Shown here: piece by piece, positions 1-64,000 of the stretch
Layout: every line of letters begins with the position of its first letter
Position numbering within the stretch: position 1 is the first letter of the stretch
Sequence record: NC_129898.1
Reading direction: 5' to 3' (one strand)
Source of the DNA: a phage
Length of the DNA: 64,000 nt
Program-made: the position numbers and the translations under genes
The notes under the pieces: generated by a model
Told to the model about the DNA's origin: nothing
The model's database searches: none
The model's input: only the letters and a program-made list of their open reading frames with translations

Positions 1-159
1 GATGATTATCTTCTCTCCTGAGGCGATATTACCTTGCACACTCACCGTTTGACCAACCTTGGATGTGCCAATCTTAGTGACTTCGAACATTACATCCCGA
101 ATTACCGTTGCATAATCGCCAGACACTTTCTTACCTTCTTTAGTGATCTCAATCTTCAT
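1..159 (-). CDS. hypothetical protein, N-terminal 53 codons only (gene runs off the window start)
   Basis: Open reverse frame from ATG at 159-157 with no stop to position 1; its ATG overlaps the TGA of the upstream gene (ATGA). Confidence 0.35.
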   Translation of the reverse strand, partial: MKIEITKEGKKVSGDYATVIRDVMFEVTKIGTSKVGQTVSVQGNIASGEKIII

Positions 160-395
160 ACACTGGGCTCCTTAAATGAATCTATGTAATCAATTAAATC
201 CCAAGCATCCCTATGACCTGTCAGAGGGTATACTTCTTCAAGAGGGATCATAGCAGTAAGTCTATCAAAAACCCAATCCGGACGCAACATCTTATGGTGA
301 TATTCCCACTCACCTTCTACAGACTTTTTCTGAGTGATCAGAATCTCTGTGTAGTGTTTTGCCTGTCTTGAGTAAATTGAAAATGACTTATACAT
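156..395 (-). CDS. hypothetical protein
   Basis: 79-aa ORF in the leftward operon; no recognisable motif. Confidence 0.45.
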   Translation of the reverse strand: MYKSFSIYSRQAKHYTEILITQKKSVEGEWEYHHKMLRPDWVFDRLTAMIPLEEVYPLTGHRDAWDLIDYIDSFKEPSV

Positions 396-432
396 AGATG
401 ACCCTCCCTCTTGTTGAAAACAAAATACACTA

Positions 433-717
433 CTACCAAGTCACTGTCAAGTAGGCAACCGTGTTATTTTTCTCCGGAGAGATGCCAACAACATCCACCT
501 GCAGACCTCCTGCCCTCAAATCTCCAACGATGTGTGGAAAGTAGTCTGAGAGGTGTGATGGGAGATTTATCGAAAATCCACATCCCAGAAAGCCTGCTAA
601 CGCTTTATTTTGTATATCCCCTACAATCGCATCATAAATAGAGTTAAGCTCGTCAGGAAGCGTTACAGGACGTTTTAGAGCTAACTGGTGCAACTTGTCC
701 TTAGCACTCATTTTCAT
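433..717 (-). CDS. hypothetical protein
   Basis: Track ORF 433-786 trimmed to the internal ATG at 717-715, which overlaps the methyltransferase stop (ATGA). Confidence 0.4.
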   Translation of the reverse strand: MKMSAKDKLHQLALKRPVTLPDELNSIYDAIVGDIQNKALAGFLGCGFSINLPSHLSDYFPHIVGDLRAGGLQVDVVGISPEKNNTVAYLTVTW

Positions 718-1247
718 TTCAAGTCTGCCTCTGGTGGTGCCAACCACATAAATGGCGGCAAGTCTAGACGGTTTTTCTTGTCCCATACAAAATATGCATA
801 TGCCTGCCCATCCGTTCTACCATTGGATTGGAATGACGGACGCTTAGATATTGTGATCACAGTGGTAGGTGCATTATCAAGCCACCATTCAAATCTGGCC
901 TTGCTTTCCAGAAAATTAAGACGCAAAAGCATAATAACTACATCGGCATCTTTCAACGCCTTGTCTACAAACTCACGAGCCAAGCTGTACGGTGGGTTGG
1001 TGATAATACAGTCAACATGGTTGTATTCTGTATTCAGATAGTCAACACCTTCTTGGATTTCTCCCCATGCAGATCCTAACGGCATACGGGAGTAGAACAC
1101 ACCTGAGGCACTATTCCTGCAAGGCTCTAAGTAAGTCCAGTCTTCTGGGAACGGAATAAGGTCATACAGCCCTTCTGCACACCACTCCGGTGTCACATAC
1201 TCATCGTAAGCGTTACGTTGTTCATCAGGTTTTCTAGCACAAGTCAT
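714..1247 (-). CDS. DNA methyltransferase (N6-adenine/N4-cytosine class, NPPY motif)
   Basis: Motif IV 'DCIITNPPYS' typical of amino-methyltransferases; no cognate restriction enzyme nearby. Confidence 0.65.
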   Translation of the reverse strand: MTCARKPDEQRNAYDEYVTPEWCAEGLYDLIPFPEDWTYLEPCRNSASGVFYSRMPLGSAWGEIQEGVDYLNTEYNHVDCIITNPPYSLAREFVDKALKDADVVIMLLRLNFLESKARFEWWLDNAPTTVITISKRPSFQSNGRTDGQAYAYFVWDKKNRLDLPPFMWLAPPEADLK

Positions 1248-1263
1248 GCAAATCTCCAGATCA

Positions 1264-1290
1264 TAAAAGCCCTCCGAAGAGGGCTTTAGG
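1264..1290 (-). terminator. terminator-like hairpin after the protease gene
   Basis: Minus-strand transcript AGCCCUC-uucg-GAGGGCU followed by UUUAU. Confidence 0.45.
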
Positions 1291-1298
1291 ATTAATGT

Positions 1299-2348
1299 TT
1301 AAGCTTCTTCGACAATTCCTGCGCCCAGGATTTTTTCATTGAGCTCTTTTGCTGTTTTAATAATATTGTCCACCAGACGCTTACGAGTCTTATCTTTCAC
1401 CTGAACTTCTTCTCCGCCGTTCAGGGTGGTTTTCAATTGGGACAAAATGTCCTGAAGCTCTACCACAGAGAATCGCTGCAGATCTTCCGAGGTAATCTCA
1501 CCCAGTGCAATCTTAACGGTCTCACCACTCTCCATCTGCAGATTCAGGAACACAGTGTGAACATCACCTTTCATACCATTTTCTTTTGCAGACTCAACAG
1601 CATGAACCAGCTCGTCCAAAGATGTGCATTGGTGAATCTCTGGCAGGCCTGCTTCGCCTAGCACACCTTCTTCATCACTTTTTGCCAAAAGCTTTTTCGG
1701 TTTCTGTCCATTCTGAATGCGCTGAATGTTTTCATCGTCCAGAATAATAGCACCAGTTCGAGATGCCAGCTCTTCTCCATCTAACCACACTTCGCCGCCA
1801 GCTGTGATGGATGCGATCTCATCTTCTGTTAGCACTCCACCGTAGTATTTTTCGATCAGGCGTTCAAAACGTTTCTTCCAGTAGTTGACCTGGGTATTCA
1901 TGTTCACACCGTTACCATAGGTGCCACCTTGATAATAGTGGAACATAAATTCTGTGTCCGGAGCCACAGTTCGTTCTTTGCAACCCATCCATAAGATTGT
2001 TCCTGCTGAACAGCACATCCCTTCAGCGTGTACAACAACGCTTGCCTGAGACTCGCGGAATGCCTGCAAATACGCCATAGCAATGTGAACGCAACCACCA
2101 GGGCTGTTAATGATTACACGGATACTTTCTTCTGGCTGAGCCATACGAATCGTCTGTAGACGAGACATATGATCTTGCAGGTCGTCCAAATCGTCAATAT
2201 AAAGAACGTGGTCAACAACAGGTGTTGGGTAGCTGTATGTTTCCATAATACCACCCGGCATACCAAACATTTTGTTACTCATAGGTTCGAAACCGTTCTG
2301 TTTTTCTTTCATGCCGTGTACCATGGTGCTGCGAGGTGTTAAATTCAT
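1299..2348 (-). CDS. ClpP/S49-like serine protease with C-terminal extension
   Basis: 'IINSPGGCV' ClpP-type motif and 'MCCSAGT' serine region; about 120 extra C-terminal residues. Confidence 0.65.
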   Translation of the reverse strand: MNLTPRSTMVHGMKEKQNGFEPMSNKMFGMPGGIMETYSYPTPVVDHVLYIDDLDDLQDHMSRLQTIRMAQPEESIRVIINSPGGCVHIAMAYLQAFRESQASVVVHAEGMCCSAGTILWMGCKERTVAPDTEFMFHYYQGGTYGNGVNMNTQVNYWKKRFERLIEKYYGGVLTEDEIASITAGGEVWLDGEELASRTGAIILDDENIQRIQNGQKPKKLLAKSDEEGVLGEAGLPEIHQCTSLDELVHAVESAKENGMKGDVHTVFLNLQMESGETVKIALGEITSEDLQRFSVVELQDILSQLKTTLNGGEEVQVKDKTRKRLVDNIIKTAKELNEKILGAGIVEEA

Positions 2349-2408
2349 GAGAAATCCTTAATATTGGAAGTTGAAAGCTATTTATTTAAACCTGATTCAC
2401 ATTTACCT

Positions 2409-2720
2409 TTATTTAGCAATCACTATAGAATACTTACGATTGTCAGAAGCATCACAGCTCAATGATTGCCAGTCTACCACATACCACGTATCATTGTCAA
2501 CAATTACTTTATCGCCTGTTCTGTAGCAGGTGCTGCTTTCAATAATCCTAGACTCGATAAAGAATCTGTGTCGGCGCTCACGTAGCAACGCTAAGTTGAT
2601 TATATTACCACCACTGTCCTTGGTCCACACATTCTTGGATCCTTTATTTGCCAAAATTGTCTCGCCGTTATATACAAACAGGCAGTATATTTTATTCAGT
2701 CTCTCTTGTATTGTAGCCAT
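2409..2720 (-). CDS. hypothetical protein
   Basis: Track ORF trimmed to the ATG at 2720 (AAGGAG RBS upstream); the track start at 2768 lies upstream of a predicted promoter. Confidence 0.4.
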   Translation of the reverse strand: MATIQERLNKIYCLFVYNGETILANKGSKNVWTKDSGGNIINLALLRERRHRFFIESRIIESSTCYRTGDKVIVDNDTWYVVDWQSLSCDASDNRKYSIVIAK

Positions 2721-2750
2721 ACTGTGTCCTTCTCCTTGTTTTGTCCAGTA

Positions 2751-2779
2751 ATAATATCTAAAGCTCACCTGTTTGTCAA
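2751..2779 (-). promoter_or_regulatory. sigma70-like promoter on the minus strand (TTGACA-17-TATTAT)
   Basis: Read on the reverse complement; downstream of a terminator-like hairpin at 2786-2815. Confidence 0.4.
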
Positions 2780-2823
2780 CAACTGTTTTAGATATTTAAG
2801 GGTGGAATAACCACCCTTCTGTA

Positions 2824-3612
2824 TTACTCGGAAACAGGAGTCCAAATATGATTTGCACGATCCTCAATAAGATTGAGTGCAATCTGACGGCCTAACCCGG
2901 AACGAACGACATCGTCTGGACTATCAAAGCTAATCATTCCAACCTCAGGATCTGGATGACGCGTAAAGAAATCTGTCACCCATGCAAGGCCAGATTTACC
3001 AGGGATGTCACGTTGGCTGTTATCGCCCATAATTACAAGGGTGGCCTGATCAGAGATCCTTGTGATAATTGACAACATTTCTTCAGGATTGGTTTGCTGT
3101 GCTTCATCAATAAGGACAAAGCATCGTTCATCAAAACTACGACCACGAATGCTTTCAACCTCACAAATCTCGATACGGCTGTTCTGACCGTCTCCAAGCA
3201 TTGCTGCAAAAGCACCTTTGCCAACACGACGACAAATCGTGTCCATCATGCTTCTAAGATAGGGCCACAGTTTCTGCATTGCATTTCCAGGTTTAAATCC
3301 TGAAGTCTTTCCTGTCTGAACGTAAGGGCGTGCAACAATGATCTTATCAATCTCGTTCTTGCGCAGAAGATCCCCTGCATATGCAGATGCCATGAATGTC
3401 TTACCGGATCCAAACACACCGTTTACAATGATAATCTTACGCGACCCTAGATAATCAAGATACTTTTGCTGCTTTTTATTCATTGGTCGGAGAGCTGGAG
3501 CGGTGTGCTCTCGTTCGTCAGCAAATTTTTCAGCAGCCTTACGCAGGCGATCAGATTTGCGAGCCTCTCTAGCTTCATCACGCATGCGTTTTGTTTCTTT
3601 AGCTCGACCCAT
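2824..3612 (-). CDS. phoH: PhoH-like ATPase
   Basis: Walker A 'GVFGSGKT', Walker B 'VLIDEAQ' and PhoH-typical C-terminal region. Confidence 0.85.
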   Translation of the reverse strand: MGRAKETKRMRDEAREARKSDRLRKAAEKFADEREHTAPALRPMNKKQQKYLDYLGSRKIIIVNGVFGSGKTFMASAYAGDLLRKNEIDKIIVARPYVQTGKTSGFKPGNAMQKLWPYLRSMMDTICRRVGKGAFAAMLGDGQNSRIEICEVESIRGRSFDERCFVLIDEAQQTNPEEMLSIITRISDQATLVIMGDNSQRDIPGKSGLAWVTDFFTRHPDPEVGMISFDSPDDVVRSGLGRQIALNLIEDRANHIWTPVSE

Positions 3613-3650
3613 GTTGGGACTCCTTTCAGATTGAGATGTGCCAAGTACTT

Positions 3651-4001
3651 TTACTGCAATAGTTTTTCAATAGCCGCTTCCATGCTGCTTGCAACAGCCT
3701 GAACTCGGATATTCATCTCTTCTTGGTGGATCAGCTCCTTAAGCTCTTTAATGGTAAATTCTTTAGAGAAACCTTCTACCATAATCTTGTGTAAGGCTTC
3801 TTGCGTGTCTACCTGCAAGAACTTTTCCAGTTTGTTGGCAGAGGCTTCTAAATCAGCCCGAATACGAGGGTCATCTGTGCGATTCAGCATCAGGCGTAAG
3901 CCATCAAGATTAGTAGAAATAGCGTCTGCATGTTGAGTAACTAATCGTGGCAAAATGAGATCTACAAACTTATTAGCCAAATCGATACGTTCTTGTGTCA
4001 C
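3651..4001 (-). CDS. hypothetical protein
   Basis: 116-aa ORF starting at GTG; its start overlaps the stop of the small upstream ORF. Confidence 0.45.
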   Translation of the reverse strand: MTQERIDLANKFVDLILPRLVTQHADAISTNLDGLRLMLNRTDDPRIRADLEASANKLEKFLQVDTQEALHKIMVEGFSKEFTIKELKELIHQEEMNIRVQAVASSMEAAIEKLLQ

Positions 4002-4111
4002 TGTTGCACCCCCTCTTCATCCTCATGATGTTTCTTTTCACGCTTGTGTTTTTTCTTAAGCTCAAGCGCAATCTCTTTTTTGTACGCCTTCTTCAAGGCC
4101 TTTTTAGCCAT
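3998..4111 (-). CDS. small lysine-rich basic protein (37 aa)
   Basis: Own translation MAKKALKKAYKKEIALELKKKHKREKKHHEDEEGVQQ; strong RBS (AGAGGAGGTG) and promoter-like TTGACA-18-TATAAT just upstream; below the track size cut-off. Confidence 0.3.
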   Translation of the reverse strand: MAKKALKKAYKKEIALELKKKHKREKKHHEDEEGVQQ

Positions 4112-4140
4112 TTGGCACCTCCTCTGCTTTCATTACGCTA

Positions 4141-4170
4141 ATTATAACCAACTTAACAAGACTTTGTCAA
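4141..4170 (-). promoter_or_regulatory. sigma70-like promoter on the minus strand (TTGACA-18-TATAAT)
   Basis: Read on the reverse complement, upstream of the small basic ORF. Confidence 0.4.
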
Positions 4171-4173
4171 CAA

Positions 4174-4647
4174 TTAGTCAACCTGAACCCAACCGCCTGC
4201 TACCTTTTTAAACATTCTTTGGTTATCACTGCCTCGGAATGGTTTCTTGGTTGGTAAATCTTTTACATACTTTCCATCAATGACGATATCAGCCAGTTTA
4301 AGAACATCACTAGAGATATGCTCAAATGTGAACCCAGTATACACAAGAATAGTTTTCTTGTCACCAAACTTTTCCTTAATTCTCCTCATAAGGTTGATAA
4401 TATCTGGCTCATTATAAGTAGCCAAAGGCTCTCCACCAAGTAAAGAAATACCGCATACAGATTCATTGTCTAAATCCAACAAAATTTTCTGCAAATCTTC
4501 TTCGGTGAACTCTCTTCCTTTATCTTTTGACCAAAATGCTTGATTAAAGCAACTGGGACAAGCGTGTGGGCACCCAGATACCCACAAAGCTGTCCTAATA
4601 CCTGGCCCCTCGGTGTAAGATATCTCTGTATACCCGACAATATTCAT
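4174..4647 (-). CDS. nrdG: anaerobic ribonucleotide reductase activating protein (radical SAM)
   Basis: 'GCPHACPSC' CxxxCxxC cluster; N-terminus aligns with NrdG when started at the ATG at 4647 rather than the track start at 4665. Confidence 0.8.
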   Translation of the reverse strand: MNIVGYTEISYTEGPGIRTALWVSGCPHACPSCFNQAFWSKDKGREFTEEDLQKILLDLDNESVCGISLLGGEPLATYNEPDIINLMRRIKEKFGDKKTILVYTGFTFEHISSDVLKLADIVIDGKYVKDLPTKKPFRGSDNQRMFKKVAGGWVQVD

Positions 4648-4760
4648 ACATACTCCGCATCGCATTTAGGACAATGCCAAATAAAATCGTCCAGTGCCTT
4701 ACACCAACGAAGATTGCAATGACAACCACACTTGCAAATTTTATAAATACCTGTAGACAT
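4644..4760 (-). CDS. small cysteine-rich (zinc-ribbon-like) protein, 38 aa
   Basis: Own translation MSTGIYKICKCGCHCNLRWCKALDDFIWHCPKCDAEYV; AGGAGGTG RBS; stop overlaps the nrdG ATG (ATGA); not in the track. Confidence 0.35.
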   Translation of the reverse strand: MSTGIYKICKCGCHCNLRWCKALDDFIWHCPKCDAEYV

Positions 4761-4823
4761 GCTGCACCTCCTAGTTTACTGTGTGACAACAATATGCAAC
4801 ATCCTTGTGACTTTTGTCAAGTA

Positions 4824-5786
4824 TCAGCAACCACAACTTCCGTAGTGCTTAACCCGTTCTATAACCTCCGCTTGCTTACCTTTATTGTAAGGACGGGAGT
4901 TTGGACTGGACAGATACCCGGATACACGTCTAATCACACTGATCGTTCCCTCTTCATGGTTTCCACACTCTGGGCATACAAAGCCTTTAGCTGTTGCACT
5001 GAACTCACCAGAGAATCCACACTTAAGACATTTATCCACAGGCTGGTTAATACCAAAATACATAATGTGTTTATATCCGAAATCAACAAGAGCTTCCAAA
5101 GCATCTAAGTTGTTTTTCAGATTTGGTGTCTCTATGTACCCAATGTTGCCACCAGAGGAGATCATAGCAAAACCTTCCTCATACTTCCACTTATCAAAAG
5201 GCGAGCTATTGATCCATACTGGCTGATGGAAACTGTTGGTGAGGTATTCATGCTCGTGCTTCAACACTTCTGGGTATTCACGATCCAGACAGGTTGCAGC
5301 TTTATAGCATAAACTCTCAGAAGGTGTGCCGTACAAGCTAAATGCTAGTCCACTTTCCTTCTTGTATCGCTCACAAGCATCTTTCATGTGCTGAAGGATT
5401 CCAAGAGCTAAAGCCTTGTCACCCTCTCTGCCCAAAATCTGACAGGTTTCATACACACCAATATACCCAATACTGATGGAAGCGTACCCGTCATAGAAGA
5501 GTTTATCGATACTCTCTTCAGGATCCAGGCTAGCAAGAGCTCCTTCACACCACATGATAGGGTTATGCCCTGCCTTTGTTCCTTTTAGACGGTTAACTCT
5601 TACAAGGTGAGCCTCATATGCCAAATCCAAATATTCGTCAAGAACTGCAAAGAAATCAACACCTTCCGTTTTAGCTTTTGCCGCAATCATTGGTAGGTTA
5701 AGGCTAACAACACCCAAGTTGAATCTGCCAAGGTATTTCTCCTCGCCTGTTACAGGGTCGCTATATTTCGATAAGAAACTTCTACA
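4824..5786 (-). CDS. nrdD: anaerobic ribonucleotide reductase, exon 2 (C-terminal part)
   Basis: Begins 'CRSFLS'; C-terminal zinc ribbon CLKC...CPEC and glycyl-radical motif 'RVSGYL'; in frame with exon 1 after removing 5787-6548. Confidence 0.7.
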   Translation of the reverse strand, partial: CRSFLSKYSDPVTGEEKYLGRFNLGVVSLNLPMIAAKAKTEGVDFFAVLDEYLDLAYEAHLVRVNRLKGTKAGHNPIMWCEGALASLDPEESIDKLFYDGYASISIGYIGVYETCQILGREGDKALALGILQHMKDACERYKKESGLAFSLYGTPSESLCYKAATCLDREYPEVLKHEHEYLTNSFHQPVWINSSPFDKWKYEEGFAMISSGGNIGYIETPNLKNNLDALEALVDFGYKHIMYFGINQPVDKCLKCGFSGEFSATAKGFVCPECGNHEEGTISVIRRVSGYLSSPNSRPYNKGKQAEVIERVKHYGSCGC

Positions 5787-6548
5787 CATTATGTTCAAGG
5801 TGGTTCGCAAGGCCACCCCCGCACCATTACGTGCTGCTGCATGTCCCCATGCAGATCAGACTATATCTTCACACTTAGTGTGTCTACCATTTCGAGTGTC
5901 ATCAGCTTACACCCTACACCGCTACATTCATCACGGTTAGTCGTTAGGCATTTCGTAACAGAACTCGTAATCATAGTTATTAGGTGCACCACGTTTCAGG
6001 ATAGCAGATATTCTTTTTCTATCTATTCCTAAAACATCAGCACAACATCTCAGACTCTTAAAGTGAATAACCACACCAGTTAATTTGTGGGTGGCTTTCA
6101 CCCCGTGACATCTTGTGTAAAAAGCATAACAGTTGTTGTCGTATCCTTCTTGAGTATTGTCTGGGCAAGCTCCCCACTCAAGGTTGTATACGCTGTTATC
6201 TTTCCTGTTGTCACCTTTGTGCTTAACATATGGTAAATTGTCTGGATTTGGTAAAAACGCTTCAGCAACAAGTCTGTGAACCCTTAGGCAAACAGTCTTT
6301 TTGTTCTTGCGTATCCTGACAAGACGGTAACCTGTGTTTATCTCTTCCCACGAATGAATAATTCTTTCATTTTCGTATCGGGTGCAATAAACATTGCCCA
6401 TCTCGTCAATTTCATAACCTTCAAAATCACGAATTTGTTTTCTCATTTCAGGACTCCTCTTAGTCAGGAGTTCTGTTACGTTTAGCACGGGATTGTCCGT
6501 TCTGGAGTTTCCCCGTTTAGATAGATTTTACATGAGCAGTTATAGTTT
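5787..6548 (-). mobile_element. group I intron in nrdD carrying an HNH homing endonuclease ORF
   Basis: Exon 1 ends in U (..AUGGGU) with a complementary guide 'GCUCAU' 11 nt into the insert; 'AAGAUAUAGUCU' resembles the group I core S element; hairpin CUGCAUG-GGGA-CAUGCAG; insert ends in G; splicing joins SMG to CRSFL in frame. Confidence 0.6.
5937..6446 (-). CDS. HNH homing endonuclease (intron-encoded)
   Basis: HNH-type region 'VHRLVAEAF...HKGDNRKDNSVYNLEW'; AAGAGGAG RBS before the ATG at 6446. Confidence 0.75.
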   Translation of the reverse strand: MRKQIRDFEGYEIDEMGNVYCTRYENERIIHSWEEINTGYRLVRIRKNKKTVCLRVHRLVAEAFLPNPDNLPYVKHKGDNRKDNSVYNLEWGACPDNTQEGYDNNCYAFYTRCHGVKATHKLTGVVIHFKSLRCCADVLGIDRKRISAILKRGAPNNYDYEFCYEMPND

Positions 6549-7709
6549 ACCCATGCTTGTTACTTTGCCGTCTGTTGAACCTGTCACTTTACGATTTAGT
6601 GGAACAGAAACAAAGTCAGGATAAATCCGCTCTGCAGAGCATTCTAGAGCCAATCGTTTCAAATCGTAGTTAGGATCCCCAGGGTTCATGTTGACACCCT
6701 CCTCTAAGAAGAACAGCACTTTAGGAAACACAGGGGTGATCCGTTCTTCACCAAGACCCATTTTGTGGACTTTCAAGTAGTTTTTGGTAATCATTCTACC
6801 AAAGACCGAGGTATCCAGTCCTAAACTTAATGTGATGAATGGAGTTTGCCCGTTGACAGAAGTTAACGTATTGATTTGGTAGAGCAAAGTTTGCATACTA
6901 TCAAACACGTCTTTATCTGTCATTTGCATTGCAACAGTCTCAGCATCTGGCAACCAATGCTCCTGACAAAATTTAAGGTTCTTCTCATAGGTTGCTTCAG
7001 CATACTGTGCCAGATAATGATCAATATGGCTCATGGTTTGACCACCATATTGAGCACTAGCTACTGCACTAGAGATTTGGCTAAGGATTGTTGTTGCAAC
7101 CCCTATTGACTTCGGCTTACTGACATGGGCGTTGCCAATGTTGAATCCGTTTTCCAGCATATCCGGATAATTTACCAAACAACAGTTTGTTAACGGACTG
7201 ATCAGGTAGTCAAGATCATGCACATGGATGAAGCCTTTGTTGTGCTCTTCGGAGACACGGTCTGGCAGGATCTGTGTTGATGCAAGATGTTTGCTAAGGA
7301 TGCCTGCAAGCAGGTCACGATGAGTGTGTACATGATTAGTAGGCTTATTTGCGTTTTCTTTTGTAAATTCATCACAAGTACGATCCAAGAAGCCACTAAT
7401 ATCTGCAAGCAGTTTTCCACCTGCCTCTCTGTTATTATCTCTTGTCTGTCTATACTGGATGTATTCTCTGGCTGCACATTTTAAACCCATATCCATAAGA
7501 GCATCTTCAACAAGGATATGGATATTTTTTACAGAGATCGTGCACTGGTCGGTTGGCAGATTGTTGGCAACAACTTCATTAACCGCACAGGCAATCCGGT
7601 AAGCTTCTTCTTCAGTATGTCCAGACTCAAGTAAGGCGGACTCTGCCGCCTTGATCACCTTAATTCCGTTATAAAACTCTTCTCTACCGTCCCGTTTTAC
7701 AACTTTCAC
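6549..7709 (-). CDS. nrdD: anaerobic ribonucleotide reductase, exon 1 (N-terminal part with ATP cone)
   Basis: ATP-cone-like N-terminus (VKRDGREEF...); the track ORF continues 3 codons into the intron before a stop. Confidence 0.7.
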
Positions 7710-7984
7710 TTTTTCTCTCCAAAACCATTCTTAACAAAAGAGATGAAATCGTCAGCACCACCTATGTGGATACTGTCAAGGTTGCTTTCCAAGAAGATCT
7801 GAGGCAACGTTCTGGGAACAAATGGGCTACACTTCTCGATAAGCTCTTCTTTTGTGTATCCCTCACCTAGCGTCTTGTATACGAAAGGTATGCCTTTGCT
7901 GACTGCAAATTCTTTTGCTCTTACACAATGTGGGCAGTTATCCTTGCCGTAAATGATGATGAAAAAAGATTTTTCGCAGCTCAT
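7706..7984 (-). CDS. glutaredoxin/NrdH-like redoxin
   Basis: 92 aa with a CPHC active site in a thioredoxin-fold context, next to the nrd genes. Confidence 0.6.
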   Translation of the reverse strand: MSCEKSFFIIIYGKDNCPHCVRAKEFAVSKGIPFVYKTLGEGYTKEELIEKCSPFVPRTLPQIFLESNLDSIHIGGADDFISFVKNGFGEKK

Positions 7985-7987
7985 ATA

Positions 7988-9076
7988 TTAAAACTCCCAA
8001 ATTTCTTCTTCAGCGTCGTTAACGGTTGTGTTGACGCGGTAGTCGGTGTTAGACATTTCCTGGTTAGCCGTCTGTTGCAGTGAAGGTTTCATCCACACCT
8101 GCATAAACGGTAGCGGGTCCTTTGTTGGCGGCACAAAGTCTTTGTCGATGTCGTAATAATCATAAATCGGTGAGCAGTTATAGTCAACCCATTCTTTAAG
8201 CAACGGGGAATTAAGACCTATAATCGCTCTTCCTTCGCTGAAAATATAGTCACTCCAACCGTACTCCTTGGTCCGCACTTCGTCAAGAATTTCTTTTAAC
8301 TCACCCTTAATCTCAAGAAAGCTTTGCTCCCATGCAGGATCATCAAGCAGGATATCGATGATAGCAAAATCACCTTTCGAATGCAGCATTTCATCAAGCA
8401 TAATTTTTTGAACAAGTTGTGCCACTTGAACAAAAATACCTTGCTCAGCTACTGCGAACGTACATGCAAAACTTGCAATAAACTCAATACTTTCTAGAGC
8501 TAAAAGTGCAAAAAGTGCTCTAAGGATACATTTCCGTACAACATCTTCTTCAACACTGGAAGGATCCAGTCGGTATTTTGCACCAATAACCTCAAGCTCT
8601 TGCATATATTTGACAATAACTCCAGATCTGCTCAGCACGTTCTGGTTTTCCTGAATCTCTTCTATAATCTCGCGAGCATTAGGAAGGCATTGTCTAACAA
8701 TCTCTGAGTAAGTTAGTGCATGAAGAACCTCAATCTCAGACTGCTTCATCAACAAGGTGAAAAGCTCACTGTTGGTGATAAATGGTGAAAACAGACAAAT
8801 GATAGATCTTGCTGCAACACTGTCTGCCTCCCATTGCCACATCAGTGTCTGCACCATCACATCGTAAGTTGACTTTGAGCATGTTACGAAATCAGAAATA
8901 GACTGTGACAAATCTACTTCGTCCTCTGCCCAATCTTGTTCTTTTTGTTTTTTGTATAGTTCAAACAGCTGTGGATACTTTTTGTTAATAGAGTCGTACA
9001 TCCCCATCTGCTGTCCTAGAAACAGCGGATAATCACCAGTTTTATGAGCAGTGTTCTCAGTATTAAATACGGACAT
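7988..9076 (-). CDS. nrdB: ribonucleotide reductase small subunit (class Ia)
   Basis: Ferritin-like protein of the right size immediately downstream of nrdA. Confidence 0.8.
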   Translation of the reverse strand: MSVFNTENTAHKTGDYPLFLGQQMGMYDSINKKYPQLFELYKKQKEQDWAEDEVDLSQSISDFVTCSKSTYDVMVQTLMWQWEADSVAARSIICLFSPFITNSELFTLLMKQSEIEVLHALTYSEIVRQCLPNAREIIEEIQENQNVLSRSGVIVKYMQELEVIGAKYRLDPSSVEEDVVRKCILRALFALLALESIEFIASFACTFAVAEQGIFVQVAQLVQKIMLDEMLHSKGDFAIIDILLDDPAWEQSFLEIKGELKEILDEVRTKEYGWSDYIFSEGRAIIGLNSPLLKEWVDYNCSPIYDYYDIDKDFVPPTKDPLPFMQVWMKPSLQQTANQEMSNTDYRVNTTVNDAEEEIWEF

Positions 9077-9082
9077 TATTCT

Positions 9083-9110
9083 ACCTCTAAAATGGGGCCG
9101 AAGCCCCTTT
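9083..9110 (-). other. intercistronic hairpin between nrdA and nrdB
   Basis: GGGGC-uucg-GCCCC hairpin with a weak U-tract on the minus-strand transcript. Confidence 0.4.
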
Positions 9111-9114
9111 TAAA

Positions 9115-11430
9115 TTACAGTGCACAACTTTCGCAATACGGATCTTCAACTGAACTATCTGCAATCAAAGGATAGTTCTTTCTGGTTTCATCTTCAGCCT
9201 GTTTCTTCGCGTGAAGCTCCTCTGTCAAAGAGTCACCAGCACCAACCCGAGAGTTTAAGTAATACCATGTCTTCATCCCGAATTTAGTAGCACGGATAAG
9301 ATACCCAAGCTGCTCCTTCATTGAAATTTTACCATCTTTCAACTTGGTGTAATCAATATATAGGTCAGCACTGATTGCCTGTCCTGTGAATTTTTGAATC
9401 ACAGCATACATATCAATCATGTCGTTAGTATCAACGTCCCAAGCCGAGGTATAATACTCTTTCAGTTCATCATATTCAGGAACGATAAACAGCACCTGCC
9501 CTTGTGGTGACTTTTTAAAGATAATGTGTTCACGGACAGGATAAACCCCGTTAGTGGTGTTTGTTGCCAACGAAGAGCTTTCATTAGGCATGTATGCTTC
9601 AAGAACGCTATTACGTAGTCCACCGTTTTCAATAATTTCTTTACGTAACCCTTCCCAATCCTGCTTAAGAGAAGGATCTTTCACCACACTATCGACCTCT
9701 TTGTTATAAGTGTCGATTGGTAACCAACCATCTGGGTATTTTGTTTTATGCATCCACTCGCAGACACCACGCTCTTTTGCCAATCGTAAACTTGCCTTAT
9801 GCAAGCTGTAGCTGTGGAGCTCTGCAAGATCGTGAACAAGCTGTTTACTTTCAGGAGATCCGTAAGCAACCTTGTGGCTGGCAATAAAATGTGCAACATT
9901 GGTAAGGCCAACCCCGATGGATCTGCGTTTTTTAACAGTGCTCTCCATATTTTCATACGGATATGTCATGATTTCCATAACATTGTCAATCATAAGCACA
10001 GTGTAGTATGCAACATCCTCATACTCCTCTGGGGTAACCCTTCCCGCTACAAGAGATGACAGGAAGCACAATGCAACTTCGCCATCATCAACATCGTACT
10101 TGAAGATATTACGCATATCTGAATAGCCTTTTGTCGGGAGGGCTATTTCTGCACACAGGTTACTTGAATAGATTACATCTTTAAAAGGTGTATGTCTATT
10201 CATCTCATCTGTCCAGTACACATACAATCTGCCAACCTCGGTACGCTGAGTGATCAGTTCAACAGCAAGGTCTCTAGCACGGATCCATGTTTTAGGAATG
10301 CTGTCATCTTTAGCAATACGATCAACCTCTGCATCAAACTCCTCCATAGACATGGTGAAGATACCCTCGTGCAGTTGAGGCGCGTGCTTATAGGAAACAA
10401 GCATCCAATCTAAATTCTTAGCCACACGGTTGATAAATGACCTATTAATACCTATAGAGTAGTCCATGGTGTTGATTCTTTTTGAAGCAACAGTCATAGG
10501 GTTTCTCAAACGGATTAGCTCATCAATCTGTGGGTCTAGCGCAAGAAATGATACCGTTGCCGAACCTCCGCGTGATTGTTGTCTATTCTCCTTAACCCCA
10601 GCATCAATACCTCGATAATATGGAAGCTTACCCATATGTTTAATAGTGTTACCACGAACACCATCACCTGCAGATCTTGATGATAAATAGTAGCCAATAC
10701 CTGCTTGGTTAACCGTCATTGTGTACGCAACTTCACGTGCCACACCAATAGATTTTGCTGTATCGTCAGCTTTTATTACACAACAAGATGCATACCCTGT
10801 CTTACCTGTGCGTAGACCGTTTAAGTACGGTGTCGGGGCATTGATCTTTAAGTCTGACAGATAAGTGTATAATTTTACAACATCGTCAATACGGCGTTCT
10901 TTCGGCATATTTTTCATGACAGCCATCGCTATCCCCATGAACATCATCTGTGGGGATTCGAACAGGGTGTCTTTAAGAGTATCCTTGATCCCGTATTTGT
11001 CTCGAAACTGTTTAAGGACTGCATAGCCATAACCAAGGTCTTTACTGTGATCAATAACAGTGTCTAAAGTGTTTAACTCGGTAAAGCTATAACCCATATC
11101 CTCCCAATACCCTTTATCAACCATGGTGTTGTAAAATGATGGTAAGGAAGGGATCTTTGTAAATCCTCCAAAAGCCTCTTTATAAATCTGACCGATAAGA
11201 ACACGACCAGCCATACGAGAATGTGCTTCGTCCTTACGGCTAACACAGGAGTCTATAATAGCTTGGTTAACTTCTTTGGTTGTGCATCCATCATACAGCC
11301 GTTTGTATGCATCAAGTGCAATATGTGACCAATTGCCGTTACCGTCGTCACCGAAAATAGCTGCCTTATTTAAACGTTCCGGATCGAATGCCACTTCACA
11401 TCCGTTGCTTTTAATTACCTTGGTGATCAA
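9115..11430 (-). CDS. nrdA: ribonucleotide reductase large subunit (class Ia)
   Basis: N-terminal ATP cone, conserved 'SNLCAEIALPT' active-site region and C-terminal Cys pair (CESCAL). Confidence 0.9.
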   Translation of the reverse strand: MITKVIKSNGCEVAFDPERLNKAAIFGDDGNGNWSHIALDAYKRLYDGCTTKEVNQAIIDSCVSRKDEAHSRMAGRVLIGQIYKEAFGGFTKIPSLPSFYNTMVDKGYWEDMGYSFTELNTLDTVIDHSKDLGYGYAVLKQFRDKYGIKDTLKDTLFESPQMMFMGIAMAVMKNMPKERRIDDVVKLYTYLSDLKINAPTPYLNGLRTGKTGYASCCVIKADDTAKSIGVAREVAYTMTVNQAGIGYYLSSRSAGDGVRGNTIKHMGKLPYYRGIDAGVKENRQQSRGGSATVSFLALDPQIDELIRLRNPMTVASKRINTMDYSIGINRSFINRVAKNLDWMLVSYKHAPQLHEGIFTMSMEEFDAEVDRIAKDDSIPKTWIRARDLAVELITQRTEVGRLYVYWTDEMNRHTPFKDVIYSSNLCAEIALPTKGYSDMRNIFKYDVDDGEVALCFLSSLVAGRVTPEEYEDVAYYTVLMIDNVMEIMTYPYENMESTVKKRRSIGVGLTNVAHFIASHKVAYGSPESKQLVHDLAELHSYSLHKASLRLAKERGVCEWMHKTKYPDGWLPIDTYNKEVDSVVKDPSLKQDWEGLRKEIIENGGLRNSVLEAYMPNESSSLATNTTNGVYPVREHIIFKKSPQGQVLFIVPEYDELKEYYTSAWDVDTNDMIDMYAVIQKFTGQAISADLYIDYTKLKDGKISMKEQLGYLIRATKFGMKTWYYLNSRVGAGDSLTEELHAKKQAEDETRKNYPLIADSSVEDPYCESCAL

Positions 11431-11657
11431 TTTGCTTCCTCCACTTCATCAACGTATTTATCAAGGCAGGTATCAGTATCTTGTTGGATAAAGGTATCCT
11501 CTTCTACGGAGATATTTATAATTTTACCTGTATACTCGTCATAATAAACATCATCATACATTTTAATATCATTTGTCAGGCCGTTGAACCAAAGCCAACC
11601 AACATACTCTGACCGACTTGCAAAACCAAGATCCTTCCACTTGGAGTTATGACTCAT
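11427..11657 (-). CDS. hypothetical protein
   Basis: Track ORF trimmed to the internal ATG (MSHNSKW...) to avoid a 68-nt overlap with the upstream gene. Confidence 0.35.
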   Translation of the reverse strand: MSHNSKWKDLGFASRSEYVGWLWFNGLTNDIKMYDDVYYDEYTGKIINISVEEDTFIQQDTDTCLDKYVDEVEEAN

Positions 11658-11667
11658 CTTCACCACC

Positions 11668-12168
11668 TTAGCTTTCAATACCGAATAATTTTTCCAGGCG
11701 ATGCAGATCTTCAAAATTGAAAGGTTCATCAACAATATGAATATCTTCAGCCTTTTCAGATTGTTTTGTATACTTTCTTACATTAACACGATCTTCTACA
11801 GGGATATCATACGGAAGATCTTGAACAAGCATTGCCTCACCGGGTGCTTTATCTACATCTAAAATATCTACACCGTTATACATTTGCGGGTATCTAAAGT
11901 CTGCACGCATGACACCAGCAAATACATCTGCCTTTCGATAATGGGTTGGCTTATTTTTGCATCGAACGTTTTTTCCACGAAGAACATCAATATTTTTTAA
12001 ATCAAACCCTACAGCAAAGAGTGCAGCTCGGAGACCGTTTCGTGTGCGAACGTTAAATCCGGGAACAGTAGATAGGAAATCTAAAGTAACTGAAATAAAT
12101 GTCTTTTTAGGAATCATAACATTACTCATATCTGTCTCCATTTCTGGCTCACCAACAAAGTGAGCCAT
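11668..12168 (-). CDS. hypothetical protein
   Basis: 166-aa ORF between nrdA and thyX; no motif recognised. Confidence 0.5.
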   Translation of the reverse strand: MAHFVGEPEMETDMSNVMIPKKTFISVTLDFLSTVPGFNVRTRNGLRAALFAVGFDLKNIDVLRGKNVRCKNKPTHYRKADVFAGVMRADFRYPQMYNGVDILDVDKAPGEAMLVQDLPYDIPVEDRVNVRKYTKQSEKAEDIHIVDEPFNFEDLHRLEKLFGIES

Positions 12169-12227
12169 TATTATAGATTATCTGATGCTATTAGTCAACA
12201 CAAAAGTTACCTATCGCTGTGATAGGA

Positions 12228-13211
12228 TTAACCTTTCATGAAGTGGTTATTAAGCAGCTGTCTGTGCTGAACCCACCCACAAAAGTTGGCAGACCAGAAT
12301 TTACCATCACGGTCTTGATGGGTTACACCTTCCTGCCAAACACAGCTGTCCTGTGTGATTTCACATGAAGACAGGTAGTAGTTTAAACGTTCCATTGCGT
12401 TATCGTGATCCATAGGTGTTGCCTGGTGCTCGTAGGGGCTTGCATGAATACGATCCCCACCAATCAATTTTTTAGCCACACTGTCTGCCTTTTCAAACGT
12501 GCTGTCAATATTTCGATAAGATACTTGTGCACAGCAACTAGCACTAATAGACAGAGCTTCTTTAGTATCGAGAATGCAGAGCTTTCCTTCTGTGTCACGT
12601 ACAGCGTAGTTAAACTCTCCGTCCAAATAAACATGCTCTACATATGGGGTGTGCCATTGACCCGGTTTAAGGATTTCAGGAGTGCTATTCATAATAGCAT
12701 CCTGCATGCAATTAGCCAACATCTGAATCGTAGGATCCGCATCGTGCCAGCAACGTAGGTGGAAAAAATTATTCCACTCGGTGCTTGTTACAACTGTTTT
12801 CATGCGCTGAAACGGCTCTACTAAGCGGTTACATACTTGCTTATGGTAACCAGCAAGGGCGAACTTCTCTGCATGCCAAGCGGCGTTTTTTGCAGCTTCT
12901 TTCCAAAACTCTTCAGGGGTCATCTCCATGTCAGTGTATTCTACACGGATCTTTTGATCGTGTTCCCCTCCATCTTCCATTCCTCGCTTATTTACACCGA
13001 AGCGAACTGGCATTGCCGGATTCTCAACAATCTGCTGCAGCATCTTGCTGACAGGCACTGCACGAGAAGACATGGCGTTTCGGCTGAACATTCGATGTGT
13101 CATAAGCTCTGAGTGAATAATTCGAGGATATTCTAGCTCAAAAGTAGTGATACGCTTACCTTTCTCGGAAATGCTGTCGGCAATAATCTTTGCAGTGCAC
13201 AGTTTTAGCAT
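12228..13211 (-). CDS. thyX: flavin-dependent thymidylate synthase
   Basis: ThyX signature 'THRMFSRNAMSSRA' (RHR..S....S.R family motif). Confidence 0.85.
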   Translation of the reverse strand: MLKLCTAKIIADSISEKGKRITTFELEYPRIIHSELMTHRMFSRNAMSSRAVPVSKMLQQIVENPAMPVRFGVNKRGMEDGGEHDQKIRVEYTDMEMTPEEFWKEAAKNAAWHAEKFALAGYHKQVCNRLVEPFQRMKTVVTSTEWNNFFHLRCWHDADPTIQMLANCMQDAIMNSTPEILKPGQWHTPYVEHVYLDGEFNYAVRDTEGKLCILDTKEALSISASCCAQVSYRNIDSTFEKADSVAKKLIGGDRIHASPYEHQATPMDHDNAMERLNYYLSSCEITQDSCVWQEGVTHQDRDGKFWSANFCGWVQHRQLLNNHFMKG

Positions 13212-13411
13212 TATTTAGCTCTCCTTGTTTTAATTTTGGAAATTTCGTCTGGGTTTATGTTGGCCTTAAATGCAAGGTATCTGTTAAACATATCGGAGCA
13301 CATATCTTGGGTGATCCTAGAGGCATACACCAGCTTACCGCCCAGATCATACACCTCTATCCAGTCACCGTATCTGACTACAGGATCGCCACCTTTAGAA
13401 CATCTGCCCAT
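13211..13411 (-). CDS. hypothetical protein
   Basis: 66-aa ORF, tightly packed. Confidence 0.35.
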   Translation of the reverse strand: MGRCSKGGDPVVRYGDWIEVYDLGGKLVYASRITQDMCSDMFNRYLAFKANINPDEISKIKTRRAK

Positions 13412-13412
13412 T

Positions 13413-14006
13413 TCAAATACCTTCTAAAAACTTCCCTATTTTATACCAGCTGTTAGCGGTATAGTCAACACTAACCTTCAACTCCTCGAATTGCTCGTAA
13501 GGAGTGTCTTTTAAGATTTTAATAACTTCAGGACGTGAAGCGAATTGATTCAGGTATTCATGCCTGTCGTCAATTATAACATCTACAGCCACATTACCTT
13601 TGAAATGTGTGGCGTAGAAGCCGTGACCCTGGGTGTGATCGTCCAGATCCATAAAATCGCTGGTCCAACGCTTTAAGAACCTTGATTTAGATGCAAGGTG
13701 ACCTTTCTTACATACAGAGATAAATGCAAGCTTGTGACCACGAGCCACCAAATCTTTCATAACCTCAATAGCCCCCTCTTCAGGCTTAAGAAAGTCGTAG
13801 AGGAACGGGTCACTCCAGAAATCAAAAGGCCCTATGATGTTTTCTTTGGGGCGATCAGGCCAATACTTTGACAGATCGTAATACATCAGTCCGTTAGAAG
13901 GTTTAGCGACTGTCTTGCTGGCTGGGCCATACAAACGCTCTAGCCATTCCCACCATGCTGTTCCTGAGTCTACCAGTGTTAAATCTACATCAATTCCGAT
14001 CAGCAT
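13413..14006 (-). CDS. HAD-superfamily phosphatase (putative nucleotidase)
   Basis: HAD motif I 'GIDVDLTL' at the N-terminus; nucleotide-metabolism neighbourhood. Confidence 0.55.
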   Translation of the reverse strand: MLIGIDVDLTLVDSGTAWWEWLERLYGPASKTVAKPSNGLMYYDLSKYWPDRPKENIIGPFDFWSDPFLYDFLKPEEGAIEVMKDLVARGHKLAFISVCKKGHLASKSRFLKRWTSDFMDLDDHTQGHGFYATHFKGNVAVDVIIDDRHEYLNQFASRPEVIKILKDTPYEQFEELKVSVDYTANSWYKIGKFLEGI

Positions 14007-14011
14007 TGTTC

Positions 14012-14614
14012 TCAGACCTCTTTAGCATCAATATACTTGCACACAATCTCAGATGCGCACTCCCAAGGAGCTCCCTCAGGGTTAACAACATCAAACTCGA
14101 TACCTTTTATCCCGTTCTTCTCTAGGCTAAGGTAAGTTCTGGAATCATTTCCCCAATCATATCCTGCACGGTGGATACGGAACAGTAGAAGATCGCCACC
14201 TGTGCTGTATGCGTACTCGCCAAGGCATGCCAGCTCCTCTTTGAAGCCACCATCGGAGTAAACAACAACCCCTTTACCTTCAGGGAAATCTTTCTTCAAG
14301 GATGCGACTGCGGCCTTACCGAAAGCATCTTCACCAAAGATAGGTTTAATCAGATTTTCACTACAATGGATCATCCATTCTCGCGGAGAAACATGCTTGC
14401 CGTCTATCATTAAGAACGGGCACGGTTCTTCTTTGTAGCGGCGATCATAAAGTGCATTCCACAACTGTGGTGAAATACCAGCTGCCTTAATTGCCACACT
14501 GAATAGCATTTCCTTTACCTCGCGGTGATGCGAGTTTGGAATGGCTTCCAACAAAAGATCTGCGATATGGTCTTTTCCAGAACTTGGTGGAGCATTAAGA
14601 ACAATAATATCCAT
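14012..14614 (-). CDS. P-loop kinase, dNMP-kinase-like
   Basis: N-terminal 'NAPPSSGKD' resembles the phosphate-binding loop of phage dNMP kinases. Confidence 0.45.
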   Translation of the reverse strand: MDIIVLNAPPSSGKDHIADLLLEAIPNSHHREVKEMLFSVAIKAAGISPQLWNALYDRRYKEEPCPFLMIDGKHVSPREWMIHCSENLIKPIFGEDAFGKAAVASLKKDFPEGKGVVVYSDGGFKEELACLGEYAYSTGGDLLLFRIHRAGYDWGNDSRTYLSLEKNGIKGIEFDVVNPEGAPWECASEIVCKYIDAKEV

Positions 14615-14817
14615 TAAAAACCTCCGTGGTATTCTTCAACTGCATCAATAATACTTTTACACTTATCTACCAGTTCGTTAGCTACTACGGCATCGTCTTC
14701 CCAAACAGCCTCCTCAATCTGATCAAGCAGTGATCGCATCTTATTCATCATTTCTGGAACAAAGCTTTCTGAAAAGCTGTCTGGGATTGTTAACTCTGGT
14801 GTCATTGCGGTCTCCAA
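14614..14817 (-). CDS. hypothetical acidic protein
   Basis: 67-aa ORF. Confidence 0.35.
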   Translation of the reverse strand: METAMTPELTIPDSFSESFVPEMMNKMRSLLDQIEEAVWEDDAVVANELVDKCKSIIDAVEEYHGGF

Positions 14818-14832
14818 TCATACTGTGCGTTA

Positions 14833-15291
14833 TTAGAAGTTTGTTTTTACACGTCCCTTTTCATCTACTTCGTTGTTAGCTAAAAGCGTTACAAAGTCTG
14901 TAAAACGAACATGAAGAACTCTTTTCTTATCCAGGTATCCTAAAGCCACACCTGAGAAATTTACCATCAAAGGTGCTAAAGAAGCTCTAGCACTGAAATG
15001 CTGCTGTTCCACTCTTCCAACACCCTTAGTATAAGAAGGGTTGAGATTGTAAGTTCTGAATCCAAGTTTTGTTGGAGCTTTAGAATTAAAAACAACTTTA
15101 TAACGTTTCTTACTCAGCTTATGTTCCAGAATAAGCATGCCCTTTTCGCCACGGATAAGCTGAAAATCTGTAAAATGCTCTTTTAAGACAAAAGGTAGTG
15201 CCAGCCCCATAGCCTGCCCCCTTTGCACGGCTGTCTCACCAAAAGCTTTTGCATCAGTAAGCTCTTTAGTCAAGTCTATACTTTTGATCAT
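14833..15291 (-). CDS. hypothetical protein
   Basis: 152-aa ORF. Confidence 0.45.
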   Translation of the reverse strand: MIKSIDLTKELTDAKAFGETAVQRGQAMGLALPFVLKEHFTDFQLIRGEKGMLILEHKLSKKRYKVVFNSKAPTKLGFRTYNLNPSYTKGVGRVEQQHFSARASLAPLMVNFSGVALGYLDKKRVLHVRFTDFVTLLANNEVDEKGRVKTNF

Positions 15292-16102
15292 ACCTGGTCT
15301 CCAAAATGTATTGTAGTTCTTTCTTGCCTATACTCTTCATTCCAGCAGTCTTACCTGCTTCTTCTTGAAAAGAAGAATAGCATTCAGCAAACACTCTGTC
15401 AACACCATCAACTAAAGATTTTATGAAATATGTTGATTCTTCAGATTTTGGGTCATCCTTCCCCAATACTTTTCCAGCATTATACCCAACACGCCTTATG
15501 CAGAAGTCGTAGTCATCTGGTGTACTAAAAGAAAATAGCTTATTCTCCCCAATCTCTACAGGATCCCTATTGCACACCTTTTTCTCCCAAATTTGGAAAA
15601 CACATGGCACGTCATAAGGTTTGCCGTTGAGTAAAAACGAGTTCTTGGGGCACCTTTCGCTGTAAATAAGGTGCATCGACATGTCCAGTTTGTTTGCAAA
15701 AAATATTTTTTCAAATGTCCGTGGCAAGATGAAGGCTATAGCCCCACCAGGCTCTAGCAATGATGCACAGTGGTTAAAAAACTTGCAAGCTAAAGACGAA
15801 TTTTTGCCGAATGGAGGATTACCTATGAAGACATCAGCTTTAGGGTACACCTCTAAGAAGTTTGCCTTAATACACGGTGTTGGGCCTTCAAATTCAGGAT
15901 CTGGTACCAAATCGTACGACAGTATCTCTGAAAATAGTTTTGAAAAAGAACCCTTTCCAGCAGAAGGCTCAACGTATGCACAACTCCCATACTTACCTTT
16001 TACTTTACCAACAAGATATTCTGCATACTCAGGGTCTGTGTAATATTTGTCGTTGGACTCTTTCTTGCTCAAGGTGCCTCCAAAATGAAAAGGGAGGCGC
16101 AA
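15266..16102 (-). CDS. SAM-dependent methyltransferase (NPPF motif, probable DNA N6-adenine methyltransferase)
   Basis: Motif IV 'VFIGNPPFGKNSS'. Confidence 0.55.
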   Translation of the reverse strand: MRLPFHFGGTLSKKESNDKYYTDPEYAEYLVGKVKGKYGSCAYVEPSAGKGSFSKLFSEILSYDLVPDPEFEGPTPCIKANFLEVYPKADVFIGNPPFGKNSSLACKFFNHCASLLEPGGAIAFILPRTFEKIFFANKLDMSMHLIYSERCPKNSFLLNGKPYDVPCVFQIWEKKVCNRDPVEIGENKLFSFSTPDDYDFCIRRVGYNAGKVLGKDDPKSEESTYFIKSLVDGVDRVFAECYSSFQEEAGKTAGMKSIGKKELQYILETRYDQKYRLD

Positions 16103-16117
16103 GCCTCCCTCTACTTG

Positions 16118-17101
16118 TCAGATTATCTGAATCAGGGTGTTTTTCATCTCTTCTCGGGTACGGATGTTGTTACGATCACGAACAACAGACCCACAACCTT
16201 CGCAGCGGTAGGTTTTAAATGCACTCAGTTGAGTATACGCCAAAGCCTCTTCCTCGTGAAGGTGTTCTCCACCACAACGTGGGCAACGAACTTTTGACTC
16301 CTCATCTTGGTAGTACAACGACATGTTGGGGTGCTGCTTAGCAAACGGACGCGCCAGCAAATACAGTCCTTCCAGAGACAAGATGTCCCCAACATTATAC
16401 TCCCGCATCTGTTTAAACGCCTCAAGATCACCATGAACACACTTGATCCACATTTCAAATGTGTGGTCAATTAGTTTCTGTCTGGCCAGTTGGAAGTATT
16501 TACATGCATACTCTAACGTGTTTGCATTCAAACGGAATGCCTTTTTAATCATCTTGAGGGTGTCAACCTCTTTGTATGGGCTTGTTGGCGGCAAACCGTG
16601 AAATGCAAATCGTTGGTTAGCCCACCCACAGTCAAAACCAGAGTTGTGTGCTACTGCGACATCACATTTATCCAAATAATACCACAAATCTTGAATCAGC
16701 TCAAGATCGTTGTGGATATCCTCGCCCCACATTTTGTAATCAGGAAGAGCACAGTCAACCACGCTAGGGCTGTCTAACCATTTACCTGCGAAAGTTAGCA
16801 TATAGGGCATAATTTCAATACCGCAGGTTTGAATGTTGGTCTTATAATGCCCAAAGAACCAGCCGTTTGTTGGGGATGTCTCTGTATCATACACCCAAAC
16901 TTTAGCACCTTTGTGTTCTTCAAGGAAGCGCTCCGTTGCCTCTCCTACAATCTCTGACATATTCTCTTGTGCACGTTTAAGCTGTAGCCGGATCCAGCTC
17001 TCACGTGACTCACTACCTAAAAATTCACGAGCAATTTGTCTATTAGTGTATCCCTGTTGCTTCAGTGTTAAAATTTGCTCAAGAGTTAACTTTGTCATCA
17101 T
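16118..17101 (-). CDS. DnaQ-like 3'-5' exonuclease with N-terminal HTH and C-terminal zinc ribbon
   Basis: Exo motifs 'VWVYDTETS' and 'HNSGFDCGW'; C-terminal CPRCGG...CEGCGS. Confidence 0.6.
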   Translation of the reverse strand: MMTKLTLEQILTLKQQGYTNRQIAREFLGSESRESWIRLQLKRAQENMSEIVGEATERFLEEHKGAKVWVYDTETSPTNGWFFGHYKTNIQTCGIEIMPYMLTFAGKWLDSPSVVDCALPDYKMWGEDIHNDLELIQDLWYYLDKCDVAVAHNSGFDCGWANQRFAFHGLPPTSPYKEVDTLKMIKKAFRLNANTLEYACKYFQLARQKLIDHTFEMWIKCVHGDLEAFKQMREYNVGDILSLEGLYLLARPFAKQHPNMSLYYQDEESKVRCPRCGGEHLHEEEALAYTQLSAFKTYRCEGCGSVVRDRNNIRTREEMKNTLIQII

Positions 17102-17113
17102 CGTTAAGATTCC

Positions 17114-17335
17114 TTAGTAAAACTGAAGAATGTCTTTTAAAGCGAAGTCACGATATTCGCCCTTGTCTACATCAAATGCATGCATCAACCACTGCTCTTC
17201 TTTATGATACTCTGTAGATCCAAACCATAAACTAGGCTCAGTAACGCAGCGATCTGCAACAACACCTTTCCAGTTACGGTATTTCATTCTGATCAGAACT
17301 GAATCGCAAGGATTGAATACCTTTTTCATCCCCAT
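17114..17335 (-). CDS. hypothetical protein
   Basis: 73-aa ORF; overlaps the upstream gene end by about 60 nt, so the start is uncertain. Confidence 0.3.
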   Translation of the reverse strand: MGMKKVFNPCDSVLIRMKYRNWKGVVADRCVTEPSLWFGSTEYHKEEQWLMHAFDVDKGEYRDFALKDILQFY

Positions 17336-17879
17336 AGAAATCTCTCTCCTCAGTTTTCTTTATAAACTCCTGCATGTATGCCTCAATAGCCTCATGCTTG
17401 GTGTACTCTGAATTAATGACAAGATCGAGATCCGATTCTGCCCGTGCAATAATCGTAGCCTTAGAGCATCTCCTCAAGAACTTTGTCATATCATCTCTGT
17501 AGTTTTTGTGGAGCGGGAAGTCGCTGTAGTCTTTCTCCAGATAGTCAGCCATCCGGCGCAACGCCTCTGATAAACTGCAATCTGTGTACTCGTTACAGTA
17601 TTTCATCCAGTATTTAAGCACATACCCCTCGAAGGTATTAGTGCATTGGGACAAAACACCCCTGCAACGACCAGTCAGATGATCATGATCTAAACAAGGC
17701 TTACGAAGTGGTTCACACAAGATCGGATCAAGACCATCCTGCTCTTCTGACAATTCTTTTCGAAAGTTGGCTATGTCCTTAGAATCTTTTAGCCACCCGC
17801 TATGAACGGGGGCTTTGACAGCTTTCTTTCTTATTTTACGCTTTGCGATAATCCCTCCAGATGCGCCCTGCCTATCCAA
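17274..17879 (-). CDS. endonuclease VII-like Holliday junction resolvase
   Basis: 'PCLDHDHLTGRCRGVLSQCTN' matches the endonuclease VII zinc/His-Me core. Confidence 0.65.
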   Translation of the reverse strand: MDRQGASGGIIAKRKIRKKAVKAPVHSGWLKDSKDIANFRKELSEEQDGLDPILCEPLRKPCLDHDHLTGRCRGVLSQCTNTFEGYVLKYWMKYCNEYTDCSLSEALRRMADYLEKDYSDFPLHKNYRDDMTKFLRRCSKATIIARAESDLDLVINSEYTKHEAIEAYMQEFIKKTEERDFYGDEKGIQSLRFSSDQNEIP

Positions 17880-18460
17880 TAAGCATCTGCAAGATCGGCC
17901 TTACCTTGTACCAAATTGATCCCATCCAGGAACCCCGGTTCAGATACTTCGCAGGCCTTAACCATCAACTTTTTATCCATCGTAACAGGTTTCTTCACAG
18001 TATGCTCTTTACCTGTCCTTTTGTCAAGCTTTTTCTTCTCCTCAAAAGCAAGTTCTTCAGGAAGATGACTACGAGCAAACTTTTTGGCAGTTGTTGGTGT
18101 CACTGTGTGGACCTTAAACAGGCCGTCATTTTCACAATCTGCTAAAGCATCCCAAAGCATAACTTCAAGACCATAAAACAACCCAGCCAGTTCACGTGTG
18201 GCATCTCCTCGCGATCCGAAGGAGAGCCCTTCCATAACCACGGTGTCAACGCCGTGCGTGTGGATATAATATCTAACCTGTTTGCAGATCCAGTCAATAC
18301 GCTCAGCAGCTGTTGCAAAAGAAACCGTCCCTGGTTTCTTTTCTTTTGCAGACGAGCTTTGGGTTCGTAACACAACCTTATGAACAGGCCTACCATCGTC
18401 CCATACAACGCAGGCCGTGTGGGTAAGAGACTGGTCTATAGACAGCAGTCTTTCTCTCAT
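17831..18460 (-). CDS. RuvC-like (RNase H fold) resolvase/nuclease
   Basis: N-terminal 'LSIDQSLTHTACVV' resembles the RuvC-type first catalytic strand. Confidence 0.45.
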   Translation of the reverse strand: MRERLLSIDQSLTHTACVVWDDGRPVHKVVLRTQSSSAKEKKPGTVSFATAAERIDWICKQVRYYIHTHGVDTVVMEGLSFGSRGDATRELAGLFYGLEVMLWDALADCENDGLFKVHTVTPTTAKKFARSHLPEELAFEEKKKLDKRTGKEHTVKKPVTMDKKLMVKACEVSEPGFLDGINLVQGKADLADAYWIGRAHLEGLSQSVK

Positions 18461-18783
18461 GCTGTCTCCTCTTCATCTGGGGCATAAGCTTTGTCTTTGA
18501 ACAACACAAGGGAGCAAAGCTTAACATCTGTTTCCACACTGGTAAACATGCATAACCGCTCGCCCTCGATCAGCTCACAGTCCTCTTTTAAAACAGCAGA
18601 CCATACACGATCATCTGCGTAATCATCAGTATACAAGATGTATGCAATAGTGTCATCTTCATACAACCGCCACATACCTGTGGCAACAATAAATGTATTT
18701 TTTGTTTTAATGGTGCCTGTTGTATGGTCATCCTCAAAAACAGCTTCCATAATTGCATTATCTACAGAGTTTTTAGTCATCAA
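18457..18783 (-). CDS. hypothetical protein
   Basis: 108-aa ORF. Confidence 0.4.
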   Translation of the reverse strand: MMTKNSVDNAIMEAVFEDDHTTGTIKTKNTFIVATGMWRLYEDDTIAYILYTDDYADDRVWSAVLKEDCELIEGERLCMFTSVETDVKLCSLVLFKDKAYAPDEEETA

Positions 18784-19919
18784 ATTGCTCCAACATTTCT
18801 AAGAACATTAACAAGTTTTGTTTGGTCATTGAATGATCGCTTCATATACAAACAGTCGAAAATTATACTCATCCACTGACCTACGGAAATCCTACGGTCG
18901 ATACCATTGAAATCAGTATACTTAACGGCACCTTTCGGAAACCATTTTTTATACTGATCAATGATTGCTAACCACATCTCCTTCGGTGTGCTGCACTGAG
19001 ACAGCAAGGAGAATGCAGATGCATCTCCAAACTTTCCTTTACCAATAAGCCCTTGGTAAGGCTTAATATTGTCAGCTGAGTCACCACATAGCATTTGATA
19101 ACCGAAGAACAACATTCCATACCCACCAACATCTCCGTTTGGTTTCATGAATATGTTACCCATACCGTTATCAATAAGCATAGGAGTTTCTCTTACAAAA
19201 TCACCTTTATCGTTCCTCATCGGATCGAATACAAGCCCAGGAAGTGTTCGCTGGTCCTTATCTATAGAGATAATAAACTTGTTGAACTTACCTGTTTTCT
19301 GGTAGTGGTTCCAACCTTCAAATTGCTGGATAGCTAACCAGTCGTCAGCTTCAATACCGTTGATCACCTGAGCGTTATACTGCTTTTGGAGATACTGTCT
19401 TGCATCTTCAAGCAACAGTGGTCGAAGAGTATTGTTACGGTTGGCTTTATATCGTTCCGGCATGGGAAGATCTAGTCTGAAATTACCTGTGCCTCCAAGC
19501 ACTCCTACGCACCGATCTTCAGGAATACCAAGATAGTTAAGGACTGCGTTAGCTTTACACTTAATTGTGTGCAAGCAGTTCTCTACAGGATCAGGGGTTT
19601 GGATATCCAAGACATCGAAATCTTCACGTGTCCACGGAATAAACTCCTTGCCAGCTTTTTTACATGCAGCTTCACGGTTGGTGTTCTCAGCCTTTAACCA
19701 ACCGCCAACTGCGTTCTTCTGCCTCCCCCAAAACTCTGTTCGTGTTTTGAACACCTTCTTACGTCCGGAGGCTTTATGTGTTACCTCAATTGTCCTTTTT
19801 TCACAACTTGCTGCAGCTTGATATGCAACCTGATCGAAGTCATAATAAACTATAGCGTCAGGTTCAAGAAGATCAGCTAGACAATCTATGGACTCAATAA
19901 GTGGATATTCTCTACTCAA
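18780..19919 (-). CDS. 5'-3' exonuclease / flap endonuclease
   Basis: 'VINGIEADDWLA' and 'CGDSADNI' metal-binding motifs of the FEN family. Confidence 0.75.
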   Translation of the reverse strand: MSREYPLIESIDCLADLLEPDAIVYYDFDQVAYQAAASCEKRTIEVTHKASGRKKVFKTRTEFWGRQKNAVGGWLKAENTNREAACKKAGKEFIPWTREDFDVLDIQTPDPVENCLHTIKCKANAVLNYLGIPEDRCVGVLGGTGNFRLDLPMPERYKANRNNTLRPLLLEDARQYLQKQYNAQVINGIEADDWLAIQQFEGWNHYQKTGKFNKFIISIDKDQRTLPGLVFDPMRNDKGDFVRETPMLIDNGMGNIFMKPNGDVGGYGMLFFGYQMLCGDSADNIKPYQGLIGKGKFGDASAFSLLSQCSTPKEMWLAIIDQYKKWFPKGAVKYTDFNGIDRRISVGQWMSIIFDCLYMKRSFNDQTKLVNVLRNVGAI

Positions 19920-20220
19920 AGACCCTCCTGTTAGTTACTCTGCAAGATGGTTGGATGCTGTAATGGAATGCATCATCACTCTCTGCAATAAGCGACTCAA
20001 CATCCCAATATTTTTCAAAAAGGAACGGATTAGACCCCCAGTGGTGGGTTATTTTCATCAAGGAGTCTGGTATCAGATAACCAGAGATCTTAACTACATC
20101 ACCAGGTTGAATTGTGTTTTCATGAAGGTTGCTTGCCTTCTTCAGGATCATACCTTTATGATTCTCGTTTGCATACAACTGGACAATATCTTTATCTTCA
20201 ACAATAAAAATTTTAAGCAT
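19912..20220 (-). CDS. hypothetical protein
   Basis: 102-aa ORF. Confidence 0.4.
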   Translation of the reverse strand: MLKIFIVEDKDIVQLYANENHKGMILKKASNLHENTIQPGDVVKISGYLIPDSLMKITHHWGSNPFLFEKYWDVESLIAESDDAFHYSIQPSCRVTNRRVFE

Positions 20221-20279
20221 ACCTAGTTCTCCTAGTTTATAAATATCTGACTGATACTATCAGATTAATGACACTTTTG

Positions 20280-20573
20280 TCAAGACTTTTTAGTCTTCCT
20301 TGGAGAGCTTTTTGTTGATCTTTTCCGTTTGTGGTAGATTCCAAGTGCAGCGTTTTCTTGTGCGCACGTTTTAACAGTTCTCAGACAAGAACTTTCAGCT
20401 TTAGGCAGGTTTAACTCCCACCAACCAAGCCAGTAAAGTTCTGATTCAGACAACTGCTCAGATTCAGCCTTCCGATACAATGATTGCATACCTCTAATAA
20501 TGTCGTCCAGAGGCGTATCGAATACAAAAGCTGTCTTATCAAATTTCTCTTTTACAGGTTTCTTAGCCATCAA
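20280..20573 (-). CDS. hypothetical protein with basic C-terminus
   Basis: 97-aa ORF. Confidence 0.4.
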   Translation of the reverse strand: MMAKKPVKEKFDKTAFVFDTPLDDIIRGMQSLYRKAESEQLSESELYWLGWWELNLPKAESSCLRTVKTCAQENAALGIYHKRKRSTKSSPRKTKKS

Positions 20574-21027
20574 GGTAACCCTCTATCCACGAAAAGTCAG
20601 TCTTCCATTCCGGAACTTTACTAAGCTCACGCCACTCTGCAAAGCAGTCTCGGTAATAGGCCTCTGCCATACCTTTAGTGATCTTATTCACCTTAGCCAA
20701 CTGATTAACTGCCTGAGCATACTTCCCACGGATATTTGCTAACCCAGGGTGCACCGATGTGTGACAATCCGGGCACAGAGCTATCAGTCCGACAAGCCGG
20801 ATCACCCCCTCTTCGAAGGTGTAAAGTTCATGACACTCCACAGGGTGTTTGCTACCTTTGCCGCCACACACCTCGCAAGTGTAGTTGGCCTCTCTGTAGC
20901 ACTTCTTACGGATCTTATCCCACTCACTCTTCTTCACAGCGTTTCGGAGGTTATTATACCAAGCTGTTTCTGGGATCAGTTGTACAATAAGCCTGCGTTC
21001 AGACTTCATTAAACGTCCGTCTTCCAC
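20563..21027 (-). CDS. HNH-family nuclease
   Basis: 'CEVCGG...HPVECHE...CPDCHTSVH' arrangement. Confidence 0.5.
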   Translation of the reverse strand: MEDGRLMKSERRLIVQLIPETAWYNNLRNAVKKSEWDKIRKKCYREANYTCEVCGGKGSKHPVECHELYTFEEGVIRLVGLIALCPDCHTSVHPGLANIRGKYAQAVNQLAKVNKITKGMAEAYYRDCFAEWRELSKVPEWKTDFSWIEGYLDG

Positions 21028-21036
21028 GTATCCTCC

Positions 21037-21243
21037 TCATTCAAAGAAATGGGTGCGAGGGCAGGAACCTGCCTCACCTTGCTTCACAAGCTCATATAGC
21101 TCACCTTGGCTTGTCTCATAAAGGCAAATACGTTTACCATTGTCCCGATATACATCTACAAGGTACGCTGTCTCACCTGCAAACACGACACCACAGGCAA
21201 GGCATGCAGCCATGAACAAAATTGCCAACAGAAAATCTTTCAT
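21037..21243 (-). CDS. small membrane-anchored or secreted protein
   Basis: N-terminal hydrophobic segment FLLAILFMAACLACGVVFA; lies directly downstream of the endolysin gene. Confidence 0.4.
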   Translation of the reverse strand: MKDFLLAILFMAACLACGVVFAGETAYLVDVYRDNGKRICLYETSQGELYELVKQGEAGSCPRTHFFE

Positions 21244-21306
21244 AGTTAAATCCTCCTTAACATTCTATGAGGTAACAATACCACGTCCGTGTGGTCATGT
21301 CAATGA

Positions 21307-21777
21307 TTAATCTAGGACAACACCGCCTGACTTTTTAAACACCTCGATCAACTTTTCGATCTTCTGTTCGTGCTGACCGTACCCTGCACCTGGAAGGCTT
21401 GCCCATCGAGATCTGCAAAGATGGATGGCCTGGTGAATACGACCTTCATCAATATCATCGAGCGCCTTACACTCACGGATCAGTTGCAACGCAATCTTGT
21501 CCTGACTGGCAGGGCCAAAATCTGGTAATCCTAACTGTTTCATATAGTGTTTAGCAAACTTCTCCAGAATCTGGTAACGCCCAGCAGCAGAGGAGGTAAG
21601 TTTAGCATTTAGCTTAACGTAAACACCTGGATGCTTACTGTAATCGCTAAACAGCTTGCCCCCGACTATGACATCGTAGCCCCGATCCTTGGTAGGTTGT
21701 CTACCATTATCTGTACCTTCTGAATATGCGATCATATCCAAGAAAGCTTTTCGTTGAACATTTTTATCAAGTTTCAT
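21307..21777 (-). CDS. endolysin, lambda R-type lytic transglycosylase
   Basis: Near-collinear match to lambda R (QRKAFLDM..SEGTDNGRQ..GYDVIVGG..AGRYQ..WASLPGAGYGQ) as recalled from memory. Confidence 0.9.
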   Translation of the reverse strand: MKLDKNVQRKAFLDMIAYSEGTDNGRQPTKDRGYDVIVGGKLFSDYSKHPGVYVKLNAKLTSSAAGRYQILEKFAKHYMKQLGLPDFGPASQDKIALQLIRECKALDDIDEGRIHQAIHLCRSRWASLPGAGYGQHEQKIEKLIEVFKKSGGVVLD

Positions 21778-21918
21778 TTTTCATACTCTCCAGTTCACTC
21801 ATAACGAGCCCTGATCAGCACGTGGCTAGGTTGCACAGTGCATACATCAGGGCATATGTAGGTGCCAATTGAAAACACTCATTCAATTGGCTACCGTTAT
21901 CTACTAAACATACCTACA

Positions 21919-23202
21919 CTATTCCAGAACATCCCAAGTGTCTGGATTAACATTTCGGACGCAGATACCGACAGGGAATTGGTAGTTGTTGTCTTCTGTC
22001 CTTGCTTGATATTTAAAGGTGACAAACTTGCCGATCATTTCCTGCATCCTGCTATAGCTACGCTCCTCGTGCGTGCCTTTCATCTTCATTTTAACAACGA
22101 TGCCTTCCTTGTCAACGCAGATAAGAACACCCTCATCATTCTTATCTTTCTCAACGTCAATAACTTTCACCTCTGCGTCGTTGAACTTTTTCCATTTCAA
22201 TGCTTCAGATGTTCGCTGACCGTATTCGTATTTACCACAGAAGTTACGCATGATAGTACCTTCATACCCTTCGGACATGAATACACCAACAGATTCTTCG
22301 CAATGATCAACTGTGTACGCAATCTCTGCGTCAACAACCTTGATATGGTCAAGCATCAGAGTGGTAATGGTATCTTCTGCATCCATAAGATCCTTGCAGC
22401 GTCCAGACTCTGTTTCTGGATCCCACCACACCTTGTCACTAGGGATATCAAAAATGTGATACTCTAAGTCATAGCTACAGTACCCTCCGTAACGCAAATC
22501 ATCACGAACAGGCTCAACATCAACAGGAATATCTACCTTATTGAAGTTTTTGTATGTTGATAAGCCTGCCTTAATTGCGGCATGACGGCGTTTTTTATCT
22601 GCCTCGTAGTCTTTATCGATCTCGGCCTGAATCTCTTCCTGTGTGCGCCACCGTTTAGCAAGAGACACTATTTTCTGCAGAGGCAGACCATGAATATAGA
22701 TCTCTCCGTCGAGCTGTTTAATCCCGGTGGTGAAGTGGAAAGAACGAAGTTGCTCCAGAAGCTTTCCTTGAATAGGGTAGGACTTATTACCACGGGAAAT
22801 AAATTTAGGCTCCCCATTTTGGAAAACAACAAGTAGACGAAGGCCATCTAACTTACGCAAGATCCAGCAAGGTAATTTAAGTGCCTTTCCACGCTTCAGG
22901 TAGTCATGCACCAGCATGGGTAAAAGGTCAACGCCCTGCTCGCAATCTTCCATATTTTCAACATACCCCAGACGGACTTGTTTTTCCCACTTACTGATCG
23001 CTTCCAGCTCAGCCTGTTGCTCAGCTGTAGTTTCATTGGCACGACCAACGTTCTTAGGTGTGCAGATCGTCTCTTTGTATTGCAGTTTACCGTCAAGCTT
23101 GCCAAACTCTACGATAACCTTATCACCATCCGTGAATACTTTCCACTGTTGGTAGCTGCCATCTTTGTTCAGTGCGTACAGTGTTGTTTTGATCTGATGC
23201 AT
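21919..23202 (-). CDS. DNA ligase
   Basis: Adenylation motif I 'RKLDGLRL' and downstream 'SEGYEGTIMR'. Confidence 0.75.
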   Translation of the reverse strand: MHQIKTTLYALNKDGSYQQWKVFTDGDKVIVEFGKLDGKLQYKETICTPKNVGRANETTAEQQAELEAISKWEKQVRLGYVENMEDCEQGVDLLPMLVHDYLKRGKALKLPCWILRKLDGLRLLVVFQNGEPKFISRGNKSYPIQGKLLEQLRSFHFTTGIKQLDGEIYIHGLPLQKIVSLAKRWRTQEEIQAEIDKDYEADKKRRHAAIKAGLSTYKNFNKVDIPVDVEPVRDDLRYGGYCSYDLEYHIFDIPSDKVWWDPETESGRCKDLMDAEDTITTLMLDHIKVVDAEIAYTVDHCEESVGVFMSEGYEGTIMRNFCGKYEYGQRTSEALKWKKFNDAEVKVIDVEKDKNDEGVLICVDKEGIVVKMKMKGTHEERSYSRMQEMIGKFVTFKYQARTEDNNYQFPVGICVRNVNPDTWDVLE

Positions 23203-23471
23203 TACTCAGCCTCTTCCTTAAAAATTTTAAACATCTCTTCTTTGCTCATTACCAACCAGTCTCCCATAAAGTCAACTAACCAATCCCCTTGGTACAAGAC
23301 AAGGTTACCAAACGGCTCGACAAGCTCGCACATGCGAAGAATATCTCTGGTTCGAACAGGTGACGATGTAAACACACCTGTATCAATCCACCGTTGCAGA
23401 TCAGATACTGATGAAGAGCTTCCGTCAAACTGGTGTGCCTCTACAGGTTTAGCAAGATTAAATAACGGCAT
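23202..23471 (-). CDS. hypothetical protein
   Basis: 89-aa ORF. Confidence 0.4.
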   Translation of the reverse strand: MPLFNLAKPVEAHQFDGSSSSVSDLQRWIDTGVFTSSPVRTRDILRMCELVEPFGNLVLYQGDWLVDFMGDWLVMSKEEMFKIFKEEAE

Positions 23472-23766
23472 TGCAGTCCTCCTTCTCTAATAGGTCTTTT
23501 ATCGGGTAAACAAGCAGGTGCGGATCGTAATAACTTATAGTCTTATTCTGCCACACTATGAACTTAATTACAACTAAATTTACCACATCTTTATCCCCAT
23601 GTAGTCCAACACACAAATTTGTCCATATTTTGTGGTTGAATACTTTGCTGTCGATGTAGATCTTAGTGTCAAACTTATCCTCTATCCTACCTATAAGTTT
23701 AACCAATTCTTTCATCTGATCACCAAACACAGCATCGTTTTCAAGATCTCTGGAGTGCTTGTACAT
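23458..23766 (-). CDS. hypothetical protein
   Basis: 102-aa ORF. Confidence 0.4.
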   Translation of the reverse strand: MYKHSRDLENDAVFGDQMKELVKLIGRIEDKFDTKIYIDSKVFNHKIWTNLCVGLHGDKDVVNLVVIKFIVWQNKTISYYDPHLLVYPIKDLLEKEDCNAVI

Positions 23767-23830
23767 AACTTTCTACCTCACTTGCATACTTTCCGAAACA
23801 AGTAAAGCCGGGATCGCCCCGGCTATGTTA

Positions 23831-24544
23831 TTAAATATATTCTGTTACATCCTTGAAGCTCGAAGGCTTCATAATCTTACCTTTACTGTCGAGGAATATG
23901 ATAACTTTATTTCCGTTGTAGAATTCTTCTTTAGCAACAAAACCTTCATAGCGACCATCAAAGCGTCGCTCAAGATCTTTAATCTCCAACTCGATGAGTT
24001 GTTCAGCAGGCATATCTGCACTGGCACCGTGTGAATACCGCAGATGGTTGACGCGTGCAAACTTGCTGTCATTAGATTTTAGAACCTTCCGCATCATCCC
24101 GCACACATCACCGCGAAGCTGGAACAGCAAAGCTGTTGACAACTCTGCTAAGCGGTAAGCAGACGCTCTTTGCTTAGAGGTATTTTTCGCAGCGATCAGT
24201 GTATCATAAAATTCACCGATCTTAAACTTAAGACCTCGCGGATTATCAAACAGGTTTGACCACTTTTCATGGTTATCGTTAACAAGATAAGCGGCATAAC
24301 TTGTGACAACGTGAAGATCGCAGGCCTCTTTTAGGAGATGATCCCCACCATCACCTTTCTCCAACTCTTCCAAAACTTCATTGAACTCTTCCTCAATGAA
24401 ACTCAGCTGAAGTTCGAATGGTGTGTATGATTTTTTCACTTTAGCTGCTACACGGTTCCAATTTTCCACCCAGTTGGCAGACCAAAGGTAGTTTTCAGGC
24501 TGAGACAGTTTTTCCAGGTTGTCGATCAGTTTAGTATTCAGCAT
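23831..24544 (-). CDS. putative MazG-like nucleotide pyrophosphohydrolase
   Basis: Acidic 'EEEFNEVLEELEKGD...LKEACDLH' pattern resembles the MazG EExxE..D motif; weak. Confidence 0.35.
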   Translation of the reverse strand: MLNTKLIDNLEKLSQPENYLWSANWVENWNRVAAKVKKSYTPFELQLSFIEEEFNEVLEELEKGDGGDHLLKEACDLHVVTSYAAYLVNDNHEKWSNLFDNPRGLKFKIGEFYDTLIAAKNTSKQRASAYRLAELSTALLFQLRGDVCGMMRKVLKSNDSKFARVNHLRYSHGASADMPAEQLIELEIKDLERRFDGRYEGFVAKEEFYNGNKVIIFLDSKGKIMKPSSFKDVTEYI

Positions 24545-24558
24545 TAAAAGGCCTCCGC

Positions 24559-25320
24559 TTACAGTTCCATAAAGTTTTCTACGATGTCAATGAATGTTTT
24601 ATCAGAGAAAGCGTCAACCGCCCCGTTAAACCAAACTGGGATGCCGCGATCCTCATACTGGTAAATGTCACTACGTGAAATGCCATTCTCCCCTAAATGC
24701 TGTGAGTCGTATTTGTTAACGATCAGTAGTTTAGTCCCCTTATTACAGGCAGGGAATAGCTCCCAGTTAAAATTGATAACTGTGTTGGAGCACCCTACAA
24801 GGATAACCATATCATTGCTCGTCAGAGAAGTCAACAGGTCATACATGTCTACATACTTTGGAGCTACTTCTCCGAAGAACACTACATTAGGCTTGACCCA
24901 AGTATACTCGCTTGCATCTACCTCAGAGTATCCAATGTCTTTAATGACGTCATTCCCTTCATCATCCTCGTAGACTATTTCTGGCAAATATCCGTGGACA
25001 TGTAAAATATCTTCATGTTTTACACCAGCACGCTCCAGCAAATCATCTACATTGGTGGTCAGGTTGATCACACGACCAGACCAGCGGGAATACCATTCAG
25101 CTATCCGGAGATGTGCAAGGTTAGGATCAACACTGCCCAGAGCTACACGCCGTGCATTATAAAAGTCATGCACCTTATAGTAGTTCTTGGCAAAGGTGTG
25201 GATGTTACACACCTCATCGATGCTGAAATTCTCCCACATTGCAGTGCCACCAGATCGGAAAGTTGGGATACCAGATTCAGCGCTCAAACCAGCACCGGAG
25301 ATAATGATCAGTCGTCGCAT
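24559..25320 (-). CDS. Sir2-family (sirtuin-like) NAD-dependent enzyme
   Basis: 'ISGAGLSAESGIPTFR', 'TTNVDDL', catalytic 'HVHGY', 'VFFGE' and 'LVGCSN' sirtuin motifs; no zinc-ribbon cysteines. Confidence 0.8.
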   Translation of the reverse strand: MRRLIIISGAGLSAESGIPTFRSGGTAMWENFSIDEVCNIHTFAKNYYKVHDFYNARRVALGSVDPNLAHLRIAEWYSRWSGRVINLTTNVDDLLERAGVKHEDILHVHGYLPEIVYEDDEGNDVIKDIGYSEVDASEYTWVKPNVVFFGEVAPKYVDMYDLLTSLTSNDMVILVGCSNTVINFNWELFPACNKGTKLLIVNKYDSQHLGENGISRSDIYQYEDRGIPVWFNGAVDAFSDKTFIDIVENFMEL

Positions 25321-25328
25321 AAGTGTCC

Positions 25329-25679
25329 TCAGTAGATGTTTTGTTTAATTTCTATTCCAAACTTTTTAAACGAGTCAGCAGCAAGCATGAATTTACGAGC
25401 CGCTGATGGGTTAGAAGTATGCACGAAAATCTTCACGTTGTCAACTACAGGAGGCTTACCAAATACAAATTTTTCCTCCAGTATGCAGAAGCAATCGTAT
25501 CCTTCAAAAATTTCTCCCAAGTCGCTGTCAAAATGCCACTCAGAAACGCGTCTATATAGCTTTCCCTTGTCATTAATGAAATCCATGAACTCAGAAGAAC
25601 TCTTTAGCCAAAGAGCGTCTGGGAGCCCATAATTTGACGGATCTCTCAAATCATCTAGCCACACAATCAGCTTCTTCAT
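25329..25679 (-). CDS. hypothetical protein
   Basis: 116-aa ORF; its ATG overlaps the RNA ligase stop (ATGA). Confidence 0.45.
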   Translation of the reverse strand: MKKLIVWLDDLRDPSNYGLPDALWLKSSSEFMDFINDKGKLYRRVSEWHFDSDLGEIFEGYDCFCILEEKFVFGKPPVVDNVKIFVHTSNPSAARKFMLAADSFKKFGIEIKQNIY

Positions 25680-26611
25680 TGCATATAGTCCTCGTTGTGG
25701 AAATAGCAGTCAAGTATCTCACGGCGTTCCTGCTCCAGGAGGCAATTCCACACATCTTCTGTGTAGTTTCTACGAATGAAGTTTACCATGCCGTAAAACT
25801 CTTCGTCAACACGTTTAAAGATATCATCATCCCAAATCTTCCAAGCTCTACCCCTCATTACGACCTTCCGTGCCAGATAGTAGGGAGACTTGATCTTTAG
25901 TTGCAGGTCATAAGGGTAGTAAGGCTTACGGATCATATACCCTTCGCCCCTTGTTTCTGCAGCCAACTCTTTTGCATAGCTGAACGGAATTTCACGCACA
26001 GTGTGAGGACGTTTTGCACCAAGGTATTTGGCAATACCGTCTAAAGCTGCTTCTGGTAGCATTATTCCAGAATCATTGTATCGGCAACCGATCAAATAGG
26101 CACCATGATCTTCCTGAACAATATGCGGGTCTGAAGGGTGACAAATTTCAAACATGAATGTCATGTTTTCATGGCCCATAACCTTCTTGATAAGATCTAA
26201 ATTACCACATTGCTCCTGGATTGTTTCCTTTGCGAGGTTACAATATGGAGAATCAAGAGACCCTGTTGTTGAGAACAACAGTTCACCTTTGTGAGATGAT
26301 ACCACACCAAGGAATCCGTTCTTTTTCTCTACCGCCGTCACAAGTTTATTGTCAGGCAGGTTGGTGGAATTTTCTCCCAAGTTAAACACTTTTGTGAAGG
26401 GCCATGCCACAACATTTCCTTCATTACCGACAACAATTCCTCGGCACTCTAGTAAACGCGGAGACAAATGCCATAGATTGTTGTAAAATACTTTTCTGGC
26501 ATATTTATAGATCTTTAACCCAAGATCTGGATAATACCGACTGGTTACAAGACCTTTATTCACTAAATCATCTGCATTAAAATACTTCATCATACATTCC
26601 TCGTTTGTCAT
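25676..26611 (-). CDS. RNA ligase (Rnl1-like)
   Basis: N-terminal 'LLECRGIVV' matches the T4 RnlA 'ALECRGIMF' region; 'EKKNGFLG' nucleotidyltransferase motif I variant. Confidence 0.6.
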   Translation of the reverse strand: MTNEECMMKYFNADDLVNKGLVTSRYYPDLGLKIYKYARKVFYNNLWHLSPRLLECRGIVVGNEGNVVAWPFTKVFNLGENSTNLPDNKLVTAVEKKNGFLGVVSSHKGELLFSTTGSLDSPYCNLAKETIQEQCGNLDLIKKVMGHENMTFMFEICHPSDPHIVQEDHGAYLIGCRYNDSGIMLPEAALDGIAKYLGAKRPHTVREIPFSYAKELAAETRGEGYMIRKPYYPYDLQLKIKSPYYLARKVVMRGRAWKIWDDDIFKRVDEEFYGMVNFIRRNYTEDVWNCLLEQERREILDCYFHNEDYMQ

Positions 26612-26654
26612 TTTGTCACTCTATCTTGCCACACAAATAAACTAGTGTCAACAC

Positions 26655-26683
26655 TTGAAATGAACAAAAGAGTTATGTATACT
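26655..26683 (+). promoter_or_regulatory. sigma70-like promoter (TTGAAA-17-TATACT)
   Basis: Hexamers with 17-nt spacer about 30 nt before the kinase gene. Confidence 0.4.
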
Positions 26684-26711
26684 ACCATTAAAATTAAAAC
26701 GGAGGATTACT

Positions 26712-27122
26712 ATGTCTAAAATGCTATATATCGTGCGTGGTCTACCAGGTTCTGGCAAATCAACACTGGCAAATGCACTATCTTTAGAGGGGCTGTACCC
26801 ACATTTTGAGAACGACATGTTCTGGTACGACGACGATGGAAATTACAACTGGGATGCAAGTAAAGTAACACTTGCAGCAAAATGGTGCAAAGATAACGTA
26901 GAAGATATGATGCGTATGGGATACGACCGTGTCGTGGTAAGTAATACGTTTACAAAAGAAAAACATGTGCAAGAATATGTTGACATGGCAATCAGTCATG
27001 GGTATAGTTATACTGTGATCGTGGTTGAAAACCGCCACGGTAATAAGAGCATTCATGATGTTCCAGATAGGGTTGTGGACCGTATGGAGCGTGAGCTTAA
27101 AAACTGCATTAAACTAAAATGA
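26712..27122 (+). CDS. polynucleotide 5'-kinase (P-loop)
   Basis: 'YIVRGLPGSGKSTLA' Walker A and 'VVVSNTF' resembling the T4 Pnk kinase domain. Confidence 0.6.
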   Translation: MSKMLYIVRGLPGSGKSTLANALSLEGLYPHFENDMFWYDDDGNYNWDASKVTLAAKWCKDNVEDMMRMGYDRVVVSNTFTKEKHVQEYVDMAISHGYSYTVIVVENRHGNKSIHDVPDRVVDRMERELKNCIKLK

Positions 27123-27129
27123 GGGATGT

Positions 27130-27684
27130 ATGAAATATTTTGTAACAAGCGATACACACTTTCTCCACCAGCGAGTCATGGAGTTTGATTCATGTCAAAA
27201 ACACAGATCTCAGTATGATCACAATCTTGACAGTATGAACGAAGGAATCATTGCAGAGTGGAACTCTGTTGTATCACCAGAAGACACTGTGTTTCACTTG
27301 GGCGATATTGCATGCACTAAGGATAAGAATATCAACAACTTATTTCCAGATATTCTAAATATGTTGAACGGACATATTATTCTTGTTCGTGGTAACCATG
27401 ACACAAGGACGACTGTCAGAATTATGAAAGAGTTCGGTAATGAGGTTGTAGATTATTACGAGCTTCGCCACAACAAGAATTTGATCTGTATGAGCCATTA
27501 CCAGTTTGCAAAGTGGAACAGAAAGCCTCACGGATCAGTCCAACTGTTCGGTCATGCTCACGGAACCACACAGCAGTTGTTTGGCAGGCAGTTTGATGTC
27601 GGTTGGGATGTGTGGGGGAGACTCTTACCATTAGAAGAGGCATACCGTATTGCAATGAGTCTTGCTATTGACAGCGGGGAGTAA
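27130..27684 (+). CDS. calcineurin-like metallophosphoesterase
   Basis: 'VTSDTHF', 'HLGDIA' and 'VRGNHD' metal-binding motifs. Confidence 0.8.
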   Translation: MKYFVTSDTHFLHQRVMEFDSCQKHRSQYDHNLDSMNEGIIAEWNSVVSPEDTVFHLGDIACTKDKNINNLFPDILNMLNGHIILVRGNHDTRTTVRIMKEFGNEVVDYYELRHNKNLICMSHYQFAKWNRKPHGSVQLFGHAHGTTQQLFGRQFDVGWDVWGRLLPLEEAYRIAMSLAIDSGE

Positions 27685-27731
27685 TCCCTGCTATTTTAAA
27701 GAAAATTGCCACACAAGGAGAATCAGGAGAT

Positions 27732-28082
27732 ATGAAAGAGGAGGATAAGCTGCCATACCTTAAAGTCCCATTTGGAATACTGTCTATGTCAAAAGTTTTG
27801 AATGATACAACTGGAGAGGTTGTTGTTCTTGACTTGTATGACAAGATCGTATACTGCTACCTGCACAACTGGTATAAGCTTGGAGGAAATTCACGCTTCA
27901 CACCCAGCACAAGGAAAATTGCAGCAGATGTTGGGATAAAGAAAACAAAAGCAGCAGCGTGCGTTAAAACTTTAGAATGTGCAGGAGTGGTTGAAATATC
28001 CACACAAGGGAGAGGTAAAAGATGCACATTTTCCAAAGTTTTGCCACCAGAAGAGGTTATTCGAATGTCAACAACTGGTTAG
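27732..28082 (+). CDS. putative winged-helix DNA-binding protein
   Basis: 'STRKIAADVGIKKTKAAACVKTLECAGVVEI' has an HTH-like pattern; immediately upstream of the iteron array. Confidence 0.45.
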   Translation: MKEEDKLPYLKVPFGILSMSKVLNDTTGEVVVLDLYDKIVYCYLHNWYKLGGNSRFTPSTRKIAADVGIKKTKAAACVKTLECAGVVEISTQGRGKRCTFSKVLPPEEVIRMSTTG

Positions 28083-28156
28083 ACCAGTAAAAACTTAAAT
28101 ATCTGTACTATAAGGATTCGTATGTTTTATGTCCATCCAAGAGCAGAGGGTAGTAA

Positions 28157-28238
28157 CTGTCCGTGATACGGACACTACTGTCCGTCACGCGGACACATCT
28201 GCCCGTAATACGGACACTAACTGTCCGCAATACGGACA
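28157..28238. repeat. four tandem 18-bp palindromic iterons (CTGTCCGT-NNN-ACGGACA)
   Basis: Copies at 28157-28174, 28178-28195, 28199-28216 and 28221-28238, spaced 21-22 bp start to start. Confidence 0.85.
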
Positions 28239-28380
28239 CATAAAGAATATAACTAAAATAACTAAATAATAAAAAAAAATAAAAGATCTAGTAATTATGG
28301 TACTAAAGTACATATACTTAACTTATGTAGAATATACTAGATCCTAAGTACCATGTTTTAAATTTATTACTTACTATTGG

Positions 28381-28705
28381 TAGTGTCGGCCCTTCATTGG
28401 CACTCGCCTACGAGGGGCGAGATGCCGGGCCTCCATAGTGCACACAATGACAGGAGTGCATACATGCAGGACTGTTAACATGTGTGGGAGCGAAGCTATA
28501 GCGCAGGCCAAAGGCCGAGCACTAATGTGGACCACCGACGAAAGCTTGCCAGCGCCGTAAGGAGTCGGTTGAGAGCCTCCCGCGCGAGTTTAGTTAAAGT
28601 TTATGTGTGGAAACGGACAGGAAGGCCCCTAAATCGCCACACAGCTGCGTAAACTATACCAAGTAAGGCAATCGCACCAGTTTGATAGAAAAGCTCGTTA
28701 CAAAG
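28381..28705 (+). ncRNA. candidate structured non-coding RNA, class unknown
   Basis: GC-rich ORF-free region with many local helices (GGCCC..GGGCC, CTCGCC/GGCGAG, GGCCaaaGGCC, CCGAC..GTCGG, TGTGTGG..CCACACA) and GNRA-like loops. Confidence 0.25.
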
Positions 28706-28746
28706 CGATACAGTGAGTTTTTCTATAACTTGAAGAGGAGGCAGTT

Positions 28747-29325
28747 ATGAGTTCACGCAAAGATGACCGCGAAAAGATTGCAAAACGTTATCAGAATGAA
28801 GAACAGATGGAGAAAACTTTCAAGTGGAAGCCAGGTTTCCAGCGTAATCATTCTAACGCTCGTGATCGTAAGCATCCGGATAAGTGGCTAACACCGCCAA
28901 ATGATGGCATGCAGGTTGGTGATGAGAAGGAGCTATCGCCTGGAAAAGATGGCAACTACATTCGCACTAAGGACGCTGGTCCAAAGGATGACAGCTATCT
29001 TGTAGATAAGGTTCTTGATGGTATTGATGTAGATGTTGACACCACACGGAACTTTTTTCTTGGGTGGTATCGCACAGGTTTTTTCGACATCAAGGCCATT
29101 CGTCGTGTTTGTGATATTAAAAAGTCTGCATATGATGACGACTCGTTACATCGCACCCTGAGGCAATATTCAGAAAGATATGGTCATCCGGTTATCACTC
29201 TTGACGATGTTGACGAAGTGATGTATCATGCAGAGGTTGTTGCAGGCAGATTTGGTGATGCATATCTTGATATCCTTTCTGCAAACGATGAGGTAATGTT
29301 GAATAAGATTTACTACGAACGTTGA
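28747..29325 (+). CDS. hypothetical protein
   Basis: 192-aa ORF with GAGGAGG RBS. Confidence 0.55.
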   Translation: MSSRKDDREKIAKRYQNEEQMEKTFKWKPGFQRNHSNARDRKHPDKWLTPPNDGMQVGDEKELSPGKDGNYIRTKDAGPKDDSYLVDKVLDGIDVDVDTTRNFFLGWYRTGFFDIKAIRRVCDIKKSAYDDDSLHRTLRQYSERYGHPVITLDDVDEVMYHAEVVAGRFGDAYLDILSANDEVMLNKIYYER

Positions 29326-29335
29326 GGAGAGCTTA

Positions 29336-29524
29336 ATGAACAATCCGGTAGCAAAGAACTGTAATAAGTTCAACAAGTCTGCAATTCACACTGACAGGAA
29401 AAAGAGCTGGTCACCGGACATTGACGAGGAGCTTGAGAATTACTTTGAAGATCTGGTTACCAATGCAGGTGAGGTTGCGATTAAAGAATACGCAGACAGG
29501 AGGGATAAGGCCGGAATCTGTTGA
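29336..29524 (+). CDS. hypothetical protein
   Basis: 62-aa ORF. Confidence 0.35.
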   Translation: MNNPVAKNCNKFNKSAIHTDRKKSWSPDIDEELENYFEDLVTNAGEVAIKEYADRRDKAGIC

Positions 29525-29549
29525 CAAAAATAATGTTACCTGATAAGAT
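29521..29549 (+). promoter_or_regulatory. sigma70-like promoter (TTGACA-17-TAAGAT)
   Basis: Consensus -35 with 17-nt spacer; a second extended -10 'TGATACAAT' lies at 29572-29580. Confidence 0.45.
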
Positions 29550-29600
29550 CTGCAATATGATGTGATACAATTTTAACTTACGAGGTCTACAGGTAATGCT

Positions 29601-29843
29601 ATGTTTAAGGTTAAGCTCGTTTTCCGTTCCATGAATGAGGATTATTTAGAAGATGAAGGTGAATTTCGTGCACTAGATGATGCAATAGATTTTGCCAACG
29701 ACTTAGCTTGTATGAACACGGGTTATGGGTTGTGTTGTTGGGACGGTGGTATTCAGATCGGTGATAGCAAAATCTTCTACTTCTACCCTGAGCCGGATAA
29801 CAAACAAATTAAGTATGTTTTATTTATTTGTGCTTTACAATGA
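29601..29843 (+). CDS. hypothetical protein
   Basis: 80-aa ORF. Confidence 0.4.
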   Translation: MFKVKLVFRSMNEDYLEDEGEFRALDDAIDFANDLACMNTGYGLCCWDGGIQIGDSKIFYFYPEPDNKQIKYVLFICALQ

Positions 29844-29844
29844 G

Positions 29845-30130
29845 GTTGTTTTCGTGTATCATGATGAATATCCAATTTAAAGATGAATTTGATGGCTTTA
29901 TCTCCGGATGCTTTGAAACAGGGTTCGGAGAATGCTGAGTTCCCATTAGAGGGCTTGATAGTGCACCACACTTAAAATGGTAGGGGCAGCCAGCACATGA
30001 CGATGTGACCCCAGCCAACCTGTAATAAGGTCGAGCCAAAGCGCGGTAATGGGTCTCTGGTAACCCACTTGTTGGGTCTTGTGGTCCAGGACGCTGGGCA
30101 AGTCGCAGGGAATACCACCCTGCGGCGAAC
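29845..30130 (+). ncRNA. candidate structured non-coding region, class unknown
   Basis: GC-rich; only overlapping multi-frame antisense ORFs; helices such as CGCAGGG-aatacca-CCCTGCG and GGGG..ACAT-gacg-ATGT..CCCC. Confidence 0.2.
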
Positions 30131-30159
30131 TTGACAATCAGTATTTGCCGTGATAAAAT
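30131..30159 (+). promoter_or_regulatory. sigma70 promoter (TTGACA-17-TAAAAT with TG extension)
   Basis: Near-consensus hexamers; the track ORF start at 30131 falls inside it, so the gene is started at 30188. Confidence 0.55.
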
Positions 30160-30187
30160 CCACCTATCACGTGATAATGGAGGAAAC

Positions 30188-30526
30188 ATGGCGGATACAA
30201 CTAAAAAGCGTCGCCGTAGAGGCAGACCTCTGAAAGAGGAGTCCAACGCCATTCAGCTAGAGAAGAACATTCTTGATATGAAGGAATCTTTTATAGCGAT
30301 GGTTCCAGAAGCTCACAAAGTTTTAAGAGAGCTGATGTTGGATCCGAAAACCAAGCAAAATATTCGTCAAAGCATTGCAGAGTATGTTCTTGATAAGGCA
30401 GACCGAATGCAGGAAGAATATGATGAGATGTTTGGTGAAGAGGAAGAGGTGGTAGTAGAAGAGGCTGAAAAACCAGCACCTTTTATGCCATTTACCACAG
30501 AAATACAGCCTGTTAGCAATAGCTAA
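30188..30526 (+). CDS. hypothetical protein with basic N-terminus (possibly DNA-binding)
   Basis: Started at MADTTKKRRRRGRP with GGAGG RBS; acidic C-terminus. Confidence 0.5.
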   Translation: MADTTKKRRRRGRPLKEESNAIQLEKNILDMKESFIAMVPEAHKVLRELMLDPKTKQNIRQSIAEYVLDKADRMQEEYDEMFGEEEEVVVEEAEKPAPFMPFTTEIQPVSNS

Positions 30527-30535
30527 AATATTTTC

Positions 30536-30564
30536 TTGACAAACTTTGCTTAACAGTGTAATAT
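30536..30564 (+). promoter_or_regulatory. sigma70 promoter (TTGACA-17-TAATAT) ahead of the tRNA cluster
   Basis: Consensus -35 and good -10 about 60 nt before the first tRNA. Confidence 0.5.
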
Positions 30565-30622
30565 TGTAAACATGGTCTCCCACCTTTTCTGGCGGCTAAG
30601 GTGTAAAAGAAAGCCACCCAGT

Positions 30623-30697
30623 GCCCTGTTAGCTTAGTGGATAAAGCAGCGGCCTTCTAAGCCGTTGACACTGGTTCGAGTCCAGTACGGGGTGCCA
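30623..30697 (+). tRNA. tRNA-Arg (anticodon TCT)
   Basis: Hand-folded cloverleaf: acceptor GCCCTGT/ACGGGGT, anticodon loop CTTCTAA, T-loop GGTTCGAGTCC, encoded CCA. Confidence 0.75.
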
Positions 30698-30827
30698 AGT
30701 TCTTTTTAATGTAGCTTACTTTAGCAGAGTAAATCTTCGGCAAGTGGCGGTAACCACTTTACCGATACCTCATAGTTAGTGGTGAGAACACTAGCTATTT
30801 TAAAAAGAATTTAAATATTAGTATTTA

Positions 30828-30915
30828 GGTGAGTTAATTCCGTAGGGGTAGCGGGGCAGACTGTAAATCTGTTATCATTGCGATTCGGGTGGTTCGACTC
30901 CATCACTCACCACCA
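30828..30915 (+). tRNA. tRNA-Tyr (anticodon GTA)
   Basis: Acceptor GGTGAGT/ACTCACC, anticodon arm CAGACTGTAAATCTG as in E. coli tRNA-Tyr, long variable arm, encoded CCA. Confidence 0.8.
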
Positions 30916-31029
30916 AATTTATATTTTTAAATGCATAAATCATACAGATAATGGCATTGATATTTATCGTCGTTTATACTAGTCACTAACTGCTCGAAAA
31001 TCAGTGTCATTATCAGTATTGTTTATAAA

Positions 31030-31120
31030 AGAGGGTAGGGAGCAATGGTGCTCAAGCGGTCTTGAAAACCGTCCCGTTGAGGATGACTCGATGATGGTTC
31101 GATTCCATTATCCTCTGCCA
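31030..31120 (+). tRNA. tRNA-Ser (anticodon TGA)
   Basis: Acceptor AGAGGGT/ATCCTCT, anticodon loop CTTGAAA, 20-nt variable arm, T-loop GGTTCGATTCC, encoded CCA. Confidence 0.75.
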
Positions 31121-31218
31121 TATTGTTGACCTTGTAATTAAGCGAAAGCCGGAAGCAGAACCGGATTATCAAATGTTACAGTCGTCATCGCCGACTAGCC
31201 ACATGGTCAACATATTGC

Positions 31219-31315
31219 GCTAGGTAAGCCCTTTGGCAAGGGCGAGGATTTTTAATCCTGAAAATAGACGAGGTAGTCGTTGAATACATAGATGGTTCGA
31301 TTCCATCACCTAGCA
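31219..31315 (+). tRNA. tRNA-Lys-like (anticodon TTT) with atypically long variable region
   Basis: Acceptor GCTAGGT/ACCTAGC and anticodon arm GAGGA-TTTTTAA-TCCTG are canonical, but about 30 nt separate the anticodon stem from the T arm and CCA is not fully encoded. Confidence 0.4.
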
Positions 31316-31321
31316 CCTTTT

Positions 31322-31397
31322 GCTGATGTAGCACAATTGGCAGTGCAATTGATTTGTAATCAATAGGTTGCAGGTTCAAGTCCTGCCATCAGCACCA
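31322..31397 (+). tRNA. tRNA-Thr (anticodon TGT)
   Basis: Acceptor GCTGATG/CATCAGC, anticodon arm ATTGA-TTTGTAA-TCAAT, T-loop GGTTCAAGTCC, encoded CCA. Confidence 0.85.
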
Positions 31398-31398
31398 T

Positions 31399-31473
31399 GG
31401 CCCTGTAGCTGGAAGGTTCAAGCAAGCGACTCATAATCGCCAGACGGTGGTTCAATTCCACCCAGGGCCACCA
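31399..31473 (+). tRNA. tRNA-Met or tRNA-Ile2 (anticodon CAT)
   Basis: Acceptor GGCCCTG/CAGGGCC, anticodon loop CTCATAA, T-loop GGTTCAATTCC, encoded CCA. Confidence 0.75.
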
Positions 31474-31484
31474 AATTATAAATA

Positions 31485-31561
31485 CTCCGCGTAGCTCAGC
31501 TTGGTAGAGCGCCTGATTTGGGATCAGGAGGTCGAGTGTTCGAATCACTCCGTGGAGACCA
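31485..31561 (+). tRNA. tRNA-Pro (anticodon TGG)
   Basis: Acceptor CTCCGCG/CGTGGAG, anticodon arm CCTGA-TTTGGGA-TCAGG, T-loop GTGTTCGAATCAC, encoded CCA. Confidence 0.8.
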
Positions 31562-31607
31562 CCTTTAGTTATACTTTAAACATATACACACAAAAGGAAC
31601 CTTTAAA

Positions 31608-31877
31608 ATGTATACACTTAAAATTGTAGAGCGTGTAAATCCAACCCATACTGTAGATTTTCGTGACGATTTCAATCCTCTGGCTGTAAATCTTCGAGAG
31701 TCATATCATGAACTCAGCTGCGATGCAGTGGTGGTCTTTTTTGAAGACAACTCTGAAGGGGCGGTAGCTTGTGTTGTTGATAGTGAGCAGAAGTTTTATA
31801 TTTACAGAGATGTAGATGCATACTTGATGAATGAAAATGCAGTTACTGTTAGAATCATCCACCGAGTGCCTCGATAA
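31608..31877 (+). CDS. hypothetical protein
   Basis: 89-aa ORF after the tRNA cluster. Confidence 0.45.
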   Translation: MYTLKIVERVNPTHTVDFRDDFNPLAVNLRESYHELSCDAVVVFFEDNSEGAVACVVDSEQKFYIYRDVDAYLMNENAVTVRIIHRVPR

Positions 31878-31930
31878 GTATTAGTCTCCTTTTAGTTAGT
31901 TTCGATCTATTTAGGTTACTCAATTTTAAC

Positions 31931-31966
31931 CCGCCCCGTTAGCTGTATAGCTGCGGGGTTTTTTCG
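31931..31966 (+). terminator. rho-independent terminator-like hairpin
   Basis: CCGCCCCG..CGGGG stem followed by TTTTTT. Confidence 0.45.
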
Positions 31967-31982
31967 TTTCTGGAGCCTTAAA

Positions 31983-32381
31983 ATGATTTCAGTTTTAACA
32001 TGGCTAGGTAGGTATAGAGGGATCATAAAAGGTTTAGTTTTTGCAGCTGCTCTAGGCACAGCATACCTTGGGGCCGTGTATTGGTTTAACTCTAAGCTTA
32101 ACGCTGCTTATCAGGAAGGTGTAACAGCAACAGAGTTGAAGTGGGAGCAGATCCTTGACCAGCAACAAAAGCGAGCCGACAGGATTAAAATGGGACATGC
32201 CGAGGAGGTGAAAAACCTTGAAAAATCCCTTTCTGACTTACAGGATAAGCTGGAGGCAGCTAAGATGGCAGGTAAAGAAAAGCAGATTATTTACCTCCAG
32301 TCACCTGAGGGTAAGAAGTCAACACTCCCTGACCAGCTTATAGATATCTATAACGAGAGCATCAATCAGGAGGGTAGATGA
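31983..32381 (+). CDS. i-spanin (Rz-like)
   Basis: N-terminal transmembrane helix (IIKGLVFAAALGTAYLGAVYWF) followed by a coiled-coil-like periplasmic domain. Confidence 0.55.
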   Translation: MISVLTWLGRYRGIIKGLVFAAALGTAYLGAVYWFNSKLNAAYQEGVTATELKWEQILDQQQKRADRIKMGHAEEVKNLEKSLSDLQDKLEAAKMAGKEKQIIYLQSPEGKKSTLPDQLIDIYNESINQEGR

Positions 32382-32665
32382 GAGCCACCGTATTATTAGT
32401 TGCTTGCTTGCTTCTGTGCGGATGCGCGACAAGTGTCGAAAAAGAATATAAGATTGATCCTCCGGATGTGGGAAGATTGATTGTTAAACCGCCCGAAGGT
32501 GCTATGAAGCCTCCTGCTAAAGCTATACCTTTAAAGAAAGGTGCGCCTGATGCGGTGAATTCTGGCATTATGAGGGATAATAACCTGTCTTGCAGTAATG
32601 ATAGGGCTAAATTGATCATTTTGCAAGACTATATTAGAACACTGTTTCCAAAGGAGAGAGGTTAA
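32378..32665 (+). CDS. o-spanin (Rz1-like lipoprotein)
   Basis: Signal peptide with lipobox-like LLLCGC and proline-rich mature part; ATGA overlap with the i-spanin gene. Confidence 0.55.
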   Translation: MRATVLLVACLLLCGCATSVEKEYKIDPPDVGRLIVKPPEGAMKPPAKAIPLKKGAPDAVNSGIMRDNNLSCSNDRAKLIILQDYIRTLFPKERG

Positions 32666-34212
32666 TGTCTAAGATTTACGGACCGTGTTCTGAAAAGCAG
32701 AAGATGATCCTTGAAAACGATGCAGACATTCTTGTCATTGGTGGTGCGGCTGGTTCAGGTAAGTCGTTCCTCCTGCAGTTGATGCCGCTTAAAATTATTG
32801 ATGATCCGCACAGCTCTGTGGTTATGTTCCGAAGAACAACTCCACAGTTGGAAGGTGAGGGTGGGCTATGGCCTAAAGCAGTAGCTATTTACAGTGATCT
32901 GCCTGAAAACATTAAACCAAAGTTCAGAGAGAAGGATCATAAGTTTATTTTTCCACGGTTTGATCCGAGCACTGGCAAGTGGGACAGGAGCAAAAAAGGG
33001 GCCGTTGTAAAATACTGCCACATGGAGTATGTCCAAGATAAGCTTAACCATCAAGGCCTTGAGTACACCATGGTTTGCTTCGATGAAGGCACGCAATTCG
33101 AATGGGAGCAGATAGACTATTTGATGTCTCGTCTGCGATCTCAGTCAAAGTATCCATCAAGAATGGTTATCAGTTGTAACCCCGACTCAGAACACATGCT
33201 TGCCAAACTGGTTAGGTGGTGGTTGGACGATGAAGGGTATCCAGATCCGGAGAAATGTGGTAAGAAAAGATATTTTATCCGACGCGACGGTGAGTTTATC
33301 TGGGGAGACTCTAAAGAGGAGTTAATAGAGAAATACACCACGGTTAACGGACTGGGTGTGGAGATCAAGCCAAGACCGTTGTCATTCTCGTTTATAGGTG
33401 CAACAATTTTCGATAATCCTGTCTGCTTGAGAGACAACCCAGAATACCTTGCTTTCCTTGAAGGTCTACCAGAGCTTGAAAAAGCCCAGCTTCTTCATGG
33501 CAACTGGTTTGCCAAACCTGAGGGTGCAAACTATTTCCAAAGATCTTTCCTTCGTGATGCCGATAGAGTACCTCTTGGATCAGTATCTTGCAGGGCATGG
33601 GATAAGGCAGGAACCGAGAGAACTTCCGGTAATAAATTTCCTGACTTTACTGCCAGTGTTAAGGTAAGTAAAGATAGCGACGGTTTTTATTACCTGTCCG
33701 GGGATTATTGTCCTGAGAACGTGGATGACGGTAGGTATTCCACAGGTCTGGAAGGTAAGTTCTGTAAAAAGGCTGGGGAACGAGATGTGATCATCAGGAA
33801 ACAGGCGCAGTTTGATGGAGATGATTGCATAATCGTATTTTCTGTGGACCCCGGTCAGGCAGGTAAGAGTGAGTTCTTAACCTCGTCCAGATCCTTGCTC
33901 GCCGAAGGGTTCAGGGTTGAAGAAGATCCGATGCCTTCCAACAAATCTAAACTGACAAGGTTCTCACCTTTTGCCAATCTTGCCCAACAAGGAATGGTGA
34001 GGATTGTAAAATCCAGTTTCCATCCTGACACTCTGGAAGCATTTTTGACTGAACTTGAAAAGTTCAACGGGGAAAGATCAACATTTAACAGAAAAGACGA
34101 CTGGGCCGACTGTGTAGCTTCTGCGATTAATTTCCTGGAGAAAGAGGAGGTAGCGCTGCCTTGTGTTATTCCATCAATCTCATCACCTTCTATGTTCAAG
34201 CGTTTTATCTAA
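32665..34212 (+). CDS. terminase large subunit
   Basis: Walker A 'GGAAGSGKS', Walker B 'MVCFDEGTQ', C-terminal nuclease-like region. Confidence 0.9.
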   Translation: MSKIYGPCSEKQKMILENDADILVIGGAAGSGKSFLLQLMPLKIIDDPHSSVVMFRRTTPQLEGEGGLWPKAVAIYSDLPENIKPKFREKDHKFIFPRFDPSTGKWDRSKKGAVVKYCHMEYVQDKLNHQGLEYTMVCFDEGTQFEWEQIDYLMSRLRSQSKYPSRMVISCNPDSEHMLAKLVRWWLDDEGYPDPEKCGKKRYFIRRDGEFIWGDSKEELIEKYTTVNGLGVEIKPRPLSFSFIGATIFDNPVCLRDNPEYLAFLEGLPELEKAQLLHGNWFAKPEGANYFQRSFLRDADRVPLGSVSCRAWDKAGTERTSGNKFPDFTASVKVSKDSDGFYYLSGDYCPENVDDGRYSTGLEGKFCKKAGERDVIIRKQAQFDGDDCIIVFSVDPGQAGKSEFLTSSRSLLAEGFRVEEDPMPSNKSKLTRFSPFANLAQQGMVRIVKSSFHPDTLEAFLTELEKFNGERSTFNRKDDWADCVASAINFLEKEEVALPCVIPSISSPSMFKRFI

Positions 34213-34215
34213 GTG

Positions 34216-34244
34216 TTGCCAATCTTAATTAGATGTGGTAGAAT
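34216..34244 (+). promoter_or_regulatory. promoter-like element (TTGCCA-17-TAGAAT with TG extension)
   Basis: Between the terminase and portal genes. Confidence 0.4.
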
Positions 34245-34314
34245 AGAGTAATCGGAGATACTAGCCCTCTGACACGAGGGCTATTTTGTTATACTGTTTT
34301 GAGGGGTAAAGCTT

Positions 34315-35871
34315 GTGTCCAAAAAGAACCGCAGGAAACACAACGCCACAGCCAAAACTGTGAATAAATCTGGGAACGCAGGCGCACCAACTCATAATGT
34401 TCGTATGAGTGAGATCGGTTCTGGCGCACTTTCCCAAATTATGGCAGAATCACAATCTATGATGGTTGAGGAATTGCGTTGGCCTCAGCTGATTGCCACA
34501 GTGGAGACTATGAAATGTGATTCCACAGTTGCTACTGCCTTAGATACAAAATATGTTTTCATCACGAAAGCATTTAATGATTTTAAGATCCTTTATAATG
34601 TTAAAAGTGAAGACTCTAAGAAAGCTGCCGAGCTTATAGAGTATTCTTTGCGTAATTTGGCAAACCAGCAAACTCTTCGAGATATTGCAAGAAGCGCAGC
34701 TACCTTTAACGAGTATGGTTTTTCACTGTTTGAGAAAGTATACCGCAGAGAGAAAGAAGGTAAATATGCCGGGATGCTTCTTATTGATAAAATTGCATTC
34801 CGACCTCAGGCCAGTTTGTCCAGATCAGAGCCGTTTGTCTTTGACAAGAATAGTAGAACACTGACAGGTATTTATCAATCACCTAATGCATTTCTAAACA
34901 CGCAGAATGCACGCTGGGCTGGTCCTCTTGCTGCAATGCCTTCAAAAGGCTTTAACGAGCCTGAAATTTTCATCCCTGCCAAGAAGCTTATGCTCATGAC
35001 CTTGTCAGGAACAGAGTCTAATCCTGCAGGTGTGTCACCGATGATAGGTTGCTACAGATCTTTCCGTGAGAAAGTTCTGATTGAAAACCTTGAGGTTGTT
35101 GGCTGCTCCAAAGACCTTGGTGGTGTGCTTGAGCTGAAAATTCCTTCCAATATTCTGAACAAGGCCAGCATTGACCCGAATTCAATGGAAGGGAGAATGG
35201 TTGCAGATCTTATGCTTGACGCAGCAAATGCCCACAGTGGGGAGCAAAGTTTCTTTATACTTCCGTCTGATAGAGATAAGTCTGGTAAAGAGCTTTACTC
35301 CATGACCCTGAAGGGTGTTGACGGCATGGGTAAGCAGTATTCAACTAAAGATTTGATTGATGCCCGTAAGAAGGCGATTCTTGACCGTTTCGGTGCTGGA
35401 TTTATTAACCTCGGTAACGATAACGTTGGATCCTTCTCCCTGTCTGAGTCAAAACAGTCTATCCATGGGCATTTTGTTCAGCGTGATATAGATATTATCA
35501 CTGAGGCCTTCAATAAAGATCTTATTCCACAGCTTCTGGCATTGAATGGTATCATCCTTGAAGATGATGATATGCCTAAACTGAAACCTGGTCTGATTGA
35601 AGAAGTGGACATGGAGAGCTTCTCCAAGTTTGTCCAGAGGATCGGTGCTGTAGGTTATTTGCCAAAAACTCCTGCAGTAATTAATAAGATTCTTGAAGTA
35701 GGCGGGTTTGATGAAAGATTTGACGAGGACATGGATCAGGAAGAGCTAATGAAACTCTTGGGCCAGGACATCAGTAGAGCTGGTGATGGAATGGCTGCAG
35801 GATCCACTGGCAACGGCACTTCTAAGATGTCATCAACCAGAGATAACTCCATATCTAACATGGAAAATTAA
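34315..35871 (+). CDS. portal protein
   Basis: 518-aa ORF immediately downstream of the terminase gene; GTG start with GAGGGG RBS; assigned by position and size. Confidence 0.65.
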   Translation: MSKKNRRKHNATAKTVNKSGNAGAPTHNVRMSEIGSGALSQIMAESQSMMVEELRWPQLIATVETMKCDSTVATALDTKYVFITKAFNDFKILYNVKSEDSKKAAELIEYSLRNLANQQTLRDIARSAATFNEYGFSLFEKVYRREKEGKYAGMLLIDKIAFRPQASLSRSEPFVFDKNSRTLTGIYQSPNAFLNTQNARWAGPLAAMPSKGFNEPEIFIPAKKLMLMTLSGTESNPAGVSPMIGCYRSFREKVLIENLEVVGCSKDLGGVLELKIPSNILNKASIDPNSMEGRMVADLMLDAANAHSGEQSFFILPSDRDKSGKELYSMTLKGVDGMGKQYSTKDLIDARKKAILDRFGAGFINLGNDNVGSFSLSESKQSIHGHFVQRDIDIITEAFNKDLIPQLLALNGIILEDDDMPKLKPGLIEEVDMESFSKFVQRIGAVGYLPKTPAVINKILEVGGFDERFDEDMDQEELMKLLGQDISRAGDGMAAGSTGNGTSKMSSTRDNSISNMEN

Positions 35872-35938
35872 AAATTATCAACACAGGGGGTTGCAAAACC
35901 TCCTTTGGCGTGATAAAATAATCCACATGGGGAATAAG

Positions 35939-36358
35939 ATGCCACAGGAAGAAATGATTTCCTACGAAATCATCTACGAACCTGACACTAAAGATGCTCA
36001 CGGTGAGTGGATGAGTAAAGACACCATCAAAAAGGCTAAAGATAACTGGGACGCAGCATACGCCGCAGGACTAGTTTCTGAAAACCTTTTTCACTTGACC
36101 TCTACAGATGCTTTCACTATTGAAAAGACGTGGATTCAAGAAGAGTTTGATGTTGTAGTAATTGGCACTGAGCAGGTCATCAAGGCTGGCTCTTGGGTTG
36201 CTAAAGTTAAATACAATAATCCTGAATTATGGGAAGCTAAGAAGGCTGGCATTGTTGGTGGCCTAAGCATTCAGGCAACAGGTAATGTTGATGAAGAGAC
36301 TGGTGAAATTACCAACGTAAACTTCGGGATCAGTGTTGTAGAAGAGGGCAATGAATAA
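35939..36358 (+). CDS. hypothetical head-module protein
   Basis: Track ORF 35783-36358 overlaps the portal gene; trimmed to an internal ATG (alternative 35927). Confidence 0.35.
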   Translation: MPQEEMISYEIIYEPDTKDAHGEWMSKDTIKKAKDNWDAAYAAGLVSENLFHLTSTDAFTIEKTWIQEEFDVVVIGTEQVIKAGSWVAKVKYNNPELWEAKKAGIVGGLSIQATGNVDEETGEITNVNFGISVVEEGNE

Positions 36359-37335
36359 TGTCTGAAAAAACGATTACTATTAAAGAGAAGGGGATTGCCC
36401 TGTGCCATAAGGCGCAAGGCTATAGCGCTAACAACAGACCTGTATCTCTTTTGATGAAGAGTGATCTTCAGCCTGAGCAGTTAACAGACGATATTGTTAA
36501 GGCACTTCGCCAAGTTACTGTGGAGCTTAGTTTTGAAGAATACCTGCGTCGTTTCTTCGATATGTGGTATGATGATGCCAAAGCACTTGCACACATGCTT
36601 GGTTTTGAGATTGAAGAGGAAGCTTGGGCTAAAGAGCATCCTGATTGGGAATGGGCGCAAGCTGACGCAGAGTCTTGTATTGCATGGCTGGAAGAGCGTT
36701 GTGATAACGTGACCATTCATAAAGCTGCAAAAGAAGGCAAGCAGCTTAGTGTGGTAGATCAGTACAGCCTGCTAAAAACACAACAGATTTTTGAACAAGT
36801 AACCGCTGATCTCTTCGATAAAGAAGGGAACCTGATCAAGGCGGTACAGGAACCTACTGAGGTAGATAAAACTACCGAGGTGGATGATGTTGCAAAATCC
36901 GCAAATACCGAGGAGAATCCGGTGGACGTAACCAAAACTAAAGAGTATCTGGATCTGCTGAAGCAAGTAGAAGAGCTGAAAGCAACCCAGAGTAAAGCTG
37001 AAGAAATCATCAAGGCTCAGGTTGAAGTTGAAAAAGCTAAAATGCTGACTAAAGCTCAAGCTTTAAGCTTTGTTGGTGAAGAAGATCATGCAACCCTGGT
37101 TGACTTCATGCTGGAAAAAGCTAACGAACCTATTGTAGCTATGCTGGAGAAAGCTCAAGCCAAAATTGAAGAGCTGGAAGCAGAGGTGCATAAAACCAAA
37201 GAAGAGTTTGCCACCACTGAACATGGTAATGATGGCGAACCTGTTGTGGATGATATTGCAAAATCCGCAGAAGAAATTCTTGCTGAAAACGTTGCAAAAG
37301 CACTTGCTCGTGCACGTGCAGAATCTACTAAATAA
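36358..37335 (+). CDS. putative scaffolding protein
   Basis: Acidic, helix-rich, with internal repeats (DDVAKSA..., DDIAKSAEE); sits between portal and capsid genes. Confidence 0.45.
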   Translation: MSEKTITIKEKGIALCHKAQGYSANNRPVSLLMKSDLQPEQLTDDIVKALRQVTVELSFEEYLRRFFDMWYDDAKALAHMLGFEIEEEAWAKEHPDWEWAQADAESCIAWLEERCDNVTIHKAAKEGKQLSVVDQYSLLKTQQIFEQVTADLFDKEGNLIKAVQEPTEVDKTTEVDDVAKSANTEENPVDVTKTKEYLDLLKQVEELKATQSKAEEIIKAQVEVEKAKMLTKAQALSFVGEEDHATLVDFMLEKANEPIVAMLEKAQAKIEELEAEVHKTKEEFATTEHGNDGEPVVDDIAKSAEEILAENVAKALARARAESTK

Positions 37336-37355
37336 GACATTAACGGGGGAAATAA

Positions 37356-37745
37356 ATGATTACCGCTCAATATTCTGATATCGTGCTCGGCAAAGTTGAT
37401 TCTAGCGATGCTGGCTACAATTTTAAAGAGATGGAAATTACACTGACAGAGCACCATCATGCTGGTACTGTTGTAACAAAAACTGGCACTATCGCTAACG
37501 ATGATGGCTCAGATGTTTATGGTGTTATTGTAGACCGAGCTCTGGTAAAAGATGCAGGAAAAGTTCATCTCGCTGAGCCTCTGCAAACAGGCCAGAAATA
37601 TAAACTGGTTGTTGCAGTTCACGGTGTTACCTTTGCAAAAGATAAGCTGCTGGGGTCTAACGGTGAAGCAGCTAAGCAGGCTGTTCTTGAAAAGCTTGAA
37701 GCTCTGGGTAACAAAGTTCACGTCCAGACTCTTGGTGAAGAGTAA
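37356..37745 (+). CDS. putative head decoration protein
   Basis: 129-aa protein immediately upstream of the capsid gene; assigned by position and size only. Confidence 0.35.
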   Translation: MITAQYSDIVLGKVDSSDAGYNFKEMEITLTEHHHAGTVVTKTGTIANDDGSDVYGVIVDRALVKDAGKVHLAEPLQTGQKYKLVVAVHGVTFAKDKLLGSNGEAAKQAVLEKLEALGNKVHVQTLGEE

Positions 37746-37793
37746 GCCCTAAATTGTTCGGGAAAATATTTAAGTTTTACTTTGGAGAAATAA

Positions 37794-38804
37794 ATGATTA
37801 CTCGTAAAGATGAATTTGGCATTGTTGATTTAGGTGCTACTCTGGACCTTGTTCCGCGTCAATTTCGCCTGATCACCGGTATGGATCTGTTCGAAACTCG
37901 TCTTGGCACCTCAACAATTGCTCAGATCGAGCGTGTTGATGAAGTTGTAACCGACATTCCGGCACGCCGTCGTGGCGGTGAGCGTAACTACGTTGGTAGT
38001 GAACGTGCTCAGGTTAAAAACCTGAACATCCCGTTCTTCCCTCTGGACAAAGGCATCACTGCCGCAGATGTTCAGAACTTCCGTCGTTACTTCACCCCTG
38101 ACGCTCCGAAAACTGTTCAGGATGTAGTAACCCGCGTTGTTCGCCGTATCCGTGTTTCTCATGAAGCACTGCGTGAGAAAGCGCTGTTCCAGGCTATTCT
38201 GGGTAAATCCTATGCACCTGGTGACACCACCTGTCAGTATGATTACTACACTCTGTGGGGCGTGTCTCAGAAGTCTGTTGAGATTGACCCTGCAAAAGCA
38301 GATCAGGATCCTATGGAGGTTCTGGAAGAAGCTCGTCTGCACATCGCACTGCAAGCTGGTGATAACGCAGCTGGCTACCGTATTGTAGCTCTGTGCTCAC
38401 CAGAGTTCTTCAGTGCTATTACCCATCACCCGCTGGTAGAACTGGCATACACCTATTACGGCTCTGCTCAGGAACCTCTGCGTCGCCGTCTGGGTGCTGG
38501 CGGTCAGGACAGCGTATACCGTGTGTTTGAACATAAAGGTATCACCTTTATCGAAGATATCTCTGGCAATATTCCTAAGAAAGAAGCTCGCATTCTGCCG
38601 ATGGGTATTGATCAGATGTTCCAGCTGCACTTTGCTCCGGCAGATGATGTTAACGAAGCAAACACTCCAGCACAGGAACTGTACATGTGGTACAAACACT
38701 CTGCATACCTGCGTGAAGAGAAGATTGAATCTGAAACTTCTATGCTGGCAGTTAACACCCGTCCAGAGTTGGTTGTTAAAGTAACTCTGAAAAACGGTGG
38801 CTAA
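37794..38804 (+). CDS. major capsid protein
   Basis: 336-aa ORF with strongly biased high-expression codon use, in capsid position, followed by a strong terminator. Confidence 0.7.
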   Translation: MITRKDEFGIVDLGATLDLVPRQFRLITGMDLFETRLGTSTIAQIERVDEVVTDIPARRRGGERNYVGSERAQVKNLNIPFFPLDKGITAADVQNFRRYFTPDAPKTVQDVVTRVVRRIRVSHEALREKALFQAILGKSYAPGDTTCQYDYYTLWGVSQKSVEIDPAKADQDPMEVLEEARLHIALQAGDNAAGYRIVALCSPEFFSAITHHPLVELAYTYYGSAQEPLRRRLGAGGQDSVYRVFEHKGITFIEDISGNIPKKEARILPMGIDQMFQLHFAPADDVNEANTPAQELYMWYKHSAYLREEKIESETSMLAVNTRPELVVKVTLKNGG

Positions 38805-38828
38805 TCACTAAGGTGATTCATCCCATAT

Positions 38829-38860
38829 GGGGAGGGGGTTCTCCCCTCCCCTTTTTATTT
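38829..38860 (+). terminator. rho-independent terminator
   Basis: GGGGAGGGGG-ttct-CCCCTCCCC hairpin followed by TTTTTATTT. Confidence 0.7.
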
Positions 38861-38884
38861 ATTAGGGTTTAACAGGAGTGTCCC

Positions 38885-39700
38885 GTGAAGAGAGCCGTAT
38901 ATCCAGTTGAGTATGATCCTCTATTAAGAGTTTTCAACAATCAGTTAAGTTTCTATCAATTTTTAGCACAATATAACCCAGAAATCAATGTTGGTTTATC
39001 AGCCCTGCTGCCACCAACAGAATTCGTTATTGGCAGTGTTCACTATCCGTGCAGAACGATTGTAGACTTCTTCGAGAAGATTGCAAAACACACAGGCCTG
39101 CCAATTGATACTGGTATTTCAACTATCCGTATGGGTGTTATTCTTCTGTTCTTCACAGAGAACCTTGATGAAAGCACTTTAACACTGCAAAGCGGTGATG
39201 TCAATATCACACTCACCCCGTCAGTGTTTAAAGAGGTAGATGCCGCTTTCAAAGTTTCCGTGGCAGAGGGCCATCTGTGGGATCCTGCAGGGATGCCTAA
39301 AAAAGTGACCATAAACGATGAGCAATGCAGCATTGTTTATGAAGAAGATACCCAAACTTTCACCATCGAATGGCCTAAGAAACGCTCTCAGGTTGTAAAT
39401 CTTGGACTGACCTCTACAGTGGCCCCAGAGCCTGAACCTGAAGTTCCGGAACCACCTCTTGAGGGTGACGGTGAAGGTCCTGTAGCAGATCCACAAGATG
39501 TGGCTGTAGCCTCTTTCGCATCTGCAGCTGTTGAGAATAAGGATGAAATCCTTAAACAGGCCGCAGCTCTTAACAACGAAGATGACAAAAGTGGTTCAAA
39601 AGATGCACTCCAAACCTTTGCTAAAGAGTATGGTGTTACCTTAAGTAAGGCAAAAACTTTCCAAAATATGATGAAAGATTTTGAGGCTGCACTGGCATAA
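38885..39700 (+). CDS. hypothetical structural protein
   Basis: 271-aa ORF with an acidic, proline-rich linker. Confidence 0.45.
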   Translation: MKRAVYPVEYDPLLRVFNNQLSFYQFLAQYNPEINVGLSALLPPTEFVIGSVHYPCRTIVDFFEKIAKHTGLPIDTGISTIRMGVILLFFTENLDESTLTLQSGDVNITLTPSVFKEVDAAFKVSVAEGHLWDPAGMPKKVTINDEQCSIVYEEDTQTFTIEWPKKRSQVVNLGLTSTVAPEPEPEVPEPPLEGDGEGPVADPQDVAVASFASAAVENKDEILKQAAALNNEDDKSGSKDALQTFAKEYGVTLSKAKTFQNMMKDFEAALA

Positions 39701-39708
39701 TTTTGTTA

Positions 39709-39744
39709 AGGCCCCTTCCAAGTCAGGAATGGGGCTTTATTTTT
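39709..39744 (+). terminator. rho-independent terminator
   Basis: GGCCCC..GGGGC hairpin followed by TTTATTTTT. Confidence 0.55.
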
Positions 39745-39759
39745 ACGAGGTATTTTCAA

Positions 39760-40380
39760 ATGGCATGGTATGAAGATGAAGAGATTATCCCGTCCCCTCC
39801 TGACCATGATGGCGTAGTCGATACCCCAGAAGAACCACCAAAAGAAGATCCTGCACCTTCTGAACCTGATCCAGACCAACCTCTTATTGATATTATGAGG
39901 TTATTGCTTGGCAATGTTGATGAGGAAACACTTCCTGATGAGGTAATTAAAACATTCCTCGACATGGAGAAGCTGAAACTAAATTACCCGGCAAATCCTG
40001 ATAAGCTACCCCTGCTTAAGTACAATGTGCTTGTGCAGCTTGTGCGGTGGCTGATGATGCAGGAAGTGTCTAGCGGTAATGCAAGTATAACTTCCCGTCT
40101 GGAAAAAATAGGTGATGAGACCATAGAGATTCGTGGTGGATCTTCCTACGCCCAGTGGAAAGATTTCCTTGATTGGCTGCTGGCACACCCAGACTATGTA
40201 GACTCAGAGCTAGATGCTTATAGCAGAATGATTATCATTGGCGGTGTTCGTGTAGACGAGGGAATTCGGGTTAAATTCAATGAAAACAGTAACGGCCCGT
40301 TCGATGTTCAGGGGATTACACCTATCAGTGGTCTAAATAATCAACCTCCTCGCCACCCAAGACGCAAACGCAGTTTTTAA
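39760..40380 (+). CDS. hypothetical structural protein
   Basis: Trimmed to ATG at 39760 because the track start lies within the terminator hairpin. Confidence 0.45.
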   Translation: MAWYEDEEIIPSPPDHDGVVDTPEEPPKEDPAPSEPDPDQPLIDIMRLLLGNVDEETLPDEVIKTFLDMEKLKLNYPANPDKLPLLKYNVLVQLVRWLMMQEVSSGNASITSRLEKIGDETIEIRGGSSYAQWKDFLDWLLAHPDYVDSELDAYSRMIIIGGVRVDEGIRVKFNENSNGPFDVQGITPISGLNNQPPRHPRRKRSF

Positions 40381-40386
40381 AAATTG

Positions 40387-40415
40387 TTGCTTTTGATGTA
40401 TCTTTGTGGTAAAAT
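40387..40415 (+). promoter_or_regulatory. promoter with extended -10 (TGGTAAAAT)
   Basis: Motif TGGTAAAATACA is shared with the promoter at 43908-43936. Confidence 0.45.
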
Positions 40416-40433
40416 ACATTAGTGAGGAATATA

Positions 40434-40898
40434 ATGCTAAAGGTTAAATGTCAAACTAGGTTCAACCTAAAGCGTTTAGATCGCTTTTACAAAGACCTTG
40501 TGAAACTAGAAAGCAAAACAATAACCTACGGCTTTTATGATGAACCTCACCCGTCAGGCTTAAATATGGCAACATTGGCAGCTATTCACAACTTCGGTTG
40601 GAACGGGCTGCCTGTTCGCAATTTCATGGAGACGGCCTTTGCATTTCACAGCACGCAACTGCAGACCTTGACAGAAAAATTGTTGAGAGCTATGGCTAGA
40701 GGATCAAGTGCAGAGGCTGTTCTTAAGCAGATGGGGGACACAGGGGCCAAAGCTATCCAGTTTGTTATTGAGGCTGGGCAGTTTAGTAACCCTACTGTTA
40801 GTGAGAAGTGGGCACAAGAGAAGGGCTTCAACGAGGCTATGCGGCATTACGATGTGCTGCTGGAATCTGCAACCTTTAAAATTGGACAGCAAAAATAA
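40434..40898 (+). CDS. hypothetical structural protein
   Basis: Started at ATG 40434 (GAGG RBS); the track start is a GTG at 40422. Confidence 0.45.
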   Translation: MLKVKCQTRFNLKRLDRFYKDLVKLESKTITYGFYDEPHPSGLNMATLAAIHNFGWNGLPVRNFMETAFAFHSTQLQTLTEKLLRAMARGSSAEAVLKQMGDTGAKAIQFVIEAGQFSNPTVSEKWAQEKGFNEAMRHYDVLLESATFKIGQQK

Positions 40899-40907
40899 GG
40901 GGGTTGA

Positions 40908-41333
40908 GTGGCAGCAGGTTATAAGCTGATAGGAAAGAACAGGCTAATACCCCGTAAAACATTCAAAGGTCGCCACAGAGTGTATAACAAAACAGTTGGT
41001 GGTCCTTTTGCTAACGAGGGGTTAGAACTTGAGTATGAAGAGTTTGATGTCTTAGAGTGTGTTGTGCAGCCGTTGACAGGAAGGGCAGCTAAAGATTACT
41101 CCTCTCAAATAAATCCTGAAGGTGACAGACAGTACGAGGCTTTTACAGTTTACTCCTCAACCAAGTTGTACAGTCCAGATGAAGGAACATATGCAATGGC
41201 TGATCAAATTCAGCTGCCTGACATCCGTGGTGACTTGAAATGGTTTACCGTTTTAAAATGCGATGCATATGTAACGTCTGGTGGTGGAAGATATAGATTT
41301 TTTGTGGTAGAAGAGCCTGAAGGAGAAGATTGA
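40908..41333 (+). CDS. hypothetical structural protein
   Basis: 141-aa ORF, tightly packed. Confidence 0.45.
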   Translation: MAAGYKLIGKNRLIPRKTFKGRHRVYNKTVGGPFANEGLELEYEEFDVLECVVQPLTGRAAKDYSSQINPEGDRQYEAFTVYSSTKLYSPDEGTYAMADQIQLPDIRGDLKWFTVLKCDAYVTSGGGRYRFFVVEEPEGED

Positions 41334-41884
41334 TGGAAGCTTTCGAAAAAGTTTTTTCTGATCTTGAAACAACCATTGCTAAGCTTGTCAAGGTTGCCAC
41401 AGGAAGAACTGTAGTTCTGGCAGAAAGCTCTACCATACCGAAGCCGGAAGGTGAGTTTGTACTTTTACAAACCTTGGCGATCAATCCAACCACTTGGGAA
41501 GATAACGAGTTTCAAGATGCGGAGGGTAATGCTTACGTAACACACAGTTACACTGTTACTTATCTGTTAACAGCTTATCGTGGCAGGGCATATGCTGCAC
41601 TTAGCAGAGTATTGCAAGCAATAAATCTTCCAATGTTTTATGACAAGTATTTCCCTCTGGGATCGTGCTTTGCTTACTCTAACAATTCAACAATCTCCCC
41701 TCAAAGGGTGCCGTTGAATAAGCAGACGTATGAAAATAGAGCCACGGTAATGCTGACATTTAACGTAAGGTTTGTTGAGACAGACATTGGGGCTTTTGAG
41801 GATCTTCAGGGAATTAAGGCTGAAATAACCACACACTTCCCTTCACCCAATTCTGATAAATCGGTTACAGACAGTGGTCAGTAA
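41330..41884 (+). CDS. hypothetical structural protein
   Basis: 184-aa ORF overlapping the upstream stop. Confidence 0.45.
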   Translation: MMEAFEKVFSDLETTIAKLVKVATGRTVVLAESSTIPKPEGEFVLLQTLAINPTTWEDNEFQDAEGNAYVTHSYTVTYLLTAYRGRAYAALSRVLQAINLPMFYDKYFPLGSCFAYSNNSTISPQRVPLNKQTYENRATVMLTFNVRFVETDIGAFEDLQGIKAEITTHFPSPNSDKSVTDSGQ

Positions 41885-41956
41885 TCGTTATAATTGTGTA
41901 GTGTAATGATTACACTGCGTGTTTGATATCCGTGCACAGATATTAAGAGGAAACAA

Positions 41957-43333
41957 ATGCCATATTTAGATAAAGTGGTAGATGTTACAGTTAACCTCGG
42001 AACCCAGCCTATTGACACTGTAGGTTTCGAAACTCCGCTGTTCATCGCTATCCACAACAACTTCACTGAGCGAGCTCGCGTATATGCGGAGCTGGATCAG
42101 ATGGTGGAAGACGGTTTCGCACAAGGCTCTGCAGCTTATGAGTTTGCAGCAAAAGCTTTCGGCGGTGTATTCCCTCCGCAGTATGTTATGATCGGCAGAC
42201 AGGCAAAAGAAAAAACCACTGTAGATTTTAAAGGTATTGCTGCCGCAGCTGATACTGATGTCGTAATGACTATTGCAAAAGGTAGCTACAATACTTCTCT
42301 GATAGTGCCTATCTCTGGTGGAACAGGTGCAACTCAGATTGCAGAGTCAATGAAGACTAAAATTGAAGCAGATGATAGCTTGAACGATATCACTGTAGCG
42401 GCTGAAGACGGTGTTCTCACCATCACGGGTGACTGTACTGTTGGTTATCATACTGGTAACTATACAATCAAAAATATCGCCAATGCTGAAAAACCTTCTA
42501 CAGTAGTTGATAAGATCAATGCTGAGCGTGACAATTGGTACTTCCTGTGCCATGAAGACCACACCGACATTGAAGCATGTGCTAAGTGGGCTCAGGCTAA
42601 CTACAAGCTGCATGTCTACTCTACTGCAGAAGATGTGACTGGTAAAGATAATAACATCGCCACCAAACTAATGGCTGCACAATATGACAGTGTTGGCATG
42701 TACGATCCTCGTGCAGATAAGGACTTCCCGGAGGGTGGTATCATAGGTGCTATGGCATCCAACGATCCGTCCTATGGTGACAGTTTGCACTTAAAACAGA
42801 TGCCGGGTGTGATTGCACCATCTTTGACTTTAACTCAGCGTATGGCGATTTGGGAAAACCACGTTAACTTCTATAGAATGATTAACGGTGTCGGCGCTTT
42901 CTGGGAAGGTAAGTGTGCTTCAGGTCAGTATGCAGACGCTATTCGTTTTGCACACTGGATCAAGTTCAGATCTGAAGAATCCATGTTCGGGTACATGCAT
43001 CGCCGCTCCAATATGGGTTTAAGCATGAAGATGTCTGATGATGATCTTCCGGTTATCAAGTCTGTTCTGATGAACAACCCGATCAATACTGGCATTAAGA
43101 ATGGTGCGATCCTGACAGGTTTTGACGAAGACAACAATGTGTTCTACGACCCGATCATCACAGTTCCTAAACGTGCAGAAATCCCAACCAATCAGTTGGC
43201 TGCTCGTGTTCTGGAAGGTGTGAAAGTAGAACTGGTGTATAACAACGCCCTGCACTTCGTTCGTATCCGGATCAACGTCCTCCTGGACAAAGTTGGTTCT
43301 AAATCCACCAATGCTGTTGCAATGACTGAATAA
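41957..43333 (+). CDS. major tail protein (sheath-like or large tube protein)
   Basis: 458-aa ORF with high-expression codon use, upstream of a 157-aa tail protein and the chaperone/tape-measure genes. Confidence 0.5.
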   Translation: MPYLDKVVDVTVNLGTQPIDTVGFETPLFIAIHNNFTERARVYAELDQMVEDGFAQGSAAYEFAAKAFGGVFPPQYVMIGRQAKEKTTVDFKGIAAAADTDVVMTIAKGSYNTSLIVPISGGTGATQIAESMKTKIEADDSLNDITVAAEDGVLTITGDCTVGYHTGNYTIKNIANAEKPSTVVDKINAERDNWYFLCHEDHTDIEACAKWAQANYKLHVYSTAEDVTGKDNNIATKLMAAQYDSVGMYDPRADKDFPEGGIIGAMASNDPSYGDSLHLKQMPGVIAPSLTLTQRMAIWENHVNFYRMINGVGAFWEGKCASGQYADAIRFAHWIKFRSEESMFGYMHRRSNMGLSMKMSDDDLPVIKSVLMNNPINTGIKNGAILTGFDEDNNVFYDPIITVPKRAEIPTNQLAARVLEGVKVELVYNNALHFVRIRINVLLDKVGSKSTNAVAMTE

Positions 43334-43343
43334 GGAAGACTAG

Positions 43344-43817
43344 ATGGAAACTCAAATTTTAACTCCTTATGCATATGACCCTAAAAAGGTCAAACTGTAT
43401 CTGATGCAGCAGCGTGTCACTGGCTTCGCTGCTGACACCAAGATCGTTGTTTCAAGAAACGAAGACAACATCTACCCTCACGTCGGTGTGGATGGTGAAA
43501 TGTCTGCAGCTCTGTCTCGTAACCAATCTGGTGTTATGACTGTGTCCTTGCAGAACACTTCTGTATGGAACGCTTACCTTTCTGACTGGCAGAAACAGGC
43601 ATCTATTACTGGTCTGGTATTCTTCCCGGTTCTGCTGGAAGGTAGCCAAGGTCCTGGTATTTCTACAATCGGTTGGATCCAGAAACAGCCTGACCTGACT
43701 TATGGAACCGAAGTAGGTCAACTGGACTGGGATATCGGTATTCTGGATGCATGGCTCAACCGTGACAACATCACTGGTGCTCTCACTGGCCTCGCAGGTC
43801 TTGCAGGTATTATCTAA
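43344..43817 (+). CDS. tail tube-like protein
   Basis: 157-aa ORF between the major tail gene and the chaperone pair; followed by a terminator. Confidence 0.45.
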   Translation: METQILTPYAYDPKKVKLYLMQQRVTGFAADTKIVVSRNEDNIYPHVGVDGEMSAALSRNQSGVMTVSLQNTSVWNAYLSDWQKQASITGLVFFPVLLEGSQGPGISTIGWIQKQPDLTYGTEVGQLDWDIGILDAWLNRDNITGALTGLAGLAGII

Positions 43818-43835
43818 GGGCACACTTTAGCATAG

Positions 43836-43866
43836 GCCTCACCTTCGGGTGGGGCTTTTTGCTTTT
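43836..43866 (+). terminator. rho-independent terminator
   Basis: GCCTCACC-ttcg-GGTGGGGC hairpin followed by a T-run. Confidence 0.6.
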
Positions 43867-43907
43867 ATGGTTTTGACACACGCTCTTGAATTGCTTGAAA
43901 GGTTAAA

Positions 43908-43936
43908 TTGACAATGCACCGTAATCATGGTAAAAT
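43908..43936 (+). promoter_or_regulatory. sigma70 promoter (TTGACA-17-TAAAAT with TG extension)
   Basis: Consensus -35, 17-nt spacer, TGGTAAAAT. Confidence 0.55.
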
Positions 43937-43979
43937 ACACAAATATGGTGCACAACATGACTAATAAGGATGCTATAAA

Positions 43980-44453
43980 ATGGCTATAAACTTTAGACCT
44001 ACAACAGAGATTGATTTAGCAGGGCACAACTTTGTGATCACCCACTGGGGTCCGATGAAAGCAATGAAAAACATGCCTAAAATCGGTAAGATTGTGGCTG
44101 TCCCGCTAGGTGCTATCGGTGGATCTATTCTCTCAGGCGGTCAGAATATGGCAGAGGTCCTTCCTACAGCCCTGGCTTACCTGTTCCAAGAACTTGATGA
44201 TAACTCTATTGAAGAGTTATTTAAAATCTTGTTCGAAGATATTACCGTGGATGGTGTGGATAAGCTTAACCCTGATGTTGTGTTTGCAGGGCATCTGCTG
44301 GAGATGATTAAGCTGGCAGGTAAGGTTCTGGAGGTTAACTACGGCTGTTTTTTCACACAAGACGGTTTAGGAAGCCTTCTGGAGATGTTACAGCAGATGG
44401 GTATGATTCAGCAGGTGAACAATCTGGATCAGACTCCGGAAGAGCAGGAATAA
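43980..44453 (+). CDS. tail assembly chaperone (G-like)
   Basis: 157-aa acidic protein directly upstream of the tape measure gene; contains slippery TTTTTTC at 44347-44353. Confidence 0.6.
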   Translation: MAINFRPTTEIDLAGHNFVITHWGPMKAMKNMPKIGKIVAVPLGAIGGSILSGGQNMAEVLPTALAYLFQELDDNSIEELFKILFEDITVDGVDKLNPDVVFAGHLLEMIKLAGKVLEVNYGCFFTQDGLGSLLEMLQQMGMIQQVNNLDQTPEEQE

Positions 44454-44713
44454 GCAAGGTTGTTGTGAGGGCCAGTGAGTGGGCAGCCAAGAACAGTTCA
44501 CTCAACTGGTTCGACTTTCTTTGGTGCAGGGTGCTCAAGAATTTCAAAGGGGAAAATTTTGAATCGCTAAATCTTGCAGATATGGCGTATTTCCTGAAGC
44601 TCTGTGAGTATCTTGATATCGAAGAATTCCTAGATACCGTCCAAAACAGGGAAATGGAGCGGGAGCAGAAGGCTGCCGCAGCTGCTGCGAAAGCTAAACG
44701 CAGGAGAGGATAA
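43980..44713 (+). CDS. tail assembly chaperone frameshift product (GT-like)
   Basis: The -1 frame is open from 44312 to 44713 and overlaps the G-like ORF; slippery heptamer in the overlap. Confidence 0.45.
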
Positions 44714-44718
44714 TCTAA

Positions 44719-44756
44719 GGGCCGGATTCCTTTTCTGGGATCTGGCCCTTTTTATT
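44719..44756 (+). terminator. terminator-like hairpin
   Basis: GGGCCGGAT..ATCTGGCCC stem followed by TTTTTATT. Confidence 0.45.
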
Positions 44757-44767
44757 ATGAGGAAAGC

Positions 44768-47107
44768 ATGGCTACAAACAAAATAGTTGCCACAACAGTC
44801 AACAAGATTGGCTTTGAGATAGAGAACTCCTCCTACAAAAAAGCTGTAGAGAAAATTCGCAGTATTGGGAGGGAGTTCAGGAAACTGGGCGAGGATTTTA
44901 ACTCAGCCAACCCAATGAGTAGATGGCAGGCAGTGGCTGTTAAAACCCAGCAAACAATGCAGCGGGTTGCCAGACAGCAATCTCAGGCAAATGCTAAACT
45001 TCACAGGGAGAGCGTAGCACAAGCCAAGAAAGAGGCTGCAGTAAGGGCTGCAATAGAACGTAGGGAAAACGCAAGACGTAAACAGGCTGTAGGTAATCTT
45101 ACCGCTAAAAATCCAGAAATGGCCAGGATGCGTAAGTTCTACCAGCAGCAAGCTAAAGAGGCCAAAAAGGCTGCCAAATCTACACCAGTGTCTTACGGCG
45201 GTTATAAGGCACCAAAGGCAAGAGTTTTGGCTAATGCCAAATCTTTCAAGTATATCCCAGGTAACCCTAATATGGGTGGTGTGGCTTCCGACCCTAACCT
45301 TGTGAAAGCTCAGACAGCCGCTATGAATCGTTATCATAGACAGCTAAGAAGAGACAGTAAAGCTGGTATGGATAATAAGCTTATGTCTGATCGTGAGGCA
45401 AGGAGAACCCACCTCTACAACTCTGCGATAAGACTTTCTGCCAAGTATGGGGCCGGATTCCGTGGAAGCTTGGCAGGATACTCAGAGTTAGAGTCCAGGT
45501 TTGCTCGCGGGGAGATGAAAAAGTCAACCTTTAACGCCCACCTGTCAGCTCTGCAGTCTGGATTTAAAAGCGCCACCAGCCAAACGCTTACACTAGGTGA
45601 TGCCATGAGGGACTTACGTAGGTCTGTTATTAATGCAACAGCTGCGTATACTGCTTTCTCTGGATTTACTGCTGTGAACAGATCTGGTCACATGATGGAG
45701 GGGGCAAGTGCTGCTCTTACTGCTGTTACTGGAGATCCAAACAAAGCCAACAGTGAGGTTGCGTTTGTCCAGCAAGAGGCTATGCGTCTTGGTTTTGATC
45801 TCAAATCTGGTCTTCAAGGTTACGCCCAGATGGCGGTAAACGCCAAAAACCAGATGACAAATCAAGAGGTGCATGAGCTATTCTCTGCATACTCACAGTA
45901 TGCTGCTGCTTACGGTGCCGATGAGGTAAAATACCAGCGTGGCATCATGGCAATCCAGCAAATGCTCGGTAAAGGACAGGTAATGTCCGAAGAACTGAAG
46001 CAACAACTTGCTGAAGCATTGCCTGGTGCATACGAACCTTTTATCAAAGCCACCAAAGAGGCTTTTGGTCTTTCTGAACTATCCATGGATCAGTTCATGG
46101 ACATGATGAAGAAAGGTGAGGTTAAAACAGCCAAGATCATGAAGTATGTGGCTAAGTACATGAACGAGGCATCTGCAGCTGGTTATGAAAGAATGCAGAA
46201 GTCTAACGTACTGGCAGAAAACAGGCTGAAAACCTTCATCGAACTATCTCGTCAGAAGCTGTTCACCCGTTGGGCTGATGAATTAACAGAGTTCTATTAT
46301 ACACTGATTCGCACAGGTGAGACTTTGCAATTTGTGTGGGATGCCTCTGGTGATTTTGTTAGCGGGTTTGTGAGAGGCCTCAACTGGGTAGTTGGTGAAC
46401 TAAACAATACCATAGTCAAGATCCGCATGTTTTTCCTTGAATGGGGGATTAAATGGGGATTCATAACAGCTAAGACGAAGGAATATTCTGAAGAGCTTAA
46501 TGACACCTTTAGCTATGCTAAATGGGCAGGGTTTGCTGCTGCCATCATGCTGGTAGTGAACGCCCTGACAAAAGGTTTTGTCATGGCATCTATGCTTGTA
46601 AAAACCTTCAAATTCCTTAGTTCTATAAGAGGCGCAGCTGGAGCAGCAGGTGCAGGTGCAGCTACCACAGAAGGATCTGGTGGTGGTGCGGCAGGAAAAG
46701 GGGGAGGTGGCCTCAAGACACCTGGCGGTAAAGTTGGCCTGCTTGGGAAGCTTGGTATTATCGGTACAATATTAAGTGCCGGGGAGTTATTTAATGACCG
46801 TTTCAACCCGCTGAGTGAGAGAAATCAGCAACTGGATACTATCAGCGATATGATTCGCAAAGATATCATATCGGGAGGTAACGGGTTTGTTGATCCTTTG
46901 GACACCTTACCGGGAGGGACTCTTCCGTTGCCGGGTGGTCCTGGTTTTGCTTCTCAATTAAGAACTATGGAAATGCTACCTTTAGAGATCAGTGATGGCA
47001 AAATCACGATTTCAATAGATGAGGGGGAGTTTAGCAAAATACTTGATGCAAAACTTGAGTGGGAGAATAACAAAGATATTAACTTTATGTCAACAGATCT
47101 TTGGTAA
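44768..47107 (+). CDS. tape measure protein
   Basis: 779 aa, helix-rich N-terminal two thirds, hydrophobic segments and Gly-rich stretch near the C-terminus; follows the chaperone pair. Confidence 0.75.
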   Translation: MATNKIVATTVNKIGFEIENSSYKKAVEKIRSIGREFRKLGEDFNSANPMSRWQAVAVKTQQTMQRVARQQSQANAKLHRESVAQAKKEAAVRAAIERRENARRKQAVGNLTAKNPEMARMRKFYQQQAKEAKKAAKSTPVSYGGYKAPKARVLANAKSFKYIPGNPNMGGVASDPNLVKAQTAAMNRYHRQLRRDSKAGMDNKLMSDREARRTHLYNSAIRLSAKYGAGFRGSLAGYSELESRFARGEMKKSTFNAHLSALQSGFKSATSQTLTLGDAMRDLRRSVINATAAYTAFSGFTAVNRSGHMMEGASAALTAVTGDPNKANSEVAFVQQEAMRLGFDLKSGLQGYAQMAVNAKNQMTNQEVHELFSAYSQYAAAYGADEVKYQRGIMAIQQMLGKGQVMSEELKQQLAEALPGAYEPFIKATKEAFGLSELSMDQFMDMMKKGEVKTAKIMKYVAKYMNEASAAGYERMQKSNVLAENRLKTFIELSRQKLFTRWADELTEFYYTLIRTGETLQFVWDASGDFVSGFVRGLNWVVGELNNTIVKIRMFFLEWGIKWGFITAKTKEYSEELNDTFSYAKWAGFAAAIMLVVNALTKGFVMASMLVKTFKFLSSIRGAAGAAGAGAATTEGSGGGAAGKGGGGLKTPGGKVGLLGKLGIIGTILSAGELFNDRFNPLSERNQQLDTISDMIRKDIISGGNGFVDPLDTLPGGTLPLPGGPGFASQLRTMEMLPLEISDGKITISIDEGEFSKILDAKLEWENNKDINFMSTDLW

Positions 47108-47120
47108 TAAACAGCACACA

Positions 47121-47145
47121 GGGGGCTCCGGCCCCCTTTATTTTA
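47121..47145 (+). terminator. rho-independent terminator
   Basis: GGGGGCTCCGGCCCCC hairpin followed by TTTATTTTAT. Confidence 0.6.
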
Positions 47146-47151
47146 TCGGTG

Positions 47152-47180
47152 TTGTAAAAACGGCTATTTTATGATACAAT
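47152..47180 (+). promoter_or_regulatory. promoter with extended -10 (TGATACAAT)
   Basis: TTGTAA-17-TACAAT with TG; same extended -10 as at 29572-29580. Confidence 0.4.
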
Positions 47181-47213
47181 ATTTAGATGGTATCGGAGTG
47201 TCCTGGAGAGGTT

Positions 47214-48098
47214 ATGCCAAGCAATATAGTTGATGAAAAAGACCTGTACAAGCCTCAAGAGGTTAAATCTCCAAAGGCTGAAAAGGCAGAACAGCAAACT
47301 GAAAGCGATGTAAAGTACACTATGTTTGTCAGCGGTCTTAACTATGGTGGTCGCAATACGGAGATGAAGGGTAAAAACTTTACTAACGATCTTGCCATCA
47401 TCTTCGATCAGATTGAGAACTACTCTTTCAAACATACTGTTGATAAGACTGATTTTGCGGTGGAAGATAAATCTACCCTGTCAGACCACGCTGTAATTAA
47501 AGATGGTGTATTTTCTTTTACTGGTAGGGTAAATACATCACCACATATAATCTATGAGCAAAACTACATTGACAGGAATACTGACTCTAAAAACCCTGCA
47601 GCATCTATGCGACCGGGCGCTGCACTGGAGGCTTTGACTGAGATCATTAATAAGCGCCAGTTGGTTTCTTTGGTTACCGAGGAAAGACTCCTTGAGAACT
47701 ACATCATAACCAGCCTTTCTGCCAACAAGTCTGTTGGTGAAGGTGCTGCGATGGTGTTTGATGTAGAACTTACAGAGTTCCGCACATTCTACTTGAACAA
47801 GGTTGTTAATGCAACTGTATACAGCAACCCTAAGAAAGTAGGCAAGACCCAGCAAAAAGGTGCTGTCAACGACTGTAAGAATGGCAGTAACGTAGGTAAC
47901 AAGAGGGACACAGGGGCATTTGCAGACACTGCCTCCACAAATGCCGCAGAAGAGTGGCAGCCATACAAATCTATGATGTGGACGGATGAAAACGGTGTTA
48001 CCCAATCCGCAGCAGATTGGTATTATCAGGAATATGGAAGACCTTCTACCATAGTCCCATCTGAGCAGGGAAACTACAACAAAGTTAACGGAAAATAA
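47214..48098 (+). CDS. tail/baseplate protein
   Basis: Started at ATG 47214 (GGAGAGG RBS); the track start 47187 lies in the promoter. Confidence 0.45.
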   Translation: MPSNIVDEKDLYKPQEVKSPKAEKAEQQTESDVKYTMFVSGLNYGGRNTEMKGKNFTNDLAIIFDQIENYSFKHTVDKTDFAVEDKSTLSDHAVIKDGVFSFTGRVNTSPHIIYEQNYIDRNTDSKNPAASMRPGAALEALTEIINKRQLVSLVTEERLLENYIITSLSANKSVGEGAAMVFDVELTEFRTFYLNKVVNATVYSNPKKVGKTQQKGAVNDCKNGSNVGNKRDTGAFADTASTNAAEEWQPYKSMMWTDENGVTQSAADWYYQEYGRPSTIVPSEQGNYNKVNGK

Positions 48099-48110
48099 GG
48101 GGAGCGTGTA

Positions 48111-48491
48111 ATGGAACTTAAAGATTGGTGCATAATCACCTTTGTGTGGGACATTGACGGCTTTCCTGATCAAACCATGCGTGTTGTTTTAGACAATGAG
48201 ACGTATGAAATGCGTATGCAATGGAATGAGAGGGATGAGTCCTGGTGGTTATCTCTTGGTCCGGTAGGTGACAGCCCTTTAGTAACTAGAAAAGTAACAG
48301 CTTGTCAAGATATTCTAGACGGACTGCATTACAGAGACGATTTACCGAAAGGTAGATTGATGGTGCTGTCGTTTAAAGACGATCAATATTGGGGAAGGGT
48401 TGGAAGATACAACCTTGGAGCAAGGTCTGAGCTGCAACTTGTATACGGTACCCCAGTTGATCTTTACAAGGAACAGCAAGGGTTAGAATAA
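48111..48491 (+). CDS. tail/baseplate protein
   Basis: 126-aa ORF in the tail operon. Confidence 0.45.
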   Translation: MELKDWCIITFVWDIDGFPDQTMRVVLDNETYEMRMQWNERDESWWLSLGPVGDSPLVTRKVTACQDILDGLHYRDDLPKGRLMVLSFKDDQYWGRVGRYNLGARSELQLVYGTPVDLYKEQQGLE

Positions 48492-49489
48492 TGGCAGAGT
48501 ACAGACGTAGAACATGGCGACTGTTGTTTGGTCGTCCTGTAGAGCATGGCGGTAAATCAAAAACCAATATCCCAAAATCTGTTGAAAAGAAAGGAGAGAG
48601 TGATTCCGGAGTTTATGAGATTAGTTCGGACACTGGTGCTGCCAATATAGAGTTTGACATACAAAAGGACAATACCAAAGAGCCAAACAAAGGCTATGTG
48701 ACAGTTTACAACCTGTCTGACGATACAGTTAACTATCTAGATATGCATCAAGCTGATGCTCTTGCAGTTATGTTTGAGGCTGGCTATGATAATGAGAACC
48801 AGTTGATATTCTCTGGAACTGTAGAGTTTGTTGAGGACAGATGGGAAGGCCCGACCAGAAAAACTAAGTTCATCTTTGGGGATGGCACTGAGAACATCAT
48901 TAAGTGCCAAAGCACAAGATCTTATCAGAAAGGTACACCTCTGAACTCTGTGCTTAATGACCTACTGAAGGATATGAACTTGCCAAAAGGTAGGGTTGTT
49001 GGTTTTGGAAACCAGACTTTGCAATACTCTATGGCTTTCTCTGGAAACACTGCAGAGAACCTCCGCAGGTTTGCAAGGCTGACCAACTCGACGTTTAGCG
49101 TTCAGGATGGGGCTTTGTATTGGACCAAGGTTGGAAAAAGGTTCAAGGATTCTGTGTTTGAAATAAGTGCAGAATCTGGGATGCACGGATCACCTACTCC
49201 TAAAAACCCAGAACCTGCTAAAAAACGAAAAGCTAAAGCTGCTGCGAAAGGTGGCACAAGTAAGAAAAAGAAAAACCCGAGAGAGGATGTTGGTCTTACT
49301 GTAACCACATGTCTCAACGGAGCTATCCTCCCAGAGTCCACCATTTATCTTAAAAGCAGGCAGTACACAGGCTTCTATAAGGTGATCACAGTGCATCATA
49401 AGGGCACCATAGAAGGTGGTGATTACACTACAGAGCTTGGCCTTGGGGAAACAGTGGGTGGAGTTGTTGACAAAACTGAGGAGGTATAA
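48491..49489 (+). CDS. putative baseplate hub protein
   Basis: 332-aa ORF preceding the spike-like gene; assigned by position. Confidence 0.35.
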   Translation: MAEYRRRTWRLLFGRPVEHGGKSKTNIPKSVEKKGESDSGVYEISSDTGAANIEFDIQKDNTKEPNKGYVTVYNLSDDTVNYLDMHQADALAVMFEAGYDNENQLIFSGTVEFVEDRWEGPTRKTKFIFGDGTENIIKCQSTRSYQKGTPLNSVLNDLLKDMNLPKGRVVGFGNQTLQYSMAFSGNTAENLRRFARLTNSTFSVQDGALYWTKVGKRFKDSVFEISAESGMHGSPTPKNPEPAKKRKAKAAAKGGTSKKKKNPREDVGLTVTTCLNGAILPESTIYLKSRQYTGFYKVITVHHKGTIEGGDYTTELGLGETVGGVVDKTEEV

Positions 49490-50166
49490 TGGCAATAAAT
49501 AGGAAAGATGCTGCTGTAAGATCCTTTATAGAAAAAATAATGAGGGACTACCACACCAGTATCAGGGCCAGAGTTGTCAGTGTAGATTACAGTATCCCCT
49601 CCGCAGCAGTGCAGCCAATAGCTGAAACCACGTTTGATGACGGAGATGTTGAGAGATACCCTCTTATCTATGATGTGCCAATCCAGGTGATGTCTGCAAA
49701 CAGTGGGAAGGCAAGGTTAACACTTCCTATTAAGGCTGGAGATGTTGTAGGATTGCAGTTTTCAGAGAGAAATGAAAACAATAATGATGATCAACAAACT
49801 CACGGCCTGTTTCCAGGGTGGGCAATAACCTCTGTTCATTCAGACTCTAACGCTCTGCAGATCGATCCTGATAATGTAGAGTTATGGAATGATAGGGTTT
49901 ATTTTAAGCTTACACCTTCTGGTGATTTTGAGCTTCAAACACCCGGTGGGACATTACGGTGCGACAGCAGCGGGGAGTTTTCTTTCACCAACGGAGCTGC
50001 CAATTTACGAGCTGCTGTGGACGGAAATATTAGAATGAATGGTGCCACAATAGACCCATCGGGCAGAATCATAACTGCTGCTGGTGTGGATTTGGACTCA
50101 TTCTATGCAGAATATAAAGGTCATACCCACTCTTGCCCTGATGGTGAGACAAGTGGACCGCACTAA
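49489..50166 (+). CDS. baseplate central spike-like protein
   Basis: C-terminal 'HTHSCPDGETSGPH' HxH tip motif resembling P2 gpV-type spikes. Confidence 0.5.
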   Translation: MAINRKDAAVRSFIEKIMRDYHTSIRARVVSVDYSIPSAAVQPIAETTFDDGDVERYPLIYDVPIQVMSANSGKARLTLPIKAGDVVGLQFSERNENNNDDQQTHGLFPGWAITSVHSDSNALQIDPDNVELWNDRVYFKLTPSGDFELQTPGGTLRCDSSGEFSFTNGAANLRAAVDGNIRMNGATIDPSGRIITAAGVDLDSFYAEYKGHTHSCPDGETSGPH

Positions 50167-50178
50167 TAGAGGGCTTGC

Positions 50179-50895
50179 ATGGCTACGCTTTATAGTGATA
50201 TATTGATGGACCCACAGACAGGCGATTTGGCGATAGACAAAGGTCTTAAGTTGATAGACTCGAACCAAGTAAGTCTGCGCCAGCGCCTGTGGATGAGGTT
50301 TAATACCTGGAAAGGGAGCTGGTACTTTGACGAATTGTTTGGCTTCCCTTATATGGACTTTCTTAGCAAGAAAGTCATGAAGACTGTTCTTGATAACAAG
50401 ATTATGGAAGTGGCAAGACAAGAGCCGGATGTGCTAAACATCATAAACTTCCAATCTACCATGGATCGAAGATCGAGAACATATCAAGCGTTCTTTGAGG
50501 TTGTTACCAAGGAGAACGAGATTGTAAGACTTGCTTTCGTAGGTCTTGATCAGTTTACCTATCCACAACCTGATTCTGGGACAACCTCTCTATGTGATGA
50601 TGAAGGTTGGATTAAGTGGGCTAATAAACTGTATTACCTGATCAACTTCAGGTTGCCTAGAACCGGGGATGCCACATGGTGGAACCAGTATGCTGGTCCT
50701 GAGATGGAAAACCCGATCCCTGTAGGATCTCTGTTGACTCAGGATAAAGATCTGCTGATGACCGAGGCAGAACAAACCATTAACCGCAATACCTGGACGC
50801 TTGCTCCAGATGAGCGCGAATACTCTGGTGTTATTGCTACCTCTAATGATGAGGCTATTGCCAACCAGTCTGGTCGTGCTATTGATGTTAACTAA
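50179..50895 (+). CDS. baseplate wedge protein (gp25/W-like N-terminus)
   Basis: N-terminal region loosely resembles gp25/gpW-like baseplate proteins. Confidence 0.35.
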   Translation: MATLYSDILMDPQTGDLAIDKGLKLIDSNQVSLRQRLWMRFNTWKGSWYFDELFGFPYMDFLSKKVMKTVLDNKIMEVARQEPDVLNIINFQSTMDRRSRTYQAFFEVVTKENEIVRLAFVGLDQFTYPQPDSGTTSLCDDEGWIKWANKLYYLINFRLPRTGDATWWNQYAGPEMENPIPVGSLLTQDKDLLMTEAEQTINRNTWTLAPDEREYSGVIATSNDEAIANQSGRAIDVN

Positions 50896-50904
50896 GGAGA
50901 AATC

Positions 50905-51573
50905 ATGGCTGTAGCTTATCCTACAATACCAATTCCAGATCTTGAAGATGCAGAAACAGTCCTGAGTGATGACTTCTTGGTTGTCAATCAGACTGATGGG
51001 ACAAGAAAGGCTAAGATTGACGATGTTGTCAACGATCTCAGCATTACCAAAATAGTCTATTTCACAGAGGGTGGTTATCTTAAGAGCAAGAAGGACTTTG
51101 CTTATGACCCAGAGACCAAGCGCTACTACACGTGGAACGGGGATTATCCTAAAATAATCCTTCCAGACTCTACTGTAGAGGGTGCTGGAGGTGTGTCTGC
51201 AAAAGCCTGGTCTGTTTTTGGGGAGCTTGCTGCAACTTCTTCTGGCAGAATAGTTGATTACGGATCTATTGGTGGTCAGCTTGATATGGATCTTGAAGTT
51301 GCGGACACTTTTAAAGTTCGACTAACTTCAAATACCACAATCTCTTTTGAAAATCAAACAGAAGGCCTTGAAGGGGTGGCGAGAACTATAACCGTATGCA
51401 TTACTCAGACCTCTGGAGGCAACAAAGTCTATTGGCCTGATAATGTTAAATGGGCATACGGAAGAGATCCTATCCTAACATTTACAGCTGGTGCAACAGA
51501 TATTTTCAAGTTAGAAACCTACGACAACGGGCTAACTTGGTACGGGGCACTGATTATAGCAGGAGCTATCTAA
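50905..51573 (+). CDS. tail fibre/tailspike N-terminal anchor-domain protein
   Basis: N-terminus paralogous to the first ~110 residues of the 1479-aa fibre (DDFLVVNQTDGTRKAKIDDVV vs DDYLVVQQPDLTRRVKIGDVV). Confidence 0.5.
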   Translation: MAVAYPTIPIPDLEDAETVLSDDFLVVNQTDGTRKAKIDDVVNDLSITKIVYFTEGGYLKSKKDFAYDPETKRYYTWNGDYPKIILPDSTVEGAGGVSAKAWSVFGELAATSSGRIVDYGSIGGQLDMDLEVADTFKVRLTSNTTISFENQTEGLEGVARTITVCITQTSGGNKVYWPDNVKWAYGRDPILTFTAGATDIFKLETYDNGLTWYGALIIAGAI

Positions 51574-51574
51574 G

Positions 51575-54172
51575 ATGCGTATTCAACACAACATTGATAA
51601 CGTATTTCAGATGATTGAGGGGCACAGGAAGTGCCTCGATAACAACACAGGCATTACCAATCTCCCCACGCAGAACAAACTGGTAAACCAGGATGGACTT
51701 ATAGCGTCAGGTTGGTCAGGGAGTAAGATAAATAATGATTGGGCAATGCATGAAGCTCAGGCTGTGTTGATTCTGGGGTACATTGAGGCATACAGGGCAT
51801 CAAAAAGCGATTTTTACCTAGATAGGGCCAAAGAAGCTTGGGAAGCCTACAACAGTCATCTTCTGGGTGCCTATGCAGTAGAAAGTAAAATGCAAAGATT
51901 GTCCCACTACCCATTATCCACAGATGGGGTTCCATCACATGGTGGATTTAAAGATGTAGTGGTGTCTTTTACCAATGGTAGAGGAAAAATCCCAGCTGGA
52001 TCTCCGACATGGGGGGAATACTTAGACAAGGCATTCCAAGCGTATAACGGTGTGCTAGGAAGAAACACTGTAGACTCTGATGTTTACGGCGGCACAGATG
52101 CTAACCCAAATTGGACAACATCTGGATTAAGTTGGTGGGTTGAGTGGTATATAGCATGGGATGGTAACCGCTATTGGGCCAACGGTAGCATAGCCGACAG
52201 TGGTCATACGTCTGTAGAGTTCGGCACAATCCAACTGCAGGATAAGGGTGTTACAGGCAGCCACAAGGTAACCTACTGTGTAAGATTGCCACAAGAGCAG
52301 GGTGGATCGGTGATACCTGCTGGATCCCCTGTAATTGTAAATCCTATAAATGTGGTTGCAGACAATCAAGCCCCAGAGTTGGATGGGGAAGAAATGTGGT
52401 GTGACGCTTGTTATCAACTCTACACCTTGACAGGTGAGGAAAAGTATTACACAGCGTTTAAGCAGTCTTACAACAAGCTGCTTAATTTCAGCGATATAAA
52501 TGCCTACGACAAACTGTTTAGAAAGACCACGTTAATTAAGGCACCGTTCACAGATGGTACTTGTCTAGTCGCAGGAACAGTTCCTGTCATGAGCAGGGAC
52601 AGCGACGGGTATATCAATTTTAGAATGAACGCACGTCAGCCTTGCGAAATAATTCAAAAAGGGACTACATACAAGATAGGCAGAGATGCTGAAATTGTTA
52701 TGAATTTCGGAGGAGAAGGGGTTCTGTTCCAGCCACACTTCATCCTTAACGATGGCAACAATAACAAAAAACAGTATAGGATAGGTGTCCCTTTTGGAGG
52801 GGCAGAGGTAACAGAGACAGTTGCCAAGGTTACTGATTTCGTAGAGGTGGTTGGTAAAGATGGTAACCCGTATCTCTTACCAAAAGAGGAAAACATTGTC
52901 GTAAGCGGTGGCGCTAGTGTTAGTATGCAGTATGATACCGACATTTATAACCACTCCGACAACTTCACCCGTTGCAACATAGCAAGAGGCAAGGTAACTT
53001 TCAATTTTGGAAGAGAGATTTCTTTAAACTCAGTAACTTATCGATCAGATGATGAGATGATAAGGGTCAAATTTCTTGACAAAGACCGTTGGTTATGGTA
53101 TGCTGATCTATATGCCACTAATGGACAATGGATAACAGAAACTCTTACCCTAGGTGATTTTAAACTAGACCCAACACAACCTCATCACACAGAAGATGAG
53201 ATTAAACCTTTCTTTGCTAACCCTAAAGGAATTACCTCTGTAGATTTCAGTCTGAGCGACAGGCAGATAGGCAATGGCTTGTTCGATCTGTATTGCGTCA
53301 ACACGCTGCCACAATTTTATGTTGCAGATAGGGATGCTTATCTGATCTGGTTTAGTGTATGGATGGCAAGCAAGACAGAATCAACAGCCAAGGTTGGTGA
53401 TTGCTATGTCAGAAACTACAAGCAAGGTGCCTACAGGCACACCCCAGGTGTGTTCCCTGCCGGAAAGGTGATAGACAAGGAAAATTATCTCTTAGAGGAA
53501 AGGCCAAATTGGCCCTATCCTGGAATGCAATATCCGGTAGTCTACTGTATGGGTGCGGAAAACATAGATCGCCAAAGATTGGCAAATACCATTGGATTTA
53601 TGTACGACTCCCAAGTTTGGTATAACAACACATTTAAAACAGAAGGGCCAGTTGCATCTCGCTATGTATGGCAGAGGGGTAATGAGGGGTTGACTGGTTG
53701 GTGGGAGATGGTAGATAACTCTAAACTCCAATCAAGAGCCTTTGTTGCTGCGTGTCGCACACTATATGAGCTTAAGAAACATAAAGAACCTGTTGATGAA
53801 AGACTGTTCCTGTTCTGCCAGAAATGGGCATGGTTCCTCAACAGATTCCAGTCATCTCATTCCGGAAATCTTCCTACAGACTTCAACACCTCAGGAGGAT
53901 ATTCTTATCAAGACAGAGGTGACAGGATGTGGGTGGTAGGTGAATGGCTTGCAGGTTGCTGCTGGCTAGGCCTTTGTGGGTATTCAGAGACAATACCTCA
54001 AATAGATATTGTTGTAGAAGCCTGTGTGAAGTTACTGCAAAAGCACCACTTCATTAACGGGGATAATGTTTTAAACGGCTGCTGGGCAGTTTCTGATCCG
54101 GTAGGCTATCACTCTGGCGAAATCCTTCGCGGTCTGGGACTTTATGCTCAATACCGTGGATTGTACCTTTAA
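51575..54172 (+). CDS. tailspike-like protein, possible glycan-degrading domain
   Basis: 865 aa starting 2 nt after the anchor-domain ORF; N-terminal region suggests an alpha-helical toroid-type fold (weak). Confidence 0.45.
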   Translation: MRIQHNIDNVFQMIEGHRKCLDNNTGITNLPTQNKLVNQDGLIASGWSGSKINNDWAMHEAQAVLILGYIEAYRASKSDFYLDRAKEAWEAYNSHLLGAYAVESKMQRLSHYPLSTDGVPSHGGFKDVVVSFTNGRGKIPAGSPTWGEYLDKAFQAYNGVLGRNTVDSDVYGGTDANPNWTTSGLSWWVEWYIAWDGNRYWANGSIADSGHTSVEFGTIQLQDKGVTGSHKVTYCVRLPQEQGGSVIPAGSPVIVNPINVVADNQAPELDGEEMWCDACYQLYTLTGEEKYYTAFKQSYNKLLNFSDINAYDKLFRKTTLIKAPFTDGTCLVAGTVPVMSRDSDGYINFRMNARQPCEIIQKGTTYKIGRDAEIVMNFGGEGVLFQPHFILNDGNNNKKQYRIGVPFGGAEVTETVAKVTDFVEVVGKDGNPYLLPKEENIVVSGGASVSMQYDTDIYNHSDNFTRCNIARGKVTFNFGREISLNSVTYRSDDEMIRVKFLDKDRWLWYADLYATNGQWITETLTLGDFKLDPTQPHHTEDEIKPFFANPKGITSVDFSLSDRQIGNGLFDLYCVNTLPQFYVADRDAYLIWFSVWMASKTESTAKVGDCYVRNYKQGAYRHTPGVFPAGKVIDKENYLLEERPNWPYPGMQYPVVYCMGAENIDRQRLANTIGFMYDSQVWYNNTFKTEGPVASRYVWQRGNEGLTGWWEMVDNSKLQSRAFVAACRTLYELKKHKEPVDERLFLFCQKWAWFLNRFQSSHSGNLPTDFNTSGGYSYQDRGDRMWVVGEWLAGCCWLGLCGYSETIPQIDIVVEACVKLLQKHHFINGDNVLNGCWAVSDPVGYHSGEILRGLGLYAQYRGLYL

Positions 54173-54175
54173 CAT

Positions 54176-54198
54176 AGGGGGCTGTTTGCCCCCTTTCA
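54176..54198 (+). terminator. weak terminator-like hairpin
   Basis: GGGGGCTGTTTGCCCCC followed by TTT. Confidence 0.3.
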
Positions 54199-54207
54199 GG
54201 AGAAAGA

Positions 54208-57200
54208 ATGGCTGATATTAAAGTTGTCAGAATTGAATCTCTTCCTGCCACTACCGCAGTGGCAGAGGATGATTACCTGGTTGTTCAACAACCAGACCTG
54301 ACCCGTCGTGTAAAAATTGGCGATGTTGTCCATATAGATGGGACTGTTTCTCATGTAATCTCCTTTAAGGAAGGTGGTAAGTTAAACGGCCCAATGGATT
54401 TTGCCTACTTCGAAGAGGAAGACCTCTACCTGCGTTGGAAAGGCGAATTTCCGCACACTGTTCCTGCACTGTCTTCACCGTACGCCGATGGTGGGATTAC
54501 CGATGCTGCATGGATGGTATATACAGACCCGTCCTTAAGAGAGGAGCTGGAGTCTACCATTGGCGCATCTATGATCATGACAGCCGAGGGGCAGTCTGTA
54601 CAGGATGTAATGGATGTTACTGTTCAGACAGCCAACGATGCCAAAGCACTTGCACAGCGGGTAGATTTTGGTACGGTGCATACTGTAGGCGATGTCATTC
54701 ACCTTGTCAACTTTGTTGGTCCTGCAGTTATTGAAGAGGGAAGAACTACTAACTACCCTTCTGAAGCAGCTGGTGAAAAATTTCTGAACGGTGTGGTATC
54801 TCGTCGTGATACTACAACTGTTGATGGTATTTTCCGTGGCGCTACCTCCGGAGCCATGTATACCATTGCAGTAACCAACGGTGTAGCAACAACAAAAAGA
54901 ATAGCACTTCGTGATGAATTTAAACGCCTGGAGGCAAACAATCCAACAAGAACAGTTATCCGTGCTGGAGATGATTTAAACACGGCAGGGTACTTGCAGC
55001 TTGATGCAACAGGCCGTTGGGGTATGTGGAACCAGCAAACAGCCTCGTGGCAACCTCTTGCTATAGAGCAAGGCGGTACAGGAGCCAGAGATGCCGCTGG
55101 AGTCCGTATCAATATCGGTGCTTTCTATAAGCAACGTGCAGCCCTTGAGGCAAATTTCAATATCAATAACTTAACTGGTAATCAGGACGGCATATACTAC
55201 CAGCCAATGACTGCTAATGCAACTGAGGAAAATGGTTATCCTGCAGGTTCTGGTGCTGGTCACTTGATTGTTTGGCAGAACAATGCTAACGGTGGCACAG
55301 GCTGTCGTCAGGAATACTATCCATTCTCTAACGTGGATGTTTGGTATTTGAGAACCTATCAGGCCAACACAAACCAATGGACTGCATGGCAGCCGATGGT
55401 CAGACCTCGGAATGATGACACCTTCAGATCTCATATCGGCCTTGGTAAAAACAACTCACCTGCTTTCGGGCACCTTTACTTAGCTCAGTACTCAGGAGAT
55501 GTTAAATCTGCCTCAGGTATTCTCCATGGAGATAAATATAACACTGATGGTGTTCTTGAGCATGGTTATAGGATCTACTCAGAGGTAAGAAACGACAATA
55601 AGGCTTGGTTAACAATCCACCTGCACAAAGGTGCAAAAGGATCTGAAACTCATCGGTATTTGGGTTTCCGCGAAGATGGTGTATTAGACTGTCCTAAATA
55701 CATGCAGGTTGGGGATCTTACTGGTCAGCTGACAAACTGGGGACTTGGAGAATGGATTCGTAGTTCAGGGGCAGAAAGAGGGTTCTGGGGTTCCAAGAAA
55801 GCCGCTAAGATGGTCGTCTGGGATGGCGGTATGGATGAATCTGGTAATGGTACTCTAGAATGGGGTGTTTATAACAACCGGAAGGCCAAGTGGGAACCTT
55901 TACCTCAAGCCGCAGGTGGCACTGGGGCTACAACCCTGGCAGATGCTCAGAATCTGTTCAAAGTTCCTATAGCTGCGGGTGTCAAAGATTTCTTAACACT
56001 GCCAAGAACTGCAGGGATGGAAGATGGGAAATACTACCCAATCATCGTTAGAACAGATCCGTATTATGCTCCAGCAACTGGCACTGATATTACCCTAGTC
56101 ACCAGATCGTCATCTGGCGGTGACCCTATGAACTGCGCCACCTTACAGTGTCACTATAGAACTGGCGGTTGGACAGATAGAGGGGACTCTTTCTACGGGG
56201 TAGTGAATTTCTATCAAAATGAAAAAGCACTTCTTGGGATGGTTGCTCCAACAAGGGGTAAACAAGAGTATGTTGCTTTCTATGCAGAGGCTCGTGCTTT
56301 CCCTGTCAGCATATACGCAAGCAGAAATGTTGTCGAAGTGTTTACCAGAGAGCAAGATTATCAAGTCGGCTCTGTAACAAACAATCAGGACGGTGTTAAG
56401 TTCGTTGCACCTCTCCAGTCAGCAGATTTAAATCTGGCTGTTCTCGGAGATAACAATACCAACACCAGACCTATTGTTGACTTCAAAGGTACCTCTGGGT
56501 TCTACACTGGCGGCGGCACACAGTGGCACTATATAGGCACTGCTGAACGCTATGCGGTGATGAGCAAAATGAACATGCCTAAAGTCGAACTATGGGCTGA
56601 CGGTATTGACTATTTGTGCTACGGCAGTCCTAGAAAGGCGTTATTCTCTAACGCAGGATTCCAGTGTGCATCAGATGGGACAGATGATCTTACTAACGGT
56701 ACGTTTACCTCTAAATGTGGTAATGGTGCTGGCCTCCAAGGTCAAGCAGAGTTCAGGTCTACTCCAGAAGCTGGTCAAGTTATTGTTCGTGATGTTGTAG
56801 GTTCCGCTCACAGATTCTACAATTTCAACAAAGACGGTACTTTCTCGGCCCCTGGTGGTTTTGTATGCCACACAGGTGCAGACTGGAACAACCAGTTCGG
56901 AAATAATAATCCGTCCAAAATACTGGCTGGCAACGTCAACGGGCCTGAAGGTTCAATGGTTGTTGGCGGGTTGTCTGTGGCGTTTTCTGGAAACTATGCT
57001 TTCCAGATGGCAGGTCGTTTAGATCAGCTGTACACCCGTTCCATAGAGCAGGGTAACCACAGAGCGTGGAACAAAGTTATTCAGCACCGTGGTCAAGGGT
57101 TGGGGACTAGCGACCTTAACGATTACAAAGCGGATCGCGAAGGTATCTACCATCAAGAGGCAAATGCCAACGCCACAGCGGAAAGACACTACCCACCAGG

Positions 57201-58647
57201 ACAGCAGATGGCTGGTACGCTGATCGTGCTTAGAAACTCTGCCAACGAGGGTACAGGGTGTGTCCAGATATATAAAATGTATCTTGGAGGAACGTGGGAA
57301 AGGTACTATAATAACACTGGCAGCGGAATGAACTGGAGCCCTTGGAAGAGAACGAGCTTCCCAGAAAGTACAACTGCCCCAGTCATGCCTGACCTGTGGT
57401 TGCCTTTAACCTCTAATCTAAAACCTGTACTAGGTGAAGGTGAGATGGTGTTCTCCAGACCTTCTACAGCAACATATTTCACTAAGCGCGGTGTCATGGC
57501 TGTTGCACAGGCAAACCAACCACGTTTCGAAAGAGATGGTCTGCTCATTGAAGGTCAAAGGACAAATCTGATGCTTAATAGTGAGGACCCGAGCAAGTGG
57601 GGGGCAAGTCAACAGATCACTGTTGGCAACACTGTAACAAACACTAACGGAACAAAAGGTGCAAGATTTACAGTAAACACCATATCCGGTGTAGAAACAA
57701 CGGCGTTAAACCTGGCTACAGTTCCAGCCACTCGGGGTGCAGATGTGACAGGTGATGAGAAATTTTGTACTGGATCTATTATTGCAAGAGGTGGTAAAGC
57801 TCACCAGAGACTGCGTGTAAGATTCGACATGTATAACGGATCCACCACAGTATTCCAGGGTGATGCCTATGTTAACCTGTCAACACTTGAAGTTAAAACA
57901 ACAGGTGGTGCAGCTGGGAGAATTAAAGTAAAAGCTGAGAGATGGCAAACAGCCGGACCTGCTTGGATAAGGGTTGTTGCTACGTTTGAGGCAGCGGCCT
58001 CTGACATGAATATTGGGTGCCAGTTCCAGATTTCACCACCGGAGGGTTCTCAACATGCCGTAGGGGATTGGATTGACGTCGCAATACCTCAGTTTGAGTT
58101 AGGATCTTGTGAGTCCTCGTTTATCCCTACAGGGTCTTCACCAGTGACTAGGGCAGCAGACCTTTGTAAATTCCCAATGACTGATAATTTAGCACCTAGA
58201 CCGTTCACCATCGCCGCTACGGTGGATGCCAACTGGAGAGGTTGGGGAAAAGCTCCTAACGCAGCTCCTAGGGTTATTGATACAGAGCTCCATCAATCCG
58301 GTGCTGCATTTATCATGGGTTTTGGCTCTTCAGCAAATATTGCAGATGATGGTTACCCATATTGCGATATTGGCGGTTCAAACAGACGTGTCTATGAGAT
58401 GGCTAAAACACGTAAATTGAAGATTGGGTTCAGGATAAAAGATGACGGTAAAACCTGCTCTTTTGCTAACGGATTGGTAAGTACGGAAACGCAATCTTCT
58501 TGGGAATTCCTGGCAGGAGGCGCTTTCATCCGTATCGGTGGGCAAACCGCAACTGGTGAAAGACATTTGTTTGGTCATATCAAGGATATAAGGGTTTGGA
58601 ACTCTGCACTGACCGACACCCAGCTTATGATGGAGAGTGTTGAATAA
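54208..58647 (+). CDS. large tail fibre protein
   Basis: 1479 aa; N-terminal anchor domain shared with 50905-51573; two paralogous internal modules. Confidence 0.7.
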   Translation: MADIKVVRIESLPATTAVAEDDYLVVQQPDLTRRVKIGDVVHIDGTVSHVISFKEGGKLNGPMDFAYFEEEDLYLRWKGEFPHTVPALSSPYADGGITDAAWMVYTDPSLREELESTIGASMIMTAEGQSVQDVMDVTVQTANDAKALAQRVDFGTVHTVGDVIHLVNFVGPAVIEEGRTTNYPSEAAGEKFLNGVVSRRDTTTVDGIFRGATSGAMYTIAVTNGVATTKRIALRDEFKRLEANNPTRTVIRAGDDLNTAGYLQLDATGRWGMWNQQTASWQPLAIEQGGTGARDAAGVRINIGAFYKQRAALEANFNINNLTGNQDGIYYQPMTANATEENGYPAGSGAGHLIVWQNNANGGTGCRQEYYPFSNVDVWYLRTYQANTNQWTAWQPMVRPRNDDTFRSHIGLGKNNSPAFGHLYLAQYSGDVKSASGILHGDKYNTDGVLEHGYRIYSEVRNDNKAWLTIHLHKGAKGSETHRYLGFREDGVLDCPKYMQVGDLTGQLTNWGLGEWIRSSGAERGFWGSKKAAKMVVWDGGMDESGNGTLEWGVYNNRKAKWEPLPQAAGGTGATTLADAQNLFKVPIAAGVKDFLTLPRTAGMEDGKYYPIIVRTDPYYAPATGTDITLVTRSSSGGDPMNCATLQCHYRTGGWTDRGDSFYGVVNFYQNEKALLGMVAPTRGKQEYVAFYAEARAFPVSIYASRNVVEVFTREQDYQVGSVTNNQDGVKFVAPLQSADLNLAVLGDNNTNTRPIVDFKGTSGFYTGGGTQWHYIGTAERYAVMSKMNMPKVELWADGIDYLCYGSPRKALFSNAGFQCASDGTDDLTNGTFTSKCGNGAGLQGQAEFRSTPEAGQVIVRDVVGSAHRFYNFNKDGTFSAPGGFVCHTGADWNNQFGNNNPSKILAGNVNGPEGSMVVGGLSVAFSGNYAFQMAGRLDQLYTRSIEQGNHRAWNKVIQHRGQGLGTSDLNDYKADREGIYHQEANANATAERHYPPGQQMAGTLIVLRNSANEGTGCVQIYKMYLGGTWERYYNNTGSGMNWSPWKRTSFPESTTAPVMPDLWLPLTSNLKPVLGEGEMVFSRPSTATYFTKRGVMAVAQANQPRFERDGLLIEGQRTNLMLNSEDPSKWGASQQITVGNTVTNTNGTKGARFTVNTISGVETTALNLATVPATRGADVTGDEKFCTGSIIARGGKAHQRLRVRFDMYNGSTTVFQGDAYVNLSTLEVKTTGGAAGRIKVKAERWQTAGPAWIRVVATFEAAASDMNIGCQFQISPPEGSQHAVGDWIDVAIPQFELGSCESSFIPTGSSPVTRAADLCKFPMTDNLAPRPFTIAATVDANWRGWGKAPNAAPRVIDTELHQSGAAFIMGFGSSANIADDGYPYCDIGGSNRRVYEMAKTRKLKIGFRIKDDGKTCSFANGLVSTETQSSWEFLAGGAFIRIGGQTATGERHLFGHIKDIRVWNSALTDTQLMMESVE

Positions 58648-58979
58648 TGAATACTTTTACCCTTTGGTTCACTGGCAGGGAGGATTTTAACGGTTTCATG
58701 GACGAAATCGGCTTTTACGAGAACGAGGTGTTGCAAAACACCCTTCTTGTAGAGGTTGTCGGGTTCATTTACACAGAAACTGAAGACACTTATGAGGCCG
58801 AGGACGAGTTTGGCAACATGGTTGTCTACCCAGTTTGCGAGAAAAGTAAATTGTTTTATGTCAACGTTCTGGCTCTGGACGAGGATGCAGAAAACATCGT
58901 CTCGAAAAGCGGAAAAGTTGTAGATCCGATAAGGTTGAACATGTTCGACCAATCAGTATCTACCTTGGAAGCACTTTAA
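58647..58979 (+). CDS. putative tail fibre assembly/chaperone protein
   Basis: 110-aa acidic ORF overlapping the fibre stop (ATGA). Confidence 0.4.
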   Translation: MNTFTLWFTGREDFNGFMDEIGFYENEVLQNTLLVEVVGFIYTETEDTYEAEDEFGNMVVYPVCEKSKLFYVNVLALDEDAENIVSKSGKVVDPIRLNMFDQSVSTLEAL

Positions 58980-58985
58980 AGTATT

Positions 58986-59014
58986 GCCCTCGCTTCGGCG
59001 GGGGCTTTTTGTTT
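58986..59014 (+). terminator. rho-independent terminator
   Basis: GCCCTCGC-ttcg-GCGGGGGC hairpin followed by TTTTTGTTTG. Confidence 0.6.
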
Positions 59015-59076
59015 GTATTGCGTATTAACTTAAAATCTGGTAAAATAACTACCATAATTGTTAACCGGGAGGCACA

Positions 59077-59667
59077 ATGTTTTTATGGGAAAGGCCTAGA
59101 TACCTTCCAGACATTAGACTGGAGCTACTGGCAGACATCGTTACATTTAAAAGCCCGTTTACAGGTAAGACGCAAAAAGTCACCTATGCCACGCCTAACT
59201 GGAAGGGCACTTTGACGGTTTCCAATATCAGCGAGTCTCAGTTGTTGGAGCTTAAAAGTTTTGTTGATCAGGTTTACAAAGATGGAAATATTTTTCTTAT
59301 CAAGGCTTATGGGCATTCAGTTACCTCCAACGAGCCAATCGCTCTTGGACCAACCGGTAACGACGATTTTTTGAAGACGGTTGGTTGGGAGCCTAACAGG
59401 GATATAGCCAGAGCTGGGGATAAAATATCTGTCAATGATGAGTTGAAAGTGGTGACAGCCTCAGTACGAAGTGATGGTGTTGGGGCCGCTGTTATAAACA
59501 TATCTCCAAGACTTAGGAAACCTATTGCCGCAGGGGATACCATGAAGATAATAACTCAATCTCCGAAGGGTAGATTTCATATCAGGGATCTTTATAAAAT
59601 TAAGCAAAAGGTTGATGCTATGCAGAAAGGTGACAATATAGTTATCAACTTCTTTGAGGATTTCTAA
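59077..59667 (+). CDS. minor tail protein
   Basis: 196-aa ORF with GGGAGG RBS. Confidence 0.45.
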   Translation: MFLWERPRYLPDIRLELLADIVTFKSPFTGKTQKVTYATPNWKGTLTVSNISESQLLELKSFVDQVYKDGNIFLIKAYGHSVTSNEPIALGPTGNDDFLKTVGWEPNRDIARAGDKISVNDELKVVTASVRSDGVGAAVINISPRLRKPIAAGDTMKIITQSPKGRFHIRDLYKIKQKVDAMQKGDNIVINFFEDF

Positions 59668-60220
59668 GATGATAAGAGCGCCATTAGATAATTTATTTCT
59701 TGAAAAGCTAGAGCTTGATGGTGTTGAGATCTTAATTGCTGCAAAGCTAGAGCTGCCAACAGGGACTGTCAGGGTGTGCTCAGGAACTGGTGTTGTGGTG
59801 ATTGAGGGGCAACATTTTATAGGGATAGGTGGATCAGCAACATTGACTGCTGTGTCTGAGAAAGATGCCACCAACTTCGGATCTGTGGTAGCAACATTGA
59901 ACGGGTTTGATCCTAAATATGTTGGCGATCTACTGAAGACGGAGTACTCTGGTTGCCGTGCCACGTTATATATCACCGCTATGGAGAATGGTTTACCTGT
60001 CACAACTAATGGCTTGTTTGACGGCCTTATAACAGACATGGCTATTCAGACAGGGGAGAATAGTGCTCTGTCCATATCCATCTCTTCCATCTTCAACAGC
60101 TGGTTAAGAGGTTTTCCTTATCGATACACAGAGGAAAGCCATAGTTCAAGAAACGATAATGACAGATTTTTTAAATATGTAGATCAGGTGGCGAGCCGCC
60201 CGATCATTTGGGAGGTTTAA
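59654..60220 (+). CDS. minor tail protein
   Basis: 188-aa ORF overlapping its neighbours. Confidence 0.45.
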   Translation: MRISKMIRAPLDNLFLEKLELDGVEILIAAKLELPTGTVRVCSGTGVVVIEGQHFIGIGGSATLTAVSEKDATNFGSVVATLNGFDPKYVGDLLKTEYSGCRATLYITAMENGLPVTTNGLFDGLITDMAIQTGENSALSISISSIFNSWLRGFPYRYTEESHSSRNDNDRFFKYVDQVASRPIIWEV

Positions 60221-60645
60221 TGAGCACACATCCTCGTTTAGTAGACTGGCAAGAAAGGTTGTGGAAAGTATTTGACGAAGAAGCCACCGTCCCGTTTGAA
60301 TGGGGATTCCACGATTGTTGCACTTTTGCTGCTAAGTGTGTTGATGCCCAATACGGAACAGATTTTCTTTCTAACTTTGAAGGAACGTATAAAACAGAGT
60401 TGGAAAGCAAGAGATGGTGCATGCTTCGTTTCAAAACCACACACCTGCCTACTGTTTTTGATCTCTTTTTGACTCGACTGGATACTCCTAAACAGGTCCA
60501 GCGTGGTGATATTGTTATTTTCGAAGGTCTGAACGGCCTCACCGCTGGTGTGTTTTGGAACAACCTGATTTGGGCGAAAGGTGATAAAGGGATCTTTACG
60601 TTCGATATGAAAGATTCTATCGTTGTTGATGTCTGGAGGTATTAA
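60208..60645 (+). CDS. minor tail protein, possible NlpC/P60-like peptidase fold
   Basis: 'GFHDCCTF' Cys-containing motif with downstream His; weak. Confidence 0.35.
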   Translation: MGGLMSTHPRLVDWQERLWKVFDEEATVPFEWGFHDCCTFAAKCVDAQYGTDFLSNFEGTYKTELESKRWCMLRFKTTHLPTVFDLFLTRLDTPKQVQRGDIVIFEGLNGLTAGVFWNNLIWAKGDKGIFTFDMKDSIVVDVWRY

Positions 60646-63600
60646 TGCCAATTGCAATGATTGATAACATCGTTGCTTCTGCAAGATCTTCAAGTTATGA
60701 CTGGAACGCATCCAAGGCAGCTCTGGCTGACAGCCTGAACACTGTTACCACCAGAACTCTGGATAAGATTTTCGAGGGCAACAAATCTTACAGAAGTCAG
60801 CAAGATAGACAAAAGCTTCTCAGATCTTCTGCTGCACCTTGCTCTGTAGTATATGGAAAGACACGCACATCTGGATTGCTTGCGTTTTTGGAGCAGGACA
60901 GGGACAGAACCCTTCATTGTGCTATTGTTCTTGCTAATCATCCCTTGGAAGGCATAGAAGATATACTTATCGACGGTAATCCTATTTCTTCGTATGGCGA
61001 TTTGGTATCGTGGGAGTTACATAACGACAGGAAAACCTCTGATCCTTTCATGGGCACACACTGCCCTTCATGGTCACCAGACATGATAGGCAGAGGGATC
61101 AGTTGGCTACGTGCCAGCTTCAAGTTTGACCCCAACAAGTTTCCTTTTGGGTTGCCAAACGTTACACTCGTCAAGGTTGGTAAAAAATGTTATGATCCTC
61201 GTATCAGTAAGGAGGTGTATACCAATAACGCTGCCTTGGTGATTCTGGACTACCTAAGAACGTACCTCAAATGTCCCGACGAAACTATCAACTGGGAGTC
61301 CTTCAAGGAAGCTGCCAACATATGTGACGAAGCTGTAAGAAACGCAGACGGAACCAGTGAGCGTCGTTACACCATTAATGGTGAGTTTGACATGGATGAA
61401 GCACCAGCAAGTATTATGGCAGAAATGCTGAAAGCTTGTGGTGCAGATCTTAGCTATGTAGCTGGTAAATATGGTCTGCTGGTAGGTGCATACTATGGCC
61501 CGGCAACAATGACACTGAGTGAGGACTGTGTTTGCGGTGAGGTTAAGATCTATCCGGAAGCCTCCTTCGATAAAAGATCGAACACAATAACTGGCAGATT
61601 CACCAGTCCAACCAAAGGGTATTCTGAAACAGACTTCCCATCGGTGTTCGTACCTGAGTGGGTAGAGAAGGATGGAGAAAGAAAGATAATTGATATAGAT
61701 TATCGTTTTGTTACCAGTCCTTATCAAGCTCAGCGTGTTTCCGCAATATTCTTAAGACGTGCCAGAGCTGGCAGGATTATTGAAGTAACCTGCAATATGC
61801 GGGGTTTTAAATTTAAGCCTGGGCGTTACGTTACGATGGACCTTCCAAGTATTGGTATAGTGGGCCAAGAAATGAGGGTTCTTGAATGGGAGTTCACCAA
61901 AAAGGGCGGTGTCAAGGTAAAACTCCGTCAAGATGCTAAAGAGTGGAATGATGCCACAGGGCAACTTCCAGACTCTGGAGATGTAAATATTCCGATATCT
62001 CCATCTGGTGTAGCTCAACCGCAAAACTTCAGATACTCTGTTCTTCAAGCCGGGGAAGTAACTCACGGTGTTTTGGCTTGGGACAACGTTGGGACTTATG
62101 CTCAAAACATTGTGCAGGTAAGAAAGAACGGAGAGATTATTTGGACAGCACAAACAGTCGAGCAGTTTGTCCGCGTAGAGGGATTGACCAAAGGGTCATA
62201 CACAGCAACCGTGGTTGCAACATCTTATAAAGGTGGTGTATCTCCAGAAGCGTACTGCGAGTTTAACATTCAGGCACCTGAAGCCCCGGTTTCTGTAGAA
62301 GTTAAGCAGGGATACTTTGCTATCACCCTGATTCCGCACAGCAGGGACTTAGCAAGTGTAAGCACCCAGTATGACTTTTGGACATCTGGTATGACAAGGT
62401 TGCCGGACACAAGTGATGCAACCGTTACTTCAAAAGCCACCCGCATGGGTGTTGGTTCAACTTGGACATCTGAAGGTCTGCAGAACGATAAGATTTATTA
62501 TTGGTATATTCGAACCACAAATGCTTTTGGTAGTTCTCAGTTTGTAGAGTGTGCTGCACGCTGCTATACCTCCATTGAAGATTTGATGCCTCAGATAGAT
62601 GCTGAATTTAAAAAGACAGAAACTTATAAAGAGTTGATGAGCACTTTAGATTCCTCTATTGAAGAGGTTGAAAATCGTGTCACAGAACTTAACAAGTACA
62701 TGGACGGAAGGGTAGATGAGGCATTCCAACAACTTGGGGATAGGATAGGTGCTGTAGTTACAGAGACAACTCAGAAGTTTGAGGATGTCAATGGCAATAT
62801 CACAGCGCTGGATAAGAAACTTGTTGCTGCACAGAACAAGTTCACCAACGATCTGAACACTGAAAGTGGAAGACTGGCATCCCTGATTGAGACAACCAAT
62901 AAAGCAACCACTGATCTTCTGAACAAAAAGACAGAGGCTTTAGATGAGAAATTGGTTGCAGCCAAAGGGGAGTTGGTAGAACAAATAGGTGGAGTGGAGA
63001 GCGGATACCTTGCCGGAGATAAAACTCTGGATGGCAAGATCAATACCCAGAGAACAGAACTTGACGCAAGCATCTTGAGCACCAATAAGGCGACAGTGGA
63101 TCTTCTTAACAGGACCTCTGAAACTCTGGATCAAAAGATCAGTCAGACAAACGCGACGGTATCTAAGAACTATACCACCCTTGACGGTAAGATAACTACC
63201 GCAAAAACTGATCTCAATACCTTGATTGCCAATACCAACAAGGCCACCACAGATTTGTTGAATCAGAAAACCTCCGCACTGTCGGAGCAGATAACTTCTG
63301 CACGTGGGGAGATTTCTACCAACAAACAGGCGATTGCGGATTTGGATGGTAAGCTGACCTCCACAAAAACAGTACTGGACGCTACAATCTCCGATACCAA
63401 CAAAGCAACTGTGGATCTTATTAACGGCACAGCGTCAGCTATTCGTCAAGAACTTGCTGTTGCTAAGCAGGAGATCATTGATGATGTTGGGGATGTATCA
63501 GAGCTAAGAGCTGCAGTGGCTACAACATCTAAGGCTGTGACCGACTTAGAGGGCAAAGTAAATGCTCAATGGGGCACAAAAATACAGGTAGACTCCGCAG

Positions 63601-64000
63601 GGAATAAGTATGTGGCAGGTATCCAATTGGGAATGGAAGGTTCTGGAGGCCAAGTTCAATCATACTTCATGGTTAGTGCAAACAACTTTGCGGTATACAA
63701 CCCTGGGAATGGAACAGCAACCCTTGCTTTCGCAATTAAGAACAACCAAGCGTTCTTGAAAGATGCCTTTATAGAGAACGGGACGATCTCTTCTGCCAAG
63801 ATTGCACAAGAAATTTCGTCTAACAACTACGATGGCAACGGGTACCATAAATACGGTTGGTATATTAACAAGAACGGGCACGCCCAGTTTATGGATGTGT
63901 GGGTGAAAGGTAACATCAACGCTAGTGCAGGTAACTTCACAGGGGCAGTTAACGCCACCAGTGGTACCTTCCGTGGGGATGTTTATGCCAATAATGGTAG
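60645..64000 (+). CDS. large tail fibre/host-specificity protein with FN3-like domain and C-terminal periodic repeats (3' end beyond window)
   Basis: ATG at 60645 overlapping the upstream stop; frame read through to the window end without a stop (hand translation); FN3-like segment; repeated TNKATTDLLN..K..L units. Confidence 0.65.
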   Translation, partial: MPIAMIDNIVASARSSSYDWNASKAALADSLNTVTTRTLDKIFEGNKSYRSQQDRQKLLRSSAAPCSVVYGKTRTSGLLAFLEQDRDRTLHCAIVLANHPLEGIEDILIDGNPISSYGDLVSWELHNDRKTSDPFMGTHCPSWSPDMIGRGISWLRASFKFDPNKFPFGLPNVTLVKVGKKCYDPRISKEVYTNNAALVILDYLRTYLKCPDETINWESFKEAANICDEAVRNADGTSERRYTINGEFDMDEAPASIMAEMLKACGADLSYVAGKYGLLVGAYYGPATMTLSEDCVCGEVKIYPEASFDKRSNTITGRFTSPTKGYSETDFPSVFVPEWVEKDGERKIIDIDYRFVTSPYQAQRVSAIFLRRARAGRIIEVTCNMRGFKFKPGRYVTMDLPSIGIVGQEMRVLEWEFTKKGGVKVKLRQDAKEWNDATGQLPDSGDVNIPISPSGVAQPQNFRYSVLQAGEVTHGVLAWDNVGTYAQNIVQVRKNGEIIWTAQTVEQFVRVEGLTKGSYTATVVATSYKGGVSPEAYCEFNIQAPEAPVSVEVKQGYFAITLIPHSRDLASVSTQYDFWTSGMTRLPDTSDATVTSKATRMGVGSTWTSEGLQNDKIYYWYIRTTNAFGSSQFVECAARCYTSIEDLMPQIDAEFKKTETYKELMSTLDSSIEEVENRVTELNKYMDGRVDEAFQQLGDRIGAVVTETTQKFEDVNGNITALDKKLVAAQNKFTNDLNTESGRLASLIETTNKATTDLLNKKTEALDEKLVAAKGELVEQIGGVESGYLAGDKTLDGKINTQRTELDASILSTNKATVDLLNRTSETLDQKISQTNATVSKNYTTLDGKITTAKTDLNTLIANTNKATTDLLNQKTSALSEQITSARGEISTNKQAIADLDGKLTSTKTVLDATISDTNKATVDLINGTASAIRQELAVAKQEIIDDVGDVSELRAAVATTSKAVTDLEGKVNAQWGTKIQVDSAGNKYVAGIQLGMEGSGGQVQSYFMVSANNFAVYNPGNGTATLAFAIKNNQAFLKDAFIENGTISSAKIAQEISSNNYDGNGYHKYGWYINKNGHAQFMDVWVKGNINASAGNFTGAVNATSGTFRGDVYANNG

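Follow-up and report, generated by a model that had tools for sequence, protein, structure and literature searches.

A conserved, non-coding structured element of no known family beside an origin-like region in Vequintavirus phages and satellite-like plasmids

Structured non-coding elements by a replication origin or at the start of an operon are, as a general kind, already known. Among plasmid replicons, ColE1 RNA II and the rep-leader pseudoknots of IncB and IncI-alpha are multi-helix RNAs of several hundred nucleotides lying by the origin or the rep gene, in which pseudoknot-capable hairpins control replication from a fixed position and orientation relative to the origin. The ssi-type signals (RSF1010 ssiA/ssiB, PriA pas, G4 oric, rolling-circle sso and the f1 minus-strand origin) are strand-specific hairpin clusters by an origin, kept through their base pairing, that serve replication proteins provided in trans. 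At ori-lambda, four palindromic repeats at two-turn spacing, which the O protein binds, and an AT-rich stretch after them lie inside the O gene. Further parallels are P2/P4 cos, where one non-coding element of the helper recurs in its satellite, and cis-acting antitermination RNAs such as HK022 put, a leader RNA that folds at the head of a long operon. Finally, GOLLD, ROOL and HEARO are GC-rich, ORF-free multi-helix phage RNAs whose function was unknown at their discovery.

The locus described here lies in a 64-kb window of phage DNA (the window being the whole stretch analysed, 64,000 nucleotides, to which all phage positions refer). Its element resembles the plasmid replicon RNAs in size, in its several helices and in its fixed position and orientation relative to an origin-like region, but it shares no sequence or Rfam similarity with them. 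They lie upstream of rep, whereas the phage element lies downstream of the initiator gene with no antisense RNA gene evident in the phage, and ColE1 lacks the iteron/initiator origin present here. The ssi-type signals are likewise clusters of hairpins on one strand, but they are simpler, at 40-300 nt, and have no sequence similarity to the element, which is set apart by unpaired blocks that do not vary, by GNRA-like loops and by U·G pairs that are conserved; moreover, we know of no single-stranded replication phase in these phages. The repeats, AT-rich stretch and O-like HTH_36 protein of ori-lambda have counterparts in the neighbouring DNA; however, no 350-nt structured element follows ori-lambda, and the phage protein here, at 116 aa, corresponds to the N-terminal domain only. 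As to the helper-satellite systems, cos is a duplex site in which hairpins are not needed and put is a ~70-nt RNA with two stem-loops straight after the promoter; neither matches the element in sequence, and the helper-satellite relation here is a putative one. Compared with GOLLD, ROOL and HEARO, whose Rfam models did not rise above noise, the element is smaller and confined to one phage genus and the presumed satellites. We found no paper on the element, on the satellite-like plasmids or on RNA in these phages, and in the searchable literature neither this family of elements, nor its spread over helper and satellites, nor the family of satellites appears to have been described.

The element was present in 118 of 118 Vequintavirus genomes at 90-99% identity. 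All 118 matching records belong to this genus of rV5/FV3-like E. coli myoviruses, EPFV3-03/2025 and FV3 being the closest matches to the region. Its 5' conservation edge is abrupt (~28381-28386), and upstream of it the two further lineages described below are unrelated to the window. The original prediction had placed the other end at 28705, which proved too short: conservation runs on to the Shine-Dalgarno sequence and the ATG at 28747, and the element ends at the ribosome-binding site of the next gene (Table 1). That this is the most GC-rich stretch was confirmed, GC being 0.53 over 28381-28705 against 0.44 in the window; the top 325-nt interval is 28383-28707 (0.538 against 0.436), and the top 200-nt interval in the 64 kb is 28387-28586 (0.60). 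Divergence from lineage L002 was 0.134 over 28381-28530, 0.097 over 28531-28592, 0.325 over 28593-28675 and 0.070 over 28676-28746, to be read against 0.354 at third codon positions. The element is thus under purifying selection comparable to that on codon positions 1 and 2, its middle part (28593-28675) being near-neutral and the least constrained.

Beyond the genus, tblastn with both flanking proteins gave no matches. Protein and DNA scans of IMG/VR for homologues recovered a single contig; a metagenome scan recovered four loci that added no diversity, its search pattern holding phage-specific bases and so missing the satellite-like plasmids; a scan of GTDB genomes for the element gave no match. 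Together, the IMG/VR scans, the metagenome scan and a Logan look-up added two lineages, L002 (the same contig as L021) and L019, in which the element is ~83% identical. Seunavirus and Klebsiella relatives were without the element; nhmmer matches in Seunavirus LNA4 and Klebsiella phage Iguana (E 0.013-0.03, in a 118-nt gap between genes) were judged spurious.

The sequence had initially been matched by eye to no riboswitch, RNase P, tmRNA or ribozyme consensus, and searches with models agreed. Rfam 15, which covers riboswitches, RNase P, tmRNA, 6S, group I/II introns, ribozymes, T-box and GOLLD/ROOL/HEARO, returned six tRNAs only when the whole window was scanned at gathering thresholds, so that the element matches no family. 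ARAGORN placed genes only at 30623-31561, and no tRNA or tmRNA in the element. With 28200-28800 scanned at E<=10, the best match, rli43, scored 16.6 bits where the threshold is 100, which is noise, and the element region of a satellite-like plasmid gave nothing at either gathering or permissive thresholds. Three specific readings were also rejected. By eye, CCGGGCCUCCAUAG resembles E. coli RNase P RNA, yet the RNase P models do not score; TGTGGA motifs, read as DnaA boxes, have two to three mismatches to the consensus. The third was a type III toxin-antitoxin RNA: phiTE, an rV5-related phage, carries a pseudo-ToxI, ToxI-like sequences being ~36-nt tandem direct repeats upstream of a ToxN-like gene (PMC3475682). 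No internal tandem repeat was seen in the element's sequence, alignments or folds; a repeat finder, run on 28080-28400 only, returned the four iterons and nothing else; and the downstream 192-aa protein, in the place where a ToxN-like neighbour would be expected, matches no family.

The region had been described as free of sizeable ORFs, and indeed its ORFs do not exceed 56 aa and carry no coding signature. One of them, rV5 ORF78 (28482-28652, GTG start, 56 aa), carries a hypothetical-protein annotation in rV5 and in some records of the BASEL collection, whose vequintaviruses are Bas48-59 (PMC13250531), and several indels in the element are multiples of three. In the ORF78 frame, however, differences from L002 were spread flatly over the codon positions (10/11/11, against 22/10/68 in the neighbouring 192-aa gene), 19 of 24 changed codons were non-synonymous, and the frame is truncated in L002 and shifted in Phage 206. 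None of the three ORFs of the element showed a third-position excess relative to L002, and variable sites across the genus gave the same picture (10/13/12 in the element, 23/13/61 in the 192-aa gene). Open frames are expected at this GC richness, and the element has four to five out of six; no Pfam match was found. The element is not protein-coding.

Table 1. Features of the element and of its neighbourhood (window positions; helices are predicted).
Feature	Position	Strand	Description
116-aa HTH_36 protein gene	27732..28082	+	Pfam HTH_36/DUF6945; neighbour, outside the element
Four palindromic iterons TGTCCG-N5-CGGACA	28154..28239		At 28158-74, 28179-95, 28200-16 and 28222-38; spacing 21-22 bp
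AT-rich spacer	28240..28380		~140 nt; interleaved inverted repeats
Whole conserved structured element	28381..28746	+	Four parts (5' three-way-junction domain; B1/S2 hairpin-pseudoknot; variable middle; 3' hairpin by Shine-Dalgarno); sharp 5' conservation edge, 118 phage records
P1, 5' strand UAGUGUCGGCC	28381..28391	+	Pairs with GGCCGAGCACUA (28513-28524), closing the 5' domain; RNAalifold
P2 hairpin	28398..28427	+	12 bp, 28398-28409 with 28415-28427; A28422 bulged; loop ACGAG; U·G at both ends
Variable-length hairpin	28440..28488	+	CACACA/CAUACA with UGUGUG
UGUGUGG, apical hairpin and AAUGUGGA	28481..28531	+	UGUGUGG 28481-87; AGC-GAA-GCU 28489-97; AAUGUGGA 28524-31
B1 hairpin	28534..28569	+	ACCGAC 28534-39 with GUCGGU 28564-69; 24-nt loop
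S2 helix	28552..28585	+	GCGC 28552-55 with GCGC 28582-85; GGA 28561-63 with UCC 28578-80
Small hairpin of the middle part	within 28593..28675	+	GGC 28624-26 with GCC 28636-38; loop holds conserved CCCCUAAAU 28626-34
3' hairpin	28685..28726	+	AUAGAAAAGCUC 28685-96 with GAGUUUUUCUAU 28715-26; RNAalifold; not significant alone
Shine-Dalgarno AGAGGAGG	28734-41		8 nt downstream of the 3' hairpin
192-aa gene	28747..29325	+	No Pfam match; PHROG 12226

The element lies, as first described, between an iteron/AT-rich region and a gene with a strong ribosome-binding site. In the local gene order, RNA ligase (on the minus strand) is followed by polynucleotide kinase, phosphoesterase, the 116-aa HTH gene, the repeats and AT-rich DNA, the element, the 192-aa gene, small genes and the tRNA cluster. 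The 116-aa protein, named replication initiation protein in RefSeq, falls in PHROG 12838 ('replication initiation protein'), with weak matches to phrog_270/428/8102 that are shared with the initiator of the satellite-like plasmids, and it resembles the N-terminal origin-binding domain of a lambda-O-type initiator. No TGTCCG-N5-CGGACA site other than the four iterons occurs in the window. The AT-rich spacer has a pi of 0.025 within the genus and is unrelated in L002 and L019, where a different HTH gene and different palindromic repeats occupy the same place. With dyad sites, AT-rich DNA and an O-like initiator all present, the neighbourhood is a probable lambda-O-type origin.

All genes from 26712 onward lie on the + strand, and no + strand terminator was found in 27600-30700. 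The sigma-70-like promoter nearest to the element is at 27668-27697; neither search nor inspection revealed a conserved promoter directly upstream of the element, and the 192-aa gene has a ribosome-binding site and no promoter of its own. Since no terminator intervenes, the element would be transcribed if the promoter-like sequence at 27668-27697 serves the 192-aa gene.

Sensitive blastn against E. coli genomes and plasmids detected partial matches to the element in circular plasmids of 13.2-13.7 kb; one 39.6-kb record, NZ_CP043822, consists of three such units in tandem. These plasmids have genes for major capsid, tape-measure and tail-completion proteins and for a further tail protein, as well as for a small HTH protein of resolvase type and a 288-306-aa HTH_36 initiator matching lambda-O-like initiator families. 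Because capsid and tail genes occur together with such an initiator, the 13-14 kb plasmids look like phage satellites and, judged from their sequences, like satellites of these phages. Genes in the window are matched by two plasmid tail genes at 48-55% protein identity. Searching with the initiator protein returned 103 clusters (43-99% identity) from E. coli, Shigella and E. albertii, nearly all on 13-14 kb contigs. No polymerase, helicase or primase gene is annotated, none of these families was found in the 10 genes scanned, and no terminase gene was seen among the annotated and scanned genes.

The element is the sole non-coding DNA that the plasmids have in common with a whole Vequintavirus genome, the comparison being made with this window plus FV3 1-28700 and 92000-136947. 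Like the phage, the plasmids carry iterons and an AT-rich stretch of their own, then the element, then an operon (here for replication and morphogenesis), in the same orientation. Initiators and iterons differ between phage and plasmids, and the iterons differ again in L002, in L019 and in each satellite-like plasmid, while their position is kept; in phage, L002/L019 and plasmids alike, the element is always on the AT-rich side of the iteron region and in one orientation. One satellite-like plasmid has an intrinsic terminator after the upstream genes (3013-3033) and a sigma-70-like promoter between element and operon (5278-5306), so that the element perhaps lies outside the operon leader there. 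Across the satellite-like plasmid genomes the heptamer CCACACA is 13-fold enriched, and the UGUGUGG motifs of the element may be linked to it. Minus-strand terminator-like hairpins in the plasmid raised the idea of an antisense RNA; it was unsupported in the phage, conflicts with the G·U evidence given below and was dropped.

The short helices and loops originally listed by eye are present: GGCCC (28388-92) and GGGCC (28427-31) around CTCGCC (28403-08) and GGCGAG (28416-21), GGCCAAAGGCC at 28506-16, CCGAC (28535-39) with GTCGG (28564-68), and the tetraloop-like GAAA (28540-43) and GTAA (28557-60). TGTGTGG (28604-10) and CCACACA (28637-43) are present too, but they lie in the least constrained part and are lost in most relatives. 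Folding of the full 325 nt was modestly more stable than that of shuffled sequences (z -1.9 on the + strand, -1.5 on the minus strand). The signal was concentrated in the 5' 150 nt (z -3.7 for the single sequence, -3.4 for a six-sequence alignment with column shuffling), other parts not being significant against shuffles when tested alone.

Compensatory base changes among homologues, the check that had been proposed for the candidate, were found in two helices, P2 and B1. In phages the P2 stems are invariant and the loop is variable. In plasmid CP020521, P2 reads UGUCACUCUCCU..GGGGAGAGAUGACG in place of the phage UGGCACUCGCCU..GGGCGAGAUGCCG, its four stem substitutions turning two G-C pairs into U-A, so that two of the 12 pairs are doubly changed. 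Over its 12 pairs, about 98.8% of cells can pair, compared with 27-66% in slid-partner controls. In type-1 satellite-like plasmids, B1 changes from ACCGAC/GUCGGU to GCUGCC/GGCAGC around an invariant 24-nt loop, so that three of six pairs are doubly changed (AU>GC, CG>UA, AU>CG); pairing is 100% of cells (slid controls 29-52%), and the covariation score was reached by 0 of 500 shuffles. Few independent lineages contribute to these events. Among phages alone, the RNAalifold covariation term was about zero (-0.09), because the sequences are too alike (82-99% identity).

Hairpins also appear to have been exchanged wholesale. UGUGUGG and AAUGUGGA are retained in phages and in every satellite-like plasmid examined, and between them three unrelated hairpin sequences occupy the site in three lineages. 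In rV5 and Murica an 18-nt deletion (28444-28461) in the variable-length hairpin leaves a shorter, perfect hairpin. At the B1 site, after AAUGUGGA, type-2 plasmids (CP134895, L034, L036, L038-L040) have an unrelated 8-bp hairpin, GUCCGGAU..AUCCGGAC. In the middle part, the CCCCUAAAU hairpin is fixed in position with four different stems (GGC/GCC, GCC/GGC, AGGCC/GGCCU, GGCCC/GGGCC), and the satellite-like plasmids have another 3' stem (CUCUAAA/UUUAGAG) round a similar AAAUCGCGUUA core.

Other helices are less secure. In P1, one pair varies as U-A, U-G or C-G within the genus, but the states follow clades, and local GGCCC/GGGCC pairing competes with it; support for the modelled P1 pairing is weak. 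The B1 loop, GAAAGCUUGCCAGCGCCG(U/G)AAGGA, has as its sole variable base the N of the GNRA-like GUAA/GGAA. S2 is paired in 97-98% of cells with zero covariation, and together with B1 it would make an H-type pseudoknot in the phage. Such a pseudoknot is suggested by the type-2 plasmids, in which the S2-homologous segments GCG..GGA / UCC..CGC pair as a plain hairpin that follows the B1-equivalent one. The global fold remains a model, above all in P1, S2 and the 3' hairpin.

Several observations favour the + strand as the pairing strand. In 18 phage sequences the modelled helices hold 75 G·U cells and one A·C cell, a count that is partly circular, the helices having been predicted on the + strand. 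The terminal U·G pairs of P2 are retained at both ends in phage and satellite-like plasmid, the GNRA-like part of the B1 loop varies as described above, and all genes from 26712 are on the + strand.

What the comparisons show is an element that is conserved, does not code for protein, pairs on the + strand and matches no known family, and that lies beside an origin-like region in a phage genus and in satellite-like plasmids. The original prediction of a structured RNA of unknown class stands as a conserved structured nucleic acid of no known family, given the compensatory changes, the lack of coding and the lack of an Rfam match; that its active form is RNA we infer. On balance, we lean towards a new, lineage-restricted structured RNA module of ~350 nt, produced from the + strand at the origin-proximal start of a rightward operon, a reading to which we give somewhat better than even weight. 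RNA suits the element's large size, its unvarying unpaired blocks, its U·G pairs and its GNRA-type loop. The module reading draws as well on the hairpins that hold fixed positions with unrelated sequences in three lineages, on the rV5 deletion that leaves a shorter perfect hairpin, on the + strand genes and lack of + strand terminators around the element, and on the layout of iterons, AT-rich DNA, element and operon that phage and plasmids share. The same reading is weakened because no promoter lies directly upstream of the element, because only the 5' domain folds significantly better than shuffles and the minus-strand z-score is nearly as good, because phage-only covariation is about zero with few independent lineages, and because adjacency to an origin suits a role at the DNA level equally.

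If the element acts as RNA, it would be read rightward within an early transcript and would fold into a 5' junction domain (P1, P2, P3), the B1 and S2 pseudoknot, a variable spacer with the CCCCUAAAU loop and a 3' hairpin by the Shine-Dalgarno sequence. The folded RNA could then serve in cis as a docking platform for a host- or helper-encoded factor common to phage-infected cells. Docking would couple activity of the origin and initiator to the priming or activation of replication, or to expression of the downstream operon, and the same module in a satellite would let it plug into the programme of its helper. We put forward this coupling by a cis docking platform only tentatively. Equally speculative is the broader proposal of an undescribed RNA class linking a lytic phage genus to its own undescribed plasmid satellites, which would copy the element, bound by a helper or host factor, to synchronise replication or expression.

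The alternative that survives best, although we consider it rather unlikely, is that the + strand hairpins act as single-stranded DNA, as a priming or primosome-loading signal exposed after the O-like initiator melts the AT-rich DNA. A host or helper replisome would use this signal, and satellites, which bring an initiator and iterons but borrow the rest of the machinery, would retain it for that reason. Such a signal fits the tie to the origin and the missing replisome genes almost as well: the element is always on the AT-rich side of the iterons in a single orientation, where an initiation signal is expected; O-like initiators occur in both phage and satellite; the iterons vary by lineage and the element is conserved; the plasmids apparently have no polymerase, helicase or primase genes; and NZ_CP043822 is a tandem trimer. 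Compensatory changes are equally expected of DNA hairpins, and GCGAAGC is an unusually stable DNA mini-hairpin. On the other hand, known ssi/pas signals are smaller and less elaborate than this element of 350 nt, which has five or more helices and several unpaired motifs that do not vary; the conserved U·G (T·G) pairs at helix ends, like the GNRA-type loop, are more in keeping with RNA; and type-2 plasmids, which are without the invariant B1 loop, are plasmids nonetheless. Lambda-type origins are not known to need such a signal.

Improbable by comparison is a 5' leader dedicated to the 192-aa gene, such as a riboswitch or a translational operator. Conservation runs unbroken into the Shine-Dalgarno sequence, which the 3' hairpin abuts, and pairing is conceivable between AGCUUGCC (28544-51) and the GGCAGUU that immediately precedes the ATG; however, this anti-start pairing has four mismatching variants. 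Nor is the gene tied to the element: the satellite-like plasmids hold the element with no homologue of the 192-aa gene, and the one relative returned by a homologue search with the 192-aa protein (L018, 50% identity) is preceded by a 60-nt gap and no element. We give marginally less credence still to a duplex DNA site shared by helper and satellite, for instance a pac or cos site for the helper terminase. The element is the sole non-coding sequence shared by satellites and phage genome, the plasmids show no terminase gene among those annotated or scanned, and in L019 the gene for the large terminase is 4.5 kb downstream; against this, a duplex site would not be expected to show compensatory changes that preserve pairing within a strand, nor unrelated hairpins substituted at the same positions, and type-2 plasmids are without the most conserved block. 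That the element encodes one or more small proteins such as ORF78 is scarcely credible in view of its flat, mostly non-synonymous substitutions and broken frames.

These findings would add a structured element supported by covariation to well-used E. coli phages, including rV5, FV3, the BASEL vequintaviruses and many therapy candidates, in a region that annotators now leave blank or fill with spurious small ORFs. They also mark a probable lambda-O-type origin in Vequintavirus, for which the literature searched held no mapped replication start, and expose a large, apparently undescribed family of 13-14 kb plasmids encoding capsid and tail proteins. Whether the folded form proves to be RNA or single-stranded DNA, either answer would be informative, and a single shared non-coding element is a concrete, testable starting point for asking how satellites connect to a lytic helper.

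Circular 'plasmids' of 13-14 kb from E. coli, Shigella and E. albertii, which carry parts of the structured element, constitute a large family (loci L026-L031 and L034-L041; for example NZ_CP178698.1, NZ_CP020521.1 and CP134895.1). Besides a lambda-O-like initiator (103 clusters), their genes specify a tape-measure protein, a major capsid protein and tail proteins that share 48-55% identity with Vequintavirus counterparts, and ∼2.3 kb of their DNA is devoid of annotated CDS. The 39,610 bp record NZ_CP043822.1 consists of three satellite units in tandem. No account of the family was found in the literature, and its members look like undescribed phage satellites.

The heptamer CCACACA/TGTGTGG was examined over window 25659-28643, window-wide and on the whole of one satellite locus, L027. 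It was the most enriched 7-mer in satellites, with 19 copies in L027 versus 1.3 expected, a count equalled in none of 200 shuffles. Enrichment was 2-3 fold in Vequintavirus DNA (22 versus 10 in the window) and was not seen in Seunavirus or Klebsiella-phage loci. The element itself contains 2-4 copies of UGUGUGG, and TTGCCACACAA is present at window positions 26626 and 27706, directly past promoter-like sites.

Another GC-rich region (GC 0.52-0.59), with no convincing ORFs, lies just upstream of a further promoter-like site. The two divergent phage lineages L002 and L019 have counterparts 92% identical to it, against a divergence of 35% at their third codon positions. Folding of the single sequence gave a z of -1.5, Rfam returned no match, and satellites lack the sequence. 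This region is a candidate for a second structured RNA besides the element.

Around the origin-like region, the AT-rich spacer, which holds interleaved inverted repeats, is more conserved than the element (within-genus pi 0.025 versus 0.043). A set of RNA-repair genes is located directly upstream of the origin-like region and ∼3 kb from the tRNA cluster.

Coordinates of the features described (window positions unless stated)
Feature	Position	Remarks
RNA-repair genes	25676-27684	T4-type RNA ligase, AAA_33 polynucleotide kinase, metallophosphoesterase
TTGCCACACAA	26626; 27706	
AT-rich spacer	28246-28380	
Inverted repeat 1	28285-93 with 28335-43	
Inverted repeat 2	28298-308 with 28344-54	
Second GC-rich region	29845-30187	
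Promoter-like site	30131	
tRNA	30828-30912	Rfam, not ARAGORN
tRNA	31030-31120	ARAGORN, not Rfam
tRNA, four-base anticodon (atcc)	31219-31317	97-99 nt (ARAGORN); 37.5 bits with Rfam tRNA model
FV3 stretch without annotated CDS	FV3 104328-106594 (L033 12329-14595)	2.3 kb

The counterpart of the predicted tRNA with the four-base anticodon is labelled tRNA-Lys in a BASEL record.

In the Vequintavirus FV3, the stretch without annotated CDS is flanked by two gene blocks of opposite orientation. Phage and plasmid databases hold 18 'Campylobacter phage' records that are Vequintavirus genomes (∼94% identity). The 137,565 bp 'plasmid' CP057073.1 is a Vequintavirus genome as well, which suggests either mislabelling or a carrier state.

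Follow-up and report, generated by a model that had tools for sequence, protein, structure and literature searches.

The stretch of rV5-like coliphage DNA analysed here (sequence record NC_129898.1), referred to throughout as the window, spans 64 kb, and its positions 29845-30130 form a gap that carries no annotation in the rV5 reference record and lies between the stop codon of rV5 ORF75 (29843) and the promoter annotated in rV5 as P74. The latter (TTGACA-17-TAAAAT, 30131-30159 on the + strand, an 11/12 match with a TG extension) serves ORF74 together with the tRNA cluster; it bounds the element described below and stays outside its RNA fold, in agreement with the original prediction that the block ends at a near-consensus promoter. 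At the opposite end of the gap, a promoter-like site (TTTACA-17-TATCAT, 29834-29862 on the + strand, a 10/12 match) overlaps the end of ORF75 and is kept in rV5-like genomes; judged from its sequence, this putative promoter is a possible start, at about 29870, for a dedicated transcript. A stronger promoter located nearer the element takes its place in the L034-like sister lineage. A terminator scan of 28000-30700 found no terminator-like site on the + strand.

GC content across 29900-30199 reaches 0.52-0.535, as against 0.36-0.42 in the flanks, and the first ~55 nt of the gap (29845-29900) are AT-rich. The description of the gap as GC-rich and non-coding is upheld both by this composition and by the inconsistency of the ORF calls over the element, which differ among relatives in frame, strand and extent (e.g., the extended vs.8 of T4, KIL1_0040). 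The ORFs had also been described as exclusively overlapping and antisense, which holds for the long ones (29824..30252, 29946..30137 and 29972..30163, all on the minus strand and mutually overlapping) and fails for two small ORFs on the + strand, 29828..29938 (36 aa), annotated in some records, and 29883..29975 (30 aa). Across relatives we found no conserved reading frame with codon-position-dependent variation; the invariance of the core is independent of codon position, and the changes in its helices are compensatory. The block clearly exceeds chance by its conservation and covariation and not by its folding energy (z = -1.66 on the + strand and -0.76 on the minus strand; z = 0.11 for the core). 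In relatives it is neither taken up by a coding sequence nor devoid of conservation, which reaches far beyond the lineage.

A three-way junction core and its surrounding hairpins

Comparative sequence evidence indicates that the + strand of the gap encodes a structured non-coding RNA whose core belongs to a widespread phage RNA family. This core (54 nt, 30008-30061 on the + strand) scores 70.1 bits (E = 5e-21) with the covariance model and is the only significant match in the window, where the next-best hit attains 12.8 bits; the element measures ~80-110 nt when hairpin Pa is included and ~230 nt with its lineage-specific hairpins. The core fold is a three-way junction made of a closing helix, P1, a P2 hairpin of 4 bp and a P3 hairpin of 2 bp. 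Invariant columns amount to 24 of the 54, and the junction strands C-N-A and GGUAA-N-G hardly vary.

P1 pairs GCC (30014-30016, + strand) with GGU (30052-30054, + strand), and in an alignment anchored on the invariant flanks all three of its pairs change on both sides, the observed score being reached by none of 500 shuffles; the inner two positions remain paired at 95-98% and display five and six dinucleotide types. The P2 hairpin (ACCU-GUAAUA-AGGU, 30018-30031, + strand) is 100% paired in 41 distinct copies, A-U having changed to G-C three times and to G.U once, and U-A to A-U once; its loop follows the consensus G-U-R-N-N-A, with GUAACA, GUAAAA, GUAGCA and GUGAAA as variants and AUAAUA in L035. 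The invariant junction and P3 together occupy 30032-30051 (+ strand), a segment that reads CGA, GC (30035-36), the loop CAAAGC, GC (30043-44), GGUAA, U and G30051. P3 too shows 100% pairing, C-G having become U-A three times and G-C once. Its initial register (CC/GG, columns 29-30 with 38-39) was dropped in favour of G28-C37 and C29-G36 because two phages (L204, L240) change C30 and four others (L151, L179, L038b, L237) covary at 29/36. The pairing CCCAUUA/UAAUGGG of the minimum-free-energy (MFE) fold was ruled out, being broken in rV5 without compensation, and an alternative to P1 proposed by RNAalifold, GACCC (30008-12) with GGGUC (30051-55), is a candidate pairing that hints at conformational switching. 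The compensatory changes in the helices bear out the earlier view that the block is kept as RNA structure, and the G.U pairs place the RNA on the + strand and argue for RNA rather than duplex DNA.

Immediately 5' of P1, and overlapping the first columns of the core, hairpin Pa (29983-30012, + strand) is built from a lower stem GGGG (29983-86)/CCCC (30009-12), a 5' internal loop CAGCCAG (29987-93) and an upper stem CACAU/AUGUG closed by a GACG loop (29994-30007). Every lineage has a hairpin here, and its sequence differs from one lineage to the next; L034-like phages carry an entirely different upper stem (CUACG/CGUAG) with the GACG loop unchanged. Downstream of P1, the tail CUGGU (30057-30061, + strand) is the candidate 3' strand of a pseudoknot, its complement being GCCAG (29989-29993) in the internal loop of Pa, and the complementarity is lineage-specific at equivalent positions. 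When each lineage's own tail was compared with those of other lineages, the pairing was favoured with p = 1e-4 to 2e-3 over 17 representatives and with p = 0.02 over 14 independent lineages, the pairing being unclear in T4 type B, pf16, L036 and L046; judged sequence by sequence, it was no better than with shuffled tails. It is because of the own-versus-other test that we retain as suggestive the pseudoknot that the internal loop of Pa and the tail after P1 may form.

In the rV5-like lineage the core is decorated by four extra hairpins, H1, H3, H4 and H5, all on the + strand. H1 (UCUCCGGAU...GUUCGGAGA, 29901-29931), taken from the MFE fold, occurs in this lineage only; two of its members (L237, L094) change G-C to G.U and U.G to U-A with the pairing kept, and in the L034-like lineage a promoter occupies its position. 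H3 (ACCCA-CUUGU-UGGGU, 30063-30077), whose closing pair A-U becomes U-A in L237, is dispensable, being deleted in L029 and L101. H4 (GUCCAG-GACG-CUGGGC, 30084-30099) is a second hairpin with a GACG loop; it reads GCUCAG/CUGAGC in L237, with two compensatory changes, and has U.G changed to U-A in rV5, and L034-like phages show GCUGG-GGACGGA-CCAGC at its position. H5 (CGCAGGG-AAUACCA-CCCUGCG, 30104-30124) is found in every rV5-like copy, with variation confined to the loop, and is absent from L034-like copies; by the scan it is not an intrinsic terminator because it lacks a U-tract, the next bases being GCGAACUUGACA. Both of the hairpins originally pointed out in this block are thus present, GGGG..CCCC as the Pa of the conserved fold and CGCAGGG...CCCUGCG as a feature restricted to the rV5-like lineage. 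A 5' block (CCCAUUAGAGGGCUUGAUAGUGCACCACAC, 29942-29971, + strand) with a CCC/GGG mini-hairpin is common to rV5-like and L034-like phages and is nearly identical in the two lineages despite their diverged surroundings; the pairs of this predicted mini-hairpin never vary.

Distribution and genomic neighbourhood

The core was matched in 984 of 50,697 phage records. Hundreds of mutually unrelated virulent phages, T4 among them (NC_000866.4, 64852-64905, between denV and vs.8), carry a stretch of ~45 nt that hardly differs between them, and 32 nt of the core are almost identical between unrelated phages; this ~45-nt core is more conserved than the flanks and the neighbouring genes, which differ between phages. 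Only the core is common to the lineages, and the flanks are unrelated. Covariance-model matches of 28-75 bits comprise rV5-like, L034-like, T4-like (three subtypes) and BUCT541-like phages, the last being 46-kb phages of Klebsiella and Salmonella, and further matches lie in the Pseudomonas phages KIL1 and pf16, in phage Ivi and in a 360-kb contig. Tandem copies of the element exist. Matches of a looser pattern scan in L039, L043, L045, L048 and L049 and in GC-rich metagenomes are due to chance or coding sequence and are rejected by the model. None of 5,426 complete E. coli genomes contains the core, by which host mimicry and a prophage origin were rejected, and an exact 19-mer scan of the genomes of 185,579 species returned two matches, both without the rest of the core.

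We also compared the element with catalogued RNAs. At the gathering threshold, the 4,227 covariance models of Rfam 15 retrieved only tRNAs from the window; at E <= 10 none matched over the element within 28000-30700, and the L030, KIL1 and T4-like copies gave noise of 9-20 bits where the thresholds are 29-100. The Infernal scan that the original prediction had called for hence assigned the element to no Rfam 15 family in any of four lineages, and the core family is new to the catalogues searched (Rfam 15). Hammerhead, twister, twister-sister, pistol, hatchet and HDV-like models found no match at E <= 10 in the four lineages. ARAGORN placed six tRNAs in the window and none in 29845-30130, where there is no Rfam tRNA match at E <= 10 either; at other loci, tRNA calls flank the element and never overlap it. 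Keyword and exact-sequence searches of the literature yielded no description of the element among the papers covered, a paper on RegB/denV proving to have no bearing on it, and the element could be one of the 8,495 unnamed candidate phage RNAs catalogued in 2023.

The element lies on the tRNA strand and within ~1 kb of phage tRNA genes in ~10 of 14 lineages: KIL1 and L077 have it sandwiched between two tRNAs, and in L110 and L151 it lies 36-42 nt downstream of one. In every case its orientation is that of local transcription. What follows it depends on the lineage, namely vs.8 or internal-protein genes in T4-like phages, ORF74 in the window, and tRNA genes in KIL1 and the L030 group. L034-like phages provide it with its own strong promoter; in the L030 group the entire unit is closed by an 8-bp helix, in which L077 shows a compensatory change, and is flanked by a rare repeat. 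In pf16, L035 and Ivi the element is succeeded by a terminator, which in the first two stands 0-16 nt past the core; in pf16 this is followed by a promoter annotated for the next gene. T4-like copies without exception occupy a protein-gene leader and are followed by a conserved 3' domain, which stops 10-25 nt short of the start codon and bears GGA loops that may be CsrA-like; this arrangement fits a cis-acting role.

Within the Vequintavirinae the element is always located 140-200 nt upstream of ORF74, and there may be a link between the two that is specific to this subfamily. The suggestion that the basic ORF74 protein uses the block for packaging or recognition found no support, for the core also occurs in T4-like, Klebsiella and Pseudomonas phages where no ORF74 relative was seen adjacent to it. 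A relationship between ORF74 and KIL1 gp37, both of which contain a GRP motif, was rejected (BLASTP E = 4.2, different PHROGs), as was homology of ORF77 (28747-29325) to vs.8, the two having no similarity. No Pfam or PHROG function was retrieved for ORF74, ORF75, ORF77 or vs.8, the last of which matches weakly a terminase nuclease region. Block 28381-28705 was rejected as a second copy of the element, with no covariance-model match and no cross-lineage similarity. Because the model leaves that block unmatched and it is confined to the 118 rV5-like genomes, the idea that it forms with the gap one accessory island of RNA or DNA structure has no comparative support.

Possible roles and known systems

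That unrelated virulent phages conserve the core so strongly, and that bacterial genomes lack it, suggests an RNA which binds something fundamental that is common to their hosts. We propose tentatively, and with a confidence somewhat short of even, that the element may be a self-contained, stable phage RNA module whose junction would bind a conserved partner. Host RNA polymerase would transcribe the RNA early, starting at the ORF75 promoter or at the promoter-like sequence of 29834-29862, and no terminator lies between the RNA and ORF74 or the tRNA genes; the invariant junction would form a pocket for a partner common to enterobacteria and pseudomonads, which might be a defence factor, a small ligand or part of the translation or tRNA machinery, and the element would not regulate one particular gene. 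A module is argued for, rather than a gene-specific leader, by the features downstream, which vary by lineage, by the promoter, terminator or closing helix that the element owns in some of them, and by its tandem copies. It counts against a self-contained RNA that neither in the window nor in T4 is there an evident 3' terminus for a separate small RNA.

The element might alternatively be a riboswitch-like cis leader, with the junction as an aptamer for a metabolite or signal, or as a protein-binding operator, and with ORF74 and the tRNA operon in the window and vs.8 in T4 as its targets. An invariant three-way junction with a pseudoknot and tandem copies is typical aptamer architecture, the candidate GACCC/GGGUC pairing would suit switching, the T4-like copies keep to 5' leaders with their conserved 3' domain by the Shine-Dalgarno sequence, the Vequintavirinae copies always precede ORF74, and the terminators just past the core in pf16 and L035 would equally suit an expression platform. 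The genes downstream are nonetheless functionally unrelated (vs.8, internal proteins, ORF74, tRNAs or nothing at all); a strong promoter separates the element from ORF74 in the window and in L034-like phages, and in pf16 the promoter after the terminator belongs to the next gene; moreover, no anti-terminator or anti-SD pairing conserved across lineages was found and no Rfam riboswitch matches, all of which leads us to regard such a leader as unlikely, albeit worth serious consideration. Rather less probable still is the idea that the element represents a novel small self-cleaving ribozyme class, or else a dedicated RNase recognition structure, by which early polycistronic transcripts would be cut and tRNA precursors separated from mRNAs. 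Phages are a known reservoir of small ribozymes, and a compact fold of 80-110 nt with a predicted pseudoknot, some 20 invariant junction nucleotides, strict strand specificity and tandem copies would all be in keeping with one, as would sites between or beside tRNAs, in mRNA leaders and after genes, where processing is useful; against this stand the lack of any Rfam ribozyme match at E <= 10 in four lineages and of an inferable cleavage site. Comparably doubtful is the conjecture that an abundant decoy or "sponge" RNA is made with the tRNAs, its junction capturing a host immune component (this could be, e.g., a tRNA-targeting nuclease or a nucleotide second messenger), or that the element is a new self-cleaving ribozyme class, either of which would make it an ancient and hitherto unrecognised RNA tool common to T4, rV5 and the phages of Klebsiella and Pseudomonas.

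Explanations that dispense with an RNA fare far worse. The near-identity of 32 nt of core between unrelated phages might point to a recent horizontal transfer, phage tRNA clusters often have homing endonuclease genes nearby, and the basic ORF74 is a constant neighbour within the Vequintavirinae, so that a DNA-level element might be envisaged, be it an ORF74 packaging or recognition site, a homing-endonuclease target or a recent mobile fragment. We consider it very improbable: only the core is shared, among unrelated flanks; compensatory changes keep intramolecular helices whose frequent G.U pairs would turn into C.A mismatches in the complementary strand; no ORF74 relative was seen beside the copies outside the Vequintavirinae, KIL1 gp37 being unrelated; and the orientation always follows local transcription. 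That the block might encode protein, or be no more than a GC-rich spacer devoid of function whose hairpins arose by chance, could be argued from its unexceptional folding energy and from the ORFs called over the element (the extended vs.8 of T4, the antisense KIL1_0040, bas48_0227). Those calls vary in frame, strand and extent, however, the conservation of 24 columns ignores codon position, helix substitutions are compensatory, and scores of 28-75 bits in unrelated phages lie beyond chance when set against the next-best 12.8 bits in the window; this reading is essentially refuted.

If the interpretation as an RNA is true, a structured RNA has gone unrecognised in T4, of all phages the most intensively studied, as well as in several hundred phages of the therapeutic type that infect E. 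coli, Klebsiella, Salmonella, Shigella, Yersinia and Pseudomonas, and annotation would need correction where the start of T4 vs.8, KIL1_0040 and several rV5-like "hypothetical proteins" overlie an RNA gene. The adjacency to tRNAs would bear, in turn, on the purpose of phage tRNA islands and of companion RNAs such as GOLLD, ROOL and T4 species 1 and 2, a question of long standing that would become testable in T4 genetics.

Among known structures, the commonest P2 loop, GUAAUA, resembles in sequence the hexaloop of 23S rRNA helix 44 in the GTPase-associated centre (nt 1093-1098), and the G-U-R-N-N-A pattern suggests a GNRA-like fold with two bases extruded; the resemblance is limited by the three of six loop positions that vary (R-N-N) and by an order of helices around the junction unlike that of the rRNA domain. 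Three-way-junction riboswitches of the purine and TPP type likewise have a near-invariant junction, covarying helices, tandem copies and some positions in 5' leaders or before terminators, whereas P2 and P3 of the element (4 and 2 bp) are far shorter, no Rfam riboswitch matches and the genes downstream share no function across lineages. With twister, pistol, hatchet and hammerhead ribozymes the element shares size, a compact and, as predicted here, pseudoknotted fold, an invariant junction, occurrence in phages and tandem copies; it differs in having neither a covariance-model match nor an evident cleavage site.

Closer in setting are GOLLD and ROOL, structured and pseudoknotted phage-encoded ncRNAs of unknown function that are "often near tRNA islands" (PMC12286853). 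The present element is also phage-borne and adjacent to tRNAs on the same strand, in the ~10 of 14 lineages mentioned above, with no protein partner identified; it differs in size (a core of 54 nt in a non-coding gap of ~290 nt, compared with ~500-800+ nt), in matching no Rfam family and in belonging to virulent phages of Gammaproteobacteria and not to prophages. T4 itself encodes in its tRNA cluster two small stable RNAs of unknown function, species 1 and 2 (rnaC and rnaD), which are co-processed with the tRNAs. Identity with the element was rejected, the model scoring at most 4.2 bits anywhere in T4 68000-75000 and the T4 copy lying ~6 kb away from them; made as they are with the phage tRNAs, rnaC and rnaD nevertheless provide the classical precedent for a stable phage RNA that is not a tRNA.

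A three-way-junction RNA shared among phage lineages

We show that the block at 29845-30130 carries a conserved, independently folding + strand RNA, a three-way junction whose junction strands are almost invariant. The block lies in a Vequintavirus (rV5-like) coliphage whose 29700-30300 segment shares 97-99.8% identity with FV3, rV5 and some 150 further records; it runs on the + strand from the stop codon of rV5 ORF75 (29843) to the annotated sigma-70 promoter P74 before ORF74, and ORF75, the RNA element, ORF74 and a tRNA cluster beginning at 30623 all share that strand. As the original prediction had it, the block is GC-rich (0.52-0.535 across 29900-30199 versus 0.36-0.42 in the surroundings), holds overlapping antisense long ORFs, to which two small + strand ORFs at its 5' edge must be added, contains both of the hairpins quoted there and terminates at a near-consensus promoter (TTGACA-17-TAAAAT, 11/12 match). 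Folding energy does not set it apart (MFE z-scores: block on the + strand -1.66, block on the minus strand -0.76, isolated core 0.11): the comparative evidence exceeds chance, whereas energy does not.

The 54-nt core occurs once in the window (30008-30061, 70.1 bits under the covariance model, the runner-up reaching 12.8 bits). Sensitive BLAST with 29880-30135 matched 118 rV5-like records at full length and, over 40-44 nt (window 30011-30054, 85-95% identity), some 870 further phages; T4-like phages have this stretch within the denV/vs.8 intergenic spacer; the T4 copy is at NC_000866.4 64852-64905 (minus strand, 70.5 bits). Viral and metagenomic contigs were also scanned for the pattern, and the hits, screened with a covariance model, added further lineages; the carriers include a sister Vequintavirinae lineage (L034-like), ~46-kb Klebsiella/Salmonella/E. 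coli phages such as BUCT541, KIL1-5 of Pseudomonas syringae, pf16 of Pseudomonas putida, the 45-kb phage Ivi, one 360-kb contig and several unplaced contigs. Between lineages the core alone is held in common, the flanking sequences being unrelated. The 5,426 complete E. coli genomes searched hold no copy, and scanning one genome per species (185,579 species) for an exact 19-mer returned two matches, both without the remaining motif. The sole "plasmid" match, PLSDB CP057073.1 ("E. coli plasmid", 94.6% identity over the element), matches an rV5-like phage genome in size at 137.6 kb, and 18 "Campylobacter phage" records (e.g. MG065644, MG065690) are rV5-like coliphage sequences that may be mislabelled or contaminated.

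The fold was read from 26 diverse copies anchored on invariant bases, which kept the choice of register independent of any structure; 24 of the 54 columns in this alignment are invariant. Helix P1 joins the three bases preceding the P2 hairpin to bases +3 to +5 after GGUAA; both sides change in all three pairs, 96% of cells are paired as opposed to 16-54% in slid registers, and its covariation score was reached by 0 of 500 shuffles. P2 (ACCU/AGGU) is 100% paired across 41 distinct copies, divergent ones included, with A-U becoming G-C three times and G.U once, and U-A becoming A-U once. The short P3 (G28-C37, C29-G36) is likewise 100% paired, C-G having turned into U-A three times and, in the close relative L237, into G-C once. 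Since G.U pairs occur, ten of them at the outer P1 pair, the constraint acts on the + strand RNA rather than on the other strand or on DNA. Conservation is highest in the P2 loop G-U-R-N-N-A and in the two strands of the junction, C-N-A and GGUAA-N-G, where the G at +2 is invariant.

Lineage-specific flanks and a candidate pseudoknot

A hairpin, Pa, precedes P1 in every case, with sequence unrelated from lineage to lineage; within Vequintavirinae its upper stem is wholly swapped (CACAU/AUGUG versus CUACG/CGUAG) around an unchanged GACG loop. Its 5' internal loop or its loop is complementary to the tail immediately after P1, again with different sequences: GCCAG/CUGGU in the window, GUGAGGG/CCCUUAC in L034, CUCCGG/CCGGAG in Ivi, AAACCA/UGGUUU in locus L035 and AUAGCA/UGCUAU in KIL1. 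This complementarity was initially spotted by eye and then tested statistically. Sequence by sequence, the pairing does not exceed that with shuffled tails; against the tails of other lineages, the upstream region pairs better with its own (p = 1e-4 to 2e-3 for 17 representatives, p = 0.02 for 14 independent lineages), which is suggestive of a pseudoknot. RNAalifold also offers an alternative pairing between the Pa 3' strand and the tail.

Comparison with L237, whose element has diverged, reveals structure-preserving changes in the flanking hairpins H1 (29901-29931; G-C to G.U, U.G to U-A), H3 (30063-30077; A-U to U-A) and H4 (30084-30099; GUCCAG/CUGGGC to GCUCAG/CUGAGC), and therefore most of the 230 nt at 29901-30124 is maintained as RNA structure. 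These hairpins are lineage-specific decorations: some rV5-like phages have H3 deleted, and L034-like phages possess neither H1 nor H5, the CGCAGGG hairpin of the original prediction. H5 was rejected as a terminator, having no U-tract. GACG loops stand on both sides of the core (29999-30002 in the Pa upper stem, 30090-30093 in H4) and are retained in the sister lineage despite replaced stems; their sequence pattern suggests paired recognition sites specific to Vequintavirinae. Upstream, the 21-nt AAAGATGAATTTGATGGCTTT (29876-29896) is 100% identical in the window, most rV5-like and all L034-like phages amid diverged surroundings, with one or two substitutions in L017 and L237 and equivalents located in L034, L082, L065 and L081. 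L034-like phages have it as a micro-ORF, MKDEFDGF*, with the SD AAGGAAAG ahead, ending just before the promoter of the RNA; in the window it falls within a 25-36-aa ORF (29828/29864..29938), which phage CarlMeissner carries under the annotation bas48_0227.

Genomic settings and possible role

The element follows the local direction of transcription in every case, and same-strand tRNA genes lie within ~1 kb in about 10 of 14 lineages: two tRNAs flank it in KIL1 and L077, it follows a tRNA by 36-42 nt in L110 and L151, and it precedes tRNAs by 230-350 nt in the BUCT541-like group and tRNA-Arg by 500-560 nt in the window and sister lineage. Because no more than a few per cent of random loci in a 100-170 kb phage would fall this close to a 1-2 kb tRNA cluster, the repeated proximity is not chance. 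Within the window's cluster, ARAGORN predicts at 31219-31317 a tRNA of 99 nt whose anticodon has four bases (atcc), and misses a weak Rfam tRNA (39 bits) at 30828-30912, where the rV5 record has tRNA-Tyr. A KIL1 "hypothetical protein" gene antisense to the element between tRNA-Met and tRNA-Arg, vB_PsyM_KIL1_0040 (L233 1029-1271, minus strand), is probably a spurious ORF.

In several lineages the element appears as a discrete unit. L034-like phages place a strong promoter (TTGACA-16-TATACT, 11/12, TG-extended) directly upstream and the ORF74 promoter directly downstream; in pf16 it is bounded by the stop codon of gp58 and a rho-independent terminator annotated there, in L035 an 11-bp terminator begins 16 nt past the core, and in BUCT541-like phages the whole unit is closed by the 8-bp helix GUUGUGAC/GUCACAAC (GUGAA/UUCAC in L077). 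The BUCT541-like element is also flanked by the rare repeat CCGTTGTGRYGAAA (chance expectation 0.02; L030 5231-5244 and 5423-5436, minus strand; also L032, L033, L040 and L044), which recurs ahead of neighbouring units and could be a phage-specific promoter or processing signal; the GUUGUGAC portion of the repeat is paired with the GUCACAAC that follows the element. Some T4-like phages hold two copies (L028 976-1029 and 1498-1553), those of one Jiaodavirus lying before an internal-protein gene and before vs.8; tandem copies ~60 nt apart occur in L038 (5089-5253), L041 (9018-9183) and L105, the second being divergent (28-41 bits). Own promoters or terminators, tRNA-cluster and post-gene positions, unrelated leaders and occasional tandem arrangement make a self-contained module the simplest reading. 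From sequence, we tentatively favour, at somewhat below even confidence, an RNA that would be transcribed early, together with phage tRNAs, and whose junction would bind a partner present in both enterobacteria and pseudomonads. No protein partner covarying with the element was found, ORF74 and the similar-looking KIL1 gp37 being unrelated.

A riboswitch-like leader, which we consider rather unlikely, would account for the terminators after the element, the candidate alternative pairing and the T4-like context, where the element lies within the vs.8 leader or, in some Jiaodavirus-like phages, that of an internal-protein gene, and where a 3' domain that T4-like phages conserve comes after it. 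That 3' domain (L005 4288-4360, L004 2552-2600) ends 10-25 nt ahead of the start codon and has GGA-containing hairpin loops (ACAUGGAUGA; GCCA-AGGAA-UGGC), which may resemble CsrA-type sites. The RefSeq vs.8 start of T4 (NC_000866.4 64253-64912; L234 4254-4913, minus strand) falls inside Pa, which makes the CDS span the entire RNA element; in other T4-like records vs.8 starts ~40-120 nt further downstream, the conserved N-terminus MRTFLTGP lies ~120 nt downstream, and the start annotated in T4 is probably placed too far upstream. That the element is a new self-cleaving ribozyme or a processing signal is unlikely. The element lies 140-200 nt upstream of the gene in all six viral contigs encoding an ORF74 relative; even so, a DNA site, including the packaging site originally proposed for the ORF74 protein, is highly improbable given that the G.U pairs place the constraint on + strand RNA, and coding sequence or junk is more improbable still. 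As T4 carries the element, the decisive experiments are all straightforward.

The proposed island shared with 28381-28705 found no support in the comparison: that block is unrelated to the motif and limited to rV5-like phages. It has a GC content of 0.575 and no annotation in rV5, is 90-99% conserved in 118 rV5-like genomes only, and matched no Rfam family (top rli43, 18.8 bits, threshold 100). Four to five tandem units of the inverted repeat GTCCGT-N4-6-ACGGAC(AC) at 28150-28240, directly downstream of an HTH-type regulator gene (27732-28082), look like an operator array.

Relation to known RNAs

Rfam 15 at E <= 10 gave no family for the window, BUCT541-like, KIL1 or T4-like copies; at this level of sensitivity the element therefore belongs to none of the curated families of riboswitch, ribozyme, GOLLD, ROOL or tRNA-like RNA. 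ARAGORN did not call the element as a tRNA, the T4 stable RNAs rnaC/rnaD did not match the model, and neither the core sequence nor any RNA at the corresponding T4 locus was found in the literature searched. We rate the element as a new RNA family because the tests that could be run placed it in none of the known ones; it could already be among the 8,495 candidate phage RNAs that a 2023 catalogue lists without names. By architecture, its nearest counterparts are small three-way-junction aptamers and pseudoknotted ribozymes, its own pseudoknot being a candidate. By context, the T4 species 1 and 2 RNAs offer one precedent, and the nearest known RNAs are GOLLD and ROOL, whose function is unknown and which occur in phages, "often near tRNA islands" (PMC12286853); the element likewise is phage-borne and near tRNA genes.

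What the first reader, a model, noticed from the sequence alone, without database searches (positions are those of the whole stretch)
30698..31320. tRNA cluster irregularities: a Lys-like tRNA with a 30-nt extra region and two spacers that fold but are not tRNAs
Six tRNAs fold canonically and all but the CAT tRNA have U at the wobble position (reading AGA, UCA, ACA, CCA). The seventh (31219-31315) has a textbook Lys anticodon arm and matching acceptor strands but about 30 nt, including an ACGA/TCGT hairpin, between anticodon stem and T arm. The spacers 30698-30827 and 31121-31218 hold stable hairpins and a long-range inverted repeat (GTTGACC...GGTCAAC) but no T-loop. These could be degenerate tRNAs, small RNAs or processing signals.
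Basis: seen in the sequence. Interest (0 to 1): 0.45.

Follow-up and report, generated by a model that had tools for sequence, protein, structure and literature searches.

The report
Three unannotated structured RNAs in phage tRNA operon
The "irregular" stretches in this rV5-like phage's tRNA cluster are three separate, conserved folded RNAs: a tRNA look-alike whose lysine anticodon is not conserved in relatives, and two non-tRNA elements shared with unrelated phages, one of them with phage lambda; none is annotated or in Rfam, and their function is unknown.

Summary
The window is a Vequintavirus (rV5-like) genome. One sigma-70-like promoter precedes six ordinary tRNAs (Arg-TCT, Tyr-GTA, Ser-TGA, Thr-TGT, CAT, Pro-TGG).

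- **A (30697-30812):** a 116-nt four-way-junction RNA with a 17-bp closing helix. It is an indel in Vequintavirus. Here it came with tRNA-Tyr as a cassette about 99% identical to Phapecoctavirus ESCO13. In phages it always lies just upstream of tRNA-Tyr.
- **B (31123-31212):** a conserved 65-nt core inside a closing helix whose sequence differs by lineage. The same core sits in lambda (44857-44941), after tRNA-Ser(UGA) in P7-type phages, and in 426 of 5426 complete E. coli genomes.
- **C (31219-31317):** the "Lys-like tRNA". It belongs to a family found in all five sampled Vequintavirinae genera (24 distinct sequences). Acceptor, D and T arms covary, as does a D-loop/T-loop contact. The anticodon-like arm is 1-2 nt short and its loop varies (UUUUUAA, UUUAUAA, CAUCCA, CAUCAAA). 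The 30-40-nt extra region is conserved.

None matches Rfam or T4 rnaC/rnaD. My best reading is that they are stable small RNAs released by tRNA processing, with C a tRNA mimic. That step is inferred.

The parts
30536..30564 (+). Sigma-70-like promoter TTGACA-17-TAATAT upstream of the tRNA operon
   Evidence: Consensus scan, 10 of 12 matches. The same site is annotated as a promoter in phage ECML-10. Not tested for function.
30623..30697 (+). tRNA-Arg (TCT), canonical
   Evidence: ARAGORN; Rfam tRNA 67.8 bits.
30697..30812 (+). Element A: 116-nt four-way-junction RNA. P1 is a 17-bp closing helix. P2 is UUACU/AGUAA. P3 is CGGCAAGUGG/CCACUUUACCG. P4 is UAGUG/CACUA with a 7-nt loop. It starts at the A of the Arg CCA end.
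   Evidence: RNAalifold on 9 lineages gives 40 pairs, 6 of them compensatory. 99.7% of cells are paired against 39-55% when partners are slid. Model R3 scores 130.6 bits on + and 49.7 on -. z = -4.5. It is an indel absent from most vequintaviruses.
30813..30827 (+). 15-nt AT-rich linker between element A and tRNA-Tyr
   Evidence: Present in the window and in ESCO13. Absent in phAPEC8 and the T5-like phages, where A abuts tRNA-Tyr.
30828..30915 (+). tRNA-Tyr (GTA), type II. Together with element A it forms a cassette matching Phapecoctavirus ESCO13.
   Evidence: Rfam tRNA 39 bits; missed by ARAGORN. Only 2 mismatches to ESCO13 across 30698-30918, against about 10 differences from the usual Vequintavirus tRNA-Tyr.
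30916..31029 (+). Spacer with a long imperfect hairpin of about 30 bp. Not part of the original finding.
   Evidence: MFE -26.4 kcal/mol, z = -4.7. Conserved at 94-100% in 113 Vequintavirus records and found nowhere else.
31030..31120 (+). tRNA-Ser (TGA), type II
   Evidence: ARAGORN. The best Rfam clan hit is tRNA-Sec at 39.4 bits, below its threshold.
31123..31212 (+). Element B: closing helix UUGUUGACC/GGUCAACA around a conserved core. The core is AAUUAAGCGAAAG, then the hairpin CCGG-AAGCAGAA-CCGG, then AUUAUCAAAUGUUAC, then the hairpin AGUCG-UCAUCGC-CGACU.
   Evidence: Model R2 scores 86.4 bits. Six of 8 closing-helix pairs show compensatory changes across the rV5, lambda and P7 types, and 2 pairs in the 7-nt-loop hairpin do so as well. 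The core is 85-88% identical to lambda and P7.
31219..31317 (+). Element C: tRNA-like RNA (the 'Lys-like tRNA'). It has a 7-bp acceptor stem, A8-A9, a D arm with loop UUUGGCAA, a 15-nt anticodon-like arm AGGA-UUUUUAA-UCCU, then GAAAAUA, the hairpin GACGA-GGUAG-UCGUU, then GAAUACAUA, a T arm GAUGG-UUCGAUU-CCAUC, discriminator A, and CC.
   Evidence: ARAGORN '???'; Rfam tRNA 37.5 bits. Model R1 scores 104.9 bits against at most 26 for ordinary tRNAs. In a family of 24 distinct sequences, 99.4% of cells are paired and 12 of 22 pairs are compensatory, including the D-loop/T-loop pair G:C to U:A.
31322..31561 (+). tRNA-Thr (TGT) 31322-31397, tRNA with CAT anticodon 31399-31473, tRNA-Pro (TGG) 31485-31561. 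All canonical.
   Evidence: ARAGORN; Rfam tRNA 77.1, 60.0 and 66.4 bits.

Best explanation
The tRNA operon of this rV5-like phage carries three independent non-tRNA or atypical RNA modules slotted between ordinary tRNAs and kept by selection.

**Shown.** Each module has a fold preserved by compensatory changes across separate phage lineages. Each fold is supported on the tRNA-sense strand: by G-U pairs for A and B, and for A also by the model score.
- A and B are closed by long helices that bring their 5' and 3' ends together.
- A always sits at most one tRNA upstream of tRNA-Tyr.
- B sits directly 3' of tRNA-Ser(UGA), or alone in the lambda-type late leader.
- C keeps a complete tRNA acceptor/T-arm/D-arm elbow and, in most genera, an encoded CCA. 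It has a shortened, non-conserved anticodon-like arm and a conserved five-way-junction insert.

**Inferred.** All three are made as part of the single tRNA precursor. They would be released by the host enzymes that cut out the neighbouring tRNAs: RNase P at the next tRNA's 5' end, and endonuclease or exonuclease trimming after the previous CCA. They would persist as discrete, exonuclease-protected small RNAs, as T4's species 1 and 2 RNAs do.

C would then be handled as a tRNA (RNase P, CCA-adding enzyme, T-loop modification) but would act as a tRNA mimic rather than a conserved decoder. In the E. coli-infecting genus it has acquired a Lys-type loop plus discriminator A73. That combination would fit a decoy or substitute aimed at Lys-specific tRNA-targeting host defences. 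This last step is speculation.
For: **Context**
- Single promoter and no terminator-like site inside A or B.
- No ORF is credible. The longest ORFs overlapping the cluster (up to 64 aa) lie over or antisense to tRNA genes. The lambda and rV5 versions of B differ by a 1-nt indel, which breaks the reading frame.

**Element A**
- 40 pairs, 6 compensatory, 99.7% of cells paired against at most 55% when slid.
- Strand preference 130.6 against 49.7 bits.
- Flush with the flanking tRNAs in phAPEC8, phi92, PBES02 and the T5-like phages.
- Essentially absent from 185,579 bacterial species genomes: one partial hit.

**Element B**
- The closing helix differs in sequence between the rV5, lambda, P7 and L034/L114/L115 types, but pairing is kept.
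- More than 120 viral contigs carry it.
- When tRNAs are nearby, it nearly always directly follows tRNA-Ser(UGA).

**Element C**
- 24 distinct members across Vequintavirus, Avunavirus, Seunavirus, Mydovirus and Henunavirus.
- 99.4% of cells paired and 12 of 22 pairs compensatory, including a tertiary G:C to U:A swap.
- The loop of the anticodon-like arm is not conserved, while GAAAAUA and AAUACAUAG are.
- CCA is encoded in most members.

**Precedent**
- T4 has rnaD and rnaC directly after tRNA-Arg(TCT) in its tRNA operon.
Against: - There are no expression data, so accumulation as separate RNAs is not shown.
- Models of A, B and C find nothing in the T4 tRNA region. The T4 parallel is therefore positional only.
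- Most vequintaviruses lack A, so it is dispensable there.
- Two IMG/VR copies of B combine a P7-type 5' strand with a lambda-type 3' strand and cannot form the closing helix.
- B's inner hairpins barely vary, so their structure rests mainly on conservation.
- For C in this genus, the loop UUUUUAA with A73 matches the LysRS identity elements (my own knowledge), so real decoding is not excluded.
- Sequence diversity for A and B is modest: effective sequence number about 1.0-1.3 in the models.
Confidence: 0.55

Rival explanations
1. Element C is a working lysine tRNA (anticodon UUU) in Vequintavirus. On this view it is an unusual type-II-like tRNA-Lys that supplies, or replaces, host tRNA-Lys cleaved by defence nucleases such as PrrC or PARIS AriB.
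For: - The 7-nt loop UUUUUAA has U33, UUU and A37.
- The discriminator is A73 in this genus only. Most other members have U73; one Av-05-type metagenome variant has C.
- The elbow is intact and the acceptor stem covaries.
- Several GenBank records call it tRNA-Lys.
- Phage tRNA-Lys rescue from PARIS and PrrC is documented for T5, T1 and T7 (PMC11464382, PMC11555353).
Against: - The anticodon arm is one nucleotide short, with 4 bp or a G-G mismatch.
- Position 8 is A and the first D-loop base is U.
- The close relative Av-05 (92% identical) has UAU in the same loop. The other genera have loops of 5-7 nt without U33.
- Family-level constraint lies in the 30-40-nt insert rather than the loop.
- The rV5 genome paper did not count it as a tRNA (PMC3606486).
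Confidence: 0.25
2. A, B and the 30916-31029 hairpin act only in cis. On this view they are folding insulators or processing signals (for example RNase III, RNase E or RNase P guides) that help maturation of the adjoining long-variable-arm tRNAs (Tyr, Ser), and they are degraded afterwards.
For: - A is always next to tRNA-Tyr, and B directly follows tRNA-Ser(UGA) whenever tRNAs are near.
- The long closing helices of 17 bp and about 30 bp resemble double-strand-specific cleavage sites.
- The elements are flush with the tRNA ends.
Against: - 95 of 125 copies of B lie in lambda-type late leaders with no tRNA within 1.5 kb.
- B's 65-nt core is conserved in sequence far beyond what a helix-only signal would need.
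- Most vequintaviruses mature the same tRNA-Tyr position without A.
- A has conserved loops and junctions as well as conserved helices.
Confidence: 0.3
3. The spacers are DNA-level features: scars or cargo of cassette exchange (homing-endonuclease-driven or homologous recombination between tRNA genes), or small mobile inserts that land inside pre-existing palindromes. The RNA fold would then be incidental.
For: - A plus tRNA-Tyr is a clean indel with junctions in tRNA-end microhomology, and is about 99% identical between two unrelated genera.
- B's core is bounded by different inverted repeats in different hosts, and chimeric copies exist.
- An HNH endonuclease gene sits in the cluster of one relative (H8).
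- T4 has segB in its tRNA cluster (PMC2330249).
Against: - Compensatory changes occur in internal helices, not only the terminal ones.
- G-U pairs are tolerated on the + strand only, and model scores are much lower on the - strand.
- Within the lambda type, the closing helix changes GCUG/CAGC to GGUG/CACC with pairing kept.
Confidence: 0.1
4. The irregular stretches are decaying tRNA genes or neutral junk between tRNAs.
For: They occupy tRNA-sized slots in a tRNA cluster, and several records label C as pseudo or OTHER.
Against: - No tRNA-model hit in A or B at E<10.
- Cross-lineage conservation with compensatory changes.
- C keeps 99.4% of its pairs across five genera, plus a covarying tertiary pair.
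Confidence: 0.05

Closest known systems
Phage T4 stable RNAs rnaC (species 1, 139 nt) and rnaD (species 2, 119 nt)
   Same: They are non-tRNA RNAs of about 100-140 nt embedded in a phage tRNA operon. In T4 they lie directly after tRNA-Arg(TCT), as element A does here. rnaC ends in a T-arm-like hairpin (CCGGG-UUCGAAU-CCCGG) preceded by a hairpin and an A/U-rich stretch, loosely like C. Their function is still unknown (my own knowledge).
   Different: There is no detectable homology: models R1, R2 and R3 give no hit on rnaC or rnaD. Lengths and folds differ. T4 has no tRNA-Tyr.
Canonical bacterial tRNA-Lys(UUU), and phage tRNA-Lys variants that evade PARIS or PrrC
   Same: C in this genus has the Lys loop UUUUUAA, A73, a 7-bp acceptor stem, a D arm with GG and a T arm UUCGAUU. 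It passes the Rfam tRNA threshold.
   Different: The anticodon arm has 15 nt rather than 17. Positions 8 and 14 are A and U instead of U and A. The variable region is 30 nt instead of 5. The anticodon is not conserved in orthologues. The phi92 tRNA-Lys beside element A is a normal 76-nt tRNA and is unrelated in its arm sequence.
Type II (long-variable-arm) tRNAs: Ser, Leu, Tyr, Sec
   Same: An extra hairpin lies between the anticodon arm and the T arm. It covaries and varies in length.
   Different: In C the hairpin is flanked by 7 and 8-9 conserved unpaired nucleotides, which makes a five-way junction. Total length is 31-40 nt, well above the range I recall for type II arms (about 13-21 nt). 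The discriminator (U or A) and the loop do not fit Ser, Leu or Tyr identity rules (my own knowledge).
Spacer-derived RNAs from tRNA precursors (for example the E. coli 3'ETS of leuZ, which acts as an sRNA sponge), and prophage late-leader sRNAs (AgvB, AsxR, STnc100, Pas, IpeX)
   Same: B lies in the same 'moron' zone downstream of pR' in lambdoid prophages, or in a tRNA 3' trailer. A STnc100-like sub-threshold match lies just downstream of B in P7. PMC4104026 and bioRxiv 10.64898/2026.05.13.724894 describe that zone as rich in sRNAs.
   Different: B has no intrinsic terminator. It matches no Rfam family, including AgvB, AsxR and STnc100. It is absent from the DLP12 nmpC region, where (my recollection) IpeX lies.

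Membership tests
Canonical decoding tRNA (tRNA-Lys) - element C | Cloverleaf with 7-bp acceptor stem, D arm with GG, and T arm with UUCRAnn; scores above the Rfam tRNA threshold | tested here: met
   Rfam RF00005 scores 37.5 bits against a threshold of 29. All four helices are 97.5-100% paired in 24 relatives.
Canonical decoding tRNA (tRNA-Lys) - element C | 17-nt anticodon arm (5 bp plus a 7-nt loop with U33) and an anticodon conserved among orthologues | tested here: not met
   The arm has 15-16 nt, and the Rfam alignment needs a deletion at position 27. The loops are UUUUUAA, UUUAUAA, CAUCCA, CAUCA, CCUCAA, CAGCCA and (C/U)AUCAAA.
Canonical decoding tRNA (tRNA-Lys) - element C | Short (4-5 nt) variable region, U8 and A14 | tested here: not met
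   31-40 nt lie between the arm and the T stem, counted from G43. Position 8 is A and the D loop begins with U in all members.
Canonical decoding tRNA (tRNA-Lys) - element C | Aminoacylation by LysRS and use on the ribosome | not testable with these tools
   Only sequence is available. A73 and UUU are present in this genus.
Type II tRNA (Ser/Leu/Tyr/Sec) - element C | Variable-arm hairpin emerging directly from the core, with an anticodon and discriminator matching one of these identities | tested here: not met
   The hairpin is flanked by the conserved GAAAAUA and AAUACAUA. The discriminator is U or A, and the loops fit none of these identities. R1 scores real type II tRNAs at 26 bits or less.
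T4 rnaC/rnaD stable RNAs - elements A, B and C | Sequence and structure homology to rnaC or rnaD | tested here: not met
   cmsearch with R1, R2 and R3 on the T4 tRNA region gives no hit on rnaC or rnaD.
T4 rnaC/rnaD stable RNAs - elements A, B and C | Non-tRNA RNA gene located inside a phage tRNA operon, next to tRNAs on the same strand | tested here: met
   The window layout against the T4 layout Arg-rnaD-rnaC.
T4 rnaC/rnaD stable RNAs - elements A, B and C | Accumulates as a stable processed RNA in infected cells | not testable with these tools
   No expression data are available.
Degenerate tRNA or pseudogene - elements A and B | Residual match to a tRNA covariance model (T arm, acceptor pairing in register) | tested here: not met
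   No RF00005 or clan hit in 30698-30827 or 31121-31218 at E<10. There is no R1 hit either, and ARAGORN finds none.
Any Rfam 15 family (including YrlA, tmRNA, AgvB, AsxR, STnc100, ribozymes) - elements A and B | Match at or near the family's gathering score | tested here: not met
   cmscan at E<=10 on the window region and at E<=1 on the lambda and P7 loci finds nothing over A or B. The YrlA hit at 25 bits lies over ordinary tRNAs.
IpeX (DLP12 prophage sRNA) - element B | Presence downstream of nmpC in E. coli K-12 DLP12 (the IpeX location is from my own memory) | tested here: not met
   The B core hairpin motif has no match, even with 3 mismatches, in MG1655 572500-578500.
Small protein gene - spacers | Open reading frame conserved in frame among homologues | tested here: not met
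   The only ORFs in or across the spacers are short, at most 64 aa, and overlap or run antisense to tRNA genes. A 1-nt indel between the lambda and rV5 versions of B shifts the only ATG-started frame.

The most novel reading that the evidence does not exclude
Element C defines a previously undescribed class of CCA-ended, probably chargeable tRNA mimics with a five-way junction, used by the sampled Vequintavirinae for something other than decoding, such as neutralising tRNA-targeting immunity. Elements A and B would be new trans-acting phage small RNAs. B would then be an overlooked structured RNA in the late leader of phage lambda itself, and A would be part of a horizontally traded tRNA-Tyr counter-defence cassette.
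Probability: 0.25. Interest if true: 0.8.

Novelty: new variant of a known kind. Interest (0 to 1): 0.6.

Why it matters
- **Phage tRNA clusters and host defence.** These clusters are now understood partly as counter-measures to host nucleases that cut tRNAs (PMC10264068, PMC11464382, PMC11555353). The non-tRNA RNAs sitting in them have had no explanation since T4's species 1 and 2 RNAs were found.
- **What is new here.** Such passengers are widespread, conserved in structure and exchanged between unrelated phages. One travels with tRNA-Tyr, one with tRNA-Ser(UGA), and one is a tRNA look-alike found in all five sampled genera of a phage subfamily.
- **Tractable systems.** The elements occur in lambda, P1/P7 and the BASEL collection rV5-like phages, where deletions and Northern blots are easy.
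- **Annotation.** The same locus is currently labelled tRNA-Lys, tRNA-OTHER, tRNA-TERM or pseudo, or is left blank. Codon-usage arguments that count it as a Lys tRNA are unsafe.

Tried and rejected
- **Rfam.** A permissive search of the region and of the lambda and P7 loci found nothing over A or B.
- **Homology to T4 rnaC/rnaD.** By eye, rnaD shares a CCGG-loop-CCGG hairpin followed by AGUCGUC with B, and rnaC has a hairpin, an A/U-rich stretch and a T arm like C. None of the three covariance models hits them, so homology is rejected.
- **B as IpeX.** Rejected: the core motif is absent from the DLP12 nmpC region.
- **B as AgvB, AsxR or a Pas sRNA.** There is no Rfam hit and B has no terminator. 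The core sequence is absent from the text of PMC4104026 and of the Pas preprint. I could not compare directly with Pas sequences.
- **B as a small ORF.** The 15-codon ORF in lambda is rejected because the frame breaks in the rV5 version.
- **A as part of the 'strong tRNA-Tyr promoter' of T5-like phage SP15 (PMC11555353).** Neither T5 nor SP15 is among the records listed for A in the near search. The link is dropped.
- **Kissing interaction in C.** Complementarity between the anticodon-like loop (NCCA) and the extra-arm loop (UGGN) appears in only 4-5 Seunavirus-type members. One pair covaries (GCCA/UGGC), but the pattern is absent elsewhere. It is kept as a hint only.
- **4-nt-loop alternative for B's second hairpin.** RNAalifold chose it, but it is broken in the rV5 version. 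The 7-nt-loop version has compensatory support.
- **Literature.** Searches for T5 stable RNAs and for Vequintavirus tRNA-Lys returned nothing.
Full report
**What the window is.** The region 30500-31650 is 97-99% identical to many Vequintavirus (rV5-like) E. coli phages. It holds one tRNA operon on the + strand behind a good sigma-70-like promoter, TTGACA-17-TAATAT at 30536-30564 (annotated as a promoter in ECML-10).

- ARAGORN finds Arg-TCT, Ser-TGA, Thr-TGT, a CAT tRNA, Pro-TGG and an odd 'tRNA-???(atcc)' at 31219-31317.
- The Rfam tRNA model adds a type II Tyr-GTA at 30828-30912 and also scores 31219-31315 above threshold, with a large insertion.
One slip: tRNA-Tyr has G, not U, at the wobble position.
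- The rV5 genome paper lists the same six tRNAs and not the seventh (PMC3606486).

**Observation check.** The hairpins and long-range inverted repeats are as described. They fold better than dinucleotide shuffles: z = -4.5, -2.3 and -3.9 for the three flagged stretches. No tRNA-model or other Rfam hit falls in either spacer at E<10. There is no credible ORF. The scan places no terminator-like site inside A or B.

**Element A (30697-30812).**
- *It is an indel.* Aligned with other vequintaviruses, spacer 1 is a clean 127-nt insertion. In EmilHeitz, pangalan, rV5 and FV3, tRNA-Arg is followed after 4-5 nt by tRNA-Tyr.
- *It arrived as a cassette.* The insert and the adjoining tRNA-Tyr have only 2 mismatches to Phapecoctavirus ESCO13 across about 220 nt. 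This tRNA-Tyr differs at about 10 positions from the usual Vequintavirus one. That points to a recent cassette exchange with junctions at the tRNA ends.
- *Distribution.* Homologues at 70-98% identity occur in 177 phage records: Phapecoctavirus, Justusliebigvirus (phi92), Certrevirus PBES02, an unclassified Klebsiella Stephanstirmvirinae phage, and a subset of T5-like phages. T5 and SP15 are not among the records listed in the near search. The feature is never annotated.
- *Position.* It fills the slot between two tRNAs and lies directly 5' of tRNA-Tyr, or in phi92-type phages 5' of Lys-Tyr.
- *Fold.* Nine lineages give a consensus four-way junction: a 17-bp closing helix and three hairpins. 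There are 40 pairs, 6 with compensatory changes spread over four helices. 99.7% of cells are paired, against 39-55% when partners are slid.
- *Strand.* G-U pairs fit only the + strand. The covariance model scores 125-136 bits on + against 30-50 bits on -.
- *Phage-restricted.* A scan of one genome for each of 185,579 bacterial and archaeal species found a single partial copy, in Scandinavium lactucae, with the P2-P3 core closed by a different helix.

**Element B (31123-31212).**
- *Shared core.* Its core (31135-31203) is 85% identical to phage lambda 44866-44934 and 88% identical to P7.
- *Lambda context.* In lambda it lies about 75 nt downstream of the run I read as tR' (identified from memory, not annotated in the record) and about 250 nt upstream of S.
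- *P7 context.* In P7 it directly follows an unannotated tRNA-Ser(TGA) whose 3' end matches the window's tRNA-Ser.
426 of 5426 complete E. coli genomes carry it, with 332 places on chromosomes and 121 on plasmids, never annotated.
- *tRNA neighbours.* Of 125 copies, 95 have no tRNA within 1.5 kb. Nearly all the rest sit directly after tRNA-Ser(UGA).
- *Closing helix.* The 65-nt core is nearly invariant, but the enclosing helix differs by lineage: UUGUUGACC/GGUCAACA here, GUUGUGCUG/CAGCACAAC in lambda, GUUGUGGUG/CACCACA in others, UUGGCU/AGCCAA in P7. Six of 8 pairs have compensatory changes.
- *Inner hairpin.* The 7-nt-loop hairpin adds two more compensatory pairs (AGUCG/CGACU, GGCG/CGCC, GGGCG/CGCCC).
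- *Not coding.* A 1-nt indel between the lambda and rV5 versions rules out a conserved peptide.
- *Not a known sRNA.* It is absent from the DLP12 nmpC region, where I recall IpeX lying. It matches no Rfam family, including AgvB, AsxR and STnc100.
- *Caveat.* Two chimeric copies cannot form the closing helix.

**Element C (31219-31317), the 'Lys-like tRNA'.**
- *Inconsistent annotation.* It is 97-100% conserved in Vequintavirus and variously labelled tRNA-Lys, tRNA-OTHER, tRNA-Pseudo, tRNA-TERM or '???'.
- *Relatives in all five sampled genera.* They exist in Avunavirus (Av-05, 92%), Seunavirus, Mydovirus and Henunavirus. A model built from 11 of them scores family members at 89-122 bits and ordinary tRNAs at 26 bits or less. 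Viral and metagenome scans raised the set to 38 hits, 24 of them distinct.
- *tRNA-like fold.* Across these, the acceptor, D, anticodon-like and T helices are 99.4% paired, and 12 of 22 pairs show compensatory changes.
- *Elbow contact.* The D-loop/T-loop contact covaries. UUUGGCAA goes with UUCGAUU and UUUGUCAA goes with UUAGAUU, that is G:C to U:A in 7 of 24. Its tRNA numbering (19:56) is my inference. The RNA therefore very probably adopts a tRNA-like L shape.
- *3' end.* Most members encode U73-CCA. This genus has A73-CC.
- *Anticodon-like arm.* It has only 15-16 nt. Its loop differs between lineages: UUUUUAA here, UUUAUAA in Av-05, and CAUCCA, CAUCA, CCUCAA, CAGCCA and (C/U)AUCAAA elsewhere.
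- *The insert is the conserved part.* It consists of GAAAAUA, a hairpin whose stem sequence changes completely while staying paired, and (G/U)AAUACAUA before the T stem.
- *Conclusion for C.* The Lys reading is specific to this lineage at best.

**Comparison with T4.** In T4 the tRNA operon ends Arg(TCT)-rnaD-rnaC, a striking positional parallel to Arg-A here. None of the three models detects rnaC or rnaD. I therefore treat the T4 RNAs as functional analogues and not as relatives.

**How it most likely works.**
- *Shown:* three folds under selection on the tRNA-sense strand, and modular horizontal spread linked to particular tRNAs.
- *Inferred:* co-transcription from the single promoter; release by the enzymes that excise the flanking tRNAs; and stabilisation by closing helices (A, B) or a tRNA-like body (C).
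- *For C:* I favour a tRNA mimic over a decoder, because constraint lies outside the anticodon. In the E. coli-infecting genus, however, a Lys-type loop and A73 appear together. These are the LysRS identity elements as I recall them. Real lysine charging, or mimicry aimed at Lys-specific nucleases such as PrrC or PARIS AriB (PMC11464382, PMC11555353), therefore remains open.
- *For A:* its strict linkage to tRNA-Tyr is notable because phage tRNA-Tyr counters retron-Eco7 (PMC11555353). I have no evidence that A contributes.

**Novelty and verdict.** I found no description of any of the three families in Rfam 15, in the annotated records or in the papers searched. They are new variants of a known kind: non-tRNA or tRNA-like RNAs in phage tRNA operons. 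Function is unproven, and every step beyond 'conserved structured RNA' is inference.

Noticed in passing
window 30916-31029: The spacer between tRNA-Tyr and tRNA-Ser, which was not in the finding, folds into an imperfect hairpin of about 30 bp (z = -4.7). It is 94-100% conserved in 113 Vequintavirus records and found nowhere else. It may be a double-strand-specific (RNase III-type) processing site.
   Followed up: partly
window 30698-30918 vs L150 700-920 (ESCO13): Element A plus tRNA-Tyr forms a cassette with only 2 mismatches to a Phapecoctavirus, while the tRNA-Tyr differs at about 10 positions from the usual Vequintavirus copy. This indicates a recent inter-genus exchange with junctions at the tRNA ends.
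   Followed up: yes
window 30828-30915; L002; L150 831-918: This tRNA-Tyr variant is missed by ARAGORN and is left unannotated in ECML-10 and ESCO13, although the Rfam tRNA model scores it at 39 bits.
   Followed up: partly
L005 (P7) 891-977 and 1087-1202: P7 has an unannotated tRNA-Ser(TGA) just before its copy of element B. A sub-threshold STnc100-like match (43 bits against a threshold of 47) lies just after it, upstream of terB.
   Followed up: no
L037 and one other IMG/VR locus: Chimeric copies of element B combine the P7-type 5' closing strand with the lambda-type 3' strand, so the closing helix cannot form.
   Followed up: no
L009 7213-7390; L181 9853-10021: These variants of element A are 169-178 nt long. 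In L009 the extra length is a 53-nt insertion in the P2 loop, and the rest of the fold is kept. The insertion point in L181 was not examined.
   Followed up: no
L180 230-331 (Scandinavium lactucae contig NZ_JAWXRD010000031.1): This is the only bacterial-genome hit for element A. The P2-P3 core and ACCGAUAC are conserved but closed by a different 7-bp helix (GCUGCUC/GAGCAGC). No tRNAs are nearby.
   Followed up: partly
L158, L156, L147, L157 (Seunavirus-type members of family C): The anticodon-like loop (UCCA, or GCCA in L158) is complementary to the extra-arm loop (UGGA, or UGGC in L158), with one covarying case. This hints at a loop-loop contact, but it is absent in the other genera.
   Followed up: partly
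L141-L148, about 180 nt after family C: In Seunavirus, Mydovirus and Henunavirus, C is followed by an unannotated gap of about 180 nt before tRNA-Leu. The start of the gap is partly conserved (…CCAAATCTATTCTGCGAGGTTCTGA…) and it may hold another element.
   Followed up: no
search hits: Many GenBank records named 'Campylobacter phage' (MG0656xx) are near-identical to E. coli rV5-like or phi92-like phages in this region. They are probably mislabelled or contaminant assemblies.
   Followed up: no
window 31399-31473: The CAT-anticodon tRNA is annotated as Met in most records but as Ile (ATA) in the BASEL phage records. Its identity (lysidine-modified Ile2 or elongator Met) was not examined.
   Followed up: no
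hit H8 (phage 241Ecol014PP): One relative has an HNH endonuclease gene annotated under the match to this tRNA cluster, and its match is about 350 bp longer than the query. This is consistent with endonuclease-driven cassette turnover.
   Followed up: no
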